A stretch of 32,000 nucleotides of DNA from Nanobdellota archaeon (lineage in GTDB: Archaea > Nanobdellota > Nanobdellia > Pacearchaeales > GW2011-AR1), in contig DAOWGX010000010.1 in assembly GCA_030641715.1 (NCBI GenBank), positions 1,819-33,818 on the forward strand. Reading direction: 5' to 3'. The notes beneath the pieces were generated by a model. The model did no database searches. It saw nothing but the letters and a program-made list of their open reading frames with translations, and had not been told where the DNA came from. The position numbers and the translations under genes are program-made. This document shows, piece after piece, positions 1 to 32,000 of this stretch; within the stretch, counting starts at the first letter, position 1; every line of letters begins with the position of its first letter.

Positions 1-2
1 AA

Positions 3-1253
3 TTGGCCTTTGAAGTAAAAAAGAAATTAGTAGGAGGAGCAATTCCTGATGAAGATTTAAAAACGCTCTTAAAAAACGCTTATGTAGAGTCGAAATTTAA
101 CTCACAAAATTTAAACACAGTTCCGGTTCAAGAAATAGAAAAAGATCTTTTCATACAAAATCTTTCTCTTGGTCCAACAGCAGCATTTAAGGATATGGCA
201 CTACAATCATTAGGACAAGAGATGAATTATGAATTAAGTAAGCGAAACGAAAAATTAATAATTCTCGGAGCAACTTCTGGAGATACAGGATCATCCGCCG
301 AGGCTGCAGTTAAAGGATTAGGAAAGATTACATTATTTATGCTGAGTCCAAAAACAGGAATGAGCGACTTTCAAAAAGCTCAAATGGGTTCGCTGTCAGG
401 TGGAAACATTTTTAACATCAGCGTCAACGGAAGATTTGATGATTGTCAAGATTTAGTAAAAAAATTAAAGCAAGATTCAGAATTTTCAAAATTAGGCGCA
501 GTAAATTCTATTAATTGGGGACGGATATCTTCACAAATCCCTTACTTTTTTTCAGGATATTTACAAGTTATAAAAAATATTGGAGATGAGATTGACTTTG
601 TAGTCCCTACGGGAAATTTCGGGAATATTCTCTCAGGATATATTGCAAAAAAGATGGGACTACCAATTAGAAAATTAATTATTGCAACAAACGAAAATAA
701 CGTCCTTGACAATCTAATTAAAACCGGAATTTATGAAATTACCCCTGCACAGATTACTTCAAGCCCCTCGATGGATATATCCAAGGCATCGAATTATGAA
801 AGATTATTATTCGACATTGTAGATAGAAACGCAGAAACTGTAATAAAATACATGGGAAAATTCAAAGAAACGGGTAAAGTAGACTTCAAAGATTTTGGAG
901 TTGATTTCAGCATATTTAGACAGAATGGGTTTTATAGCGATTCTTCAACTCATCAGGATAGGATAAACACAATAAAACAGTTATATAAAGAAACAGGAAA
1001 AATAATAGACCCGCACAGTGCAGATGCGCTAACAGTTGCAAAAAGATATAAAACTAACGACGGAATTCCAATGATATGTATGGAAACTGCTCTGCCAGTA
1101 AAATTTGAAGAAATCATAAAAGAAGCCTTAGGTTTTGCACCTGAAAGAGAAGAAAGATTTATTGGAATTGAAAAAAACATTAATCCAAACAATTTTTACG
1201 AAATTTCAAATAACGAAGATGAATTAAAAGAATATATAAGAAAAAACATATAG
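3..1253 (+). CDS. thrC: Threonine synthase, 5' end cut by window edge
   Basis: PLP-lysine region GPTAAFKDMALQ and the GATSGDTGSS loop. The ORF is open to the window start and the 'M' in the ORF track is a TTG. The motif lies about 50 aa closer to the N-terminus than I recall for full-length ThrC. Confidence 0.85.
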   Translation: MAFEVKKKLVGGAIPDEDLKTLLKNAYVESKFNSQNLNTVPVQEIEKDLFIQNLSLGPTAAFKDMALQSLGQEMNYELSKRNEKLIILGATSGDTGSSAEAAVKGLGKITLFMLSPKTGMSDFQKAQMGSLSGGNIFNISVNGRFDDCQDLVKKLKQDSEFSKLGAVNSINWGRISSQIPYFFSGYLQVIKNIGDEIDFVVPTGNFGNILSGYIAKKMGLPIRKLIIATNENNVLDNLIKTGIYEITPAQITSSPSMDISKASNYERLLFDIVDRNAETVIKYMGKFKETGKVDFKDFGVDFSIFRQNGFYSDSSTHQDRINTIKQLYKETGKIIDPHSADALTVAKRYKTNDGIPMICMETALPVKFEEIIKEALGFAPEREERFIGIEKNINPNNFYEISNNEDELKEYIRKNI

Positions 1254-1262
1254 ATCACAACA

Positions 1263-2150
1263 ATGCAAAGACTTTCATTCCACGAAGAAATCCGAAAAAA
1301 CAAAATTAACTCAGTTTTCTTAATTACAATTGTATTGATAGTTCTTTTATCTTTAATTTATACAGTCGGTTTCGTCCTAGGAGGAGACTACCTTTTCTTC
1401 ATAATAATATTCGGAACAATCTTTTCACTAGTCTATGTTGTAGGTGGATACTACAAATCCGCAGATTTAGCAATAGCTTCTGTAGGCGCAAAAAAAGCAA
1501 CTACATCAGAATACAGACAATACAACAACATCGTTGAAGGACTCTGCCTTGCCTCAGGACTTCCGAAACCAAAACTCTACATAATGCAAAACTCCCAAAT
1601 CAATGCATTCGCCTCAGGACGAGACCCCCAACACGCCGTAATCTGCGTAACAACAGGTGCCTTAGAAAAACTAACGAAACAAGAACTCGAAGGCGTCCTC
1701 TCGCACGAACTCTCGCACATCGCAAACTACGACATCAGATTCATGACGCTAACCGCAGTCCTCGTCGGAATGATAGCAATAATCTCCCAAATGTTCCTAA
1801 GAAATTTATTCTGGAGTTCAATGATGGGGGGAAGAAGCAACCGAAATAATAACAACGCAATCTTCATGATTATAGGAATCGCACTCGCAATCTTGGCACC
1901 CATAATCGTCGCGTTGGTTCAATTAGCTATTTCAAGAAAACGAGAATACGCCGCAGATTCTTCTGCTGTTAAATTTATGCGAACACCGACAGGATTAATC
2001 GGAGCATTAAAGAAAATTCAATCCAACACCCCTATGAAAGTTTCAGGAGCAGTAGCCCCTTTATTTTTGGCAAAACCGACGAAAGAAAGGGAGTGGTTTA
2101 TGACGCATCCTCCTTTGGGGAAGAGGATTTCGAGATTGGAGAGGATGTGA
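1263..2150 (+). CDS. htpX: HtpX-like M48 membrane zinc metalloprotease
   Basis: HELSHIANYD (HExxH) plus several hydrophobic segments. It starts 9 nt after the thrC stop with no TATA box between, so it is probably co-transcribed. Confidence 0.85.
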   Translation: MQRLSFHEEIRKNKINSVFLITIVLIVLLSLIYTVGFVLGGDYLFFIIIFGTIFSLVYVVGGYYKSADLAIASVGAKKATTSEYRQYNNIVEGLCLASGLPKPKLYIMQNSQINAFASGRDPQHAVICVTTGALEKLTKQELEGVLSHELSHIANYDIRFMTLTAVLVGMIAIISQMFLRNLFWSSMMGGRSNRNNNNAIFMIIGIALAILAPIIVALVQLAISRKREYAADSSAVKFMRTPTGLIGALKKIQSNTPMKVSGAVAPLFLAKPTKEREWFMTHPPLGKRISRLERM

Positions 2151-2271
2151 GTTTAACACAACAATATTCTAACTTCCTCTAAAAAACTTATTATAAGATA
2201 ATAAAAAATTCCATTTAATAAAAGTTTATATCTAATTCAGAATTCGGGTTAAAAAACAGAAACCAAAAGAT

Positions 2272-2571
2272 TTATTCTTCTGGTGAAGAGAATATTCCAA
2301 TTATATATTTCTTTTGTATTGCAGATGCTTCAAATTTTCTTATTGGTACTGGAGCTACTCCAAACTGTTCATATCTCCCCTCAAGATGGTACCTAATTGA
2401 ATCCAGTTTTAAGAAATTAGTATTTTCTGGTTGTATAGCTGATACAACCGCAATAACTTCTAATGAAGTAGGGGCAGCAGTCCTATCTATCGAAAGCTCT
2501 GTAGCATACTGACCATTTAATAAAAGATCTACCTTCTTACCATAAAAATCCTTTAATACACTATCATCCAT
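2272..2571 (-). CDS. Hypothetical protein (99 aa)
   Basis: Clean ORF with an ATG start about 28 nt downstream of the TTTATAAA box at 2596-2603. No recognisable motif. Confidence 0.5.
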   Translation of the reverse strand: MDDSVLKDFYGKKVDLLLNGQYATELSIDRTAAPTSLEVIAVVSAIQPENTNFLKLDSIRYHLEGRYEQFGVAPVPIRKFEASAIQKKYIIGIFSSPEE

Positions 2572-2595
2572 TATAAACTAAAAACTAAAAAATAC

Positions 2596-2603
2596 TTTAT
2601 AAA
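2596..2603 (-). promoter_or_regulatory. TATA box (TTTATAAA) for the 99-aa gene
   Basis: Box centre is about 28 nt upstream of ATG 2571. On the minus strand it is preceded by the purine-rich AAAGA. Confidence 0.5.
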
Positions 2604-2656
2604 TCTTTTGGTTAATTTACCACTTTAAAGTTAATATAACTGTTCAACAACATACC

Positions 2657-3568
2657 CTACTTTTTCCCCAACTTCACAAAATTATAAGCCGTCCTCGTAG
2701 CTAAAACCCCATCCGCAGCGGCAGTTATTGTCTGCTTAAACGGATTATTCGTCCCATCTCCAGCTGCGAACAAACCTTCAACAGAAGTTCTGCCTTCCTT
2801 ATCAACTTTAATATAACCATTCTCTAATTCAACTCCAAGCCCATCAAAAATTACAGTTAATGGCACAGAACCAACTTCAATAAAAACTCCATCTACATCA
2901 ACCAGCTTAGCCCCATCCAAGGACTCCAACTTTAAACCATTAACATTCTTATCACCTACAATCTCAAGAGGTTTAGAATTATAGATAATCTCAATATTTT
3001 TCATAGCCTCGATCTTTTCCAAATTTATCGGTTCACACCTCATCTTCTCTTTCCGATAACTGATATAAACTTTCTCACAAATACTCGCAAGATAAATCGC
3101 GGCCTTAGCTGCTGAATCAGAACCTCCAATAACAGCCACAATTTTACCTCTAAAAAAATTCCCATCACAAGTTGCACAATATGAAACTCCTTTTCCTAAA
3201 AATTTACCTTCTCCAGGAATGCCTAACTTCCTACGCTCCGACCCAAGACCACTTATAACAGAACTACCAACAAATTTCTTATCACCTACACTAACACAGA
3301 ATCCCTCCTCGACTTTCTCCAACTTATCGATACTTCCAATCTCAAAAACAGCCCCGAATGTCTTCACTTGCTCCTCAAACTTCTTCATTAAATCAATCCC
3401 CGAACCTGTAAATCCTGGATAATTCTCAAACTCTCCAGCAAGATTCGTAGTCCCACCAATCTCCTTCCCAATAATCAAAGTTTTCATACCATAACGCCCA
3501 GCATAAATTGCAGCAGACATTCCAGCAGGACCAGCCCCCAAGATCAACAAATCGTAAATTTCTACCAT
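2657..3568 (-). CDS. trxB: Thioredoxin-disulfide reductase
   Basis: GAGPAGMSAA FAD site, CATCDG redox-active dithiol and GGSDSAAKAA NADPH site. The start is moved from the GTG at 3583 (ORF track) to the first ATG at 3568, which lies 26-27 nt from the TATA box at 3591-3598. Confidence 0.9.
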   Translation of the reverse strand: MVEIYDLLILGAGPAGMSAAIYAGRYGMKTLIIGKEIGGTTNLAGEFENYPGFTGSGIDLMKKFEEQVKTFGAVFEIGSIDKLEKVEEGFCVSVGDKKFVGSSVISGLGSERRKLGIPGEGKFLGKGVSYCATCDGNFFRGKIVAVIGGSDSAAKAAIYLASICEKVYISYRKEKMRCEPINLEKIEAMKNIEIIYNSKPLEIVGDKNVNGLKLESLDGAKLVDVDGVFIEVGSVPLTVIFDGLGVELENGYIKVDKEGRTSVEGLFAAGDGTNNPFKQTITAAADGVLATRTAYNFVKLGKK

Positions 3569-3587
3569 AATAACTTTTAACACTAGA

Positions 3588-3617
3588 CCTTTTTATATCT
3601 TTCAGAATGAACTAAAA
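3588..3617. repeat. Promoter-like direct repeat, copy 1 (CCTTTTTATATCTTTCAGAA..AACTAAAA)
   Basis: Near-identical to 3665-3694, with T5 here versus T6 there. This copy contains the trxB TATA box. Confidence 0.7.
3591..3598 (-). promoter_or_regulatory. TATA box (ATATAAAA on minus strand) for trxB
   Basis: Box centre is about 26.5 nt upstream of ATG 3568. Confidence 0.5.
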
Positions 3618-3664
3618 TAGTTTCTTTTGGTTCCAGGGAGCTTTTCTTTTCTAAAGAAAAGGAG

Positions 3665-3694
3665 CCTTTTTTATATCTTTCAGAAAAAACTAAA
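3665..3694. repeat. Promoter-like direct repeat, copy 2
   Basis: Duplicate of 3588-3617. The two copies are separated by a 9-bp hairpin, CTTTTCTTT-TCT-AAAGAAAAG, at 3641-3661. Confidence 0.7.
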
Positions 3695-3710
3695 TCACCA
3701 ACCAACAACA

Positions 3711-3718
3711 TTTAAATA
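3711..3718 (+). promoter_or_regulatory. TATA box (TTTAAATA) for tyrS
   Basis: Box centre is about 25.5 nt upstream of ATG 3740. Confidence 0.5.
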
Positions 3719-3739
3719 ACTCAGTTCCCAATCCAATAT

Positions 3740-4687
3740 ATGGGCCCAAAAAAGAAGTTAGAACTGATAAAAAGGAACACCGCAGAGGTTTTAAGAGAAG
3801 AAAAATTAAAATCCTCTTTTGGAAAAAAACAACCAATAGTTTATTGTGGATACGAACCTTCTGGAGATTTGCACATAGGCCACTATGTAACTATTCTAAA
3901 ACTAAAAGATTTCGAGGACGCTGGATTCAAAGTTAAAATATTACTGGCAGATTGGCACGCCTTATTAAACAAAAAAGGTGACTGGATTTTCATCAATGAA
4001 CAAGTAGAAAATTGGAAAAAAGCTTTCAAGAAAATTGGACTAAAGAACCCTGAAGTAATTGTCGGAACCAGCTTTCAAAAAAAGCCAGAGTATATCGAAG
4101 ATGTTTTCTCACTTGCCGCAAACTCGACCCTAAATCGAGGAATAAGATCAATGCAAAGTGTAGCTAGAGATATAGACCATGCAAAAGTATCTCAAATTAT
4201 TTACCCTTTTATGCAAGTAGCTGACATGAAAGCATTAAATGTAGACGCCGTCGTTTCCGGAACTGAACAGCGAAAGATTCACATGATTGCCGTCGAAAGT
4301 CTAAAAGACATAAACTATGAAGTCCCCTCATTCGTCCACACTTCATTAATCCCTTCACTCAAGGGTGCCAACGCTGGAAAGATGTCTTCTTCAGACAAGG
4401 GAAGCCTAATCTCTATCAAAGATAGTTCCGAAGAAATAAAGAAGAAAATTTCTAAAGCTTATTGTCCTGAAGGAAAGGAAAACCCTGTTTTAGATATAAC
4501 AAAAATTTTAATCTTCCCAGTATTTGAAAAATTGGAAATCTCTCGTCCTGAAAAATTCGGAGGGGATATAATTTACAATTCTTATAAAGATTTAGAAAAA
4601 GACTTCTTAGATAAAAAACTTCATCCGATGGATTTGAAGAAAGTTATCGGAGAAAAATTATCTGAAATGTTTGAAAAGATTAGATAA
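3740..4687 (+). CDS. tyrS: Tyrosyl-tRNA synthetase, short archaeal type
   Basis: HIGHY (HIGH) and KMSSS signature motifs. At 315 aa it lacks a bacterial-type C-terminal S4-like domain. Confidence 0.9.
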   Translation: MGPKKKLELIKRNTAEVLREEKLKSSFGKKQPIVYCGYEPSGDLHIGHYVTILKLKDFEDAGFKVKILLADWHALLNKKGDWIFINEQVENWKKAFKKIGLKNPEVIVGTSFQKKPEYIEDVFSLAANSTLNRGIRSMQSVARDIDHAKVSQIIYPFMQVADMKALNVDAVVSGTEQRKIHMIAVESLKDINYEVPSFVHTSLIPSLKGANAGKMSSSDKGSLISIKDSSEEIKKKISKAYCPEGKENPVLDITKILIFPVFEKLEISRPEKFGGDIIYNSYKDLEKDFLDKKLHPMDLKKVIGEKLSEMFEKIR

Positions 4688-4723
4688 TCTTCCGTCAACA
4701 AAACTTTTATTCTCATAAAATAA

Positions 4724-5131
4724 CTAATCTAAATCTCTTAATCTATATTCTAATTGCTCTTTAGTTTCTGGATTCAAATGCAATACTCGATGAACTAAAC
4801 CCTCATAACATTTTATTGCAGCCTCAGCAACCCTGCTATCTGGATAATTATAACCAACTATCTCCAACCCCTGAAGCAGATGACTCAAATAATGGACATT
4901 GCAAAATTCAATATCTCTTTTAAGTTCCTCAATAGAAGGCAAACCCTCATCTTTCATATAAGAACTTGAAGCATCAGCATCATTTTGAGTTATCCTCCTC
5001 ATCCACTTATTTATCCTTTTAAAATTGGGAGAATAAGAATTGTCAGGTCCTCTTAATGAAGATAAAACAGCACTTTGTTGTTTCCAAGATAATTCACACA
5101 TCCAATCTAGTAATACTTTTCCCTTGCTCAT
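4724..5131 (-). CDS. Hypothetical protein (135 aa) translationally coupled to the upstream CYTH-like gene
   Basis: The first ATG at 5131 overlaps the upstream TGA as ATGA (plus strand TCAT at 5128-5131). The ORF-track start at 5161 is a TTG. I recognise no family. Confidence 0.6.
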   Translation of the reverse strand: MSKGKVLLDWMCELSWKQQSAVLSSLRGPDNSYSPNFKRINKWMRRITQNDADASSSYMKDEGLPSIEELKRDIEFCNVHYLSHLLQGLEIVGYNYPDSRVAEAAIKCYEGLVHRVLHLNPETKEQLEYRLRDLD

Positions 5132-5931
5132 TTTGATTTTCGAATATTTCGTACTAACCAATCAAATTTTGTTAATTCAGAAGATTTTCCACTGTAACCT
5201 CTTGGGAGACCCCGCAACATCCCACCAACTAATTTAATCAATTCACCGTCTACTTTCCTTATCGAAGAAAACCCATTTATCTGCCCATAATATTCGGCTT
5301 CTAACTGACACAGCTGATTTGGATTTTTTTCAATACTACAAATATTTGTAGCAACTACAAAAATTCTTCCAGATGTCGGATTAAAAACAAAGGCTTCTTT
5401 ACTTTGTTTCAAAAAAGAACCTATGTACTCTAAAGGATAATCGCGTTGTCTTCCAATTTCTGAAATATATTTATTGACTTCAATCGCAGATAGATTTTCT
5501 AAATTTTTTTCATCTCTTTTTAATACTATAATATTTCCTTTTCTAATTCGTTGCGTTTCCCCTTTTACCTTTATCTTTACTCTACCTTCTCTTTCTATCT
5601 TAGTAAATGCGTGTCTTAAATTTCCATTTCGTCCATTTACAAAAGCATAACAACTATGGTTTGCCTTAGAACTTTCTAAAATTCTATCTCTCGAATATGG
5701 CTCTGGAAATTTTAAATATTCTCCAAGTGTCAAGATAACCCTATCTTTAGACCTTCCTATAAACCATTTTGAATATGATACATCTATTTTTGATTCTAAC
5801 TCCGTATTTTCTAAACCCTCCCGGTTATATCCAACATCATTACAAAGACACGAAACAAGACTATCTTTTTCTGACATTTCCTCTTTTGTCAATTCTTTAG
5901 GTTCTCTTGAGTAAGTATCGCCATATCCCAT
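5128..5931 (-). CDS. Hypothetical protein, possible CYTH/triphosphate-tunnel-metalloenzyme-like fold
   Basis: ELESK (ExExK-like) at aa 44-48. Strands with alternating charges include RVKIKVKGE and RIRKGN, and there is a C-terminal QLEAEYYG (ExE). The family assignment rests on motifs only. Confidence 0.6.
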   Translation of the reverse strand: MGYGDTYSREPKELTKEEMSEKDSLVSCLCNDVGYNREGLENTELESKIDVSYSKWFIGRSKDRVILTLGEYLKFPEPYSRDRILESSKANHSCYAFVNGRNGNLRHAFTKIEREGRVKIKVKGETQRIRKGNIIVLKRDEKNLENLSAIEVNKYISEIGRQRDYPLEYIGSFLKQSKEAFVFNPTSGRIFVVATNICSIEKNPNQLCQLEAEYYGQINGFSSIRKVDGELIKLVGGMLRGLPRGYSGKSSELTKFDWLVRNIRKSK

Positions 5932-5954
5932 AAATTTTAAAATTAAAAGCCAAT

Positions 5955-5962
5955 ATTTAAAT
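5955..5962. promoter_or_regulatory. Palindromic TATA box (ATTTAAAT) shared by divergent genes
   Basis: Box centre is 27.5 nt from ATG 5931 (minus strand) and 28.5 nt from ATG 5987 (plus strand). The intergenic region is 55 nt. Confidence 0.5.
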
Positions 5963-5986
5963 AATTCCTCGAATTACATTGAGCAG

Positions 5987-6697
5987 ATGAAATACACTGG
6001 AAGTTTGGTAAAAAAGGAAAGAGAACAAATATTCAAACTATTCTTAAAAAGTTTTAAGTTAAAATTTAATGAAATAGAAAAAGAAACTGGAATTCGTTCT
6101 AACATGGTTTCATATCATCTTGAAATAATGCAAAAAGAGGGTCTGCTTGAAAAAAGAAAGGGATACTATCTGCTGACAAAAAATGCAGAAAGATACATGC
6201 CTATTTTTTCAAATTTAATCGGAAAAGAATTAAGTGCTTTGCCAGTTATTTTAATTGCATTGATAAACAAAAATAAGATTCTTCTGATGAAAAGAATTCG
6301 AAGACCCTACAAAAATTATTGGTCCCTTATTGGCGGAAAGATGTTGCTAGAAGAAGATTTTGAAACTGCAAGTTTAAGGCTGGTTAAAGAAAAAACAAAC
6401 TTAGACTGCGAATATGCTAGTCTTAACTCGGTGTTACATGAAAGAGTTCAGGAAAATAAAATAGTAAAACATAGCTTTATTCTTTTCTTCACAAAAATAA
6501 TTACCAAAAATAAAAATTTTATAGAATCTCCTTATGGAGAATTAAAGTGGTTTAATCTAAAAGATATTAATAAAAAAATAATCCCTTCTGATTTGTGGCT
6601 AATTAAAAATAAAATAAACTCAAAAATAAATGTCGATGAAGCAACAATGTTAGAAAAAGAAGGAAAATTATCTAGGTTCAAAATTAAAAATAACTAG
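5987..6697 (+). CDS. Winged-helix (ArsR-like) DNA-binding domain fused to a Nudix-fold domain with a degenerate Nudix box
   Basis: The N-terminal region FNEIEKETGIRSNMVSYHLEIMQKEGLL looks like a wHTH. The Nudix box region GGKMLLEEDFETASLRLVKEKTNL has REUxEE replaced by RLVKEK. Confidence 0.7.
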   Translation: MKYTGSLVKKEREQIFKLFLKSFKLKFNEIEKETGIRSNMVSYHLEIMQKEGLLEKRKGYYLLTKNAERYMPIFSNLIGKELSALPVILIALINKNKILLMKRIRRPYKNYWSLIGGKMLLEEDFETASLRLVKEKTNLDCEYASLNSVLHERVQENKIVKHSFILFFTKIITKNKNFIESPYGELKWFNLKDINKKIIPSDLWLIKNKINSKINVDEATMLEKEGKLSRFKIKNN

Positions 6698-6875
6698 AGG
6701 ATAATAAACGAGATTTTACTTAATTTTAGTCCCCGAAAACTATATAAACTTCTAGCCCTTATTTAAATTATGCAAACGCAAAGAGGAATGTATACCCTGA
6801 ATTCTTGTACAACCTTAGCGTGGGCTCATCCAGTTTCTATCAAATTCTTGTAATCTCGCGACATAAACTTTTCAA

Positions 6876-7364
6876 ATGAAACCGAAAATATATGTCGCTA
6901 TAAAGACATTTAACTCTAAAAAAACGGCGTGCCCCAACCAATCTGGAGAATATATCTGTGAGGATAGGGTCTGCCCCAACCTATTAAATATAAATTGTGA
7001 GGGTATTCACAAAGATTGTTTATCCTGTGGAAAAAATATTGAACACCCTCTTTGTCCTGATTGTATCGCAAAAGGTTTCCAACAGTGGATCCAACAATTC
7101 CCCCAAGACAGAGCAAAACTCCAAATAAGATTAGATGAATTCCTAGAAGCACATAGATACCTCGACGGTAAATCTAAAAAATGTATTGCATGCGGAAAAA
7201 ATAACACTCATATCTGCCCATACTGCTTTACAGAATACCTATATAAGATAATTAAAGAGGCTGGTTTAGGGGTTCGAACAATGTCAGAATTTCTATTCAT
7301 CTTCAACTTTGACTTCGATCATCAAGGCTATTCAAAAGAATTAGAAGTCTATGGAGGATACTAA
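6876..7364 (+). CDS. Cysteine-rich zinc-ribbon protein (162 aa)
   Basis: Two CxxC-x7-CxxC motifs (CLSCGKNIEHPLCPDC and CIACGKNNTHICPYC) plus N-terminal CPN..C repeats that coincide with repeat copies A and B. Confidence 0.6.
   Translation: MKPKIYVAIKTFNSKKTACPNQSGEYICEDRVCPNLLNINCEGIHKDCLSCGKNIEHPLCPDCIAKGFQQWIQQFPQDRAKLQIRLDEFLEAHRYLDGKSKKCIACGKNNTHICPYCFTEYLYKIIKEAGLGVRTMSEFLFIFNFDFDHQGYSKELEVYGGY
6931..6963 (+). repeat. Bipartite repeat copy A (GCCCCAACC-N17-TGTGAGG)
   Basis: Inside the zinc-ribbon ORF. The G of GCCCC is at codon position 2. It shares TGCCCCAACCAAT and ATCTGTGAGG with copy C. Confidence 0.75.
6973..7003 (+). repeat. Bipartite repeat copy B (GCCCCAACC-N14-TGTGAGGG)
   Basis: Lies 42 nt after copy A in the same frame. 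It shares GGGTCTGCCCCAACC with copy C, and CTGCCCCAACCTATT and TGTGAGGGTA with copies D and E. Confidence 0.75.
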
Positions 7365-7395
7365 AACTTAAAACCTCCCATCTCTTAGAAATTTT

Positions 7396-8223
7396 ATGAA
7401 GAAGGCACTTGTGTTATACTCCGGAGGATTAGATTCTCGTCTAGTCATACACATGTTACAAAAACAAGGTTACACTATTGAAGCATTATATTTCAAACTA
7501 CCTTTCGAGAGCAAACACAAAAATTCTAAAAAAATGAATAATCTAAAATTAACAGTTATAGACATGACAAAGGAACCATTACTTTCTGAATACCTAAAAA
7601 TCCTAAAAAAACCTAAATTCGGAACAGGTGCAGGGATTAACCCTTGTATTGATTGCAAAATCTTTATGTTCAAAAAAGCAAAAGAGTACGCTGACAAACA
7701 TAACTATGATATAATTGCAACAGGGGAAGTTCCGGGACAACGGCCAATGTCTCAAACAAGTTCTGCACAGAAAAAGATAGATGAGGAGATTAAATTTAAG
7801 ATAATAAGACCATTAGCAGATGTGGGATTCTCAGGACGTTCCAGGAAAAAACAGATGGACTTAGCTGAAAAATATAAAATCAAATATCCAAGTCCTGCTG
7901 GAGGCTGCTTTCTTTGCGAAAAAGAACCCTCTACAAGACTAAAGACACTATTAAAAAAAGATTTAATCAACGAGAAAACACTAACCCTAACAATGATTGG
8001 TAGACATTTTTTTATTGACAATACTTGGTTTATCGTTGCAAGAAACGAAATAGAATCTCAGATAATAACAGAATTCAAAACATCAATCAAAGATGCTAAA
8101 GGTAAACCTTCAGTTTATTATAATAAAACAAAAGGAAAACAGAAAGCTTTAGAACTCCAAGAGGCTTACTCAACAGGATCAACTAAAGAAGAAAGATATA
8201 AATTTGAGGAGGTAAAATTATGA
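7396..8223 (+). CDS. PP-loop ATP pyrophosphatase, ThiI/MnmA-like tRNA thiolation enzyme without a THUMP domain
   Basis: LYSGGLDS PP-loop, and NPCIDCKIFMFKKAKEYADKHNYDIIATGEVPGQRPMSQ, which resembles the ThiI CxxC...TGE..GQ..SQ segment. Confidence 0.7.
   Translation: MKKALVLYSGGLDSRLVIHMLQKQGYTIEALYFKLPFESKHKNSKKMNNLKLTVIDMTKEPLLSEYLKILKKPKFGTGAGINPCIDCKIFMFKKAKEYADKHNYDIIATGEVPGQRPMSQTSSAQKKIDEEIKFKIIRPLADVGFSGRSRKKQMDLAEKYKIKYPSPAGGCFLCEKEPSTRLKTLLKKDLINEKTLTLTMIGRHFFIDNTWFIVARNEIESQIITEFKTSIKDAKGKPSVYYNKTKGKQKALELQEAYSTGSTKEERYKFEEVKL
8208..8213 (+). promoter_or_regulatory. Shine-Dalgarno-like GGAGGT
   Basis: Lies 6 nt upstream of ATG 8220, which overlaps the upstream TGA as ATGA (8220-8223). 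Confidence 0.5.
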
Positions 8224-8699
8224 CTAACACAGTTTGGCAATTTACAAATCAGAGAAAGTTATCAAAAAAAGAATTTATAGATTATTTCGAGAGAAAAATT
8301 TTCAGGACAATTCGAAAGCATTCCATATTACCCAAAGATAAAATTATCACATTAAAATCTTCATCTAGCTTAAACACAAACATCCTCAAAACAGTTCTAG
8401 AGAAAAAATTCCAAGTAAAATTCACTTCAAAACCTAAATTATTATCTGACAATCTTTCTCAACTATCTGAAGATATCTTCAAAAACATCCTCCAAGGAAA
8501 ATTCAACGGACCGAAAATAAACAACAAACCCCTTTACCTCCTTTCCGACAAGGAAGTAGAATTATATGCAAAATTAAAGAACATTAAAGGATCAAAGAGA
8601 AAAAAGAATGAGAAAATTCAAAACCTCTTCGAAAAATTTCTAAAGAAAAACCAAGACCTAGAACTCAATATAGTCAAAGCCTTCAATCAATTGAATTAA
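8220..8699 (+). CDS. Basic hypothetical protein (159 aa), possible PP-loop-less relative of TtcA/Ncs6/TilS-type proteins
   Basis: Has an SD and an ATGA overlap. KPLYLLSDKEVELYAKLKNI resembles the conserved RPL..x.E.E...YA segment of that family, but SGGxDS is replaced by KSSSSLN. The similarity is judged from memory only. Confidence 0.55.
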   Translation: MTNTVWQFTNQRKLSKKEFIDYFERKIFRTIRKHSILPKDKIITLKSSSSLNTNILKTVLEKKFQVKFTSKPKLLSDNLSQLSEDIFKNILQGKFNGPKINNKPLYLLSDKEVELYAKLKNIKGSKRKKNEKIQNLFEKFLKKNQDLELNIVKAFNQLN

Positions 8700-9321
8700 T
8701 AATCTTCCTCAGTCCCCTAAAATCCTTAATGATATAATCTGGTTTCTCTTTTTTTATCGTCTTCAGATCAGACCACGAACATTTATTGTGAATCGCAATT
8801 GCAAAACATCCAGCCTCTCTCGCATACACCACATCAGAGAATCTATCGCCAATATAAATCGCCTCCGAAGGCTTAATCCTAAACTTCCTAAACAATTTCT
8901 CTAAAAGTTTATCCTTGCTAGAAAACTTCTCTGCCCCATAAACTTTCTTAAACAAACCCTTCAACCCTAACTTCTTAATTGAAGCTTTAATAAAAGAAGT
9001 CTCCGAATTAGAAATAACAATTAATGGATAATCTTTTTTCAACTCCCACAAAGGCTTCACAGAAACACACAATTTAATCCCTCCATCCAACGCAGCCTCA
9101 GTAAAATATCTATAAAACTTACTACGCACAACATTCAAATGCTTTAAATTCAACCCAAGTCCTTTGAAAATTTCTCCCATTTTTTGTCCCATCAAACCAG
9201 ACAACTTACCCTTATCAAACTTATATCCAAATCCATCCAAAGTCCTAACAATAGATTTATACGCAATCCCATGCGCATCAGAAACTGTTCCATCAAAATC
9301 AAAGAATATTACCTTAATCAT
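8683..9321 (-). CDS. HAD-superfamily phosphatase (phosphoglycolate phosphatase-like)
   Basis: FFDFDGTVSD (DxDGT motif I), VISNS (motif II) and GDRFSDV (motif IV). The start abuts the stop of the upstream gene, with GAGGATGG just upstream. Confidence 0.8.
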   Translation of the reverse strand: MIKVIFFDFDGTVSDAHGIAYKSIVRTLDGFGYKFDKGKLSGLMGQKMGEIFKGLGLNLKHLNVVRSKFYRYFTEAALDGGIKLCVSVKPLWELKKDYPLIVISNSETSFIKASIKKLGLKGLFKKVYGAEKFSSKDKLLEKLFRKFRIKPSEAIYIGDRFSDVVYAREAGCFAIAIHNKCSWSDLKTIKKEKPDYIIKDFRGLRKIINSID

Positions 9322-11361
9322 TTAATCCATCCTCTTCAACAAACTCTTCAACTTAGCAGTATTAGCTTCCCTGTCCACCACCTCAGAAACCTCATACGTC
9401 TGGCTCTTCCCAACTTCCTTCGCTTTAACAACCTTCAAATCTCTAAGCATCTTCTTCCGAACATCCTCGGAAACTAACAACTTCCCGACATCAGAATCCG
9501 CAATCCTCTTAGCAAGCGAAATCGTATTCCCAAGACCCGTATACTTCAACTTACCCCCAACCTTAGAAGAAACCAACTCCCCCGTATGCACTCCGAGATT
9601 AAACTCAATCTTATCCTTGAATTTCTTATTATAATCCTTCAAACCTCGCAAAATCTTAATACCTGTCTTCGACGCGAGAACCTCATTCTTATAAGTCTTA
9701 GTAACCAACGGTGAAAACACAATAAAAATATAATCTCCCCTCAAATCAACCAGACCCTTAAACTCTCTAGTCCCCTCGACAATTTTAATCAAAGAATCCT
9801 TCGCATGACCCCCAAGAGTCGCAGAATTCTTAACACTCAAAGCAACAATCGCCGATAGATGCTTCTCACCTTTCAACACCAGCGTCGACTCCGCACCCCC
9901 AATCCCACTTTTTGTCAAATCAACCATAGTCTTATCTTCATGACCATAATTTTTCACATTAAGCCCCGAAGTTTTCGAAACAATTTTGGACTTCGCAGAA
10001 TCAACATGTTTGTAAACAGAACTAACAACATTCTCAATCTTATTTCCCTTAAACTTCTTCGTCTTCCGCGAATTCATAAATAAAATAACTCCCGCAACTC
10101 CGAGAACAATAATCAAAAAAATCCACACAACCGAATAAGCCTTAAAAATTCCAACCTCTTTAAAATCCCTAACCGAAATCGCATTACCCGTCAACAAAAC
10201 CTGCCGATTAATCGAACTCTCCCCATCGCTAACAATAACCTCATACTCTCCCTGCGGAGCCTTAAGACTAAATTTCCGAACCTCCCCCATATCCATAACC
10301 AATTCCAATTCACTACTTTCCTCACCAATCTGGACATCAACACTTCCGTTACATTCCCAGTTCCCAACACACGTAATCTCCAACACACCTTCACTAATAT
10401 TAAACTCCATCTTAGAAGACTTAATCATCTCAAACTCTCTTTGCTCACCAATCTCATCAAACATTGCAATTACCTTCCAGGACCCCGCGGTAGCATTAAC
10501 AGGAAAATCAAAAGTACTAAAATCTCCTGTAGGAATCATGACTTCAATTTCTTCATTCTCCGGAGAGATAATCTTAGCAGAAACGGTTCCAACGATTTCC
10601 TTGCCTGATTGGTCAAAGACCTCAGCACCAATAGTAAACTCCTCTCCCGGAACTGCCTCTTCATCAGAGAGACTCATAATAATCGAAGATGCAACCTGAT
10701 TAATACTAAATGAAATATTAGCGAAACCCTCATTCAAAACACCATTCTGCCCAACATCATAGACACGAATACCAAGAAAATATATCCCTGCCTCTGCAGT
10801 TTCAGACATTGAAAACGTTTCACTAACAGAACCATCCTCAACAGCCTTGCTAAAATACGCTGCATCACTAGCCTCTACAAAACCATTCAACAGACCACCA
10901 TTTGCTTTACTAGCATCAACACTAACCAAAATTCCTTCACCAGGATCATAACTAGTCTTGTCGGTAGAAGCTGAAACAAAAACATCCTTACTTATTGTAA
11001 AAAGTTTTGTCGAAGCCCCCTGGCCACCAAGCGACAAAATAATCTGACACTCACCGAGAATTTCTGTTAAATTAGAAATCTCCAAATCCTCACTAACCAA
11101 TACTTTCGATGTCGCATAAGCTTGATCCTCTTCTGTAGAAAAATCACTCGCAGGCCATCTAACTAAATTTACAGTTTTATTTCCACAAACTAAATTAACG
11201 TTAAAGTTCCCAATTTCAGCACCACGCAATCCATCAGCATTTATATAAATCTTATCACCAAGATTATAAACTTCCTCAGGCTCGGACAAAGAAATATCAG
11301 CGAAGACAAACGAACTCATCAAGATAAACATTAAAGTAAACACATAACCTATTTTTTTCAT
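9322..11361 (-). CDS. Membrane receptor: signal peptide, large extracellular domain, one TM segment, and a cytoplasmic class III nucleotidyl-cyclase homology domain with degenerate catalytic residues
   Basis: MKKIGYVFTLMFILMSSFVFA signal and the TM segment VVWIFLIIVLGVAGVILFM. The C-terminal RGDYIFIVF...LGVHTGELV...YTGLGNTISLAKRI...LLVSEDV matches the cyclase core pattern. The start is moved to ATG 11361, 26.5 nt from the TATA box at 11384-11391. Confidence 0.7.
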   Translation of the reverse strand: MKKIGYVFTLMFILMSSFVFADISLSEPEEVYNLGDKIYINADGLRGAEIGNFNVNLVCGNKTVNLVRWPASDFSTEEDQAYATSKVLVSEDLEISNLTEILGECQIILSLGGQGASTKLFTISKDVFVSASTDKTSYDPGEGILVSVDASKANGGLLNGFVEASDAAYFSKAVEDGSVSETFSMSETAEAGIYFLGIRVYDVGQNGVLNEGFANISFSINQVASSIIMSLSDEEAVPGEEFTIGAEVFDQSGKEIVGTVSAKIISPENEEIEVMIPTGDFSTFDFPVNATAGSWKVIAMFDEIGEQREFEMIKSSKMEFNISEGVLEITCVGNWECNGSVDVQIGEESSELELVMDMGEVRKFSLKAPQGEYEVIVSDGESSINRQVLLTGNAISVRDFKEVGIFKAYSVVWIFLIIVLGVAGVILFMNSRKTKKFKGNKIENVVSSVYKHVDSAKSKIVSKTSGLNVKNYGHEDKTMVDLTKSGIGGAESTLVLKGEKHLSAIVALSVKNSATLGGHAKDSLIKIVEGTREFKGLVDLRGDYIFIVFSPLVTKTYKNEVLASKTGIKILRGLKDYNKKFKDKIEFNLGVHTGELVSSKVGGKLKYTGLGNTISLAKRIADSDVGKLLVSEDVRKKMLRDLKVVKAKEVGKSQTYEVSEVVDREANTAKLKSLLKRMD

Positions 11362-11383
11362 ACACACAATACACATTTTCACT

Positions 11384-11391
11384 ATTTAAAT
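11384..11391 (-). promoter_or_regulatory. TATA box (ATTTAAAT) for the cyclase-like receptor / HAD operon
   Basis: Box centre is 26.5 nt upstream of ATG 11361. Confidence 0.5.
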
Positions 11392-11409
11392 ATTATTGTA
11401 AACAACAGT

Positions 11410-11417
11410 TTTATAAA
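11410..11417 (+). promoter_or_regulatory. TATA box (TTTATAAA) for trpS
   Basis: Box centre is 24.5 nt upstream of ATG 11438. Confidence 0.5.
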
Positions 11418-11437
11418 TCTCTCGGGGCTAAATTACT

Positions 11438-12556
11438 ATGGTTAAAAAGATGGAGGTAAACCCTTATAGCGTAGAAGGGAAAGTAGATTACCACAGACTC
11501 ATCTCGGAATTCGGTATTAAACCAATAGATAAAAAACTTCTAAAAAGAATTGAAGCAATCGCTGGAGAAGTTCACCCATATCTAAGACGAGGAATTTTCT
11601 TTGCTCACAGAGACTTAGAGAAAGTTCTCGATGCCTACGAAAAAGGAGAAAAGTTTTTTTTATACACTGGCGTTGCACCAAGCGGACCAGTTCACTTAGG
11701 ACATTACTCAATCTGGAGTTTTACAAAATGGTTTCAAGACAAATTCGACGTAGAACTATGGTTTCAATTTACCGATGACGAAAAATTCCTGCACAAAGAT
11801 ATGACGTATGAAGAAATCCAAGAATGGACAAAAGACAACATGCGAGATGTAATCGCAATAGGTTTCAACCCGGAGAAAACCCACTTCTTAATCAACACAA
11901 AACATGCAGGAATCCTCTATCCTGAAGCAATTAAAGTTGCAAAAAAAATAACTTTCTCTACAATAAAAGCCGCGTTCGGTTTCACAGACTCAGAAAACAT
12001 CGGAAGCATTTTTTACACCGCAATGCAAACAGTCCCATGCTTCCTTCCAAACATCCTAAATAATGAAAACAAATATTGCCTAATTCCCATGGGCGTCGAC
12101 CAAGACCCGCACTTCAGAGTATCAAGAGATGTAGTAGAAAAACTCGGACACAAAAAGCCTTCAATTATACACGCAAAATTCATGTCTCCGCTAACTGGAA
12201 CCGTAGGAAAATCAAGTAGTTCAAACTCAGGCAAAACAATTCTAATGACAGACGACGCAAAGACTGTTAAAAAGAAAATTAACAAATACGCCTTCAGTGG
12301 AGGAAAGGATACAATCGAAGAACATCGGGAAAAAGGTGGAGACATAGAAATCGACGTAGCCTGCCAATGGTTAAAATATTTTGAAGAAGATGATAAAAAA
12401 CTATCTGAGATTTATGACAAGTATTCTAAGGGGGGATTGCTCTCTGGAGAAGTCAAAAAAATATTAATTGAAAAAATAAACACGGTTTTATCTGAACATC
12501 AAGAAAGAAGATTGAATGCTGATAAACAAGTCGATAAATTTATCTTTAAAGATTAA
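11438..12556 (+). CDS. trpS: Tryptophanyl-tRNA synthetase, archaeal/eukaryal type
   Basis: GVAPSGPVHLGHY (HIGH-like) and a KMSxS-like GKSSSS motif. The 372-aa length and overall pattern fit archaeal TrpRS. Confidence 0.85.
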   Translation: MVKKMEVNPYSVEGKVDYHRLISEFGIKPIDKKLLKRIEAIAGEVHPYLRRGIFFAHRDLEKVLDAYEKGEKFFLYTGVAPSGPVHLGHYSIWSFTKWFQDKFDVELWFQFTDDEKFLHKDMTYEEIQEWTKDNMRDVIAIGFNPEKTHFLINTKHAGILYPEAIKVAKKITFSTIKAAFGFTDSENIGSIFYTAMQTVPCFLPNILNNENKYCLIPMGVDQDPHFRVSRDVVEKLGHKKPSIIHAKFMSPLTGTVGKSSSSNSGKTILMTDDAKTVKKKINKYAFSGGKDTIEEHREKGGDIEIDVACQWLKYFEEDDKKLSEIYDKYSKGGLLSGEVKKILIEKINTVLSEHQERRLNADKQVDKFIFKD

Positions 12557-12867
12557 TCACTTCGTTCTACAGAAATTGCAGTATCTTCTCCAAACCATTT
12601 TGGAGATCTAATTTTAACATCATAGTTCACGCCAATTTCAAGCCCATGAGGATTACCAATAACTCTCAAATCCGGAGCAGTAGTTCTATAAGCAAGAGAT
12701 TTGTCATCAAAGATTAATGTGTTAAAACCTTCAGTCTTCTCAACATGATATCCCTGATAAACTAAGTTTGTTCTTTCACTTAAGTTTCCAGAACCATTCA
12801 AATACGCTCCTCCAACTAACCCTGCAACAATACCAACTCCTGCAATAATTTTTGTACGTGTTTTCAT
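12553..12867 (-). CDS. Small membrane-anchored hypothetical protein (104 aa)
   Basis: N-terminal TM segment IIAGVGIVAGLVGGAYL. The start is moved from the TTG at 12882 to ATG 12867, 25.5 nt from the TATA box at 12889-12896. Confidence 0.5.
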   Translation of the reverse strand: MKTRTKIIAGVGIVAGLVGGAYLNGSGNLSERTNLVYQGYHVEKTEGFNTLIFDDKSLAYRTTAPDLRVIGNPHGLEIGVNYDVKIRSPKWFGEDTAISVERSD

Positions 12868-12888
12868 AAACAATATAACCAAGAATCA

Positions 12889-12896
12889 TTTATAAA
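12889..12896 (-). promoter_or_regulatory. TATA box (TTTATAAA)
   Basis: Box centre is 25.5 nt upstream of ATG 12867. Confidence 0.5.
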
Positions 12897-12969
12897 TCTT
12901 TCTATTTGTAACTATTATTACGTAACAACATCATAATTGTTCATAATCCCTCATAATTCAATAAGTCTA

Positions 12970-13584
12970 TCAGACAAGTTTAGGAGCATAAAATATCAAT
13001 CTTTCAGATTCGTAAACCTTCTCAAGGGAACTCCAATAACTGCCACTCGGCTTTTCGATAGAAATATCATGATAAGCAATAATCTCAGACTCTCTAGAAA
13101 TTCCAACCTTAAATCCATCAAGAACCTTTTTAGCATCTTTTCCACATTTCTCAAAAACCTTTTGCTCATACTCATTCATAGATAGCTTCTCCTCAGCCTG
13201 TCCCCAAAGTTTACTTCCATCAAAAGTGCAAGAAAATGCGTTCCTTTCGTGTATTACAGAATAAATATCATTAGGATAATCCTCACTAGGTACCCTATTC
13301 AAAATACATCTAGTAATAAGACTCCGATTCTTCGAACTCTGATTAGCTGCCTCAGCATAAAGAATTTTTTGTATCTCTAAATATTCTTTCGCAGAAAAAG
13401 TCTGACTATTTTCATCAACAGAACTAGGTCCATTTGAAACTTTACTCTCCAAACTATCCTTATGTAATCTTTCTACAACATTACCAACATTTTCAGGCTT
13501 AAATGGTTTCTCAAGGTAGGACCCTCCAACTGAAATTGCACTTGCAAGAGTGGCAACCACAATAAAATTACTAATCTTTCCCAT
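12970..13584 (-). CDS. Secreted or anchored SleB-like cell-wall hydrolase domain protein
   Basis: N-terminal hydrophobic anchor. ILYAEAANQS...RCILNRVPSEDYPNDIYSVIHERNAFSC matches the SleB/Hydrolase_2 pattern as I recall it (EA....NRV...FP..I..V....QFS). The start is moved to ATG 13584. Confidence 0.65.
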   Translation of the reverse strand: MGKISNFIVVATLASAISVGGSYLEKPFKPENVGNVVERLHKDSLESKVSNGPSSVDENSQTFSAKEYLEIQKILYAEAANQSSKNRSLITRCILNRVPSEDYPNDIYSVIHERNAFSCTFDGSKLWGQAEEKLSMNEYEQKVFEKCGKDAKKVLDGFKVGISRESEIIAYHDISIEKPSGSYWSSLEKVYESERLIFYAPKLV

Positions 13585-13605
13585 AAACAACCCAAAAAAT
13601 AATCC

Positions 13606-13613
13606 TTTTTAAA
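13606..13613 (-). promoter_or_regulatory. TATA box (TTTAAAAA on minus strand)
   Basis: Box centre is 25.5 nt upstream of ATG 13584. Confidence 0.45.
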
Positions 13614-13628
13614 CTTTCCTATCCGTAA

Positions 13629-14354
13629 CTATTCTTCCGTAACAACACCAGGACTTCCAAGAACCTCAATCCCCTTGTCACTAATACCCATCCCAACAGC
13701 CTTTCTCTCATGCGCCGTTCTCCTCATCTTCGCAATCCGAACCGCCCGGTCACTAACACCTGTAATTCCAGATTCATAAAACACACTAACCGAATCCGAA
13801 AGAAACCTCAAAATATCTGTCTTCGTCCAATCACCATTACTAACCCCACTTATCCAACCCTCCTCAAGACTCTCATCACTAAAAATCGTAGTCACCTTCA
13901 ATCGTTTCATCAGCGACGACAAATCAAAAATAGTTTGCCTAATCTTCCCTTTCTCACTAAGATTCAACGCCAAAACTGAAATAGGATCAAAACAAATTCT
14001 CTTAATATTATTCCGCGCAATCACACTTGTTAATTCAGATTTTAAATCTTCAATAGAAGTTTGTGGAGCAAACCTCATAAACTTGATCTTCCCTTCACCA
14101 CTCAGCTTCGAGAAATCCCAACCATAAGCCATAGCATCATTCAACGTATCTACAATATCAGGTTCAAACGAACAATAAAGCCCATTCTCTCCAAACTGCA
14201 TAGCCCCATTCCAAAGAAATTGCAAAAGAAACGTACTCTTTCCAGAACCAGGTCCACCAACAATTAAATTGTCCGAATTTCTTACAAAACCTCCTTGGCA
14301 AAGCTTATCAAAACCTGCAACACCTGTAGGACATCTATCCACCATCCCTGCCAT
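13629..14354 (-). CDS. Single-domain KaiC/RadA-like (RecA-superfamily) ATPase
   Basis: GGPGSGKSTF Walker A and an N-terminal TGVAGFDKL..GG motif. The start is ambiguous. GGAGGTG lies 7 nt upstream of ATG 14354, but an ATATAAAA box at 14369-14376 fits leaderless initiation at ATG 14345. Confidence 0.8.
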   Translation of the reverse strand: MAGMVDRCPTGVAGFDKLCQGGFVRNSDNLIVGGPGSGKSTFLLQFLWNGAMQFGENGLYCSFEPDIVDTLNDAMAYGWDFSKLSGEGKIKFMRFAPQTSIEDLKSELTSVIARNNIKRICFDPISVLALNLSEKGKIRQTIFDLSSLMKRLKVTTIFSDESLEEGWISGVSNGDWTKTDILRFLSDSVSVFYESGITGVSDRAVRIAKMRRTAHERKAVGMGISDKGIEVLGSPGVVTEE

Positions 14355-14428
14355 CTTTATTCACCTCCATATAAAATAATAACGAAAGTTCCTCGAACTT
14401 ACACGTTACACAAAACACGGCACAAATC

Positions 14429-14436
14429 TTTATAAA
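14429..14436 (+). promoter_or_regulatory. TATA box (TTTATAAA) for thrS
   Basis: Box centre is 25.5 nt upstream of ATG 14458. The box is palindromic, so it could also drive a leadered KaiC-like transcript on the minus strand. Confidence 0.5.
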
Positions 14437-14457
14437 TTCTTTCGTTTTAACTCTAGT

Positions 14458-16158
14458 ATGAAAACATTAAATCTACACTGTGATTATATCAATTTCAAGG
14501 CCTTAAAAAAAGCACTAAAATCTATCGATGAAATAGCACCAAACCAAAAGCTCGAGGGTGAATCAAAAAATTGTCTTGTAGTAATGGTCGCTATAGAAAA
14601 AGGGGATTCAAAAGAAACACTAAAAAAATTAATCGAAGACATAGAAAAGATCTCAACGGACGTCAAAACAGAAAACATTGTACTATATCCCTACGCACAT
14701 TTATCAACTAATCTAGGAAAACCAAAGATCGCAGTTCAAATGCTAAACGATGCTGCAAAACAATTAAAAAAGTTCAAAGTAATCCAAGCTCCTTTCGGCT
14801 ACTATAAAACATTCGAGCTAAAAGTAAAAGGCCATCCACTATCAGAACTTTCTCGGAAATTCACAGTCGAAGGAAATACACTAGTAGAAGAAGAATTAAC
14901 CGACGAAGAACGAAGTCGACTGCTACACCAACTTCAAAAATCAAAACTAGACACTTCAAAAATAAAAGAAAATGACCACAGAATAATCGGAAGGAAAATG
15001 GACTTATGGAGTTTTAATAGTTCCGCTCCAGGAATGGTATTCTGGCACGCAAAAGGTCTTCATCTTAAGAATAAGTTAATTGAGTATTGGAGAGAAATTC
15101 ACAGAACAAATAGATACTCCGAAATTTCAACACCACAGATCCTCGACAAAAAACTTTGGGAAATATCTGGACATTGGTCAAAATTCAGGGAAAGTATGTT
15201 CACAACAGAATACGAAAACAGGGAATTCGCTATCAAACCGATGAATTGTCCTGGAGGAATGCTTGTATACAAAACCTCTCCTAAATCCTATCGAGAGCTA
15301 CCATTAAGAACCTGCGAACTCGGTGAAGTCCATAGAAAAGAACTCTCAGGAGTATTAGGTGGATTAATGAGAGTAGTTCAATTCACTCAGGACGATGCCC
15401 ATATTTTTTGTACAGGAGAAACACTAAAAGACGAAATAGAAAAAATCATAGACATCACAATTGAACTATTTTCCACATTTGATATTAAAATAGATCATAT
15501 AGAATTATCTACTCGTCCAAAGAAAAAAATAGGTTCTAAAAAATTCTGGGATCTGGCAGAAGCAGCACTAGAAGAAGTACTAAAAACAAGAAAGATGAAA
15601 TATGTAATCAATAAGGGAGATGGAGCATTTTACGGACCTAAAATAGATTTCCATATTAATGATTCTCTAAAAAGAACCTGGCAATGTTCCACAATTCAAT
15701 TAGACATGGCACTCCCTGAAAGATTCGAACTTGAATACACCGACGAAAAAGGAAATAGCAAGCGACCAATTATGCTTCATAGAGTAATTTATGGGAGCAT
15801 AGAACGATTTTTAGGAATTTATACAGAACACATCGATGGAAAATTCCCATTATGGCTATCTCCAAACCAGATTAAAGTAATGACTATGAACGACGACGTT
15901 AAAAATTATGCTAACGAAATCTATCAAAAATTATTCGACGCAGGATTTGAAGTAGAACTTAATGACAAAAACGAATCAATAGGAAAGAAAGCAAGAGACG
16001 CCCAAATTCAAAGATTCAATTACCTCGTCACAATTGGTGAAAAAGAAAAAGACGGAAACAAAATAGCAGTTAAAGCAAGAGATTCAAAAGAAATTATAAC
16101 TATGGATTTAGATGAATTTATTGAGAAACTTAAAAACGAAATTAAAGAAAGAAAATAA
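14458..16158 (+). CDS. thrS: Threonyl-tRNA synthetase with archaeal-type N-terminal editing domain
   Basis: Class II core (FRESMFTTE, MNCPGG, RVVQFTQDDAHIF, GAFYGPKIDF) and an anticodon-binding C-terminus. The N-terminal ~140 aa (LHCDYINFKALKKALK...VVMVAIEKGD) resembles the archaeal DTD-like editing domain. Confidence 0.9.
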   Translation: MKTLNLHCDYINFKALKKALKSIDEIAPNQKLEGESKNCLVVMVAIEKGDSKETLKKLIEDIEKISTDVKTENIVLYPYAHLSTNLGKPKIAVQMLNDAAKQLKKFKVIQAPFGYYKTFELKVKGHPLSELSRKFTVEGNTLVEEELTDEERSRLLHQLQKSKLDTSKIKENDHRIIGRKMDLWSFNSSAPGMVFWHAKGLHLKNKLIEYWREIHRTNRYSEISTPQILDKKLWEISGHWSKFRESMFTTEYENREFAIKPMNCPGGMLVYKTSPKSYRELPLRTCELGEVHRKELSGVLGGLMRVVQFTQDDAHIFCTGETLKDEIEKIIDITIELFSTFDIKIDHIELSTRPKKKIGSKKFWDLAEAALEEVLKTRKMKYVINKGDGAFYGPKIDFHINDSLKRTWQCSTIQLDMALPERFELEYTDEKGNSKRPIMLHRVIYGSIERFLGIYTEHIDGKFPLWLSPNQIKVMTMNDDVKNYANEIYQKLFDAGFEVELNDKNESIGKKARDAQIQRFNYLVTIGEKEKDGNKIAVKARDSKEIITMDLDEFIEKLKNEIKERK

Positions 16159-16161
16159 AAA

Positions 16162-17019
16162 CTAAAACTTCCAGACAAAATTAACTCCTGCTTCAAGAGT
16201 ATTATTCCCAGGTTCATAAACAGGATTTACCCATTCATCAGCTATTCTTATTCTTGCATCTGCTGGCTCTGAACATCCAATTATCCAATAATCAACATAA
16301 GGTTCAACAGAAAAATCTCCTAACTTAGTCTTTTTCCCAATTTCCACTGAAGCTTTTATTCCAGCCCCTTTTTTCTGAGTATTTTTTACTTCAGGATATG
16401 TAGAATGATTGTCATCAAATGAACTTGTCTGAGTACCCTTTAACAACCATTTACCCTTCAGATCAACCCCATAAAACCACCCAGAGTCCATCTCTATCTT
16501 TGTCTCAACCCCTCCAAGCATATAAAAAAGTTCATTTTCCCTATCATAAGCATGATATTTTTGATCTCCAACACAAGAACTCATCCCAGAACCTTTATCT
16601 TCAACTCTCCTATATCCAGATCCCCCATATAGTGTAACACTAGAATTATCTCCAAGGGGCATTTTATATCCAGCCTTTACTTCTACCTCTTTTATCTGAT
16701 TTCCCCTATCATTCATTGAACCAGTTTTATTAGAAGTATAATCTAAATCTTCTGTAGCATAACTCCCATTAATTCCTAAAGTAAAACCTTTTTTCTCAGG
16801 TTCATAATCATAAGAAGCCCCAACTTTTCGCATTAAACCTTCAAGTTGCATAACAGAAGGTTCCATATAAGTATAACTGGAGATTCCCATCTCAACCCCA
16901 ATTTTATGAGGAGAACGGATCTCTTCAGCACTTACAACCTTAGGTGCAACAAAAGGCAAAGAGGACACTGCAGCTACAAGTCCTGTCAACGCAATTGTCT
17001 TTATTGATCGGTTTTTCAT
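16162..17019 (-). CDS. Secreted protein with the hallmarks of a bacterial outer-membrane beta-barrel
   Basis: Signal peptide MKNRSIKTIALTGLVAAVSSLPFVAPKVVSA, Gly/Tyr-rich strands with alternating polarity, and a C-terminal ...LEAGVNFVWKF ending in Phe. The start is moved from the GTG at 17025 to ATG 17019. Confidence 0.55.
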   Translation of the reverse strand: MKNRSIKTIALTGLVAAVSSLPFVAPKVVSAEEIRSPHKIGVEMGISSYTYMEPSVMQLEGLMRKVGASYDYEPEKKGFTLGINGSYATEDLDYTSNKTGSMNDRGNQIKEVEVKAGYKMPLGDNSSVTLYGGSGYRRVEDKGSGMSSCVGDQKYHAYDRENELFYMLGGVETKIEMDSGWFYGVDLKGKWLLKGTQTSSFDDNHSTYPEVKNTQKKGAGIKASVEIGKKTKLGDFSVEPYVDYWIIGCSEPADARIRIADEWVNPVYEPGNNTLEAGVNFVWKF

Positions 17020-17041
17020 AACCACGAAACAGAAACATCGC

Positions 17042-17049
17042 TTTATAAA
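17042..17049 (-). promoter_or_regulatory. TATA box (TTTATAAA)
   Basis: Box centre is 26.5 nt upstream of ATG 17019. Confidence 0.5.
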
Positions 17050-17144
17050 TCCTTCTATTTGTTACTTTTGGACAGTAGGAACATTAGAGAGATTTTATAA
17101 CATCTCTCACATAAATTCTTAAACACAAATCTCCAAATATTTTT

Positions 17145-17654
17145 ATGAAAATCCATGATTTAATAGAAGAACTAGAAGACAGCACAGACTACAAGAAATT
17201 CAAATCAGAAAACCCCTCATCATTTTTCGCAGCAGGATTTTTTATTATAAACACGAAAACAAAGACCAAAGAAATACAACTCGACTTCTTTCTTCCAGAA
17301 CAAGGTAGAATCACAGCTTTTGAATATCCATTCAAAGAACCAAAAATCTTCGACGAGAAGATAAAACCCATACAACCCCAAACAACAGAAATAAAAATAG
17401 ATATAGATGATCTCGAATCTACTTGTAAAAAAATTATCACAGAAAACAACTCTCCAATTATTTTCACGAAAATAATAGCAATTCTAAGAGACAATCAATG
17501 GAATCTGACTTGCATGGATGACATGCTTGGGATAGTTCGGATAAAACTCGATGCAATAACAGGAGAACTGATTGATTTTAACAAGGGAAGTCTTATGGAT
17601 TTTATGGGGATTAAGAAAAAATCAGAAGTACACAAAACAGCGAATAGAGATTAA
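17145..17654 (+). CDS. Hypothetical protein (169 aa)
   Basis: Clean ORF with no motif recognised. Upstream hairpin GAGAGAT-TTTATAAC-ATCTCTC (17087-17108) carries a TATA-like loop. Confidence 0.5.
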   Translation: MKIHDLIEELEDSTDYKKFKSENPSSFFAAGFFIINTKTKTKEIQLDFFLPEQGRITAFEYPFKEPKIFDEKIKPIQPQTTEIKIDIDDLESTCKKIITENNSPIIFTKIIAILRDNQWNLTCMDDMLGIVRIKLDAITGELIDFNKGSLMDFMGIKKKSEVHKTANRD

Positions 17655-17669
17655 AGAAGTATTGTTTTT

Positions 17670-17712
17670 ATCTTCTATTAGAAGATTATCAATAGTTTAT
17701 TATTGATAATCT
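17670..17712. terminator. Two overlapping hairpins between convergent genes
   Basis: ATCTTCT-ATT-AGAAGAT (17670-17686) and a perfect 12-bp stem AGATTATCAATA-GTTTAT-TATTGATAATCT (17683-17712). A T5 run precedes them at 17665-17669. A terminator role is inferred. Confidence 0.35.
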
Positions 17713-17739
17713 TATGTTAAATACAATTGGTTCTGGGAA

Positions 17740-18153
17740 CTATTCATTCAACAAGTAAACCTCCTCAAGAATTTCATAGAATCCATTAATGAGATTCTGC
17801 ATAGCATAGCACTCTTTAGGTGTAATCCATTTATAATCTAGGTGTTCTTTGGGATTTAATTTCACTTCAGGAAATCCTGAAACTTTTAGTCTAAATGTCC
17901 TAAAGATAATTGATTCATTTTTAATATTCCAATTAAATGTTTTAATCAGTTCTAGAGTTGATGCCTCGGTAATAAATCCCACTTCTTCTCGGAGTTCTCG
18001 TTTCATAGCGATAAGATGTAACTCCCCGGGCTTTAATCTACCACCAGGGATATCCCAATTACCCCCTAAGTAATTATCATATTTCCTTTGTAAAATAAGA
18101 ATTTTACCATCACATTCAACAAGAGCACCAACAGCATCAGTGACTTCAACCAT
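17740..18153 (-). CDS. Nudix hydrolase
   Basis: Canonical Nudix box GGRLKPGELHLIAMKRELREEVGF (Gx5Ex7REUxEExGU). Confidence 0.85.
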   Translation of the reverse strand: MVEVTDAVGALVECDGKILILQRKYDNYLGGNWDIPGGRLKPGELHLIAMKRELREEVGFITEASTLELIKTFNWNIKNESIIFRTFRLKVSGFPEVKLNPKEHLDYKWITPKECYAMQNLINGFYEILEEVYLLNE

Positions 18154-18310
18154 GAACAGTTAAAAGGAAATTTACTTAACTACTTATCTATCCCAGAACC
18201 AACTTCTCCTTCCCTTTGGTCAGACGAATATAACCGCGATTAAAAGATTCCGAAGCCTTGCAAACTTCTCCACTCAAACTTCATTTCGCGAACTTCCCTT
18301 AATCCCGATA

Positions 18311-18934
18311 TCAAAAACCACCCTTCCGAACAACCAAACTAATATTCCTATCCTCTTCCGAACCCACAATCTCAAACCCAGCATCCTCAACCTCTCGCTC
18401 AATCTCGCCCTTATCATAAATATAAGTATACCTATTCTCAATCCCCGCAGAAGTCCACGGAATAAAAGTCTCTTTCGGTTTATTCTTCAGCCTCGGTGAA
18501 TTCTTAGACCAAACCATAATCAAAGCCTCAGCACCCGGTTTCAACACACGATACAACTCACGAATCATCTTCTGCCTCGCTTTCCCCGTCGGAACACAAT
18601 GCAAAACAGCGATACAAATTCCACTATCAAAAAAATCGTCCTCGATAGGAATCTCATTAGAACTAGAATGAAACGTCTTAATCTCCAACCCAAGATTCCC
18701 CGCCTTCTCCCTCGCAAACCCCAACATCCTCCTCGAGAAATCAACCGCATAAACTTTCAAACCCTTCGGAAAAGAAGAAAAATTTCTCCCACTCCCACAA
18801 CCCCAATCAACAACTTTCCCTTTACGCCCCTCCAAAAAATTTCCAACCTCGAGACTAGATTTATTCTTATACTCATTCCACACTGGAGCAATCGTATCCC
18901 AAACTTTTTCTTGATTCATATAACCCTCAAACAT
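18311..18934 (-). CDS. Class I SAM-dependent methyltransferase
   Basis: VVDWGCGSGRN motif I and LKPGAEALIMVW post-motif. The start could be ATG 18934 or ATG 18919. The first of these overlaps the elp3 TATA-like box. Confidence 0.8.
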   Translation of the reverse strand: MFEGYMNQEKVWDTIAPVWNEYKNKSSLEVGNFLEGRKGKVVDWGCGSGRNFSSFPKGLKVYAVDFSRRMLGFAREKAGNLGLEIKTFHSSSNEIPIEDDFFDSGICIAVLHCVPTGKARQKMIRELYRVLKPGAEALIMVWSKNSPRLKNKPKETFIPWTSAGIENRYTYIYDKGEIEREVEDAGFEIVGSEEDRNISLVVRKGGF

Positions 18935-18960
18935 TTAAACCTTAAATCACTTTCCATTTT

Positions 18961-20370
18961 ATGAAATCTCCGCGTAAACCAACAAAAACAATCTCAGGCG
19001 TAGCCCCCCTAGCTGTGATGCTCCCTCCGAGAAAATGCGACCACGGCACCTGCCTCTATTGCCCATCCCTAAACGCCCCGCAATCCTACACTCCAGAATC
19101 CCCCGCAGTCCTCCGAGCAAAACAATGCAACTACGACCCTATTAAACAAATCAAAGCCCGATTAAAAGCCTTCGAAGTAATGGGGCACCCAACAGACAAA
19201 ATCGAGCTAATCATCATGGGAGGGACATTTCTGTCTTACCCTAAAGAATTCCAATTCGATTTCATAAAAAAATGTTACGATGCACTAAACCACAAAAAAG
19301 GGTCTGCCCCAACCAATAATAAAAATAAATCTGTGAGGGTAGCAAAATCGTTATCCGAAGCCAAAAAAATAAACGAAAAAACAAAACACCGATGCACAGC
19401 ACTTTGCATAGAAACACGTCCAGACGTTTGCACCGATGAAAATATTAACGATATGCTTGAATGGGGAGCAACACGAGTCGAACTAGGGGTCCAGGCTATC
19501 GACGATGAAATCTATAAAAAAGTAAACAGATGCCACACCGTTCAAGATGTAATCGACGCAACAGCAAGACTAAAAAAAGCAGGATTCAAAATCGGTTACC
19601 ACTTAATGCCCGGTATACCAGGTTCTAACCCAAAAAAAGATATCAAGATGTTTAAAAAAATATTCTCTTCAAAAAATTTCAAACCAGACCAAATAAAAAT
19701 CTACCCTTGCCAAGTTCTGAAAGGAGCAGGAATCGAAAACTTATACTATGGCGGAGAATACATCCCCTACACAAAACAACAAGCTACAAAAATCATAATC
19801 CAGATGTTAAAACTAACTCCGCGATACTGCCGAATCATGCGAATCATGCGGGAAATCCCTCCGAACTACCTCGTTGCCGGAATCAAAAACATCGATCTCA
19901 GAAAAGACATCGAAGAAAAAATCAGGACTAAAAAGATAAAAGTTGACGAAATAAGATTCAGAGAAATTGGTTTTGCACTAAGAGATAAAAGAAAAATTAA
20001 TTCAGAATTAAAACTCAAAATAACAAAATATAAAGCATCCAAAGGAACCGAATTCTTCATTGAAGCAATCAACAAAGACAACATCCTCTTCGGACTTCTT
20101 CGTCTTCGCCTCGACAAAAAAATAGCAACAGTTAGAGAACTTCACATTTACGGCCCAACCTTAAAACTAAACGAAAAAGCAAACAACGCATGGCAACATA
20201 AAGGCTTAGGAAAATTACTAATACAAGAAGCAGAAAAAATTGTAAAGAAGAAAAGTTACAAAAAAATCCGAGTAATCTCGGGGATTGGCGTAAGAGAATA
20301 CTATAAAAAACTAGGCTATAAATTAGATGAAAAGAAAATCTACGTCGAGAAATACTTATCTTTAATATAA
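18961..20370 (+). CDS. elp3: Elp3-type radical SAM / GNAT tRNA-modification enzyme
   Basis: SGVAPLAVML..CDHGTCLYCP radical-SAM cluster motif, IIMGGTF, ETRPD, and a C-terminal GNAT domain (VRELHIYG...QHKGLGKLL). An ATTTAAAC box lies 24.5 nt upstream. The gene contains repeat copy C, and its 3' end is duplicated at 21297-21338. Confidence 0.9.
   Translation: MKSPRKPTKTISGVAPLAVMLPPRKCDHGTCLYCPSLNAPQSYTPESPAVLRAKQCNYDPIKQIKARLKAFEVMGHPTDKIELIIMGGTFLSYPKEFQFDFIKKCYDALNHKKGSAPTNNKNKSVRVAKSLSEAKKINEKTKHRCTALCIETRPDVCTDENINDMLEWGATRVELGVQAIDDEIYKKVNRCHTVQDVIDATARLKKAGFKIGYHLMPGIPGSNPKKDIKMFKKIFSSKNFKPDQIKIYPCQVLKGAGIENLYYGGEYIPYTKQQATKIIIQMLKLTPRYCRIMRIMREIPPNYLVAGIKNIDLRKDIEEKIRTKKIKVDEIRFREIGFALRDKRKINSELKLKITKYKASKGTEFFIEAINKDNILFGLLRLRLDKKIATVRELHIYGPTLKLNEKANNAWQHKGLGKLLIQEAEKIVKKKSYKKIRVISGIGVREYYKKLGYKLDEKKIYVEKYLSLI
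19306..19339 (+). repeat. Bipartite repeat copy C (GCCCCAACC-N17-TGTGAGGG) inside elp3
   Basis: The G of GCCCC is at codon position 1, a different frame from copies A and B. It encodes part of GSAPTNNKNKSVRV. Confidence 0.75.
20320..20359 (+). repeat. Left 40-nt direct repeat (current elp3 3' end)
   Basis: 33/40 identical to 21297-21336, with a perfect 18-nt core AAAATCTACGTCGAGAAA (20335-20352 versus 21312-21329). The offset is exactly 977 nt. Confidence 0.8.
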
Positions 20371-21248
20371 CTAACAAACTGCTTCTCATTTTTCTCAATC
20401 TGATAATAATCTAAGGCATCATAATAATTCTCCAAATCCCCTACAGGAATGTCAATCAAAGGATAACCCCGTTTCCACAAAACCCAATTCATCAAAAGTC
20501 TAGCTAACCTCGAATTTCCGTCCGCAAAAATTTGCATAGAAATTAATCTTAAATGAATTAACGAGGCAAGTTCCAATGGATGCAATTTTCGATTATTGCC
20601 TTTATACCAACAAAAAAATTCCTTAATTTCTTTTTCTAATTCATTCCACTTCGGAGGAACATAAGTCGTCCCCGCAATCTTAACATTTCGTTTCAACTCA
20701 CTCCGAAGTTTCCCGGCAATCTCATTATCTACCCCGTGCATCAAAATCCTATGCAGTTTTTTTATAAAATTCAAATCAAACACTCCTCGATACTTAGTAA
20801 TCATCATAAAACCTTCCTCATGATTCTCAATCTCCTTAGCTGTTCTCAAATTCTTGAATTCTTTCGGAATAATTCCCTCATGTAAAATAAGAAAGGTCTG
20901 TCTTAAAGTTACATCAACCCCTGAAAGCTTAGAACTATCATAGGTATACCTTATCATAAACTCCTCCAAGTTTTTTTCTCTCTCGCCCTCGCTTAATTTT
21001 CCTATCTCCCTAATATATTTTAGTTTCTTATCTTCTATTTTCTCCAACTCTTCACAAGAAAAATATTTAGTTCCCTTTTGTTTAATCTCTTCTAAAAATT
21101 CTTTCCTTATCTTTTCAAGTTCTCTCTTCGGAGGAATTGTTTTACCTATATATTTCTTTTTTTGTTTAATTCTACCACCATCCCGGATAGAATGGATTAA
21201 TACCCAATACTCTTTTCCCGAAACTTTAATTTTTCTAAGCGTCGCCAT
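20340..21248 (-). CDS. Fic-domain protein with degenerate active-site motif
   Basis: QIFADGNSRLAR aligns to HPFx(D/E)GNGRxxR with His replaced by Gln. SSKLSG lies where the inhibitory (S/T)xxxE(G/N) motif is expected, with Glu replaced by Ser. The 3' end overlaps elp3 by 31 nt. Confidence 0.75.
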   Translation of the reverse strand: MATLRKIKVSGKEYWVLIHSIRDGGRIKQKKKYIGKTIPPKRELEKIRKEFLEEIKQKGTKYFSCEELEKIEDKKLKYIREIGKLSEGEREKNLEEFMIRYTYDSSKLSGVDVTLRQTFLILHEGIIPKEFKNLRTAKEIENHEEGFMMITKYRGVFDLNFIKKLHRILMHGVDNEIAGKLRSELKRNVKIAGTTYVPPKWNELEKEIKEFFCWYKGNNRKLHPLELASLIHLRLISMQIFADGNSRLARLLMNWVLWKRGYPLIDIPVGDLENYYDALDYYQIEKNEKQFVSYIKDKYFST

Positions 21249-21270
21249 GTAAAGATTATGTACTACACTT

Positions 21271-21278
21271 ATTTAAAT
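21271..21278 (-). promoter_or_regulatory. TATA box (ATTTAAAT) for Fic gene 1
   Basis: Box centre is 26.5 nt upstream of ATG 21248. It lies inside the cassette. Confidence 0.5.
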
Positions 21279-21296
21279 GTTTTGTTTATGCACCAC

Positions 21297-21336
21297 AAAT
21301 TAGACAAACGAAAAATCTACGTCGAGAAAAAATTAT
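21297..21336 (+). repeat. Right 40-nt direct repeat (relic elp3 3' end)
   Basis: Reads KLDKRKIYVEKKL followed by TAA (21336-21338), compared with KLDEKKIYVEKYLSLI in the live gene. Confidence 0.8.
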
Positions 21337-21433
21337 AACAAGGAACTTTAAAACAACCTTTTTAAATTTAATCCTAAATTTAATCTTACATAAAAATTTA
21401 TAAAGTTTAGTCACTTAGAAGTAATAGTGTAAT

Positions 21434-21868
21434 ATGGAAATTCGAAGATATACAAAAGAGGATAAGGAAGAAATTACCAAGATGGTTTCTGAAATTCTTA
21501 GAGAAATGTTTAATGGAAACCCTGAAGAATTTAAAATATTAAAAGAATTCAACGTGACCAAAGACTACATCTATTATCTCGTCGTCGTTATCGGCAAGAA
21601 AATCGTCGGCGTCGGTGCCTTGAAAAAATTAAAGGATAGAAAAGTAAGAATAAAAAGATTATATGTAATGGAAGACTATCGTCGAAGAGGAATTGCGCAA
21701 AAAATCCTAAATCAACTAATTCGATTCGCAAGAGAACAGAACTTTAAGCAGATTCTTTTCAACACGTACCCTACAATGGAACATGCAAGGCGGTTTCATA
21801 AAAGAAATGGATTCGTAGAAATAATAAGCAACGACCCCTATCAGATACACCTGGCTAAAAAACTATAA
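21434..21868 (+). CDS. GNAT-family N-acetyltransferase
   Basis: Acetyl-CoA motif A, RRRGIAQKILNQL, in a 144-aa single-domain protein. A TTTATAAA box (21397-21404) lies about 33 nt upstream. Confidence 0.8.
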   Translation: MEIRRYTKEDKEEITKMVSEILREMFNGNPEEFKILKEFNVTKDYIYYLVVVIGKKIVGVGALKKLKDRKVRIKRLYVMEDYRRRGIAQKILNQLIRFAREQNFKQILFNTYPTMEHARRFHKRNGFVEIISNDPYQIHLAKKL

Positions 21869-21890
21869 CTTCTTGCGATAAATAAAAACA

Positions 21891-21898
21891 TTTAAATA
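21891..21898 (+). promoter_or_regulatory. TATA box (TTTAAATA) for the RHH gene, followed by palindrome CATTAC-AATA-GTAATG
   Basis: Box centre is 26.5 nt upstream of ATG 21921. The palindrome at 21904-21919 lies between the box and the start, a plausible autoregulatory operator. Confidence 0.45.
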
Positions 21899-21920
21899 AT
21901 AAGCATTACAATAGTAATGT

Positions 21921-22169
21921 ATGACAATGGAAACAATGCAAATAAGAATGGGACAAGGATTAATTCAAAGGGTTGATAAATTAGTCAAAACAGGAATTTA
22001 CACAAATCGTTCTGATGCAATACGCGACGCTGTAAGACGACTTGTTTTAAGCGAATTAATCGGAATTATACCAAATAAAGAAAACTCTGTTAAGCAAGTA
22101 AGAACTATAAGGAGAAAGTTATCAAAAGAAAAATTCGATTTAGAAAAAATAAACAAATTAGCCGATTAA
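21921..22169 (+). CDS. Ribbon-helix-helix (CopG/NikR-N-like) DNA-binding protein
   Basis: IRMGQGLIQRVDKLVKTGIYTNRSDAIRDAVRRLV fits the RHH strand-helix-helix pattern. Confidence 0.7.
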   Translation: MTMETMQIRMGQGLIQRVDKLVKTGIYTNRSDAIRDAVRRLVLSELIGIIPNKENSVKQVRTIRRKLSKEKFDLEKINKLAD

Positions 22170-22592
22170 CTTTTCAGGAAAATCAACATTAATTCTACCT
22201 TTGGAAAATTTCAATAAATCTTTATCTCTCGTTACAAAAACACATCCCAATCTTTTTACAACAGCCACATGCAAATAATCATAAAAACTAATTTTTGAAT
22301 CGTCCTCAATCTCAAACTTTCTCGCTAAATTATAGTCTTCGTTCTTAGTTTTAATAATTCTAACAAAATTCATCTGCTTAAAATAATCCACAGCCATTTG
22401 AAATTTATCGCCTAAAATATATTGTAGTTCCTTTAAAACAATAGTAGAAACATAAATTTGACTACCAAATTTTTCAATGTTCTCAATAAAATCTAATGCA
22501 ATTTTCCAGTAAGGCACTCCTTTCGACGCATCACCTTCCTTTTGAAATAAATTAAGCCAAATACATGAATCAAGATAATAAACTATCCCCAT
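22158..22592 (-). CDS. PIN-domain (VapC-like) nuclease
   Basis: N-terminal YYLDSCIWLNL (Asp), central KELQY (Glu) and C-terminal FVTRDKDL (Asp). It is convergent with the RHH gene and overlaps it by 12 nt. Confidence 0.7.
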   Translation of the reverse strand: MGIVYYLDSCIWLNLFQKEGDASKGVPYWKIALDFIENIEKFGSQIYVSTIVLKELQYILGDKFQMAVDYFKQMNFVRIIKTKNEDYNLARKFEIEDDSKISFYDYLHVAVVKRLGCVFVTRDKDLLKFSKGRINVDFPEKLIG

Positions 22593-22614
22593 TAATTTTG
22601 AAAAAGATTAATCT

Positions 22615-22622
22615 TAATAAAT
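22615..22622 (-). promoter_or_regulatory. TATA-like box (TTTATTAA on minus strand) for the PIN gene
   Basis: Box centre is 26.5 nt upstream of ATG 22592. Confidence 0.4.
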
Positions 22623-22627
22623 CTACC

Positions 22628-23299
22628 TCACTTCCCCTTCTTCCGAATCCTAATCGCCACAAATCCCCCAAGAGCCAAGAGAACGAAAACACCAATCATA
22701 ACCCCACCAGCAATTCCTACCGCACCCGTCACCGCACCAGTTATCATCGAGAAAAACCCTTTACCATCATCAACAACCTCTACATCAACATTAAGTAAAG
22801 TCATACCATCATCCCCACTATCTCCAGATGAACTATTTGACGAATCAGAAGAAGAACTGCTACTTGAACTTGATGAACTACTACTACTTGAAGAAGAACT
22901 GCTACCTCCACCACCAGAACTACCCCCTCCATCATCAACAACTCCTCCTCCCGAACTCAGCGGAAAAACGACCTCCTTCAAAGCCCTACTACCCTCATTA
23001 CCACCCTTATCGACGGCACTAACCCCAAACACATACGTTCCATCAGCCAACACACTTCCAAAATATCCAAGAGAAAAAGAACTCCCAATCAAAACATCGT
23101 CGAGATAAACATTATAATATTCAACACCACTACAATCAGGTTCATCAACAGCCTCGTCCCAACTCAATACAACGTTCCCAGAGACAATAAGCCCCTCAGG
23201 AGCCTCAGGAGCCTGTGTATCAATACAAATATCCCAAGCCGAGACAAATCCTACCAAACAGAACACTGCCAATAAACAACTAAAAAATTTACTATTCAT
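22628..23299 (-). CDS. Surface protein: signal peptide, FN3-like domain, Gly/Ser-rich stalk, C-terminal TM anchor
   Basis: APEAPEGL..LSWDEA...YYNVY...DGTYVFGVSAVDKGGNE is FN3-like. It is followed by a poly-Ser tract and a hydrophobic C-terminus ending RIRKKGK. The gene starts 4 nt after the stop of the giant gene. Confidence 0.7.
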   Translation of the reverse strand: MNSKFFSCLLAVFCLVGFVSAWDICIDTQAPEAPEGLIVSGNVVLSWDEAVDEPDCSGVEYYNVYLDDVLIGSSFSLGYFGSVLADGTYVFGVSAVDKGGNEGSRALKEVVFPLSSGGGVVDDGGGSSGGGGSSSSSSSSSSSSSSSSSSSDSSNSSSGDSGDDGMTLLNVDVEVVDDGKGFFSMITGAVTGAVGIAGGVMIGVFVLLALGGFVAIRIRKKGK

Positions 23300-23303
23300 T
23301 TTA

Positions 23304-26300
23304 TTAAATAAAAACTGGATTAGAATTTCCTTGTGTCAGACTTGTAAATATGTAAAAATCGGCACTATCTACATCTGTATCTTGCCCGTCGGGAGAACGT
23401 CCTGTTGAATTCGCCCCATAAGGAACAGGCGCATCAAAAGCCCCAGTACCATAAGTAACCTCATCAATGATAAATCCATAACTATCTATTAATTTAATTG
23501 CATCCCCTCCCTGATTAAGCCTATTTGAAACATCAACCACGACGAATCCTCCGACAGCAATGGAACCACTTAAAGACTCCATTTCAGAACCACTATCATT
23601 CAATCTCCATCCACTCAAATCAACACTACTACTTCCATTATTATACAATTCAACCCAATCATTACCACTCACAGGATTAGCAACAAACTCATTTATTTTA
23701 ATAAGACTACTACAGCCACCACCGCCAGACGAATTACTCTGACCTTGCTCATGACAAATACACCCGCCACAAGAGAAACCTTCCCCACAATCCCCATCAT
23801 CTTCACAATCTTCCCCTTCCTCAACATAACCATTCCCACAAACAGACTCCTCATCATCATCCTCTGAACTATAACAACCTCTATCCTCCGAAGAATCAAC
23901 ATCCCCATCCAAATCATTATCAATCCCATCATCACACGCGAACCTTAATTCTTCTTCCGCATCCAAAATAGACTTACAATGATGCTTATTCCTATCCGTA
24001 TCTAACCAACCTAAACCATCATTACAACCCGAATCCTCACAAGGCTCGTACAAATTATCACACGCGTACGCCCCTAAATAATACGTTCCTTTGTCTCCTG
24101 TAATCCCATGCTCTGTCAAATTAACCGTATCCGCATACAATCCATTCGCCTGTTTCGTCAAAGCTATCCAACCAGTATCTTCACAAGTCCCAAAAATACA
24201 CCAGATATTCCAGAACCCTGGTGATTCACTATTTATTCTAAACATCACAGTCTCATCTGCAATAGGCGACTGACTATCCTCCACATTCAAAGAAACCGGA
24301 AACATGATTCCGTAAACTTCTTCTTCAGCAGGACTCACAACACTCATCGTCGGTCTTGTATTATCTACTATCATCGGGACTACTACACTTCCAATATTAA
24401 ACTTCTCATCCCTTGCAATAATCTTCAACAAATAATCTCCCGACTCCAATCCATCCGAAAGAGGTTTATTAATTCTACAAGAATCAAAATCTACCTTAGT
24501 TCCTTCAAGGTCGGCCACTCCAACATATCCTCCTAATTCTCCTAATCCATCAGTATAATACACCTCTGCCCAACAACCATCAAATCCAGAAGCATACTCA
24601 ATCACTTCTGCCTCGATAAACACATTATCCCCATCACCACTACTTGTTAAAGGTCCGGGCAAGTTACTACCAATAACAGAAACCAACGGACCATCATTAT
24701 CAATATTCATAGTGATCGGACTAAACCATGGATTAAGTGCAAGTTGCAAGTGATAACCGAACAACTCGTTCCCCTGATTCCCAGCCTTATCAACATAATC
24801 AATTCCCAAAAACACCGTATCAGTCATCTCAATATACCCCAGATCTCCTTCTTCAGGCAAAGCGACAGTTCCCTTACAAACACCATCCTCATATGGAACC
24901 TGTCCCAAGTAAACTACATTTGGATTAGCCCCAACTTGCTGGAAGTAAGTCCACAAATCCCTATAACATTCCTTAATCTCATCCTGGTTCATTCCCTCAA
25001 AGTCATAATCAATAGCATACAAATCACAATAATCAACTCCCGAAGCTGGACAATCGTCTTCATATCCGTAATAACACATTGAGCAACTATCCCCACCGAA
25101 ATCTACAGCAGGAGCATAAACCTGGAAAGGAACACCATCCCTATAATAATTACCAGCATGAGGGTTCAAAACCACACCCATAGGAGGCACGTTATCAACA
25201 ATAATCTCAAGACCATTAGTCTGCTCACCGACATTGCCCAACAAATCAATACCATAAACCTCAAATCTCCACCAACCGCAATCTCCACCACATTCCCTAA
25301 TCTCATCTCCATTCTTTACAACACAATAAGCATTCTCACTAGGATCCCAAACCAATCCAGGATCATCCAACCCAATAAACTGATACCATACTTCCAAAAT
25401 ACCAACACCAGCGTCGCCAGTCTCCTTCAAATCAACAACCTCAGCACAAAGCTTAATCGTATCATCACTAGTTATAGCAATCACAACCTCATCTCCAACA
25501 CTTCCACCCTTGATAATTTCTCCATCATTAACTCTAGCAAACTTTCGAGTAACATTAGGTCCCTGCGTATCCACTACATCAAGTTCACTTCTGACTGCTT
25601 CCTCATTCCCAAAATTATCAACACAATACCATTCAAGAGTATGGTTCGAGTCTTCACCGAAAGTTATAGGGTTTCCATAAACCATCCAATCACCAAACCC
25701 TTCTCCATCCAAATCATATCTCCAAAAGATTTCATCAACGCCACTTGGGTGGGGGCCAATATCCTCACAAAATAATGAGATTCCAGTTCCCTGAGTAATC
25801 CAATAATCACAAATCTCTTCTTGCGGGTTACAGTCAGGGTCAATCAAAATACTTGGCTCACCTATTTCTTTCCAGCTCTCTGGAGGAGTTAAATCAACAG
25901 CATCAAGCTCAAAAGTATGTTCTTCCTCATTCCCAAGAGCATCAACACACCAGTATTCAATCATATGATAAGATGATTCACTAAAAGTTATCGGAGATCC
26001 ATCATAAATAATATTTTCAGACCAGTCAGTCCACACTTCACCAAATTCACTATATTTCCATCTCCAGTACATAGTCACATCATTTACTGGATGCGGGTCA
26101 ACATCATTACAATCAAATGTAATTTCCGTGCTCCCATTAACTAACCATCCCTCATCATAATAAATATCTAATTGCTCAAGCAACGGTATTTTCGGCTCTC
26201 CAACAGTCTTAACAGTTTCAGGTGCCTGAGTATCCACAAAAATACACTGCCTATTAACTACTTCTGTTTTCTCAACATTATCAACACTATAATACTCAAT

Positions 26301-29300
26301 TAAGTGGCAAGAGTCTTCAGAAATATAGAATGGGTCATAATAAATATCCCAAGAACCATCAATCACTTCATCACAAACAGAATAACAATTATCATCATCA
26401 ACCTTCTCCCACCTATAATACGTTTCATACACCCCAGAATCGTGAATCTCATCACCATCATCTGCACTTAAAGTAATAGGTGTATTTTGAGTTATCCATT
26501 TTGAAGTTCCATCAGTATAAAATGGCAATCCATACGTTTTAGTCGTCACAGGTTTAGTATGGTCAACATAAAAATCAGCCTCGTTAACTAATTCCTCATT
26601 CCCAAGTCTGTCCACACAATAATACTCTAATTCGTGATGCGATTCTTCAGGGAATACAAACGGACCGCCATAATTAGTCCACGCATTCCAATTACCTTCA
26701 TCAACCCTATATCTAAACTTTATGTATTCCCAACCAACTGGATGAGGACCAAGGTCTTCACACTCTAAGATTAATTCAGTCACTCCGTCGATATAAAATT
26801 TACCCTCATTTTCATATGTAGGTCCATCAAACTCATGCTCCGACTCAGGAGGCAAAGTATCAACAACATCATATTCCATTCTTTCAACAACATTCCCTAG
26901 TGAATCTTCACACCAATAATACAATGTGTGCCAGCAATCTTCTGTATAAGTGAAAGTAATCTCATTACCATGATGCGAATTATATCCTTCTAAGGGAGCC
27001 CTTCCTCCTTCTTGATTATTCCACCAATCCCAGTACCAATAAATCGTAACATCATCAACTGGATGCGGATTTTGATCATAACAAGTCAAAGTAATCTCAG
27101 TTTTATCGGTCATATACCAACATTGGTCATCCACTATCGGACCATCACCACAAGTCGTCGTAGTAATCCCATTTACAACATTAACTTCATCACAATCAAT
27201 TCTCGGCTCACCAACCGTCTTAATTATTTCCGGCTCCGTATTATCAACCGCATCAATTTCTATTTGTTCTATTTCCGTATTTCCTAATTTATCAACACAA
27301 TAATAAACCAATTTATGACACGAATCATAAAGATCACTTATTTCTACATGACCATCATCCTCTACACCATATCTAATTGGTTCAAAACTCCAATCCGGAT
27401 CAACACATTCCTCACTCCAAAACACTTCCCAATAAAGAACTTCTCCACCAATCGGATGAGGTTCCTGATCCTGACAATCAAGAATTATTGTAGTATCTTC
27501 GGTGATATATTTGTGTATTGGACTACCATCACCACCAACCTGAGGACCCTCAATAGTCTTAGTCGTTACAGGAGCCTTCCCATCAATAACATCCAACTCC
27601 CAATAATGCTCACTCGAATAACCGCAATCATCAACCGCCCAGTATTCCACTAAGTGGTATGAGTCTCCTGTTAACGTAAATGTAATATCCTCATTAGCCA
27701 TACTATGCCCTGACGCATTTAGTTCCCAATCATTCGGGTCTTGACTTGGACCTAAATCGTTTTTGTCACTCCAATAAACATTGTAATGTATCACTACATC
27801 TCCTGCAAATTCGTGATCATCAACAAACGTTGAGTCGTCTGCAGAAAGGCGCACCTGAGTTCCTGACTTTACGAATTGACAGGGATAGATTGAGTTCAGA
27901 TTATGACCCATTGCCGAATCCCATTGACACCCAAACGAAACATCCTCAAACAGCAAAAGCTCCTTGTAAACAAGAGGCGCTTTTGTATCCTTAATAAAAG
28001 AATATCCAAAATTCTGCCCATAAACCTTACCCCAATTTTCAACAACATCCTTCCCTCTTATTTGGTTAATATAATGTGTCCCTTCTCCCAATCCATCAAA
28101 ATCACTCTGGTCTATCTGCCCACTTAAATCAGCACAATGCCACCCACCGTCATAATACTGGCCAGGAGGCGATAGAACACTCAACCAATAACCAGACCAT
28201 GGAGCAGGAACGGACATAGGAGGTATTAACATATTCAAGAAGAATTCCCCGCCTTGAATATCTGACTGAGAATCACAGATTGTCACATACAACATTGGAT
28301 TATCTCCACAAATTAAAGATTCATCCGGATCTTCAACATCATTAAGGGATACATCATAAATTAATTCCGGAGGCCACGTATCCGATTCATAATAATAACA
28401 AACACAATCCCCCCAAATACCTTGCTCATCTTGTCCTTGCATACATATTCTATTAGAACCATCTTCAAAAAATTCAACATCTCCTGCTTCAACATATTCT
28501 CTTAATTCATCTAAACCGAAACTTCCATCAGTTGGATAAATTTCAGTTCCCGTTCCAGGAGTTCCACAGTCTACAGAACCTGAATGTCTCAAAAAATATT
28601 CAGCAGTTCGAATTGGAGAACACCCATCTTCTACAGTAGCAGTAACATTAAAAACACCATTATTATACATCGGGCCTACTAACAAATCAAATATGCTTGG
28701 ACCTTCCTTATCCACAAAATCATTATAACAAACACCCTCATTATCACAAGTATCTACAGTACAACTATCACCATCATCACAGTCAGAATCAGCATCACAA
28801 ATCAAGGCATTAAATCCAACGCAATAGAAATTACCATTATTATTAGAAAGATCCTCTTTTATATAATCATAATTATCATAATTTAAAACGTCCCCATCAC
28901 AATAAAACTCAGCAGTCACATCATCCTGCAAACTATTACTAAAAGAATGATAAGCAGGATCTACTTTCTCACGAAACCAAACTGTCCCATCATCAGCATT
29001 ATATATAGTAATAGCACTACCAGAATCAAAAGAAGTCCAACCATCTGGAACTCCTAAAGCATTATCATCAGGCTTATCTCCATCAAATCTCCATTGAAAA
29101 TCCCATTCTGCTATTCTACAATTACCTGAACTAGCACCTACATAATTAGAAGCAGTGTTAAAATCAATATGAGGACCAGACTCTCCGCCCCAGTTAGGCA
29201 AATCAGACTCACTATTACAAACCACCTTATCAGCTCTAACAGTTATACATGGCTGACAATCCGGATCATCGCAATCAACAAGATCATCGCAATCATCATC

Positions 29301-29429
29301 AACATCATTGCCACAAATTTCAGAAACAGGAACACAACCATCACCAGTACCACTAACAATCCCCGTCGACAAAACACAAACAAATAACACTAAGAAAAAA
29401 ACTAAACTAGTAGATTTCGTGAATCTCAT
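23304..29429 (-). CDS. Giant secreted surface/adhesin-like protein (2041 aa) with Cys/Asp-rich repeats, six Ig-like PHP/GN modules and a C-terminal lamin-tail domain
   Basis: The single 6.1-kb ORF opens with a signal peptide. CGNDVDDDCDDLVDCDDPDC and CDDGIDNDLDGDVD are MopE/thrombospondin-3-like motifs. Six modules of roughly 115-125 aa (about 25560-27600) carry C.D..PHP, YW.W and H..EY.C.D..GNEE. The lamin-tail pattern is KINEFVANPVSGNDWVELYNNGSSSVDLSGWRL (about 23340-23705). Confidence 0.85.
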   Translation of the reverse strand: MRFTKSTSLVFFLVLFVCVLSTGIVSGTGDGCVPVSEICGNDVDDDCDDLVDCDDPDCQPCITVRADKVVCNSESDLPNWGGESGPHIDFNTASNYVGASSGNCRIAEWDFQWRFDGDKPDDNALGVPDGWTSFDSGSAITIYNADDGTVWFREKVDPAYHSFSNSLQDDVTAEFYCDGDVLNYDNYDYIKEDLSNNNGNFYCVGFNALICDADSDCDDGDSCTVDTCDNEGVCYNDFVDKEGPSIFDLLVGPMYNNGVFNVTATVEDGCSPIRTAEYFLRHSGSVDCGTPGTGTEIYPTDGSFGLDELREYVEAGDVEFFEDGSNRICMQGQDEQGIWGDCVCYYYESDTWPPELIYDVSLNDVEDPDESLICGDNPMLYVTICDSQSDIQGGEFFLNMLIPPMSVPAPWSGYWLSVLSPPGQYYDGGWHCADLSGQIDQSDFDGLGEGTHYINQIRGKDVVENWGKVYGQNFGYSFIKDTKAPLVYKELLLFEDVSFGCQWDSAMGHNLNSIYPCQFVKSGTQVRLSADDSTFVDDHEFAGDVVIHYNVYWSDKNDLGPSQDPNDWELNASGHSMANEDITFTLTGDSYHLVEYWAVDDCGYSSEHYWELDVIDGKAPVTTKTIEGPQVGGDGSPIHKYITEDTTIILDCQDQEPHPIGGEVLYWEVFWSEECVDPDWSFEPIRYGVEDDGHVEISDLYDSCHKLVYYCVDKLGNTEIEQIEIDAVDNTEPEIIKTVGEPRIDCDEVNVVNGITTTTCGDGPIVDDQCWYMTDKTEITLTCYDQNPHPVDDVTIYWYWDWWNNQEGGRAPLEGYNSHHGNEITFTYTEDCWHTLYYWCEDSLGNVVERMEYDVVDTLPPESEHEFDGPTYENEGKFYIDGVTELILECEDLGPHPVGWEYIKFRYRVDEGNWNAWTNYGGPFVFPEESHHELEYYCVDRLGNEELVNEADFYVDHTKPVTTKTYGLPFYTDGTSKWITQNTPITLSADDGDEIHDSGVYETYYRWEKVDDDNCYSVCDEVIDGSWDIYYDPFYISEDSCHLIEYYSVDNVEKTEVVNRQCIFVDTQAPETVKTVGEPKIPLLEQLDIYYDEGWLVNGSTEITFDCNDVDPHPVNDVTMYWRWKYSEFGEVWTDWSENIIYDGSPITFSESSYHMIEYWCVDALGNEEEHTFELDAVDLTPPESWKEIGEPSILIDPDCNPQEEICDYWITQGTGISLFCEDIGPHPSGVDEIFWRYDLDGEGFGDWMVYGNPITFGEDSNHTLEWYCVDNFGNEEAVRSELDVVDTQGPNVTRKFARVNDGEIIKGGSVGDEVVIAITSDDTIKLCAEVVDLKETGDAGVGILEVWYQFIGLDDPGLVWDPSENAYCVVKNGDEIRECGGDCGWWRFEVYGIDLLGNVGEQTNGLEIIVDNVPPMGVVLNPHAGNYYRDGVPFQVYAPAVDFGGDSCSMCYYGYEDDCPASGVDYCDLYAIDYDFEGMNQDEIKECYRDLWTYFQQVGANPNVVYLGQVPYEDGVCKGTVALPEEGDLGYIEMTDTVFLGIDYVDKAGNQGNELFGYHLQLALNPWFSPITMNIDNDGPLVSVIGSNLPGPLTSSGDGDNVFIEAEVIEYASGFDGCWAEVYYTDGLGELGGYVGVADLEGTKVDFDSCRINKPLSDGLESGDYLLKIIARDEKFNIGSVVVPMIVDNTRPTMSVVSPAEEEVYGIMFPVSLNVEDSQSPIADETVMFRINSESPGFWNIWCIFGTCEDTGWIALTKQANGLYADTVNLTEHGITGDKGTYYLGAYACDNLYEPCEDSGCNDGLGWLDTDRNKHHCKSILDAEEELRFACDDGIDNDLDGDVDSSEDRGCYSSEDDDEESVCGNGYVEEGEDCEDDGDCGEGFSCGGCICHEQGQSNSSGGGGCSSLIKINEFVANPVSGNDWVELYNNGSSSVDLSGWRLNDSGSEMESLSGSIAVGGFVVVDVSNRLNQGGDAIKLIDSYGFIIDEVTYGTGAFDAPVPYGANSTGRSPDGQDTDVDSADFYIFTSLTQGNSNPVFI

Positions 29430-29450
29430 AAGAGTTTGAGAAACCGTTTG

Positions 29451-29458
29451 TTTATAAA
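29451..29458 (-). promoter_or_regulatory. TATA box (TTTATAAA) for the giant-protein operon
   Basis: Box centre is 25.5 nt upstream of ATG 29429. Confidence 0.5.
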
Positions 29459-29622
29459 TATTATTATTACCGAAGCTATATCTCGAAGATTTATAGGATT
29501 ACTTTGGAGTGACTAATCTAAAGCACAATATACAACATAACAAAAGAATAAGACCTACAACATCTTGATAAAAACCAAACTCGCAAAAATTCCCAAAAAC
29601 TCAATCCGCTTATCTCCGGTTC

Positions 29623-29853
29623 TCAGCTTCCAGCCCTCTTCAACAAACCATACCGAACCATTCCCTCATAAGTTTTCTCCTTAACCTTCTCGACATTCGG
29701 ATTCGCATAATCTTCATTATTATCCTTAAACCAACCCCTATCATAAAGATTTTCCATAAACAATTCATCAAACCTTTCCTTCTCCTCTCCATCTAACGCA
29801 TCAATCTCTCTCATCGTATCCTCATCCACTACATCCTTAAGAGATTTTTCCAT
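29623..29853 (-). CDS. Small acidic hypothetical protein (76 aa)
   Basis: The start is moved from the GTG at 29859 to ATG 29853, 26.5 nt from the TATA-like box at 29876-29883. Confidence 0.45.
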   Translation of the reverse strand: MEKSLKDVVDEDTMREIDALDGEEKERFDELFMENLYDRGWFKDNNEDYANPNVEKVKEKTYEGMVRYGLLKRAGS

Positions 29854-29875
29854 AAACACCCTACCAACAAAAGGT

Positions 29876-29883
29876 ATTTAAAA
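29876..29883 (-). promoter_or_regulatory. TATA box (TTTTAAAT on minus strand)
   Basis: Box centre is 26.5 nt upstream of ATG 29853. Confidence 0.4.
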
Positions 29884-29902
29884 TTATCCGAAAAATATTA
29901 CT

Positions 29903-29961
29903 ACCCAACCATAGCATGCCCCAACCTATTCTTTAATATATGTGTGAGGGCACAACAAAAC
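29903..29961 (+). repeat. 59-nt direct repeat D (contains the bipartite core GCCCCAACC-N16-TGTGAGGG)
   Basis: 57/59 identical to 31564-31622. The core is at 29918-29950. Confidence 0.85.
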
Positions 29962-30096
29962 AATTAATCCAAACTTTACAATTTTAAAAATCCTAAGCAA
30001 CAACTAACTTACTCCGTTTCGGACAAACAAAAAGCATCATTCACGAAAACAAAAAACCAACCGCCCAAAACAAAAGTAATTACAATAGTAATATTT

Positions 30097-30126
30097 AAAA
30101 ACTGCTTCTACTTATAATAAGTAGAA
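30097..30126 (-). terminator. Hairpin plus T5 downstream of the tRNA-like gene
   Basis: Perfect palindrome TTCTACTTAT-A-ATAAGTAGAA (30106-30126), followed on the minus strand by GCAG and TTTTT (30097-30101). Confidence 0.4.
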
Positions 30127-30132
30127 TATTAA

Positions 30133-30203
30133 TGGACGTGCCGGGAATATAACCCGGATTGAAACCGTTTCAGAGTATTGTACTAACATTGTACGACACG
30201 CCC
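30133..30203 (-). tRNA. Non-canonical tRNA-like gene, anticodon GAA (Phe), with a G3.U70 pair
   Basis: 71-nt cloverleaf. Acceptor stem is GGGCGTG/CACGTCC, followed by U8. D arm is GTAC-AATGTTA-GTAC. Anticodon arm is ATACT-CTGAAAC-GGTTT (U33, GAA, A37; one U.U and one G.U). Variable loop is CAAT. T arm is CCGGG-TTATATT-CCCGG (G53-C61, U54, U55, A58). Discriminator is A73 and there is no encoded CCA. It lacks G18G19 and C56. A TATA box lies 28.5 nt upstream and a hairpin with T5 lies downstream. Confidence 0.5.
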
Positions 30204-30227
30204 ATTAATATGCCTAATTTTTCAATC

Positions 30228-30235
30228 TTTATAAA
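30228..30235 (-). promoter_or_regulatory. TATA box (TTTATAAA) for the tRNA-like gene
   Basis: Box centre is about 28.5 nt upstream of predicted tRNA nucleotide 1 (30203). Confidence 0.45.
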
Positions 30236-30383
30236 CATTAAGAATTAAATCGATATTCATCCCTTACACTTTTTCGATATTCAGCGTTGATAAAAAATCG
30301 TTCATGAAACCATCAAAACTCCTCGCTCGTCCCTCGCTCCCAACTCCCCCTCCAATATCTCCCTCAAAACCCCAAGCATTACG

Positions 30384-30483
30384 TTCCTGCCCAAATACTC
30401 AAAAAAATAACTAAATTCCTGCCGAAATGATTCACTAAATTATCCTCACCGAGAATAAAAAGAAATAATCTTCCTGTCCAAAT
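30384..30483 (+). repeat. Three 13-nt direct repeats TTCCTGYCSAAAT upstream of Fic gene 2
   Basis: Copies lie at 30384-30396, 30416-30428 and 30471-30483. The last abuts the Fic2 TATA box. A separate 10-nt repeat TCGATATTCA lies at 30250-30259 and 30274-30283. Confidence 0.6.
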
Positions 30484-30490
30484 GGTAAAG

Positions 30491-30498
30491 TATTTAAA
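30491..30498 (+). promoter_or_regulatory. TATA box (TATTTAAA) for Fic gene 2
   Basis: Box centre is about 25 nt upstream of ATG 30520. Confidence 0.5.
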
Positions 30499-30519
30499 CT
30501 ATCACTCCTTAAAATAATC

Positions 30520-31464
30520 ATGGCATCAATTGAAGAAAGCAAGAAAGGGACGAACACCTACCTTTCCTTCGCAAAGAAACTAACTTTTATGAACAAACAG
30601 TTTCTCTATAAAAAACATATCGGAAGAAAAATCAAGAATATATCCAAAGAAGAATATATCTTAGACAATTTAAAAGAAATAGTCGAATCAGAATTTGAAT
30701 TTAGAAAAAAGTATTTAGACCAAATAAAAAACAAACTATCCCATAATAAAAACCTACCTGAAAGAATAGAAAAAAAAGCCATAGAGATAATTAATCTGCA
30801 GGAAGGTAATAAATATCCGGAAGCGATAAATTCTGATTTCTCAATTAAATTTATTTATAATTCTAATAATATTGAAGGTTCAAAATTGCCCGAAGAAGAA
30901 GTAAAAAAAATTGTTAAACTTGGAAAAACTAATTATAAAAATGAAAACGAAGCTCGAGAAGCTTTCAATTCGATTGACGCTTTTAATTATCTGGATGACT
31001 TTAATTTTAATATCCCTTCTGTTAAAAGACTCTACAACATCTTAACGAAAAATCTTATAATGGAAAACGGAAACCCCTACCCTAAAGGTTTCAAAAAAAT
31101 AAACGTGATTGTAAACAATTCTCAAACAACACCTCCTGAAAAAGTTGAAAAAGAACTCTATGAATTACTGGACTGGTACAAAAAGAACAGGGGGAAAATT
31201 CATCCGATAATTTTAGCGTTGGACTTTCATTTAAGATATGAACAAATTCATCCATTTAGAGATTGTAATGGCAGAACGGGCAGGATGATTATGAATAAAA
31301 TTTTGATGCAGAATCGATATCCCCCAATAATTGTCTACAAAGAAAATAAATCTGCCTATTTTAATTCAATAGCAAAAGCAAACGAAGGTAACAAGAAAAA
31401 ATATTACCAGTTTATGTTAGAACAGGCCGATAAAAGTTATGATTATATTCGGGAACTTTTTTGA
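30520..31464 (+). CDS. Fic-domain protein, class II-like with an intact catalytic motif
   Basis: HPFRDCNGRTGR matches HPFx(D/E)GNGRxxR except that Gly is replaced by Cys. The upstream SNNIEG fits the inhibitory (S/T)xxxE(G/N) helix motif. Confidence 0.85.
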   Translation: MASIEESKKGTNTYLSFAKKLTFMNKQFLYKKHIGRKIKNISKEEYILDNLKEIVESEFEFRKKYLDQIKNKLSHNKNLPERIEKKAIEIINLQEGNKYPEAINSDFSIKFIYNSNNIEGSKLPEEEVKKIVKLGKTNYKNENEAREAFNSIDAFNYLDDFNFNIPSVKRLYNILTKNLIMENGNPYPKGFKKINVIVNNSQTTPPEKVEKELYELLDWYKKNRGKIHPIILALDFHLRYEQIHPFRDCNGRTGRMIMNKILMQNRYPPIIVYKENKSAYFNSIAKANEGNKKKYYQFMLEQADKSYDYIRELF

Positions 31465-31563
31465 ATTAAAAGACAAACTCCTTGCCCCATTGCCTTCAGA
31501 GTTCCCAATTCTCAGACCGTTCACCCCGTTCGCTCTCATTCCTTTCCCCTTCGCCTAACTCTC

Positions 31564-31622
31564 ACCCAACCATAGCCTGCCCCAACCTATTCTTTAATAT
31601 ATGTGTGAGGGTACAACAAAAC
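31564..31622 (+). repeat. 59-nt direct repeat E
   Basis: 57/59 identical to 29903-29961. The core is at 31579-31611. Confidence 0.85.
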
Positions 31623-31704
31623 TTATATCTCCCAACACCTCATAAAATACATAACCAAAACTTAAAAATAAAAATAAAAAAGAGGAACAAGGTCCTCATT
31701 AAAT

Positions 31705-32000
31705 TTATGTATAAAACCCAAGACCAGCTGGAGACATAGACTTATACGCGACCTCATGACCCCCTTCGCACGGATCATTCGTAAACTCTTGTATTGTCGC
31801 AAAAGCTCCCCAAATCACAGGACCAATTTCAACACCATCTACGGTATACCAAACACTTTCACTCTTGTAAGCATCTTCTGGCACCGCAACAATTTTCACA
31901 AAAGATTCATATTTACAAATTTCTCCGTCTTGTTCATATATTCCTCTCTCATGATTAGTTAACCAAGCCCCATAACAACCAGAATTCACAGGATTATTTG
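31705..32000 (-). CDS. Hypothetical protein, 5' end beyond the window
   Basis: The reading frame stays open upstream of the GTG reported at 31989, through to the window edge. No motif recognised. Confidence 0.4.
   Translation of the reverse strand, partial: NNPVNSGCYGAWLTNHERGIYEQDGEICKYESFVKIVAVPEDAYKSESVWYTVDGVEIGPVIWGAFATIQEFTNDPCEGGHEVAYKSMSPAGLGFYT

What the first reader, a model, noticed from the sequence alone, without database searches (positions are those of the whole stretch)
6931..7003. Short bipartite repeat family GCCCCAACC-N14-17-TGTGAGGG found five times, in ORFs and in spacers
The copies lie at 6931-6963 (A), 6973-7003 (B), 19306-19339 (C, in elp3), 29918-29950 (D) and 31579-31611 (E), all in the same orientation. 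The GC-rich ends are conserved, while the AT-rich centre varies in sequence and in length (14, 16 or 17 nt). There are two subfamilies. A and C share TGCCCCAACCAAT...ATCTGTGAGG. B, D and E share CTGCCCCAACCTATT...TGTGAGGGTA, and B and C also share GGGTCTGCCCCAACC. A and B are 42 nt apart inside the zinc-ribbon ORF and encode CPN..C segments. C lies in a different codon phase, and D and E are intergenic. Conservation at nucleotide level across reading frames points to a DNA- or RNA-level element rather than a protein motif. It is reminiscent of the in-frame Rickettsia palindromic elements. The ends can form only an imperfect stem: three G-C pairs (with a G.T wobble adjoining), a 2x2 mismatch, then two more pairs. 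Alternative readings are a bipartite protein-binding or recombination site, or relic fragments of a CPN..C gene for D and E.
Basis: seen in the sequence. Interest (0 to 1): 0.7.

Follow-up and report, generated by a model that had tools for sequence, protein, structure and literature searches.

The report
Tiny 42-base mobile repeat in archaea
The five motifs are copies of a 42-base (about 39 to 43) repeated DNA element that is scattered through the genomes of tiny DPANN archaea (Pacearchaeota and Woesearchaeota), inserts into itself and, in frame, into essential genes, and always points the same way relative to the strongly skewed DNA strands.

Summary
Exactly five copies lie on the + strand, where chance predicts none. 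A profile built only from copies in other genomes finds these five and nothing else in the window.

The full unit is usually 42 nt: N-R-G-Y-N-T-GCCCCAACC-W-A-T, about 11 A/T-rich bases, then A-T-Y-TGTGAGGGTA. I collected 159 distinct copies from Pacearchaeota, Woesearchaeota and Nanoarchaeota assemblies.

It is a DNA-level mobile repeat, not a protein motif:
- Copy C is an exact 14-codon insert in Elp3. A close orthologue lacks it, and it is modelled as a disordered loop.
- Copies A and B are 14 + 13 codons added to a zinc-ribbon gene whose orthologues carry 0, 1 or 2 units.
- Units sit nested inside other units. Removing exactly 42 nt restores a known intact copy, with no target duplication.
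- Units form tandem arrays.
- Five reading frames are used in unrelated essential genes, and 26 of 27 coding copies are multiples of three.
- Orientation ignores gene direction but follows strand composition in 74 of 80 loci.

This pattern best fits REP- or IS200/IS605-like single-strand "peel and paste" mobilisation in trans. No transposase was found next to the copies, so the enzyme is inferred. I judge it a new variant of a known kind.

The parts
6925..6966 (+). Copy A: a 42-nt unit (CGGCGT-GCCCCAACC-17 nt-TGTGAGG-ATA) inside zinc-ribbon ORF 6876-7364, translated as (T)ACPNQSGEYICED.
   Evidence: Most orthologues lack it and some carry this single unit.
6967..7005 (+). Copy B: a 39-nt unit of another subfamily (GGGTCT...GGGTA), directly head-to-tail after A, translated as RVCPNLLNINCEG.
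   Evidence: It is present only in the window lineage and P0121; the closest one-unit orthologue, L077, lacks these 13 codons.
19300..19341 (+). Copy C: a 42-nt unit inside elp3 (18961-20370), translated in another phase as GSAPTNNKNKSVRV (residues 114-127).
   Evidence: It aligns as a 14-residue gap against solved Elp3 structures 5l7j and 6iad. The site is empty in orthologue L070 and filled in L072. Residues 113-125, within and just before the insert, are the only internal segment with pLDDT < 50 in the model.
29912..29952 (+). Copy D: a 41-nt intergenic unit of the TAGCAT subfamily. The homology shared with E extends over 29903-29961.
   Evidence: It lies 180 nt beyond the 3' end of tRNA-Phe (30132-30204, - strand).
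31573..31613 (+). Copy E: a 41-nt intergenic unit with a core identical to D. The shared homology extends over 31564-31622. It lies 109 nt after the stop of the Fic-domain gene 30520-31464.
6876..7364 (+). Host gene of A and B: a conserved DPANN zinc-ribbon protein of unknown function. The basal form is 135 aa.
18961..20370 (+). Host gene of C: Elp3 (radical SAM/GNAT tRNA-modification enzyme).

Best explanation
The five motifs are copies of a family of very small, non-autonomous mobile DNA repeats that is specific to DPANN archaea of the Pacearchaeota, Woesearchaeota and Nanoarchaeota group. The unit is usually 42 nt. It has a conserved left end (N-R-G-Y-N-T-GCCCCAACC-W-A-T), about 11 variable A/T-rich bases, and a conserved right end (A-T-Y-TGTGAGGGTA). 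Shown: the unit is copied as an exact block into A/T runs (position -1 is A or T; nested insertions are at T|T) without any target-site duplication. It inserts into other units and directly next to them, building arrays. Because 42 = 14 codons and 5 of 6 frames lack a fixed stop, it persists in frame inside essential genes, where it appears to be translated as a 14-residue insert (modelled as a surface loop in Elp3). Presence or absence at one site is scattered among orthologues with exact boundaries. Orientation is independent of transcription but tied to the compositionally skewed strand. Inferred: the unit is mobilised in trans as single-stranded DNA at the replication fork, by precise excision and re-insertion ('peel and paste', as for IS200/IS605 elements and as proposed for REP/RAYT). 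The conserved G/C-rich ends would pair (TGCCC/GGGTA plus AC/GT around a 2x2 mismatch) to bring the two cut sites together. The enzyme has not been identified. The copies in this window are most simply selfish passengers, although D and E may affect neighbouring promoters or 3' ends.
For: Distribution:
- 62 genome loci, about 51 of them in DPANN assemblies, and 84 metagenome loci. Together they hold 159 distinct copies.

Insertion:
- Copy C is a 14-residue gap against solved Elp3 structures. The codon alignment shows an empty site in L070 and a filled site in L072. The two filled copies differ at 2 of 42 nt, while the flanking codons differ more often by inspection.
- The zinc-ribbon orthologues carry 0, 1 or 2 units at one site. 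Filled lineages are scattered in the tree, each next to an empty sister.

Exact boundaries and no duplication:
- There are five nested cases. In three of them (L026, L044, L049), removing exactly N1..A42 restores a centre identical to intact copies elsewhere, and boundaries shifted by 1 nt do not.

Arrays:
- Tandem arrays have periods of 39-42 nt, and several run into contig ends.

Coding copies:
- 26 of 27 coding copies are multiples of 3, against 82 of 132 elsewhere (Fisher p = 2e-4). Five frames are used.
- Hosts include PolD DP2, aminoacyl-tRNA synthetases, a P-type ATPase, Trm5 and an amidase.
- Residues 113-125, which cover most of the Elp3 insert (114-127), are the only internal low-confidence segment of the model.

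Polarity:
- There is no bias relative to genes: 22 against 17, 41 against 37 and 40 against 31.
- Neighbouring clusters in one locus share a strand in 28 of 30 cases (p = 9e-7).
- GC skew is negative on the element's strand in 74 of 80 loci, mean -0.27.

Literature on Y1 transposition:
- It gives precise excision, a circular single-stranded intermediate and targeting of the lagging-strand template (PMC5027513, PMC6006769).
- REPs also occur inside genes in frame (PMC3733652, PMC6006769).
- A REP-associated tyrosine transposase is the only transposase orthologue group with strict hits in 256 Nanobdellota proteomes (bioRxiv 10.64898/2026.05.13.725050).
Against: - No Y1 or RAYT gene lies next to any copy. 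The L033 flanks, which I read, look unrelated to the element; I did not inspect the ends of the L087 copy.
- The REP hallmark GT[AG]G is absent.
- The stem is short (5 + 2 bp) and closes a loop of about 19 nt. Folding energies do not differ from shuffles.
- No specific 4-5 nt target was found, only A/T runs.
- Replication direction was inferred from GC skew only. The polarity of skew in these archaea has not been established.
- Conservation of the end blocks is partly imposed by my search patterns.
Confidence: 0.55

Rival explanations
1. It is an RNA-level element: a mini-intron or processing site cut by the archaeal tRNA-splicing endonuclease (EndA). It would spread like mobile bulge-helix-bulge introns and be removed from transcripts.
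For: In at least 10 loci from different genomes (EndA 62-80% identical), a unit or array begins at the endA stop codon (the TAG of TAGCAT) and is followed by the same downstream gene. An eleventh locus (L104) shows the other end of such an array. On the antisense strand some copies can form a bulge(3)-helix(4)-bulge(3) arrangement that uses the conserved CCCU/GGGG core.
Against: Orientation is unbiased relative to transcription in coding, upstream and downstream positions. The outer helix of the motif depends on the flanks; I estimate it forms in about 13% of copies, from the flank base frequencies. No canonical motif exists on the sense strand of A, B, C or D. Coding copies are stop-free multiples of three, which RNA removal would not require. 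The intron I predicted by hand (nt 6-36, 31 nt) would shift the frame. There is no Rfam match and no fold signal. Other conserved loci hold arrays too, for example EF-1beta/HIT and sites downstream of tRNA-Gln, so endA is not unique.
Confidence: 0.07
2. It is a selected, polar DNA signal: a bipartite binding site for a host protein that acts relative to replication direction (comparable to KOPS or Chi sites, or to fork-pausing sites). Copies are kept because they function, and mobility is incidental.
For: Orientation is strongly tied to strand skew. Two conserved blocks are separated by a fixed-length A/T spacer, and the positions G3, T6, A17, A30 and T31, which lay outside my search pattern, are invariant or nearly so. 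The element's position is conserved in several intergenic regions across genomes. The elp3 copy differs at only 2 of 42 nt between orthologues that are 82% identical as proteins.
Against: Copy number varies widely between genomes: 2 exact matches in a 965-kb contig against more than 40 in one assembly. Old copies decay freely, for example in P0129, P0131 and P0156. Nested and tandem exact-unit insertions and the presence/absence polymorphism need a copying mechanism in any case. No candidate binding protein was found.
Confidence: 0.15
3. It is a repeated protein motif: a CPN-x5-6-CEG zinc knuckle that spreads by duplication of coding sequence. D and E would be relics of such genes.
For: A and B encode Cys pairs inside a zinc-ribbon protein.
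Against: The same DNA is read as GSAPT..SVRV, VCPN..CEG, PSQ..LGQT, TLT..GAD and YPH..GWGRP in different hosts. Most copies are intergenic. Orthologues without the unit are the majority. The Cys codon decays to Tyr in some lineages.
Confidence: 0.01
4. It is a CRISPR-like or integron-attC-like array: a 25-nt junction repeat (TGTGAGGGTA-N5-TGCCCCAACC) separating short 'spacers', or recombination sites for a tyrosine recombinase.
For: Arrays of conserved junctions with variable centres exist (L123, L147). The left box resembles the attC R'' box RYYYAAC with one extra C (my own comparison, from memory of the attC consensus).
Against: The centres are only 11-17 nt, are often identical along an array, and fall into a few subfamilies. 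No cas or intI genes appeared among the neighbours. No gene cassettes lie between units. The unit boundaries defined by nesting do not fall in the AAC/GTT box where integron crossover occurs.
Confidence: 0.03

Closest known systems
REP/BIME elements and their RAYT (TnpA-REP) transposases in bacteria
   Same: Both are short (20-40 nt) dispersed repeats with a G/C-rich stem foot, a conserved short motif 5' of the foot, internal mismatches, clusters or mosaics with other repeat modules, occasional in-frame copies inside genes, and no target duplication (PMC3733652, PMC6006769, PMC3333891).
   Different: This family is archaeal. It has NRGY-N instead of GT[AG]G, and a very short stem closing a loop of about 19 nt. 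Its arrays are head-to-tail rather than inverted doublets. About 17% of copies, under my strict criterion, lie inside long ORFs. No RAYT gene flanked by the repeat was found.
IS200/IS605 single-strand transposition and its non-autonomous derivatives (PATEs)
   Same: No terminal inverted repeats, no target duplication, precise excision, and an orientation bias linked to the replication strand (PMC5027513).
   Different: At 42 nt it is far below any known derivative. There is one shared end-to-end stem instead of two subterminal hairpins, no defined 4-5 nt target, and no autonomous partner with matching ends. The IS200 copy in L033 has unrelated flanks; I did not inspect the ends of the one in L087.
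Small dispersed repeats (SDR) of cyanobacteria (Elhai et al. 2008, Genome Res 18:1484; the citation appears in the reference list of PMC3116915, the content is from my own knowledge)
   Same: Very small units with conserved ends and variable interiors, found nested in one another, in tandem, and in both coding and non-coding DNA. The mobilising enzyme is unknown.
   Different: The sequences are unrelated and the host is bacterial. As far as I know, strand polarity and a 14-codon in-frame module have not been described there.
Rickettsia palindromic elements (RPE)
   Same: Both insert in frame into unrelated housekeeping genes and are translated as extra peptide segments (PMC10969869).
   Different: RPEs are about 100-150 bp and clearly palindromic. 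This unit is 42 nt with only a weak stem, it forms arrays and nests, and it is archaeal.
Archaeal bulge-helix-bulge introns (tRNA, rRNA, cbf5 mRNA)
   Same: Both are short insertions in archaeal genes. The most widely conserved locus found abuts the splicing endonuclease gene.
   Different: There is no conserved bulge-helix-bulge motif and no transcription-strand bias, and coding copies look translated.

Membership tests
REP/RAYT (REPtron) system | Short, imperfectly palindromic repeat present in many dispersed copies. | tested here: inconclusive
   It is dispersed and high in copy number. The palindrome is only TGCCC/GGGTA plus AC/GT, and the fold z-scores are not significant.
REP/RAYT (REPtron) system | Conserved GT[AG]G (or CGTC) tetranucleotide at the foot of the hairpin. 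| tested here: not met
   The left end is N-R-G-Y-N-T (G3 in 76 of 78 units, T6 in 78 of 78). There is no GTAG, GTGG or CGTC.
REP/RAYT (REPtron) system | A cognate Y1 transposase gene flanked by the repeats. | tested here: not met
Whole genomes were not available, so a distant single-copy gene is not excluded.
IS200/IS605-type single-strand transposable element | No terminal inverted repeats and no target-site duplication; exact boundaries. | tested here: met
   In nested copies, removing exactly 42 nt restores centres identical to intact copies; boundaries shifted by 1 nt do not.
IS200/IS605-type single-strand transposable element | Orientation biased relative to the replication strand (lagging-strand template). 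| tested here: met
   Orientation follows GC and AT skew in 74 and 70 of 80 loci, and it is locally coherent in 28 of 30 pairs. Skew is only a proxy for replication direction.
IS200/IS605-type single-strand transposable element | Subterminal hairpins at both ends and a specific 4-5 nt target next to the left end. | tested here: not met
   There is one end-to-end stem only. The target is an A/T run (position -1 is A or T in 94% of copies, +1 is T in 51%) with no fixed tetranucleotide.
MITE (miniature inverted-repeat transposable element) | Terminal inverted repeats of 15-30 bp and target-site duplications; 70-300 bp long. | tested here: not met
   The unit is 42 nt, the two ends match at 5 of 8 positions at best as inverted repeats (my own comparison of the sequences), and there is no duplication.
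Rickettsia palindromic elements | In-frame insertion into unrelated protein genes. | tested here: met
Rickettsia palindromic elements | Palindromic unit of about 100-150 bp; Rickettsia lineage. | tested here: not met
   The unit is 39-43 nt and the hosts are DPANN archaea.
Archaeal bulge-helix-bulge intron | Helix, 3-nt bulge, 4-bp helix, 3-nt bulge, helix formed in the transcript. | tested here: not met
   Enumeration finds none on the sense strand of A/B (in the element's register), C or D, and only flank-dependent ones on the antisense strand. Orientation shows no bias relative to transcription.
CRISPR array | Repeats of 24-48 nt separating unique spacers of similar length, with cas genes and a leader. 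| tested here: not met
   The variable part is 11-17 nt and is often identical along an array. No cas-like gene family recurred among the neighbours.
Cyanobacterial small dispersed repeats (SDR) | Very small units with conserved ends, found nested, in tandem and in coding DNA (features from my own knowledge of Elhai et al. 2008). | tested here: met
   Nesting, tandem arrays and coding copies are all shown here. SDR is a descriptive class; I saw no obvious sequence resemblance, from memory of the SDR sequences.

The most novel reading that the evidence does not exclude
A previously undescribed kind of archaeal mini-mobile element. A 42-nt (14-codon) module is propagated on single-stranded DNA at the replication fork by an enzyme that is not a recognisable RAYT or IS200 transposase, or by a process linked to the tRNA-splicing endonuclease locus where arrays are most widely conserved. 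It continually adds and precisely removes 14-residue loops in essential proteins of DPANN archaea.
Probability: 0.25. Interest if true: 0.85.

Novelty: new variant of a known kind. Interest (0 to 1): 0.62.

Why it matters
DPANN archaea have tiny, gene-dense genomes that are usually thought to be poor in mobile DNA. This work shows a repeat family, together with signs of several others, that is small enough and phased so as to survive inside essential genes such as DNA polymerase D, aminoacyl-tRNA synthetases and Elp3.

Practical consequences:
- It creates lineage-specific 14-residue inserts that confuse alignments and gene calls.
- Its arrays appear to break metagenome assemblies, since several arrays stop at contig ends.
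- It can serve as a sharp marker of strain history.

Its strict strand polarity, seen against an unusually strong strand skew, offers a way to study replication direction and single-strand DNA transactions in uncultured archaea. It could also lead to a new DNA-processing enzyme.

Tried and rejected
- Rfam. The gathering-threshold scan of the whole window and a permissive scan over A and B found only tRNA-Phe and one chance hit.
- RNA folding of each copy on both strands. No z-score was below -1.4.
- Covariation. It cannot be judged, because the paired columns were fixed by my search patterns. The positions just outside the stem show no pairing.
- K-turn, box C/D and promoter or terminator readings. 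I considered these by eye and dropped them. There is no second G.A pair and no box motifs. TATA-like centres occur, but no gene lies downstream of D or E.
- Transposase next to copies. None found. The HUH..Y regex also found nothing.
- Recurrent neighbour genes. Clustering gave Elp3, a Fic protein, a family of about 480 aa that I did not run through Pfam, PolD and EF-1beta/HIT, but no nuclease or recombinase.
- The endA link. I pursued it and judged it most likely an old conserved insertion site.
- Gene X downstream of endA. It has no family match, only a non-significant winged-helix (Z-alpha) resemblance.
- D and E as ends of a cassette carrying tRNA-Phe and Fic. Fic genes lie near units in three genomes, but in different arrangements.
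- Literature. No paper holds the motif in a relevant context or describes such repeats in DPANN. One search was wasted on overly general terms. Elhai et al. 2008 is not held in the library.
Full report

Yes. GCCCCAACC-N10-24-TGTGAGG occurs five times in the window, always on the + strand, at the stated coordinates. None of 100 dinucleotide-preserving shuffles produced a match.

Reading the sequence and aligning the copies shows that the conserved block is longer than reported. Six bases (N-R-G-Y-N-T) precede GCCCCAACC, and GTA follows TGTGAGG. The units are therefore A 6925-6966 (42 nt), B 6967-7005 (39 nt), C 19300-19341 (42 nt), D 29912-29952 (41 nt) and E 31573-31613 (41 nt). D and E also share a 59-nt stretch with two mismatches.

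A profile HMM built from 78 distinct 42-nt units taken only from other genomes finds exactly these five copies (E = 7e-15 to 6e-6). It finds nothing else in the window at E <= 10.

**2. What organism is this?**

The window encodes an archaeal-type ThrRS with the archaea-specific editing domain, Elp3 and other genes. The zinc-ribbon ORF is found identically on contigs of assembly GCA_030637285.1 and of several metagenomes. A protein 99% identical to it is named Candidatus Pacearchaeota archaeon.

**3. How widespread is the motif?**

One scan of 185,579 species-representative genomes used GCCCCAACCWAT-N9-16-TGTGAGG. It returned 62 loci. About 51 are in assemblies labelled Woesearchaeota, Pacearchaeota, Nanoarchaeota or 'archaeon'. 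The other 11 are single hits whose centres are mostly not A/T-rich and which lack the NRGYNT and GTA extensions: nine in bacteria, one in a Bathyarchaeota assembly and one in a Methanobacteriota assembly. One assembly (JAUWIJ01) has more than 40 copies in the stretches fetched.

A metagenome scan with GCCCCAACC-N12-18-TGTGAGGGTA gave 84 more loci. Together they hold 159 distinct copies.

The unit length is 42 nt in 88 of 149 fully flanked copies. The rest are 41 (33), 39 (12), 43 (10), 40 (4) and 38 (2) nt. These figures are the printed lengths minus one, to correct a counting slip in that script.

Some positions were not fixed by my search patterns yet are almost invariant: G3, T6, A17, A30 and T31. 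Only positions 19-29 vary freely, and the centre is 86% A+T.

**4. It is inserted DNA, not an ancestral protein motif.**

*Elp3.* Against the solved Elp3 structures 5l7j and 6iad, the window protein has a single 14-residue insertion exactly at copy C. In a codon alignment, the orthologue on L070 (86% identical in the alignment) lacks precisely these 14 codons. The orthologue on L072 (82%) has them. The two filled copies differ at 2 of 42 nt, whereas the flanking codons differ more often by inspection. An AlphaFold2 model (mean pLDDT 79.7) has only one internal segment below pLDDT 50. This is residues 113-125, which cover most of the insert (residues 114-127), in a coil between helices 95-109 and 131-138.

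*Zinc-ribbon ORF.* Of 46 homologues, most are 134-136 aa with no unit. Eight carry one unit (CPNQSKxYICEG, variously decayed). Only the window and its near-identical relative carry two. On a neighbour-joining tree made without the insert columns, the filled lineages are scattered, each beside an empty sister. The DNA shows the empty site AAAA|TT and the filled site AAAA|CGGCGT...GGGTA|TT, with no duplication. Older copies show decay, for example TGC to TAC and CCC to CCT.

*Frames and hosts.* 27 copies lie inside ORFs of at least 200 aa, in both orientations and in five of the six frames. The sixth frame has a fixed TGA. Of these, 26 are multiples of three, against 82 of 132 elsewhere (Fisher p = 2e-4). 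The hosts are unrelated: DNA polymerase D large subunit (three units), a class I aminoacyl-tRNA synthetase, MetRS, a P-type ATPase, Trm5/Tyw2, a PP-loop ATPase and an amidase.

**5. Evidence that it moves as an exact block.**

Five units sit inside the centre of another unit, in the same orientation. In three of them (L026, L044, L049), deleting exactly N1..A42 (42 nt) restores a centre identical to intact copies found elsewhere. Deleting with boundaries shifted by one base never does. So there is no target-site duplication, and there are no terminal inverted repeats.

Nested insertions are at T|T. In isolated copies the base before the unit is A or T in 94% and the base after it is T in 51%.

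Units also stand head-to-tail. A and B do so here. Elsewhere there are arrays with periods of 39-42 nt, with either identical or alternating centres, and several run into contig ends, so they probably break assemblies.

**6. Polarity.**

Orientation is not related to gene direction:
- coding copies: 22 sense, 17 antisense;
- downstream of genes: 41 against 37;
- upstream of genes: 40 against 31.

Yet neighbouring clusters more than 300 nt apart in one locus share a strand in 28 of 30 cases (p = 9e-7).

On the strand that reads GCCCCAACC...TGTGAGGG, the surrounding DNA (units masked) has negative GC skew in 74 of 80 loci (mean -0.27). It has positive AT skew in 70 of 80 loci.

The window itself has GC skew -0.28, negative in 29 of 32 one-kb bins. 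It is weaker where genes lie on the + strand and stronger where they lie on the - strand.

The two strands of the unit carry about the same number of C residues, by my count of the consensus. Strand-specific decay therefore cannot explain the bias.

**7. Mechanism.**

The combination is: exact boundaries, no duplication, no inverted repeats, scattered exact presence or absence at one site, and orientation tied to the replication-skewed strand rather than to transcription. This is the signature of single-strand 'peel and paste' transposition by Y1 HUH enzymes. Those show precise excision, a circular single-stranded intermediate and targeting of the lagging-strand template (PMC5027513, PMC6006769). 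It is also the signature proposed for REP elements mobilised in trans by RAYT, which also occur in frame inside genes (PMC3733652, PMC6006769).

A recent preprint reports that a REP-associated tyrosine transposase (K07491) is the only transposase orthologue group with strict hits in 256 Nanobdellota proteomes.

If the G-rich strand is the lagging-strand template, as in archaea whose origins have been mapped (established knowledge, untested for DPANN), the active strand would be the complement: 5'-TACCCTCACA...GGTTGGGGCA.

These steps are inference. Neither is next to a unit, and no RAYT-like ORF was found. The GT[AG]G hallmark of REPs is absent. The stem is weak. No specific tetranucleotide target emerged.

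I therefore put about 0.9 on 'mobile DNA-level mini-repeat that inserts in frame'. I put about 0.4 on the single-strand Y1-like route specifically.

**8. Rival readings.**

*RNA element cut by the splicing endonuclease.* This was taken seriously. In at least ten loci from different genomes, a unit or array starts at the stop codon of endA (TIGR00324, 101.8 bits) and is followed by the same downstream gene. However:
- a systematic search finds no canonical bulge-helix-bulge motif on the sense strand, and only flank-dependent ones on the antisense strand;
- orientation ignores transcription;
- coding copies are stop-free multiples of three;
- other conserved intergenic sites hold arrays too.

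*Polar functional DNA site.* This is not excluded and could coexist with mobility.

*Protein motif, CRISPR-like array and integron attC.* All three are rejected; see the rival explanations.

**9. Comparison with known systems, and novelty.**

The nearest known things are bacterial REP/BIME-RAYT systems, IS200/IS605 derivatives, the cyanobacterial small dispersed repeats of Elhai et al. 2008 (nested, tandem, enzyme unknown) and the Rickettsia palindromic elements (in-frame insertion).

The DPANN element works like these. It fails the defining tests for membership of each sequence-defined family: no GT[AG]G, no flanking RAYT, no TIR or TSD, and a size three-fold below RPEs.

I found no description of it in the searchable literature. 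I rate it a new variant of a known kind, of moderate to high interest.

Noticed in passing
window 1-32000 (and 74 of 80 related loci): The strand compositional asymmetry is very strong. GC skew is -0.28 over the whole window and negative in 29 of 32 one-kb bins whichever strand the genes are on. It is about -0.45 over - strand genes and about -0.1 over + strand genes. AT skew is about +0.14. Related DPANN loci average -0.27. To my knowledge this is much stronger than usual replication skews.
   Followed up: partly
L105:649-1310, L157, L130, L052, L088/L104, L096, L126, L132, L154, L156: There is a conserved locus across genomes. The tRNA-splicing endonuclease gene endA ends in the TAG of the unit's TAGCAT. 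One to many tandem units follow, then TATAAATATATTTATAACTCCC and a 335-aa gene that matches no family and that I judge, by eye, to have a winged-helix-like N-terminus. In one genome the array is long enough to split the assembly (L088 and L104). The 5' extension CCAACCATAGCAT of window copies D and E resembles the endA 3' end.
   Followed up: partly
Elp3 orthologues P0012-P0106 (alignment): Other DPANN Elp3 proteins carry different in-frame inserts. Some appear to derive from other short repeats: I read NPKSQIP and TTDHRPP as translations of the heptamer repeats AATCCCA and CCGACCA. A 20-39 residue element (RSFHGSPKQVFLLARNFFFLK) recurs, apparently at more than one position, in at least five orthologues. 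The 42-nt unit also occurs at the N-terminus (P0012) and near residue 408 (P0104).
   Followed up: no
L028:2300-2800, L043:3280-3480, L065:1285-1660 and 3500-3820: In assembly JAUWIJ01 the intergenic regions are mosaics of several repeat modules: heptamers GAGTTCT and CCGACCA, CCGACCAGCGAAGCGTCCGA, and TCTAAGAGCGAATGAAATGAGCGGTCTGAG. These often flank the 42-nt unit. A 130-nt inverted repeat that contains a unit brackets a 598-aa gene whose product looks secreted from its sequence (L065:1662-3458).
   Followed up: partly
window 29430-32000 with L007, compared with L070:9159-9415: D and E bracket tRNA-Phe (30132-30204, - strand) and a Fic-domain gene (30520-31464). This lies within a segment of about 3 kb (a 78-aa ORF, tRNA-Phe, the Fic gene and a 230-aa ORF) that is absent between the same flanking genes in relative L070. 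Fic genes also lie next to units in L015 and L032, but in different arrangements.
   Followed up: partly
L033:210-707 and L087:5805-6224: Two ordinary IS200-type Y1 transposase genes occur in DPANN contigs (the L033 gene matches PF01797 at E = 7e-30; the L087 gene was detected only with my memory-typed probes). They lie 7 kb and 2.5 kb from the nearest unit. The L033 flanks show no resemblance to the unit; I did not inspect the L087 ends.
   Followed up: yes
L011:1464-1596, L029:1047-1178, L085, L141, L060:3522-3654: Units recur 22-30 nt beyond the 3' end of tRNA genes (tRNA-Gln in four loci, tRNA-Gly in one), in either orientation. Next to tRNA-Gln there is a perfect 7-bp palindrome, TCGAACC-T-GGTTCGA.
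   Followed up: no
L065:3920-7081 (- strand): A 1054-aa ORF that hosts an in-frame unit also contains an intein with a LAGLIDADG domain.
   Followed up: no

Follow-up and report, generated by a model that had tools for sequence, protein, structure and literature searches.

The elp3 locus

The window analysed here, the whole stretch of 32,000 nt, comes from an A+T-rich genome (36% G+C) represented by metagenome-derived contigs. The elp3 gene lies on its forward strand at 18961–20370 and encodes a protein of 469 aa with the Pfam domains Radical_SAM, Radical_SAM_C and GNAT. This architecture is accompanied by a score of 540.5 bits against the curated cutoff of 350 for the NCBIfam model TIGR01211 (ELP3), with residues 5–466 covered, and the product is predicted to be the radical-SAM and GNAT enzyme of tRNA U34 modification. 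A gene for a Fic-domain protein of 302 aa (Pfam PF02661, E = 2.8e-17) occupies 20340–21248 on the minus strand, and converges with elp3 in an overlap of 31 nt (20340–20370). It is followed on the forward strand by a gene for a GNAT acetyltransferase (21434–21868; Pfam Acetyltransf_1).

The Elp3 protein of the window ends in ...KIYVEKYLSLI*, an altered, lineage-specific C-terminus. Its new tail, Y-L-S-L-I-stop (20353–20370, forward strand), is read from the antisense of the conserved C-terminal codons of the Fic gene (...YIKDKY). The elp3 gene is still an intact ORF in which the tail has been substituted, the frame being maintained through the left copy of a direct repeat.

The direct repeat

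The left and functional copy of this repeat (20320–20359, forward strand; AAATTAGATGAAAAGAAAATCTACGTCGAGAAATACTTAT) comprises Elp3 codons K454–L466 and is translated in frame as KLDEKKIYVEKYL. The right copy lies at 21297–21338 on the same strand; its first 40 nt (21297–21336; AAATTAGACAAACGAAAAATCTACGTCGAGAAAAAATTAT) match the left copy at 33 of 40 positions with a spacing of 977 nt, and the whole reads KLDKRKIYVEKKL followed by TAA (21336–21338). Both contain an exact 18-nt core, AAAATCTACGTCGAGAAA, at 20335–20352 and again at 21312, which in the left copy includes the Fic stop codon (CTA on the forward strand, 20340–20342) and T, S and F codons. The last three to four codons of Fic and its stop thus fall within the duplicated elp3 sequence. 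A short ORF of 16 codons starts at an ATG created by the junction, at 21288, and is probably meaningless.

An earlier note on this DNA, made from the sequence of the window, had described the repeat with its alternative elp3 ending, a lone minus-strand Fic gene with its own TATA box between the copies and running into the left one, and a replacement terminus for elp3. These descriptions are borne out, as is the excess of similarity over background that it asked to have tested: no other place in the window matches the left copy at more than 24/40 positions, and a non-self match of at least 33 was found for only 0.27% of sampled natural 40-mers (n = 3000). Allowing up to two mismatches, the 18-nt core occurs at two places only in the window, and none of 100 dinucleotide shuffles reproduced the pair.

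Strictly, 33 nt (20320–20352) are duplicated from the target, and these 33 nt of the elp3 terminus flank the insert on both sides. In an alignment with relatives (A1), the homology of the left copy stops past 20352; the following positions, 20353–20359, of which five of seven match the right copy, are the antisense of the Fic codons Y-K-D, and their matches are more plausibly put down to microhomology at the junction, or to chance. The mismatches between the copies are clustered, with the core identical and five differences within 7 nt at one side, and they sit in codons that vary among Elp3 orthologs. A separately assembled metagenome scaffold (L001) has the same arrangement, with one mismatch in 5433 nt.

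The insert and its promoter

Between the copies there is the Fic ORF with a 48-nt upstream region and nothing else. The upstream region (21249–21296, minus strand) is a promoter module that was delimited in an alignment of the upstream regions of seven independent Fic loci (A2), so that the insert of ~944 nt consists of a conserved archaeal promoter and the ORF of 302 codons. The module comprises a box 2, GTGTAGTACATAA (21256–21268), a TATA element, TTTAAATAA (21270–21278), with ATTTAAAT at 21271–21278, and a degenerate box 1, GTGGTGCATAA (21286–21296), at whose outer edge the insertion boundary lies. In A2 the first TGTAG box marks the onset of conservation, which coincides exactly with the right junction, and TTTAAATA is invariant. 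The paired boxes carry TGTAGTACATAA. At the other end, conservation of the Fic family stops at ...KKY[LF], which is the left junction, and no conserved sequence was found 3' of the ORF across the family loci. By these comparisons the insert is a minimal gene unit. Microhomology amounts to 3–4 nt at the left junction (GAAA) and 1–2 nt at the right.

Empty sites in relatives

The earlier note had proposed a comparison of elp3 loci among relatives, and empty sites do exist. In three Pacearchaeota-type MAGs (L019, L003 and L004) elp3 is followed by a spacer of ~85–97 nt and then by the GNAT gene, without Fic. Elp3 and GNAT of L019 are 90% and 89% identical at the aa level to those of the window. 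In all three, Elp3 ends in ...KIYVEKxL*, as does the downstream relic, and the termini of ~45 relatives are all of this relic-like form, ...Y[VM]EKxL/I*. From the relic through the spacer up to the GNAT start, the window and L019 are collinear and agree at 119/137 positions (87%). The spacer itself (21339–21433, forward strand, 95 nt, GNAT promoter included) matches the 96-nt spacer of L019 at 81/95 positions, is collinear with the empty-site relatives in A1, and is taken as the original elp3–GNAT spacer. Identity to L019 is 79/100 before the left copy and 52/100, a background value, before the right copy. The relic matches the elp3 ends of L019 and L004 at 38/42 positions each, whereas the functional left copy matches that of L019 at 32/42; the 18-nt core also terminates elp3 in both of these relatives.

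The closest relatives hence lack the insertion and retain the ancestral order of elp3, spacer and GNAT, and to judge from this collinearity GNAT is the original downstream neighbour of elp3. The same comparison identifies the right copy as a non-functional fossil of the old elp3 terminus, and it supports the view that the presence of Fic within the 3' end of elp3 is due to an insertion specific to this lineage. Among ~75 elp3 loci the second Elp3 C-terminal motif is confined to the window and its twin L001, no further relic termini being found. Exact-protein look-ups returned a single other contig with this arrangement; at 90% clustering, Elp3, Fic and GNAT each had no additional cluster members, and no strain with more than 90% Elp3 identity was found in the protein collection.

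The Fic family

The inserted gene belongs to a DPANN-wide family with more than 550 homologs, the best of which are 64–75% identical to it. The protein has the fold of the Fic/Fido superfamily (PF02661): phmmer matches FICD at 3e-19, and Foldseek matches BT_2513 and FICD with E ~1e-7 and TM ~0.5 from a predicted model of moderate confidence (mean pLDDT 65), which served solely to confirm the Fic fold and not to interpret an N-terminal beta-meander. The active-site motif of the family, QxFxDGNSRLxR (QIFADGNSRLAR in the window), departs from the canonical HxFx(D/E)GNGRxxR. Gln stands at the His position in 119 of 120 homologs, and in 118 of those the second Gly is replaced by Ser. In the alignment with FICD, Gln is opposite the catalytic His and Ser is at the position of the inhibitory Glu. 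With both substitutions present family-wide, AMPylation activity is doubtful.

The best PADLOC match is to SoFic (5.3e-22; residues 80–278, 200 of 361 model positions), and the NCBIfam SoFic equivalog gives 14.9 bits, the cutoff being 550. By sequence the cargo resembles SoFic, and it is probably selfish or of a defence type. The family was not found among IMG/VR viral contigs, and bacterial plasmids and phages gave Fic matches of less than 37% identity only.

Other insertions of the family and other small cassettes

Ten independent contexts of the Fic family were examined and all are different. Four, those of the window, L078, L083 and L097, have bracketing direct repeats, with lengths of 33–40, at least 24, ~38 and 64 nt and a sequence unique to each site; the remaining six have no bracketing repeat. 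Such repeats are enriched around Fic ORFs (4/11) as compared with other ORFs (9/365; Fisher p = 2.5e-4). Repeat and promoter lie 0 to 125 nt apart, depending on the locus, and no homology was found between the flanks of different Fic loci. The repeats are unlike in sequence and length, and one att site is therefore unlikely. The 7-mer TACGTCG, the sole element common to the repeats of the window and L083, was considered as a core shared by different events and was judged compatible with chance.

In one genome, L084, the arrangement is different: cassettes, including a Fic, follow one another separated by four copies of a ~46-nt site, an array which suggests that a specific site has been used repeatedly there. 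Small cassettes also occur at the other end of elp3. In L005 a toxin–antitoxin-like pair with a 69-nt repeat is found in the spacer between elp3 and the upstream methyltransferase gene (18311–18934 in the window), and L007 has toxin–antitoxin-like cassettes with repeats of 44 and 62 nt in the same spacer. In L024 the 5' part of elp3 is duplicated.

Search for mobile-element machinery

No integrase, resolvase, transposase, recombinase or reverse transcriptase was found by Pfam scans of ORFs of at least 100 aa over the 32 kb, in agreement with the earlier note, which had seen no recombinase. No terminal inverted repeats join the ends of the insert, and no Cas1 or casposase was found. Inspection and an inverted-repeat scan gave no attC-like site or imperfect palindrome at the cassette end, and neither IntI nor attI was found. 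Of the features of a site-specific integrative element, the locus has the flanking direct repeats and the intact target gene; it has no recombinase gene, and independent insertions share no common att core.

Several kinds of element can be set aside. An IS element, DNA transposon or casposon is disfavoured by the lack of terminal inverted repeats and a transposase, and by the length of the duplication, 33 nt here and 24–64 nt elsewhere. An integron cassette is rejected for the elp3 site on the grounds that the repeat is host coding sequence, orthologous in the empty sites. A tRNA or ncRNA target is likewise not indicated, Rfam and ARAGORN giving a single tRNA-Phe at 30132–30204 that is unrelated to the site. 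An element with defined ends does not fit the lack of terminal inverted repeats, of conservation past the ORF, of a constant distance between repeat and promoter, or of related flanks.

Mechanism of insertion

To judge from the end-products at the locus, the probable course of events, on balance, is a duplicative insertion that needed no integrase and had microhomology at each junction. A fragment of ~944 nt, carrying one Fic-family gene and its 48-nt promoter, would have entered the chromosome of a DPANN host from the Pacearchaeota/Woesearchaeota group six codons ahead of the elp3 stop. In the present arrangement elp3 reads on through five codons of antisense Fic until it meets a new stop, and the Fic ORF borrows its last three to four codons and its stop from elp3. 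The joining would be illegitimate or microhomology-mediated rather than the work of a site-specific recombinase on a fixed att site, for example by a template switch in replication whose point of re-entry into the chromosome lay 33 nt behind that of exit. Such an insertion may survive in very compact genomes because the duplication leaves both neighbours and the newcomer functional, and the same cargo would have been gained repeatedly at different DPANN loci. Several observations run counter to this proposal. The mismatches between the copies are arranged as they would be in hybrid att sites, L084 has its array, six of the ten Fic contexts are without a bracketing repeat, and the relic is nearer to the relatives than is the functional copy, which is unexpected if the copies began identical and the relic alone drifted freely.

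The earlier note had seen here the footprint of integration into a gene end, as with the duplication of att sites. Its reading of an insertion that left a relic terminus stands, but the att-site analogy does not hold well, given that no recombinase was found, that the family repeats differ in sequence, length and distance from the gene, and that the relic (38/42) is nearer to the relatives than the left copy (32/42), so that the simplest attL/attR hybrid is ill-fitting, though possible. In its more developed form this explanation supposes that a circle of ~977 nt, containing Fic and a segment resembling the end of elp3, recombined within the 18-nt core, through either a trans-acting tyrosine recombinase, as for CIMEs, or host homologous recombination on short homology, making the two repeat copies a hybrid attL and attR. 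We consider it possible but on the unlikely side. An identical core with clustered flanking mismatches is what hybrid att sites or a crossover between diverged homologs would give, precise excision via the repeats would restore a canonical elp3 end, and the array in L084 has just such a reused site. Repeats of 24–64 nt are also within the range reported for archaeal att sites, and archaeal elements often reside in 3'-distal regions of protein genes, as do 14 of 68 integrated elements in Thaumarchaeota (PMC6563490). On the other hand, there is no integrase within 32 kb, and repeats that are unrelated from one Fic locus to another mean that the family cannot be accounted for by one attP and integrase specificity. 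On this model GACAAACGA of the right copy ought to come from the element, yet it resembles the native sequence of relatives, and GATGAAAAG of the left copy ought to be native, yet it is the deviant one; nor does the model say how the cassette came by its elp3-like segment. The predicted excision product is ...GATGAAAAGAAAATCTACGTCGAGAAAAAATTATAACAAGG..., the alternative empty allele is ...GACAAACGAAAAATCTACGTCGAGAAAAAATTATAACAAGG... joined to upstream elp3, and the predicted circle junction is ...TTTATGCACCAC joined to AAATTAGACAAACGAAAAATCTACGTCGAGAAATACTTATC....

The foreign look of the left copy would be accommodated if the incoming DNA were a foreign elp3 3' end already overlapped by Fic, one end of which recombined homologously within elp3 while the end with the Fic promoter was joined illegitimately 40 nt before the stop of the recipient, whose own terminus would be the relic. 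The differences between the copies lie in codons that vary between Elp3 orthologs, as this would predict, and homology-facilitated illegitimate recombination is documented for transformable bacteria (PMC3240628). Sliding-window identity of elp3 to L019, L003 and L004, however, is without a clear breakpoint or donor segment in the part that precedes the repeat; a mosaic test against 14 relatives, in which a 3' part of elp3 derived from a donor was considered and rejected, gave an identity profile with no convincing breakpoint. The Fic family is at elp3 in no other genome among the ~75 elp3 loci, and the explanation presupposes that these archaea would take up DNA; we regard it as improbable. 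It is still less credible that Fic at elp3 is ancestral and that the empty sites are secondary deletions. Recombination in the 18-nt core would indeed regenerate ...KIYVEKKL*, making precise loss possible, but parsimony disfavours it: Fic is here in just one of ~45 related lineages, it is missing from three independent relatives in which GNAT is likewise the neighbour, and the repeats would still demand an earlier duplicative insertion. Chance similarity or an assembly artefact might be suspected in A+T-rich metagenome contigs, yet can hardly account for 33/40 against a background maximum of 24/40, for an 18-mer pair absent from all the shuffles, or for a relic collinear with orthologous termini and spacers; the second assembly is the same, and an imperfect repeat of 40 nt falls below the length of assembler k-mers and would not cause a chimeric join.

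Relation to known systems

The integrative elements ICESt1 and ICESt3 of Streptococcus thermophilus, and the integrase-less CIMEs derived from them, reside at the 3' end of fda. Like these and the archaeal integrated elements with attL and attR (PMC6563490), the Fic insert affects the last codons of a housekeeping gene and is flanked by repeats of tens of nucleotides, its element side supplies a usable terminus that leaves the gene intact, and relatives have the empty site. It differs in its cargo, a single 0.94-kb gene, in the lack of an integrase here and of an att site specific to the Fic family, and in having ends that are not fixed relative to the gene. Target site duplications of transposons are short and of fixed length, 2–15 bp, and those of casposons are 14–15 bp. 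The elp3 site resembles them in that the target is duplicated on either side of the inserted DNA, but the duplication is 33 nt here and 24–64 nt or more elsewhere, and terminal inverted repeats, a transposase and Cas1 are lacking. The resemblance to integron cassettes, as in archaeal integrons (PMC9668308), lies in single-gene, promoter-proximal toxin, GNAT and defence cassettes at a hot spot, with a repeated site between cassettes in at least one relative (L084). The Fic cassette, in contrast, has its own promoter, the repeat is a host coding end rather than an attC hairpin, and there is no IntI or attI.

The preferred reading of a duplicative, integrase-independent insertion has its nearest parallel in template switching of the FoSTeS/MMBIR type or in homology-facilitated illegitimate recombination during transformation (PMC3240628); common to these and the present case are the lack of a dedicated enzyme or defined ends, microhomology of 1–4 nt and a duplication of variable length. 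Merodiploids, with partial duplications of the chromosome, are reported to form during natural transformation of Streptococcus pneumoniae (PMC3784515). Here such events would be recurrent for one gene family, a recurrence that itself calls for an explanation, be it selection or donor abundance. We know of no description of insertion of either type in DPANN archaea. As to the cargo, its Fic fold, its best PADLOC match and its occurrence as a stand-alone gene among toxin–antitoxin and GNAT genes are those of SoFic and other single-gene Fic defence genes or toxins; Gln for the catalytic His and Ser for the inhibitory Glu throughout the family set it apart from SoFic and from class II Fic AMPylases such as FICD.

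Significance

The event at the elp3–Fic site is of a known kind, here cleanly preserved and verified, and the mode of insertion is possibly one that is undescribed and general in DPANN archaea. The filled site, empty sites and fossil terminus document how a foreign gene can enter the end of an essential-type gene, which is kept, in a streamlined archaeal genome, and they illustrate that convergently overlapping genes can arise in one step. To our knowledge, mobile elements are almost unknown in DPANN archaea. A wider conjecture, which we put forward tentatively and think rather unlikely, is that selfish or defence cassettes of DPANN archaea (the Q-motif Fic, a second Fic type and toxin–antitoxin pairs) spread by an undescribed process, either recombinase-independent or dependent on an unrecognised host enzyme, in which a gene-sized insert would be accompanied by a target duplication of 20–90 nt and would yield overlapping ends, fossil termini and promoters, and integron-like arrays where a site is reused.

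If long duplications of variable length around single-gene cassettes are general in DPANN archaea, they would represent a distinct mode of gene gain, and a gene bracketed by the duplicated end of its neighbour would be a signature of recent acquisitions in metagenome-assembled genomes. The cargo has an interest of its own, as an abundant and highly conserved Fic-fold family in which Gln replaces the catalytic His, and possibly as a new class of activity.

A duplicated elp3 terminus around a Fic gene

Two copies of a direct repeat, detected with a repeat finder and by reading, lie at the 3' end of elp3, at 20320-20359 and 21297-21336; they are identical at 33 of 40 positions, stand 977 nt apart from start to start and contain an exact 18-mer, AAAATCTACGTCGAGAAA, at 20335 and 21312. 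The left copy is the in-frame terminus of a 469-aa plus-strand ORF (18961-20370), which reads ...KLDEKKIYVEKYLSLI before its stop and is identified as elp3 by its Radical_SAM, Radical_SAM_C and GNAT domains and a TIGR01211 score of 540 bits (cutoff 350). The right copy reads KLDKRKIYVEKKL, then TAA. Between them are a minus-strand ORF (20340-21248) and its 48 nt upstream, with ATTTAAAT at 21271-21278, and nothing more. The ORF encodes a Fic protein (PF02661, 2.8e-17; FICD by sequence, 3e-19; Foldseek matches to BT_2513 and FICD on a moderate model) and overlaps elp3 by 31 nt. The repeat with its 18-nt core, the TATA box and the overlap had all been described in the earlier note and are borne out.

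The repeat is not due to chance, because the second-best match of the left copy within the window is only 24/40, only 0.27% of 3000 sampled 40-mers have a non-self match of at least 33/40 (all from another real repeat), and the 18-mer, with up to two mismatches allowed, occurs in none of 100 shuffles. In the window itself the same search returns just the two known copies of the core, and the downstream copy does exceed background similarity. A separately assembled public-metagenome scaffold has the same elp3/Fic arrangement with one mismatch over 5433 nt, and an artefact is unlikely.

Empty sites in related genomes

The nearest genomes, which are MAGs, carry the label Pacearchaeota, Woesearchaeota or Nanoarchaeota, and the host is therefore a DPANN archaeon. 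Beyond the repeat region lie a GNAT acetyltransferase, a ribbon-helix-helix (RHH)/PIN toxin-antitoxin pair, an unannotated 223-aa ORF (22628-23299) and a surface-type protein of 2041 aa; the rest consists of housekeeping genes, among them those for TyrRS, TrpRS, thioredoxin reductase, a KaiC-type ATPase and a ThrRS whose editing domain is of the archaea-specific type. Scans of the 32-kb window for integrases, transposases, resolvases and reverse transcriptases, covering ORFs of at least 100 aa, gave no match.

Elp3 scans of species-representative genomes and metagenome contigs gave about 75 loci, and in none of the relatives' loci does a member of this Fic family (Fic1) adjoin elp3. Empty sites exist in three of them. 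In L019, whose Elp3 is 90% identical over the part covered, the order is elp3, GNAT (89%), RHH (95%), PIN (92%) and a homolog of the 223-aa ORF, that is, the order of the window minus Fic; in L003 and L004, GNAT directly follows elp3. The Elp3 proteins of relatives end in ...(K)IY[VM]EKxL/I (e.g. KLDKQKIYVEKEL, KIDKQKIYVEKKL and KLDKEKIYVEKRL, each before the stop), which matches the form of the window's downstream copy and not its functional terminus. In a multiple alignment the window, from the right copy up to the GNAT start codon, runs collinearly with the elp3 end and spacer of these three loci; the left copy tracks the relatives up to 20352 and then turns into Fic antisense sequence. Relic and spacer together are identical to the elp3 end and spacer of L019 at 119 of 137 positions (relic alone, 38/42; spacer, 81/95). 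The 100 nt 5' of the right copy match the 100 nt before the L019 elp3 end at 52 positions, which is background, against 79 for the 100 nt 5' of the left copy. A second Elp3 C-terminal motif occurs only in the window and its near-identical twin. Because of the empty sites, the collinearity and this unique second motif, the Fic gene is a derived insertion and the right copy the fossil of the original elp3 terminus, much as the earlier note had proposed; that Fic was ancestral at elp3 and has been precisely lost in the relatives is unlikely.

Non-canonical Elp3 tails were seen in L033 (about 2107-2166; extended, ending ...KIYVEKKIITPMIR before the stop) and in L012 and L048 (a 30-residue extension), and may be traces of further rearrangement where elp3 ends.

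Structure of the insert and its two ends

Seven independent loci of the Fic1 family have a common promoter module before the ORF, made up of TGTAGTACATAA, TTTAAATA, GTAGTACATAA and ATG in this order, with spacings of about 8, 3 and 8 nt; further upstream of the first promoter box they have nothing in common. At the right junction of the window (21296/21297) the relic meets the outer edge of a degenerate first box, GTGGTGCATAA. At the protein's C-terminus the family is conserved as far as ...YI.KKY[LF]; after this the tails vary, with 0-20 residues, and the DNA that follows is unrelated. The window Fic ends ...YIKDKY, then F-S-T-stop encoded within the 18-nt core. Since family conservation ends at both junctions, the insert (20353-21296, 944 nt) is essentially a promoter plus an ORF. 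The final codons and stop of Fic are taken from elp3 sequence, and the elp3 tail Y-L-S-L-I-stop from antisense Fic codons. Microhomology at the left junction amounts to GAAA; matches at 5 of the 7 nt that follow extend it imperfectly, which is why the repeat appears to be 40 nt and not 33; at the right junction it is 1-2 nt. The repeat finder detected no terminal inverted repeats at the insert ends.

Within the promoter (21249-21296, minus strand), as in the family alignment, the TATA box TTTAAATA has a copy of TGTAGTACATAA on either side. This pairing suggests a putative operator through which Fic1 would regulate itself, perhaps by binding of its N-terminal three-stranded beta domain.

Recurrence of repeat-bracketed cassettes

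The ten independent genomic contexts of the Fic1 family that were compared are all different, with neighbours including Nre, ATP-grasp, TatD, TrmB/IleRS, UvrD, HepT-MNT and DHO dehydrogenase, and no flank homology was found across the family's loci. A bracketing repeat is absent in six of the ten. In the window it is 33-40 nt long (83% identical), abuts the first promoter box (0 nt) and overlaps the Fic stop by 13 nt. In L078 it is at least 24 nt (23/24), 28 nt from the box and overlapping the stop by 4 nt; its right copy coincides with the start codon region of the following gene, where the contig also ends. The L083-88 repeat (exact over 24 nt and about 38 nt long if a 3-nt indel is allowed) lies 17 nt from the box and about 113 nt from the stop, and that of L097/98 (64 nt, 60/64, with sharp edges) 125 and 63 nt, respectively. 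These four repeats are mutually unrelated in sequence. When 68 non-redundant sources (481 kb) were scanned in a uniform way (score at least 18, within 400 nt), bracketing repeats turned up around 4 of 11 Fic ORFs and 9 of 365 other ORFs (Fisher p = 2.5e-4), several of the nine being tandem paralogs.

In L081 a Fic1-family member (3001-3906) and a convergent 98-aa ORF (3835-4131) overlap by 72 nt, resembling the convergent elp3/Fic overlap of the window. In L045 (5363-6530), which belongs to another lineage with an Elp3 76% identical, a canonical Fic with the motif HPFSDGNGRTGR stands directly 3' of elp3, in the orientation opposite to that of the window's Fic, bracketed by a 21-nt direct repeat (20/21) and, on each side, a hairpin with a 13-bp stem. 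Distantly related to Fic1 (27% identical), it is an independent arrival at the elp3 neighbourhood.

In relatives, the spacer between elp3 and the upstream methyltransferase gene (18311-18934 in the window) is a hot spot for insertions. RelE-like toxin-antitoxin pairs are enclosed by 69-nt copies of this spacer in L005 (222-868) and by 44- and 62-nt repeats in L007 (2708-3979), and these duplications of 44-69 nt take in the spacer and the first codons of both genes. At a contig end, L024 (1-1292) has a 153-aa ORF between copies of the elp3 5' region that match in two segments (81/86 and 43/45, together about 200 nt), and in the same spacer region L022 (779-3887) has a 28-nt repeat with copies 3.1 kb apart. 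Small cassettes at the relatives' elp3 locus carry the same signature as the window's Fic.

A second, different Fic gene of the window (Fic2; 30520-31464, plus strand, 314 aa, near-canonical HPFRDCNGRTGR motif) lies, with a tRNA-Phe(GAA) gene (30132-30204, minus strand), between copies of a 58-nt direct repeat (29903-29960 and 31564-31621; 56/58, middle 34 nt exact), so both window Fic genes are repeat-bracketed. Their repeats are the sole kb-spaced direct repeats longer than an isolated exact 16-mer in the 32 kb. A 91-nt direct repeat (12843-12933 and 13560-13650, 71% identical), containing a promoter and start-codon region, surrounds a bacterial-type cell-wall hydrolase gene (12970-13590, Pfam Hydrolase_2); this locus (12843-13650) may represent an earlier insertion event of the same duplicative type.

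The core of the Fic2 repeat is a palindromic mini-element of about 42 nt, GCCCCAACC-N17-GTGAGGG(TAGGGTCT), present in the window at 6931-7003, 19299-19340, 29918-29950 and 31579-31611, and in L003 (698-773), L006 (2889-2922, 3902-3935), L008 (6831-6863), L081 (2709-2742, 2844-2877, 5040-5073) and L100. In the window's Elp3 it forms an in-frame 14-aa insert, GSAPTNNKNKSVRV, missing in all 13 aligned relatives; ORF 6876-7364 holds two tandem copies, and homologs of the window's 169-aa ORF (17145-17654) in L006 and L003 hold one or two in frame. Copy number is one versus two between the window and L100 (92% identical). Rickettsia palindromic elements also insert in frame, and the mini-element is reminiscent of them in this respect.

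The Q-motif Fic family

Fic1 has more than 550 homologs, the best 120 of which (64-75% identity, 301-324 aa) come from Nanoarchaeota, Pacearchaeota and Aenigmarchaeota. Within the Fic fold the family motif is Q-[PILM]-F-x-D-G-N-S-R-[LIV]-[SA]-R (QPFxDGNSRLSR), with Gln at the catalytic His position in 119 of these 120 and Ser replacing the second Gly; the class II inhibitory Glu position is Ser in an alignment with FICD. Sequence conservation across DPANN lineages is nonetheless 64-75%. The family may comprise pseudo-enzymes or have a new activity. The top defence-database match is SoFic (5e-22), with the candidate system PDC-S04 next. SoFic is reported (PMC12249575) to be toxic and to act in abortive infection as an AMPylating protein; as the catalytic His is missing, SoFic-type AMPylating activity is not to be assumed for Fic1. 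Fic1 is probably a stand-alone Fic-fold accessory gene of toxin- or defence-like character, which agrees with its neighbours (GNAT and RHH-PIN here; HepT-MNT, ParE, NYN and MazE elsewhere) and with the patchy, multi-locus distribution of the family.

Mechanism of insertion

What is established is a lineage-specific single-gene insertion with a 33-nt target duplication and reciprocally borrowed termini, with no recombinase in 32 kb, no fixed ends and no repeat sequence common to the family. The favoured reading, which we consider somewhat probable, is that the insertion was duplicative and independent of an integrase, with microhomology at each of the two joints. Replication could have switched template onto foreign DNA and returned 33 nt behind its exit point, or two sister copies could have been joined illegitimately to equivalent effect. 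In tightly packed genomes both neighbours would survive only where an insertion duplicates the boundary, so duplicative products would be enriched.

In the main rival, possible though rather unlikely, a small circle with an elp3-like segment would have integrated by an att-type or Campbell-type route. Clustered mismatches flank an identical core, the repeat lengths are within the archaeal att range, and archaeal integrated elements often occupy the 3'-distal parts of protein genes (PMC6563490). The defence island of a relative, L084, also speaks for it: there a site of about 46 nt occurs four times (623-668, 862-907, 2897-2942 and 4028-4073) and separates ParE, NYN, MNT-HepT and Fic cassettes. 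This array is integron-like, yet no integrase is in view; nested within it, the NYN cassette is bracketed by a 79-nt repeat (661-739 and 2174-2252, 96% identical) in which the promoter and start of the MNT gene are duplicated. Against such integration, the window lacks a recombinase and the repeats are unrelated between insertion sites. Moreover, the half of the right copy that the element would have supplied looks native (GACAAACGA versus GACAAACA[AG] in relatives), and it is the left copy's would-be native half, GATGAAAAG, that deviates. A donor in which Fic already overlapped elp3, contributing its DNA by homology-facilitated illegitimate recombination, would explain these two halves, but the elp3 identity profile contains no donor segment and no such donor was found; we regard this route as distinctly improbable. 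The att analogy of the earlier note holds for the flanking repeats and the preserved gene and fails for the recombinase and for a common att across the family. An att-type mechanism is unproven and, on the family-wide evidence, less likely than an integrase-independent event. Given the five differences inside the 33-nt duplication and a nearest Fic relative only 75% identical, either the insertion is old by comparison with strain divergence or the two copies stem from different lineages. The searched collections contain no strain closer than 90%.

Relation to known systems

The defining features of transposons, casposons and integron cassettes lead to the rejection of each for the window insert. 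The nearest known situation is the att-flanked element integrated at the 3' end of a protein gene, with its integrase-less derivatives; the window shares the repeat and the preservation of the gene but has neither a recombinase nor a common att. What is distinctive here is a minimal, recombinase-less, single-gene insert, together with a target duplication of unusual length and a reciprocal exchange of termini. It is a doubtful, though conceivable, extension that this would reflect a general and undescribed duplicative mode of insertion for small cassettes in DPANN archaea.

Follow-up and report, generated by a model that had tools for sequence, protein, structure and literature searches.

Two 59-nt direct repeats in the genome of a Nanobdellota archaeon enclose a segment carrying a tRNA-Phe gene and a gene of the Fic/DOC family (Fic2), and this segment is missing from a syntenic relative in which a single copy of the repeat occupies the site. 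The 59-mer is local intergenic DNA that holds one copy of a 41–42-nt element dispersed among DPANN archaea, and is no Fic-specific recombination repeat. On balance, we judge that the pair probably represents resident intergenic sequence that was duplicated by an insertion into a variable hot spot, beside an element that resembles REP sequences and Rickettsia palindromic elements (RPEs). Table 1 lists the features of the window, the whole 32,000-nt stretch of DNA that was analysed.

Table 1. Features of the window, by position from its first nucleotide
Feature	Position	Strand	Remarks
Two tandem element units, N-terminus of zinc-ribbon ORF	6925..7005	+	in frame, encode CPNQSGEYICED and CPNLLNINCEG
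Hydrolase direct repeat, copy 1 (66 nt)	12865..12930	+	ATG and promoter of 109-aa gene, relic KaiC 3′ end
SleB-type cell-wall hydrolase	12970..13584	-	PF07486; missing from relative L015
Hydrolase direct repeat, copy 2 (66 nt)	13582..13647	+	77% identical to copy 1
42-nt element in elp3	19300..19341	+	in frame, encodes GSAPTNNKNKSVRV; missing from elp3 of L078 and L015
Fic1 direct repeat, copy A	20320..20359	+	present elp3 3′ end
Fic1 (302 aa)	20340..21248	-	degenerate motif QIFADGNSR
Fic1 direct repeat, copy B	21297..21336	+	relic elp3 3′ end with its own stop codon
76-aa gene left of 59-mer copy 1	29623..29853	-	without family match; missing from L091
59-nt direct repeat, copy 1	29903..29961	+	9-nt flank, 41-nt dispersed element, 9-nt flank
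Element unit in copy 1	29912..29952	+	TAGCA-TGCCCCAACC-TATTCTTTAATATATG-TGTGAGGGCA
Inserted segment (1602 nt)	29962..31563		missing from syntenic relative
tRNA-Phe(GAA)	30132..30204	-	ARAGORN; Rfam RF00005
C-rich, G-poor tract	30300..30383	+	outside conserved Fic2 module
Fic2 control region	30384..30519	+	kept alongside Fic2 in three further contexts
Fic2 (314 aa)	30520..31464	+	PF02661
C-rich, G-poor tract, 3′ end of insert	31465..31563	+	base composition
59-nt direct repeat, copy 2	31564..31622	+	right flank colinear with single site in L091
Element unit in copy 2	31573..31613	+	−5/−1 pair broken (TAGCC)
45-nt direct repeat, copy 1 (adjacent insertion)	31618..31662	+	ATG of 156-aa gene here changed to ATA
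230-aa secreted-protein gene, 3′ part	31705..32000	-	cargo of adjacent insertion; complete in L087 (8224-8916)

The 59-nt repeats and the segment between them

The two copies lie in the same orientation with their starts 1661 nt apart and agree at 57 of 59 positions, the two mismatches falling at repeat positions 14 (A/C) and 49 (C/T), as originally noted. Such a duplication is far above chance expectation (self-BLAST E = 1.6e-22). Identity between the copies extends 9 nt past the element on either side; in relatives, other element pairs of the same subfamily match over the element itself and no further. Since the duplicated target consists of the element plus 9 nt per side, we read the pair as a long target duplication rather than as a cassette-borne or Fic-specific sequence.

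The syntenic relative (L091/L078), in which ThrRS, the 169-aa gene, the methyltransferase and elp3 follow one another as in the window, has one 59-mer-like copy (87% identical) with the locus-specific flanks ACTCAACCATAG and CAATAATC. It is placed directly 5′ of the orthologue of the 156-aa gene, at a site without tRNA-Phe, Fic2 and the 230-aa gene. The relative with the empty site is a different species of about 75% nucleotide identity, and since the empty site is seen only in another species, a loss in that lineage is possible. Within the population, neither an empty allele nor a circular junction was seen; the Logan unitigs end within the repeat, and the one metagenome scan gave the related species only. 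The right flank of copy 2 prolongs the colinearity with L091. On the left, copy 1 aligns better with the L091 site than copy 2 does; its alignment is weak because the 76-aa gene is missing from L091. Neither window copy has both flanks orthologous to the L091 site, and each has one substitution that neither the other copy nor the orthologue there shares.

Between the repeats, a tRNA-like gene on the minus strand and a second Fic gene on the plus strand had been predicted, and both assignments agree with the profile searches. The tRNA-Phe(GAA) scores 51.9 bits against RF00005 (gathering score 29), placing it in the tRNA family. It is atypical, with 48% GC, a D-loop without GG and A56 in the T-loop; a TATA-like box of its own lies at about 30225-30240 and a hairpin with a T-run at 30104-30131. 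Its departure from the canonical DPANN tRNA-Phe fits a foreign origin. Fic2 belongs to the Fic/DOC family by its score of 60.8 bits against PF02661 (cut-off 24, E = 2.3e-16). Its predicted catalytic motif, HPFRDCNGRTGR at residue 244, has C in place of a G of HxFx(D/E)GNGRxxR, and SNNIEG at residue 115 is a putative inhibitory-helix motif of the form (S/T)xxxE(G/N). The short repeats and the C-rich, G-poor tracts claimed for the control region and for the DNA following Fic2 are real: TTCCTGYCSAAA occurs three times (at 30384, 30416 and 30471) in the 315-nt spacer between tRNA and Fic2, and C and G make up 44% and 7% of 30300-30380 and 44% and 10% of 31480-31565, compared to 23% and 13% in the whole window. 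A TATA-like box lies about 25 nt upstream of the Fic2 ATG.

Orthologues of Fic2 (77–84% nucleotide identity) are found in three other contexts with constant module ends (30384-31461). There we detected no homology outside this interval and no direct repeats around Fic2. Since none of the orthologue loci has an adjoining tRNA, we rejected the tRNA-Phe as a conserved partner of Fic2. A viral carrier was also rejected, as the element, Fic2 and the tRNA are all missing from IMG/VR contigs; matches in PHROGs were to generic Fic and endolysin families only. The absence of a nearby recombinase gene, also part of the original prediction, was borne out by Pfam scans of ORFs of at least 60 aa in the window and its extension in the second assembly, L087 (35 kb).

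A dispersed 41–42-nt element

The core of the element, N-RGY-N′-TGCCCCAACC-(AT-rich 12–19)-TGTGAGGGTA, was found in at least 18 Woese-, Pace- and Nanoarchaeota MAGs, either singly or in tandem arrays with a period of 39–43 nt, and is nearly invariant across DPANN orders. We counted 125 copies in 0.54 Mb of archaeal loci, about 70% of them intergenic and 30% genic. The element is thus a short imperfect palindrome of many copies that is mostly extragenic, as expected of a REP-type repeat. Genic copies are in frame and occur in genes of all kinds, including those for Elp3 and aminoacyl-tRNA synthetases. In the window, the core recurs once in elp3 (19305) and twice in the zinc-ribbon ORF (6930 and 6972), as had been noted before, and the string TGCCCCAACC-N-TGTGAGG is present five times, always on the plus strand, where shuffled sequences lead one to expect none. 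Element orientation tracks strand composition, independent of gene direction. The 59-mer might have proved to be a common dispersed repeat with no empty site; the core is indeed common in DPANN archaea, but an empty site exists in a related species. Among the surveyed copies there was no sign of preferential bracketing of accessory genes.

At elp3 the insert is exactly 42 nt and no target-site duplication is recognisable around it; the 5′ end of the gene has the reverse pattern, with an element in relatives but not in the window. All genic copies lie within uninterrupted ORFs, so that no frame needs the element to be deleted, as for RPEs. The core was rejected as a protein motif (zinc knuckle CPN...CEG) because it is also found in other frames (SAPTN..SVRV in elp3), antisense and between genes, and because tandem units recur every 39, 40 or 43 nt, periods that are not all multiples of three. 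An mRNA intron was rejected as well, since genic copies are frame-open and only one copy, in L004, is bordered on both sides by open frames (107 and 68 codons); the fold also lacks the bulge-helix-bulge 3-4-3 geometry of archaeal introns. A promoter or terminator does not fit the near-even arrangements relative to genes (19/19/14/12 for intergenic copies, 16 sense versus 14 antisense for genic ones), and a CRISPR-like mini-array is at odds with spacers of 12–19 nt that follow a constraint (WA...TAWAT) and frequently recur unchanged in one array. Shuffled sequences reach equally good folding energies (z-scores −1.0 to +2.3), which gives no support to a stable hairpin. On the other side, three of four changes at arm pair 7 are compensatory, and positions −5 and −1 form an unusual covarying pair with 97% complementarity. 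We found no Rfam family for the 59-mers or the tandem arrays, and nothing relevant in the literature on the motif, on DPANN repeats or on archaeal RPE-like elements; the 42-nt repeat family is apparently undescribed.

Other bracketed insertions and known systems

The genome contains four bracketed insertions with four unrelated repeats, each a duplicate of its local target. The three further duplications measure 66, 40 and 45 nt (77–91% identity), and their targets, at the hydrolase, Fic1 and the 230-aa gene, respectively, are without the dispersed element. The Fic1 repeats are 83% identical over 40 nt and flank a cassette of about 940 nt (20360-21296) that is common to L034 and L016; single-copy sites are found in L078, L091 and L015. 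Cassette boundaries are constant in three genomes and the flanking repeats differ: in L016 they are copies of an array repeat, not the elp3 3′ end as in the window. The repeats thus derive from the target. At the hydrolase, the 3′ end of KaiC was duplicated along with the promoter and start codon (ATG) of the 109-aa gene, and L015 has the single-copy site. The partner of the 45-nt repeat lies just past the window (L087 9002-9046, 91% identical) and supplies the 156-aa gene with its promoter and ATG. Both Fic genes are thus bracketed by direct repeats, as proposed. Of the proposal that Fic cassettes are captured by repeat-mediated recombination, the insertion-like behaviour of the segment survives, given the single copy in L091/L078; the bracketing is not Fic-specific and no repeat is common to the cases.

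Relatives carry cassette arrays of toxin-antitoxin, Fic and NYN genes with repeated gene ends between them. In L016, nine direct copies of one repeat separate seven cassettes, all on one strand, and L004 has a duplicated unit made up of a repeat and a gene. These arrays look more like directional, site-specific integration, which counts against a target-duplication view.

Among att-flanked islets and satellites are tyrosine-recombinase elements at the 3′ ends of tRNAs or genes, integrated archaeal mobile genetic elements and tycheposon-type cargo arrays. Like these, the insertions described here have direct repeats of tens of nucleotides at both ends and single-copy empty sites in relatives; one is at a gene 3′ end (Fic1 at elp3), the cargo is of the Fic, toxin-antitoxin and defence kind, and L016 and L004 hold arrays with repeated copies of one gene end. 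Unlike them, all four inserts are without an integrase gene in or beside them, are only 0.65–1.6 kb long and have one target-derived repeat each; the Fic1 cassette, with repeats that vary by genome, departs from the rule of one att sequence per element.

Copying of the target on both sides of a cargo of unrelated sequence is also a property of the duplications made by transposons, casposons and CRISPR-repeat insertion. Target duplications by transposases and casposases are 2–15 nt long, whereas those seen here are 40, 45, 59 and 66 nt and hence variable, and the inserts have neither terminal inverted repeats nor a transposase, in contrast to classical transposons and MITEs with their short fixed duplications.

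Integrons have been reported in Archaea, and the abundance of toxin-antitoxin and Fic genes in cassettes of a single gene, with a same-strand array and a recurring repeat in L016, is reminiscent of them. An attC site has the inverse core RYYYAAC, the core GTTRRRY and an imperfect palindrome of 57–141 nt. The element, likewise an imperfect inverted repeat, has a 5′ arm (CCCCAAC) similar to RYYYAAC, but its 3′ arm GTGAGGG misfits GTTRRRY and the unit is 41–42 nt long, and we rejected attC on motif and length. Moreover, no intI was seen, the cassettes of the window lie on both strands between identical target duplicates, and the repeat of the L016 array is not attC-like.

The element itself is closer to REP/BIME sequences with their RAYT and to IS200/IS605 palindromes, being short, multicopy, mostly intergenic and single or clustered. 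The link between its orientation and strand asymmetry resembles that of replication-coupled single-stranded DNA transposition, and the covariation beside the hairpin foot recalls pairing between guide and cleavage site. It differs in that no RAYT or TnpA was identified in the 8-kb loci, in lacking a conserved GTAG head, in a predicted hairpin no more stable than shuffled sequence, and in a near-invariance that crosses orders rather than being species-specific. RPEs are about 100–150 bp long and restricted to Rickettsia. The element shares with them the appearance of a selfish short repeat, in frame in essential genes and evidently translated; it is unlike them in its length, its archaeal hosts, its tandem arrays and its strand polarity.

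Origin of the duplications

On the reading that we favour, a foreign or relocated segment of 1.6 kb would have entered a hot spot between a large surface-protein gene and the conserved 156-aa gene of this Pacearchaeota-like DPANN archaeon. It would have brought the atypical tRNA-Phe and Fic2, the latter as a self-contained module with its promoter. We infer that the event was a gain rather than a loss. Events of the same type would have occurred at least three more times in the genome, at unrelated targets with 40–66 nt duplicated, each duplication leaving the flanking gene end or promoter intact. The insert may have been joined at two strand breaks 40–66 nt apart and the gaps then filled, or replication may have jumped to the foreign template and rejoined the resident one upstream of where it had left. 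In a genome nearly devoid of spacer DNA, the survivors would be only those insertions that duplicated the disrupted gene end or promoter. We know of no enzyme that makes staggered cuts of 40–66 nt, a span beyond the classical transposase range, and none was found here. Also counting against this reading, the element sits exactly in the middle of the duplication (9 + 41 + 9) and the adjacent 45-nt duplication begins 5 nt past it. Both point, if faintly, to an element that steers the event and does not just lie nearby, and it may have helped to attract the insertion.

An alternative that we consider unlikely is integration of the Campbell type, in which a circle with tRNA-Phe, Fic2 and its own element copy recombined with the resident element, either homologously or by means of a site-specific recombinase that acts in trans and recognises the element, leaving one copy on either side; this corresponds to the proposal first made for the Fic cassettes. 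Here the centring of the duplication would follow from the element being the site of recombination, and such sites are commonly built, like the element, as imperfect inverted repeats of conserved sequence. The L034 homologue of Fic1 sits between two element copies, and the L016 and L004 arrays suggest that cassettes travel with one repeat copy and integrate directionally. However, identity between the 59-mers spans the 9-nt locus-specific flanks, which are also at the single site of L091, and a foreign circle carrying those flanks would need to have originated at the same locus of a close relative. Nor does this account cover the three insertions with element-free targets, the element pairs elsewhere that have no extended identity, or the lack of an integrase in the 35 kb examined. 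If it were true, the dispersed element would be a distributed docking site for cassettes.

It is improbable that the 59-mers are two independent insertions of one young element subfamily with unrelated genes caught between them. The element does appear mobile or indel-polymorphic, being present or absent at elp3 in both directions, and the genome CSMAG_2291 has near-identical subfamily copies that share flanks. Yet the mobile unit at elp3 is 42 nt and not 59, the additional 9 + 9 nt match the orthologous locus, neither copy is bordered by two L091-orthologous flanks, and three insertions are bracketed alike without any element. We give similarly little credence to a bolder proposal, that the element is the cis-site of an undescribed, replication-coupled and possibly HUH-like system of single-strand DNA processing, which would spread the element, in frame into essential genes as well, cut about 9 nt beyond either end of a resident copy and nucleate the capture of foreign cassettes with long duplications.

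The filled state could be ancestral, the relative having lost the block by recombination between repeats that stem from an earlier tandem duplication. We regard this as quite improbable: an identity of 57/59 would allow slippage or recombination to delete the block and the empty site belongs to another species, but four bracketed genes would need to have been lost independently in two relatives, the origin of the repeats is left unexplained, and closer relatives have Fic2 in other surroundings. It is extremely improbable that the assembly is a chimera joined at a dispersed repeat, for although short-read unitigs break within the 59-mer, the repeat is shorter than the reads, L087 has the same arrangement with 2 mismatches in 8519 nt, and the outer junctions are independently confirmed in two Logan unitigs (L089 and L100).

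DPANN archaea depend on hosts, have minimal genomes and acquire many genes of bacterial type. In this window, four single-gene acquisitions bear one signature, a target duplication of 40–66 nt that spares the end or promoter of the neighbouring gene. Long duplications and the dispersed element lengthen or change ORFs and so lead gene callers astray, and they also disrupt assemblies. Were the element the cis-site of a DNA-processing system, elements and gene ends together would form a distributed, integron-like platform for gene capture in genomes seemingly without ordinary mobile-element machinery. Followed genome-wide, either feature could expose the recombination or transposition machinery of DPANN archaea.

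Probable duplication of the tRNA-Phe/Fic2 insertion site

The repeat-bracketed arrangement described in the original prediction is real: two 59-nt copies (the 59-mer) lie in the same orientation and form a highly significant pair (E = 1.6e-22 when the window with its extension was compared with itself by BLAST). L087, a second assembly of the locus that adds 2.9 kb, differs from the window by 2 mismatches in 8519 nt, and the outer junctions were confirmed in two Logan unitigs. The tRNA-like gene between the copies is a tRNA-Phe(GAA) (ARAGORN; Rfam tRNA model 51.9 bits, gathering score 29), and its neighbour encodes a 314-aa Fic protein, Fic2 (PF02661, E 2.3e-16). The control region between them indeed holds short direct repeats (TTCCTGYCSAAA, three times), and both C-rich, G-poor tracts are present (C 44%, G 7–10%, against 23% and 13% in the window). 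The window is DPANN archaeal DNA (archaeal ThrRS editing domain, KaiC-type ATPase, Elp3; GC about 36%), the nearest relatives being MAGs of Pacearchaeota and Woesearchaeota. Genes of bacterial type also occur in this archaeal genome, encoding an OMP beta-barrel or autotransporter-like protein, a GGDEF diguanylate cyclase and a weak guanylate-cyclase domain.

A single scan of metagenomic data, for the element subfamily present in the 59-mer, yielded a 14.4-kb contig, L091, of the same species as locus L078. L091 shares the ThrRS-to-elp3 gene order with the window and lacks the other Fic gene (Fic1), tRNA-Phe, Fic2 and the 230-aa secreted-protein gene at the right edge. It provides a single-copy site in a related genome: one 59-mer-like copy with 87% identity, flanks beyond the element included, followed after about 30 nt by the orthologue of the 156-aa gene, a gene situated immediately past the right end of the window. 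The window is colinear with L091 rightwards from copy 2, and the left flank of L091 is better matched by that of copy 1. In the 59-mer a single 41-nt element unit has 9 nt on either side, and each copy carries one private substitution. Directly to the right of copy 2, overlapping it by 5 nt, a second, 45-nt duplication encloses the 230-aa gene, whose family has 1737 homologues, bacterial ones included. The 156-aa gene has its promoter and start codon (ATG) in the distal 45-nt copy; the proximal copy reads ATA where the ATG has decayed. Removing both inserts from the window gives the L091 arrangement. By these alignments the 59-mer is resident target DNA, apparently duplicated.

Bracketed insertions and their origin

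In the self-comparison of the window and its extension, direct repeats of 24 nt or longer lying no more than 6 kb apart numbered only seven, and four of these bracket single-gene inserts (see table). Both Fic genes are among them, as had been claimed. The four repeats are mutually unrelated and each copies its local target. That around Fic1 derives from the terminal 40 nt of elp3, and KLDKRKIYVEKKL-stop can still be read in the distal copy; that around the SleB-type hydrolase gene is the KaiC 3′ end with the promoter and ATG of a 109-aa gene. A single-copy site for the hydrolase insertion is seen in the related locus L015, and elp3 lacks Fic1 in L015, L078 and L091. The Fic1 cassette (about 940 nt) has identical ends in differing surroundings in two other relatives, L034 and L016, and in L016 its flanking repeat is not that of the window; since one cassette has different flanking repeats, the repeats come from the target and not from the cassette. 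The start codon of the hydrolase gene is precisely the ATG in the duplicated 5′ region of the 109-aa gene. The hydrolase gene may have inherited the 109-aa gene's signal peptide too, and the locus would be a gene capture reusing promoter and start codon.

The original suggestion of repeat-mediated capture of Fic cassettes holds in that the Fic genes are bracketed, but the hydrolase and 230-aa genes are bracketed too, by unrelated, target-derived repeats. In its place we read the segment as one among several gene insertions, each with a long duplication of its target. The insertions, their target-derived duplications of 40–66 nt and single-copy sites in relatives are direct observations, and no recombinase is encoded near the bracketed insertions, in line with the earlier reading.

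Target duplication at insertion is, on balance, the probable origin of the 59-mer pair. Foreign DNA would have been joined at strand breaks 40–66 nt apart and the gaps filled in, or a template switch during replication may have been followed by a return upstream. Spacer DNA is almost absent from this genome, and the only inserts retained would be those duplicating the interrupted gene end or promoter.

The main alternative is repeat- or att-mediated integration, by a single crossover of a circle that carries a homologous or att-like copy. It is supported by the cassette arrays of two relatives. In L016 (Woesearchaeota MAG CAZAIT010000008), nine direct copies of one 45–100-nt repeat (...GGTGGAAGTGTTATCATTAGGTTGGGATAA) have seven same-strand cassettes between them, which include MNT-HepT (twice), Bro-N, VapB-like, NYN and a Fic1 homologue; this layout recalls an integron, with neither an attC-like site nor an integrase in view in L016 1-8000. 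In the related locus L004 the ftsY 3′ end occurs four times, and a unit of this end plus an opposite-strand 231-aa gene is itself duplicated (about 91% identity) on both sides of the SRP54 gene. The exact centring of the 59-nt duplication on an element supports it too. However, the 59-mer also contains locus-specific flanks and three of the bracketed insertions involve no element, and we consider circle integration unlikely. The remaining explanations are less probable still.

Coordinates of repeats, genes and element copies (window positions unless a locus is named)
Feature	Position	Strand	Length	Identity
Bracket, tRNA-Phe + Fic2 (59-mer)	29903-29961 / 31564-31622		59 nt	57/59
Bracket, 230-aa gene	31618-31662 / L087 9002-9046		45 nt	91%
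Bracket, Fic1			40 nt	83%
Bracket, SleB-type hydrolase gene			66 nt	77%
Hydrolase insertion locus	12865-13647
tRNA-Phe(GAA)	30132-30204	-
Fic2 gene	30520-31464	+
Fic2 module	30384-31461
C-rich, G-poor low-complexity tracts	30300-30383, 31465-31563, 29596-29622
In-frame element, elp3	19300-19341	+
In-frame element, zinc-ribbon ORF	6925-7005	+
In-frame element, conserved genes	L066 1521-1555, L050 6663-6694, L008 404-438, L056 7828-7862
Repeat with antisense element	L055 7370-7478 / 7755-7863		109 nt	86%
Cassette array	L016 1-8000
ftsY 3′ end copies	L004 2431-6907
Canonical tRNA-Phe	L024 3057-3130
Bacterial-type genes	16162-17025, 9322-11382, L087 9511-10527
TTATTTAAATGTTTTG inverted repeat	21269-21302 / 21866-21899
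TTTATAAATCTTTCTATTTGTAACT recurrence	12889-12913 / 17042-17066

The inserted genes

Compared with a canonical DPANN tRNA-Phe (in locus L024), the inserted one is AT-rich, with a D-loop (AAUGUUA) without GG and A56 in its T-loop (UUAUAUU), and may form a U19-A56 pair in place of G19-C56. It comes with a TATA-like box of its own and with a hairpin plus T-run. Origin from a mobile element would fit; a viral match was sought and none found. About 110 nt downstream of the canonical L024 gene, 18 nt of its 3′ end are duplicated.

Fic2 retains an intact motif HPFRDCNGRTGR and has an inhibitory-type motif, SNNIEG, near its N-terminus; its predicted activity is that of an auto-inhibited AMP-transferase-type Fic enzyme, and its family is very large in DPANN archaea (587 homologues, E < 1e-10). 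Fic1 has lost the catalytic histidine. The Fic2 module, from a promoter with three operator-like repeats to the stop codon, recurs in three other contexts at 77–84% nucleotide identity, with no tRNA and no flanking repeats there, and behaves as self-contained. The C-rich tracts lie outside it. Similar tracts, often with TTCTCAG-type heptamer repeats, flank elements in loci of the DPANN MAG CSMAG_2291 and Fic1 in L016; in several genomes they adjoin elements as well as the ends of cassettes. Two AT-rich promoter-like sequences also recur in the window, TTATTTAAATGTTTTG as an inverted repeat around a GNAT gene and TTTATAAATCTTTCTATTTGTAACT at 4 kb distance, and may be shared promoter modules.

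The dispersed element

The bipartite core noticed originally, TGCCCCAACC-N-TGTGAGG, has five window copies, all on the plus strand, where chance predicts none. A census with a slightly tightened core pattern, scanning one genome per GTDB species, gave 86 loci, 70 from at least 18 DPANN MAGs (Woese-, Pace-, Nanoarchaeota or unclassified archaea); CSMAG_2291 alone contributes more than 30 copies. The 16 bacterial matches, each a lone hit with a GC-rich spacer, appear fortuitous. Copies conform to the consensus N-RGY-N'-TGCCCCAACC-WA...TAWATN-TGTGAGGGTA, are most often 41–42 nt long, and stand singly or in tandem arrays of period 39–43 nt. The element has no Rfam family, no copy on IMG/VR contigs and no description in the literature searched.

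Of 92 archaeal copies, 65 fall between genes and the other 27 within long ORFs, in either orientation; none of the ORFs with these 27 copies is interrupted. Hosts include Elp3, a MetRS-like gene and an Ile/Val-tRNA-synthetase-like gene; in-frame copies encode SAPTN..SVRV or CPNQ..ICEG, and L008 and L056 have the element at the orthologous position of one unidentified conserved ORF. The window elp3 carries a clean 42-nt in-frame insertion missing from two relatives, whose elp3 has a copy right behind the start codon that the window lacks; by these differences the element is insertion-polymorphic and its unit boundaries are defined. In-frame insertion of a 42-nt element in conserved genes recalls the Rickettsia palindromic elements. 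In locus L055, two genes, one on each side of the ribosomal protein L39e gene, have a translated copy, and the direct repeat there holds it antisense (..PSQI..LGQTLPPAQ..).

The arms are near-invariant (125 copies), and rare changes of their A-T pair are mostly compensatory (G-C twice, C-G once, G-T once); the predicted hairpin does not exceed shuffled sequence in stability. Positions -5 and -1 before TGCCCC, at the 5′ edge of the unit, form an isolated covarying pair around the R-G-Y triplet, complementary in 97% of 112 unique copies with all four Watson-Crick combinations seen (mutual information 1.39 bits; at most 0.5 bits for other position pairs). A unit begins at -5, so the hairpin closed by this pair, GGGTAN-RGY-N'TGCCC, is present only across a unit-unit junction. 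The covariation points to a possible tandem or circular intermediate, or to a junction-spanning recognition site.

Element-bearing DPANN loci have very strong GC skew (|skew| 0.3–0.5), and TGCCCC..GAGGG lies on the C-rich strand of the locus in 104 of 122 copies, or in 85 of 90 at |GC skew| of at least 0.2. Orientation bears no relation to neighbouring gene direction, and skew on the element strand is -0.02 in co-oriented and -0.38 in opposite genes, so the strand asymmetry is independent of gene direction. The bias is as expected for a replication-polar sequence.

At the tRNA-Phe/Fic2 insertion site sits a REP/RPE-like element found DPANN-wide. Neither the insertion signature nor the element family seems to have been described before; both are variations on known kinds and not categorically new, unless the element proves to direct the insertions.

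Follow-up and report, generated by a model that had tools for sequence, protein, structure and literature searches.

The window analysed here (the whole stretch of 32,000 nt) belongs to a Pacearchaeota/Nanoarchaeota (DPANN) chromosome from cold-seep metagenomes and contains a single tRNA gene, which we call tRNA(GAA), at 30133-30203 on the minus strand. A previous sequence-only reading had folded this segment into a 71-nt cloverleaf and proposed ARAGORN and the Rfam model RF00005 as checks. Both programs agree with the fold, and all the nucleotides listed in that reading are present. ARAGORN calls a tRNA-Phe(gaa) at 30132-30204 (-), and RF00005 gives covariance-model support at 30133-30203 (-) over the full model (positions 1-71) with 51.9 bits (E = 1.5e-8), the gathering score being 29 bits. 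For canonical tRNAs from related genomes the scores are 59-64 bits, i.e. tRNA(GAA) is 7-12 bits lower. The gene lies on an island that was delimited by blastn of L001 against L024, L023 and L039, by the junction sequences and by tblastn synteny. The features of the locus are the following.

29573-32000, continuing to about 32470 past the window end: strain-specific island of about 2.9 kb
29623-29853, minus strand: 76-aa ORF
29903-29961, plus strand: first copy of a 59-nt direct repeat (DR_A1), with a Logan depth 3-4 times that of its flanks
30080-30250, minus strand: 171-bp unit of promoter, tRNA, hairpin and T-run, which recurs in another population with different flanks
30097-30101, minus strand: T5 run, likely an archaeal terminator signal, within the unit kept in the second copy
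30106-30126, minus strand: 3' trailer hairpin with a 9-bp stem (TTCTACTTA/TAAGTAGAA) and a 3-nt loop (TTA)
30133-30203, minus strand: 71-nt tRNA gene (ARAGORN, RF00005, hand parse) with the anticodon GAA at 30169-30171 and no encoded CCA; key positions are G3.U70 (30201/30136), A73 (30133), U19 (30186), A56 (30150), U57 (30149) and A37 (30168)
30204-30211, minus strand: the 8 nt directly upstream, ATATTAAT, complementary to A73 plus trailer (30126-30133; inverted repeat I5)
30228-30235, minus strand: TATA box TTTATAAA, with 24 nt between box and +1 and its centre at -28.5, unchanged in the second copy
30236-30250, minus strand: promoter-upstream segment (BRE position), the upstream edge of similarity to the second copy; the Logan contigs of X4 and X2 diverge past 30250
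30520-31464, plus strand: Fic-domain gene (Pfam PF02661; PADLOC PDC-S04 and SoFic-like), in the same repeat-bounded segment as the tRNA
31564-31622, plus strand: second copy of the 59-nt repeat (DR_A2), 57/59 identical to DR_A1
31615-31671, plus strand: DR_B1, a degenerate second version of the promoter plus start codon that belong to the 156-aa gene downstream

According to the hand parse, the acceptor stem is GGGCGUG/CACGUCC, including G3.U70, with the discriminator A73; U8 and C9 lead to the D stem GUAC/GUAC, whose loop is AAUGUUA (A14 A15 U16 G18 U19 U20 A21). The anticodon stem AUACU/GGUUU contains a U28.U42 mismatch and a U31.G39 pair and closes the loop CUGAAAC with the anticodon GAA and A37, the variable loop is CAAU (4 nt), and the T stem CCGGG/CCCGG carries the T loop UUAUAUU, which puts A at position 56 and U at position 57. 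The stems comprise 18 Watson-Crick pairs and 2 G.U pairs out of 21, plus the one U.U mismatch. Ten of the 13 universal tertiary nucleotides (U8, A14, G18, G19, A21, U33, G53, U54, U55, C56, R57, A58 and C61) are present, and the deviants U19, A56 and U57 are all in the outer elbow. The gene does not look like a pseudogene: 20 of the 21 pairs are standard, the promoter and the terminator are intact, it also occurs in a second copy, and only the anticodon stem is weak. The geometry of the anticodon arm is standard (5 bp, 7-nt loop, U33, purine 37). The weakness of its stem, noted earlier from the U.U and the G.U, is borne out by the hand parse and by the folding energies: with a nearest-neighbour model the canonical anticodon stem gives -19.3 to -20.6 kcal/mol as compared to -21.3 kcal/mol with the stem open, and the minimum free energy fold (-23.1 kcal/mol) replaces the stem by an alternative UGAAA/UUUCA hairpin in which the anticodon is buried.

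The TATA-type box that had been placed about 28.5 nt upstream was confirmed by the 24-nt gap to +1; in the normal tRNA genes of related DPANN loci with readable promoters, the TATA-like box ends 23-24 nt before +1. The hairpin and the T5 run described after the 3' end are also where they were expected (30106-30126 and 30097-30101). This lineage-typical promoter spacing, together with the conservation of the whole promoter-tRNA-hairpin-T5 unit in the second copy, supports the proposal that the gene is a transcription unit of its own. The suggestion that leader and trailer prolong the acceptor helix stands in part: the complementarity is present at the DNA level, but the TATA spacing indicates that most of the leader half is probably untranscribed. 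As the box ends at -25, the start is expected no more than about 3 nt away from +1, so most of the 8-nt leader would probably lie outside the RNA. Judging from these positions, 30204-30211 is probably an initiator region rather than a transcribed leader. Similar AT-rich motifs (ATTAT/ATTAA) are found directly upstream of the normal tRNA genes of this lineage, and in the second copy positions -7 to -1 of the ATATTAAT region are kept and -8 is altered. The leader/trailer helix was also considered as a stem for RNA processing or as a bulge-helix-bulge motif, and both ideas were rejected, since the helix is continuous without bulges and the leader lies mostly upstream of the likely start.

The island contains the 76-aa ORF, DR_A1, the tRNA, the Fic gene, DR_A2/DR_B1 and a 230-aa ORF. 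In the syntenic relative L024 the site is empty, with 68 bp in place of the island, which supports the earlier idea that the tRNA is element-borne. tRNA(GAA) was absent from all related genome loci examined, and its absence from the syntenic relatives argues for a supernumerary gene. The DR_A1/DR_A2 pair (0 matches expected by chance) brackets the tRNA and the Fic gene, and the increased depth of DR_A1 indicates that the repeat is multicopy in the community. The partner of DR_B1 lies beyond the window end (L001 8999-9055; 57 nt, 86% identity by L001 self-BLAST), and this pair flanks the 230-aa ORF; the promoter of the 156-aa gene is single copy in L024. The 59-nt repeats were also considered as integron attC-like sites, an idea that we dropped as sequence inspection alone revealed no convincing internal inverted repeat.

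The Fic gene belongs to a large conserved DPANN family, and the neighbourhood is rich in defence/toxin-type genes, i.e. two SoFic/PDC-S04-like Fic genes and an RHH-PIN pair. The sequence-only reading had put the tRNA inside a repeat-bounded Fic cassette. The 59-nt repeats are genuine, but the link to Fic is conserved neither across the orthologues nor in the second copy: the Fic orthologues (80-87% identity, nine loci) have no upstream tRNA and the second tRNA copy is flanked otherwise, for which reasons a functional tRNA-Fic pair was rejected. Beside tRNA(GAA) there is no encoded synthetase, aminoacyl-transferase or tRNA-targeting enzyme.

The second copy was found in the Logan contigs. A 274-nt contig of X4 and a 251-nt contig of X2 match the window over 30080-30250 only, and the flanks differ on both sides. 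Run X1 contains the window form only, X4 the variant only and X2 both; the sequencing runs that carry tRNA(GAA) all come from one cold-seep study, and there is no RNA run among them. Within the 71 nt of the tRNA the two copies differ by one change (C44U), as opposed to 6-9 changes in the 100 nt of flanks, and the anticodon arm (positions 27-43) has no differences. In the trailer hairpin one loop base is altered and one stem C-G pair becomes U.G, which preserves the pairing at the RNA level; all changes in the transcribed part (3/3) are structure-neutral. Four other changes are clustered in the -8 to -13 spacer, leaving the TATA box and positions -7 to -1 untouched. The promoter-tRNA-terminator unit appears to be under constraint, to judge from this pattern of substitutions; the contrast between tRNA and flanks is borderline (Fisher p = 0.047 for all 10 differences, 0.24 for the 7 locatable ones, with one low-depth contig per run). 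A third, partial relative is an 86-nt contig of X4 that shares the acceptor 3' strand and the trailer.

For the acceptor stem, an alanine-type character (G3.U70 with A73) had been suggested. Public data support this: among the 154 public tRNAs that share GGGCGUG-U8...CACGUCC-A73, 151 are tRNA-Ala (UGC, GGC or CGC) and none is tRNA-Phe. With tRNA-Ala, tRNA(GAA) has G1-C72, G2-C71, G3.U70, C4-G69 and A73 in common, whereas its anticodon is GAA and not NGC, its anticodon arm is unrelated and its elbow is U19-A56-U57 as opposed to G19-C56-R57. An Ala-exclusive acceptor stem is joined here to a GAA anticodon, which is the hallmark of a dual-identity molecule. Overall, tRNA(GAA) is closest to a 71-nt tRNA-Ala(UGC) on the viral contig L211, to which it is identical at 46/54 positions outside the anticodon arm (about 25/33 if the pattern-fixed positions are subtracted) and at 4/17 within it. 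The D-arm likeness to L211 was discarded as evidence of ancestry, as a compact D arm of this kind is common to phage tRNAs of many different isotypes. AlaRS recognises G3.U70 irrespective of the anticodon, and a tRNA that has an Ala-type acceptor but a foreign anticodon is therefore expected to insert alanine at the corresponding codon. In classical work, the transfer of G3.U70 reportedly confers alanine acceptance, also when the recipient tRNA reads Phe codons. If G3:U70 is created in the tRNA-Pro of yeast (C70U), alanine is inserted at Pro codons, and the pair is sufficient for alanine acceptance by other tRNAs (PMC5389508). A yeast tRNA-Ala(GAA) mistranslates and slows growth, and no transformants are obtained when it is on a multicopy plasmid (PMC10543346).

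It is instructive to compare the gene to archaeal tRNA-Phe as well. The anticodon GAA, A73 and the standard cloverleaf size are the same, but tRNA(GAA) has A37 instead of G37, no C56/R57 and the alanine-type G3.U70 acceptor. The GAA anticodon and A73 are the main identity elements of PheRS. Position 37 of archaeal tRNA-Phe carries wyosine derivatives that are made from G37, which is also the site of m1G (PMC7761594), and Cm56 is a hallmark of archaeal tRNAs (PMC7912444). The codon UUY itself is read in the usual way: TTY codons align with F in the proteins of relatives at 167 out of 176 positions and with A at 1, and a reassignment of UUY to Ala was rejected. As UUY still means Phe here, the outcome of an Ala-charged tRNA(GAA) would be mistranslation. 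UUY makes up 4.6% of the codons in the window, with a TTT:TTC ratio of about 2:1. G3.U70 also occurs in a small number of viral tRNA genes with the anticodon GAA, and within the retrieved portion of its phage array that of L243 is the sole gene called as tRNA-Phe. The phage tRNA-Phe genes examined are all unlike tRNA(GAA), and BLAST against deposited phage genomes gave no meaningful similarity.

The unusual elbow does have viral counterparts. It had been proposed that U19-A56 might substitute for G19-C56, and this is supported by 15 cloverleaf tRNAs on viral contigs (IMG/VR), most of them in tRNA arrays, that have U19-A56, while the comparable G19 tRNAs (recognisable T loop, same D-arm type) have C56 in 137 out of 137 cases. 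The viral U19-A56 tRNAs (Thr, Ile, Gly, Gln and others) share with tRNA(GAA) the 7-nt D loop AAUGUUA and the 19-56 swap, and nearly all are 71 nt long. They differ from it in the T loop, which is UUAGAUU with G57 throughout and U57 in none, in their strong anticodon arms that match their bodies, and in their arrays, as tRNA(GAA) is outside any array; the viral tRNA-Ile genes of L455, L462 and L463, the ones examined in this respect, encode CCA and tRNA(GAA) does not. The phage tRNA cluster gene L422 is a 66-nt tRNA-like sequence that has U19-A56 and the same D arm as tRNA(GAA), but whose anticodon arm is truncated. The exact-loop pattern (D loop AATGTTA, GAA, T loop TTATATT) found chance matches only and no tRNAs in viral contigs, and had zero matches in the genome and metagenome contigs of JGI and GTDB, collections from which the source genome itself is absent. 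A pattern that allowed any anticodon and required A56-U57 gave 30 viral matches at two variable-loop lengths, with 0 tRNAs among them. In the tRNAs of viral contigs, U19-A56 is a functional substitute that recurs in place of the near-universal G19-C56. Such an exchange bears on the recognition of the elbow by RNase P, the CCA-adding enzyme, Trm56, the ribosomal L1 stalk and tRNA-targeting defence nucleases.

We favour, with a probability of roughly 0.45, the view that tRNA(GAA) is a real, independently transcribed accessory tRNA on a strain-specific Pacearchaeota island, and that its identity is chimeric, an Ala top half being combined with a GAA arm. Its source is most likely a virus or other mobile element. 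Transcription from the TATA box would begin at +1 or up to about 3 nt from it, as the lineage-typical spacing suggests; the 3' end would then be trimmed before the trailer hairpin and the T5 run, and CCA would be added. AlaRS is expected to charge the product with alanine via G3.U70, and PheRS may compete through G34-A35-A36 and A73. At the ribosome tRNA(GAA) would read UUY, which would result in low-level Phe-to-Ala mistranslation, limited by the weakness of the anticodon stem, by the deviant elbow and by the competing normal tRNA-Phe. Several points count against this explanation: a constitutive Phe-to-Ala mistranslator is expected to be costly, the anticodon stem adds no stability, the Rfam score is below the normal range, U57 has no counterpart in the viral U19-A56 tRNAs, the conservation contrast is borderline, and the gene is absent from the related loci examined and from the JGI and GTDB sequences.

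The anticodon stem leads to the question whether the RNA decodes at all. Selection might act on the top half only (acceptor, T arm and elbow), the GAA being incidental, and the molecule could be an alanyl donor in a non-ribosomal reaction, or it could occupy a toxin or defence enzyme that targets tRNAs, as a decoy or replacement substrate. The arms of the top half (acceptor, D and T) are indeed perfect, formation of the anticodon stem brings no gain in energy or even a loss, with the alternative hairpin preferred, and the anticodon arm resembles that of the closest tRNA-Ala at chance level (4/17); moreover L422 shows that top-half-only relatives exist, and the Fic genes and the RHH-PIN pair are neighbours of the appropriate kind. 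We nevertheless find a non-decoding role unlikely, as the arm has kept its standard geometry, including U33 and the purine at position 37, and is unchanged between the copies, no suitable aminoacyl-transferase or tRNA-targeting enzyme is adjacent, and the association with Fic is not conserved. The same weak stem, with its U.U and G.U, might simply be a sign of decay, in which case the gene would be an unused, hitch-hiking relic of a virus-derived tRNA, and G3.U70, the anticodon stem and U57 would reflect drift under AT pressure. The below-normal Rfam score, the weak conservation statistic, the restriction to the metagenomes of one study and the absence from related loci and from the empty-site relative L024 are in line with decay. 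However, 18 of the 21 stem pairs are Watson-Crick and 2 more are G.U, the elbow has changed in concert at its three positions, with 19-56 compensated by two transversions, and the G3.U70 stem is not degraded but matches 151 tRNA-Ala genes exactly. The promoter, the hairpin and the T-run, too, are intact and were kept in the second population while the spacer and the flanks diverged, hence we consider a relic improbable.

The remaining possibility is a plain extra tRNA-Phe isoacceptor, charged by PheRS only and ignored by the host AlaRS, which would provide additional UUY capacity for an AT-rich genome or element. Mobile elements commonly carry tRNAs, GAA and A73 are present, the window uses UUY at 4.6% with TTT about twice as frequent as TTC, and G3.U70 also occurs in the few viral tRNA(GAA) genes mentioned above, e.g. 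in the array context of L243. This conflicts with the acceptor stem, which is that of tRNA-Ala in 151/154 cases and of tRNA-Phe in none, with A37 in place of G37, with the dissimilarity of the phage tRNA-Phe genes examined, and with the finding that G3.U70 alone confers alanine acceptance (PMC5389508). A purely phenylalanine-specific function seems quite improbable to us.

Natural tRNAs that combine the body of one amino acid with the anticodon of another are rare, and most known cases come from yeasts, human variants and Streptomyces. The mistranslating anticodon variants of tRNA-Ala, which were engineered in yeast and occur naturally in humans, and the G3:U70 gain-of-identity mutants follow the same logic as tRNA(GAA), i.e. 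an Ala acceptor with a foreign anticodon. They are, however, point changes of canonical eukaryotic cellular tRNAs, whereas tRNA(GAA), a putative mistranslator, is a stand-alone archaeal island gene that recurs in two populations, and its elbow is remodelled and its anticodon arm of another kind altogether. Closer in kind are the natural dual-identity tRNA-ProX genes of Streptomyces and Kitasatospora, prokaryotic accessory genes with the body of one family and the anticodon of another (PMC10404621). Those are bacterial and proline-bodied and usually stand beside a dedicated ProRS isoform, in contrast to the present gene, which is archaeal and alanine-type, with no adjacent synthetase. An archaeal island-borne example would show that such genes circulate on the mobile DNA of reduced, symbiotic DPANN lineages. 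In addition, tRNA(GAA) would represent a natural version of the experiment in which G3.U70 is placed in a Phe-reading tRNA, and a substrate for studying the competition between AlaRS and PheRS in archaea.

A more far-reaching idea, which we regard as speculative and rather doubtful, is that DPANN mobile elements and some phages carry purpose-built Ala-bodied tRNAs with the anticodons of other amino acids, by which alanine would be inserted deliberately. If true, this insertion might damage or remodel the proteome of the host or of a competitor, the U19-A56-U57 elbow would tune the tRNA or shield it from host enzymes, and Archaea would have, in tRNA(GAA), their first natural case of a mistranslating tRNA with dual identity. 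The sequence examples for Ala-bodied tRNAs with foreign anticodons are GAA, in the present gene and in L249, and AUG in L221.

According to ARAGORN the window holds a single tRNA gene, called as tRNA-Phe(gaa) at 30132-30204 (-), and the Rfam tRNA model matches 30133-30203 (-) end to end (51.9 bits, threshold 29, E = 1.5e-8). Together with a hand parse of the 71 nt, these searches bear out the cloverleaf proposed by the sequence-only reading, whose structural description was largely right and whose TATA box, hairpin and T5 are all present. The parts of this molecule, referred to here as the odd tRNA, are as follows.

Hand parse of the odd tRNA (window 30133-30203, minus strand) and its flanking signals
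Acceptor stem: GGGCGUG/CACGUCC, with G3.U70 and A73
Positions 8-9: U8, C9
D arm: stem GUAC/GUAC; 7-nt loop AAUGUUA (A14 A15 U16 G18 U19 U20 A21)
Anticodon stem: AUACU/GGUUU, with U28.U42 and U31.G39
Anticodon loop: CUGAAAC
Variable loop: CAAU
T arm: stem CCGGG/CCCGG; loop UUAUAUU, with A56 and U57
30228-30235 (-): TATA box TTTATAAA, ending 24 nt before +1
30106-30126 (-): 9-bp hairpin, 3' of the tRNA
30097-30101 (-): T5, after the hairpin

The anticodon stem is as weak as had been claimed. Besides containing U28.U42 and U31.G39, it costs energy to form (-19.3 to -20.6 versus -21.3 kcal/mol in the nearest-neighbour model), and the minimum free energy fold has a UGAAA/UUUCA hairpin in its place. 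Judged by sequence, the odd tRNA does not look like an archaeal tRNA-Phe, as its position 37 is A. In Archaea and eukaryotes this position of tRNA-Phe bears wyosine derivatives (PMC7761594), and these are made from G37. Every normal tRNA of the lineage (Leu, His, Glu, Ser, Asp) shows GG in its D loop and a T loop of the form GTTCRAnTC; Rfam scores, obtained for Glu, Leu and His, are 59-64 bits.

The acceptor stem was compared by searching public metagenome and viral contigs with GGGCGUG-U8 and CACGUCC-A73 fixed, while the D arm, the anticodon arm and positions 56/57 were left free. tRNA-Ala accounts for 151 of the 154 sequences with the identical stem (UGC 105, GGC 23, CGC 23) and tRNA-Phe for none; two others are unclassifiable, and the last, on viral contig L221 (11560-11630 (+)), bears the anticodon AUG (for a His codon) on an alanine-type body. 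On these counts the alanine-type acceptor read from G3.U70 and A73 is upheld: G3.U70 is not a degraded G-C pair of a Phe stem, the entire stem being one used in nature for alanine. All 154 sequences have C56 and a purine at 57. The closest overall is a 71-nt tRNA-Ala(UGC) on viral contig L211, which also has C9, a 7-nt D loop and a 4-nt variable loop. Outside the anticodon arm 46/54 positions are identical (about 25/33 without those fixed by the search) and within it 4/17, and its D and T loops depart from the odd tRNA exactly at 19, 56 and 57. We do not take the D-arm likeness by itself as evidence of ancestry, since phage tRNAs of many different isotypes share this compact D arm. Two further viral sequences, L210 4777-4850 (+) and L219 (-), combine the alanine acceptor stem with an ordinary T arm, and their middle part folds into neither a D nor an anticodon arm; acceptor modules of a tRNA-like or tmRNA-like kind are a possible interpretation.

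A second peculiarity is the elbow, where U19-A56 had been proposed to replace G19-C56. Among viral tRNAs with the same D-arm type, G19 and a recognisable T loop, position 56 is C in 137/137. Searching viral contigs for the D loop AATGTTA together with the T loop TTA(G/T)ATT matched 17 loci, 15 of them full cloverleaf tRNAs, nearly all 71 nt long and mostly in tRNA arrays. Their isotypes are Thr(GGU), Thr(UGU), Ile(GAU), Gly(UCC) and Gln(CUG), two being uncalled by ARAGORN.

Viral tRNAs with U19-A56 (D loop AATGTTA, T loop TTAGATT); duplicates also occur
L454 6659-6732
L455 6801-6874
L456 6184-6257
L458 738-811
L459 216-289
L466 6939-7010
L467 8157-8230

A sixteenth locus, L422 4765-4830 (-), is a 66-nt tRNA-like gene in a phage tRNA cluster with the identical D arm and U19-A56. 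Its acceptor, D and T arms are perfect (Rfam 52.6 bits, no ARAGORN call), and its anticodon arm is truncated to a 4-bp stem and 4-nt loop (TCAG-TTAT-CTGA) without an anticodon loop. As far as these 15 tRNAs and the L422 gene indicate, U19-A56 does substitute for G19-C56 in tRNAs that look functional, and seems to be typical of those encoded by viruses; we found no paper on this set from viral contigs. Position 57 is G in all viral U19-A56 tRNAs as opposed to U in the odd tRNA, and U57 has no counterpart among them, the other T57 matches not being tRNAs. Canonical archaeal tRNAs have a 2'-O-methylated C56 paired with G19, and A57 is stacked between the two tertiary pairs (PMC7912444); the odd tRNA would be free of the modifications typical of that elbow.

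In related DPANN tRNA genes with a readable upstream region (Leu, His, Ser, Asp; contigs L017, L018, L023, L028, L031, L037, L040 and L045) the distance from the end of a TATA-like 8-mer to nucleotide 1 is 23-24 nt, which is also the spacing of the odd tRNA, and AT-rich ATTAT/ATTAA motifs similar to its own lie 5' of the normal tRNA genes of the lineage. Transcription should therefore start at or within a few nt of +1. This bears on the proposed extension of the acceptor helix by leader and trailer: the 8 nt preceding +1 are indeed complementary in the DNA to A73 and the following 7 nt, but most of this 'leader' is probably absent from the RNA. The T-run usually lies directly 3' of the discriminator in lineage genes, whereas the odd tRNA has a hairpin and a T5 whose first nucleotide lies 32 nt past it; CCA is encoded by none of the compared genes. 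The TATA distance and the position of the T-run suggest that tRNA transcripts of the lineage are leaderless or nearly so, as in Nanoarchaeum equitans, whose fixed-distance, leaderless tRNA promoters the odd tRNA promoter resembles.

The unit also exists elsewhere. Window 30080-30250 alone, which begins some 15 nt before the TATA box and ends some 17 nt beyond the T-run, is matched by Logan contigs of 274 nt (cold-seep run X4) and 251 nt (X2), whose flanks on either side are unrelated to the window. Run X1 has the window form alone, X4 the variant alone and X2 both, so the two belong to two populations. The variant tRNA has one difference, C44 to U; the hairpin has a stem C-G changed to U.G and one altered loop base, the spacer differs at -8, -9, -11 and -13, and the TATA box and -7 to -1 are identical. 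This is the pattern that would be expected of a working transcription unit. Differences at 1/71 tRNA against 9/100 flank positions give a Fisher p of 0.047, or 0.24 with the seven located differences only, which are thin statistics from low-depth contigs. The recurrence of the promoter-to-T-run unit with different flanks, together with the promoter spacing, agrees with the earlier view of an independent transcription unit. A functional tRNA-Fic pair, on the other hand, was rejected: ARAGORN and a permissive Rfam search found no tRNA upstream of Fic at nine loci with Fic orthologues 80-87% identical, the 59-nt repeat is absent from the same loci, and the second unit has other flanks. No similar tRNA occurs at 22 archaeal Elp3 loci. 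The odd tRNA is not tied to Fic. A third sequence, an 86-nt Logan contig of X4, aligns to window 30126-30159 with the acceptor 3' strand and a 7-nt trailer exact, then four T-arm differences and divergence on either side; it is too short to read further, and might represent a further member of the family in which the anticodon arm differs.

The window is part of an archaeal chromosome, with a GC content of about 35%. Its genes include those for a ThrRS that carries the archaea-specific editing domain, for TyrRS, TrpRS and KaiC, and for an Elp3-like protein; the last shows 84-90% identity to proteins from MAGs whose titles name Candidatus Pacearchaeota or Nanoarchaeota. Identical proteins are present on contigs from several cold-seep metagenome samples. 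The closest relatives are syntenic on either side of the odd tRNA. One of them, L024, has 68 bp in place of about 2.9 kb (window ~29573 to ~32470) comprising a 76-aa ORF, repeat copy 1, the odd tRNA, Fic, repeat copy 2 and a 230-aa ORF, in keeping with the suggestion that the tRNA is element-borne; another, L039, has other genes at the site. The 59-nt direct repeats flanking the tRNA and Fic are confirmed, and the 230-aa ORF is bracketed by a second pair (57 nt, 86% identical, window 31615-31671 and 8999-9055 of L001, which reaches past the window end). This pair duplicates the promoter and start codon of the downstream 156-aa gene, the upstream copy having decayed from ATG to ATA. The nested order (repeat A, cargo, repeat A, then repeat B, cargo, repeat B) suggests that insertions followed one another here and duplicated long targets. 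Judging from the L024 and L039 sites and the second repeat pair, the odd tRNA lies in a variable, insertion-prone island.

The gene thus has a lineage-typical promoter, an island location, an alanine-exclusive stem, a compensated virus-type elbow and GAA on a weak arm, under an unchanged code. It is real, and we infer its function. The odd tRNA would be transcribed, trimmed and given CCA. AlaRS recognises G3.U70 with A73 independently of the anticodon. Since, in addition, a G3:U70 created in yeast tRNA-Pro was enough for Ala at Pro codons (PMC5389508), AlaRS should charge the odd tRNA, with PheRS as a possible competitor by way of the anticodon and A73. Its use on the ribosome would then lead to low-level insertion of Ala at UUY. 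An engineered yeast tRNA-Ala(GAA) caused slow growth in single copy and gave no transformants in multicopy (PMC10543346), which suggests that an efficient version would be costly; the weak anticodon stem and odd elbow may keep activity low, or decoding may not be its job. Reassignment of UUY to Ala was rejected: in 14 alignments of window proteins with relatives lacking the odd tRNA, TTY stands against Phe in 167/176 cases and against Ala in 1.

A non-decoding tRNA-like RNA using the top half only would fit the weak anticodon stem beside perfect acceptor, D and T arms, yet the anticodon arm has standard geometry and is identical in the two copies, and we find this reading doubtful. The view that the gene is a relic of a viral tRNA draws on the weak anticodon stem and on an Rfam score below those of the normal lineage tRNAs, and is set against the variant's pattern of changes; it too seems unlikely. 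A plain extra tRNA-Phe agrees with the anticodon and A73, and is made improbable by A37 and the acceptor stem.

The closest natural parallels to the odd tRNA are the proline-bodied dual-identity tRNAs of Streptomyces (PMC10404621). We regard it as a variant among known dual-identity or mistranslating tRNAs; what this analysis adds is the empirical proof, by comparison, of the alanine nature of its stem, the finding that 19 and 56 covary in natural tRNAs, the case made from promoter spacing against an extended helix, and the island and second-copy context. Other viral hybrids combine GAA with an in-register G3.U70 (L243 2171-2242 (-), L249 1750-1821 (-) and L251 9316-9389 (+)). L249 has the acceptor GGGGCUA/UAGUUCC, the 5' strand of which is that of the E. 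coli tRNA-Ala stem, and L251 also has the U28.U42 and U31.G39 pattern and a UGAAAC loop.

Several observations concern the surroundings. In each of the four cold-seep runs the Logan depth over the 59-nt repeat (29903-29961, 31564-31622) is 3-4 times that over its flanks, and variant copies and other flanks are also seen; the community thus contains it in multiple copies, with an att site, MITE, small RNA or promoter as candidates for its nature. The Fic protein is part of a large family conserved in DPANN, the two Fic genes of the window are similar to the defence candidates PDC-S04 and SoFic (PADLOC), and an RHH-PIN pair lies nearby. The second Fic gene, 20340-21248 (-), SoFic/PDC-S04-like, shares 31 nt with the 3' end of the Elp3-like gene; the relatives L039, L024 and L023 lack it and have a GNAT gene directly after Elp3, and by this comparison it is another strain-specific insertion. 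Three copies of TTT(G/C)G(G/A)CAGGAA (30384-30395, 30416-30427 and 30471-30482 (-)) between the odd tRNA and the Fic start codon look like an array of operators through which Fic would regulate its own expression; relatives (L013, L017) have comparable repeats 5' of their Fic orthologues. Adjoining the island, a 2041-aa protein with a C-terminal lamin-tail domain (23304-29429 (-)) is probably a fast-evolving surface protein, its C-terminal ~1100 residues being ~50% identical to the closest relatives versus 75-95% for neighbour proteins. Finally, a tRNA-Ser with anticodon AGA (loop CUAGAAA) stands beside the normal tRNA-Ser(GGA) in L023 16601-16681 (-) and L045 17657-17737 (-); to our knowledge an A34 tRNA-Ser is unusual for Archaea.
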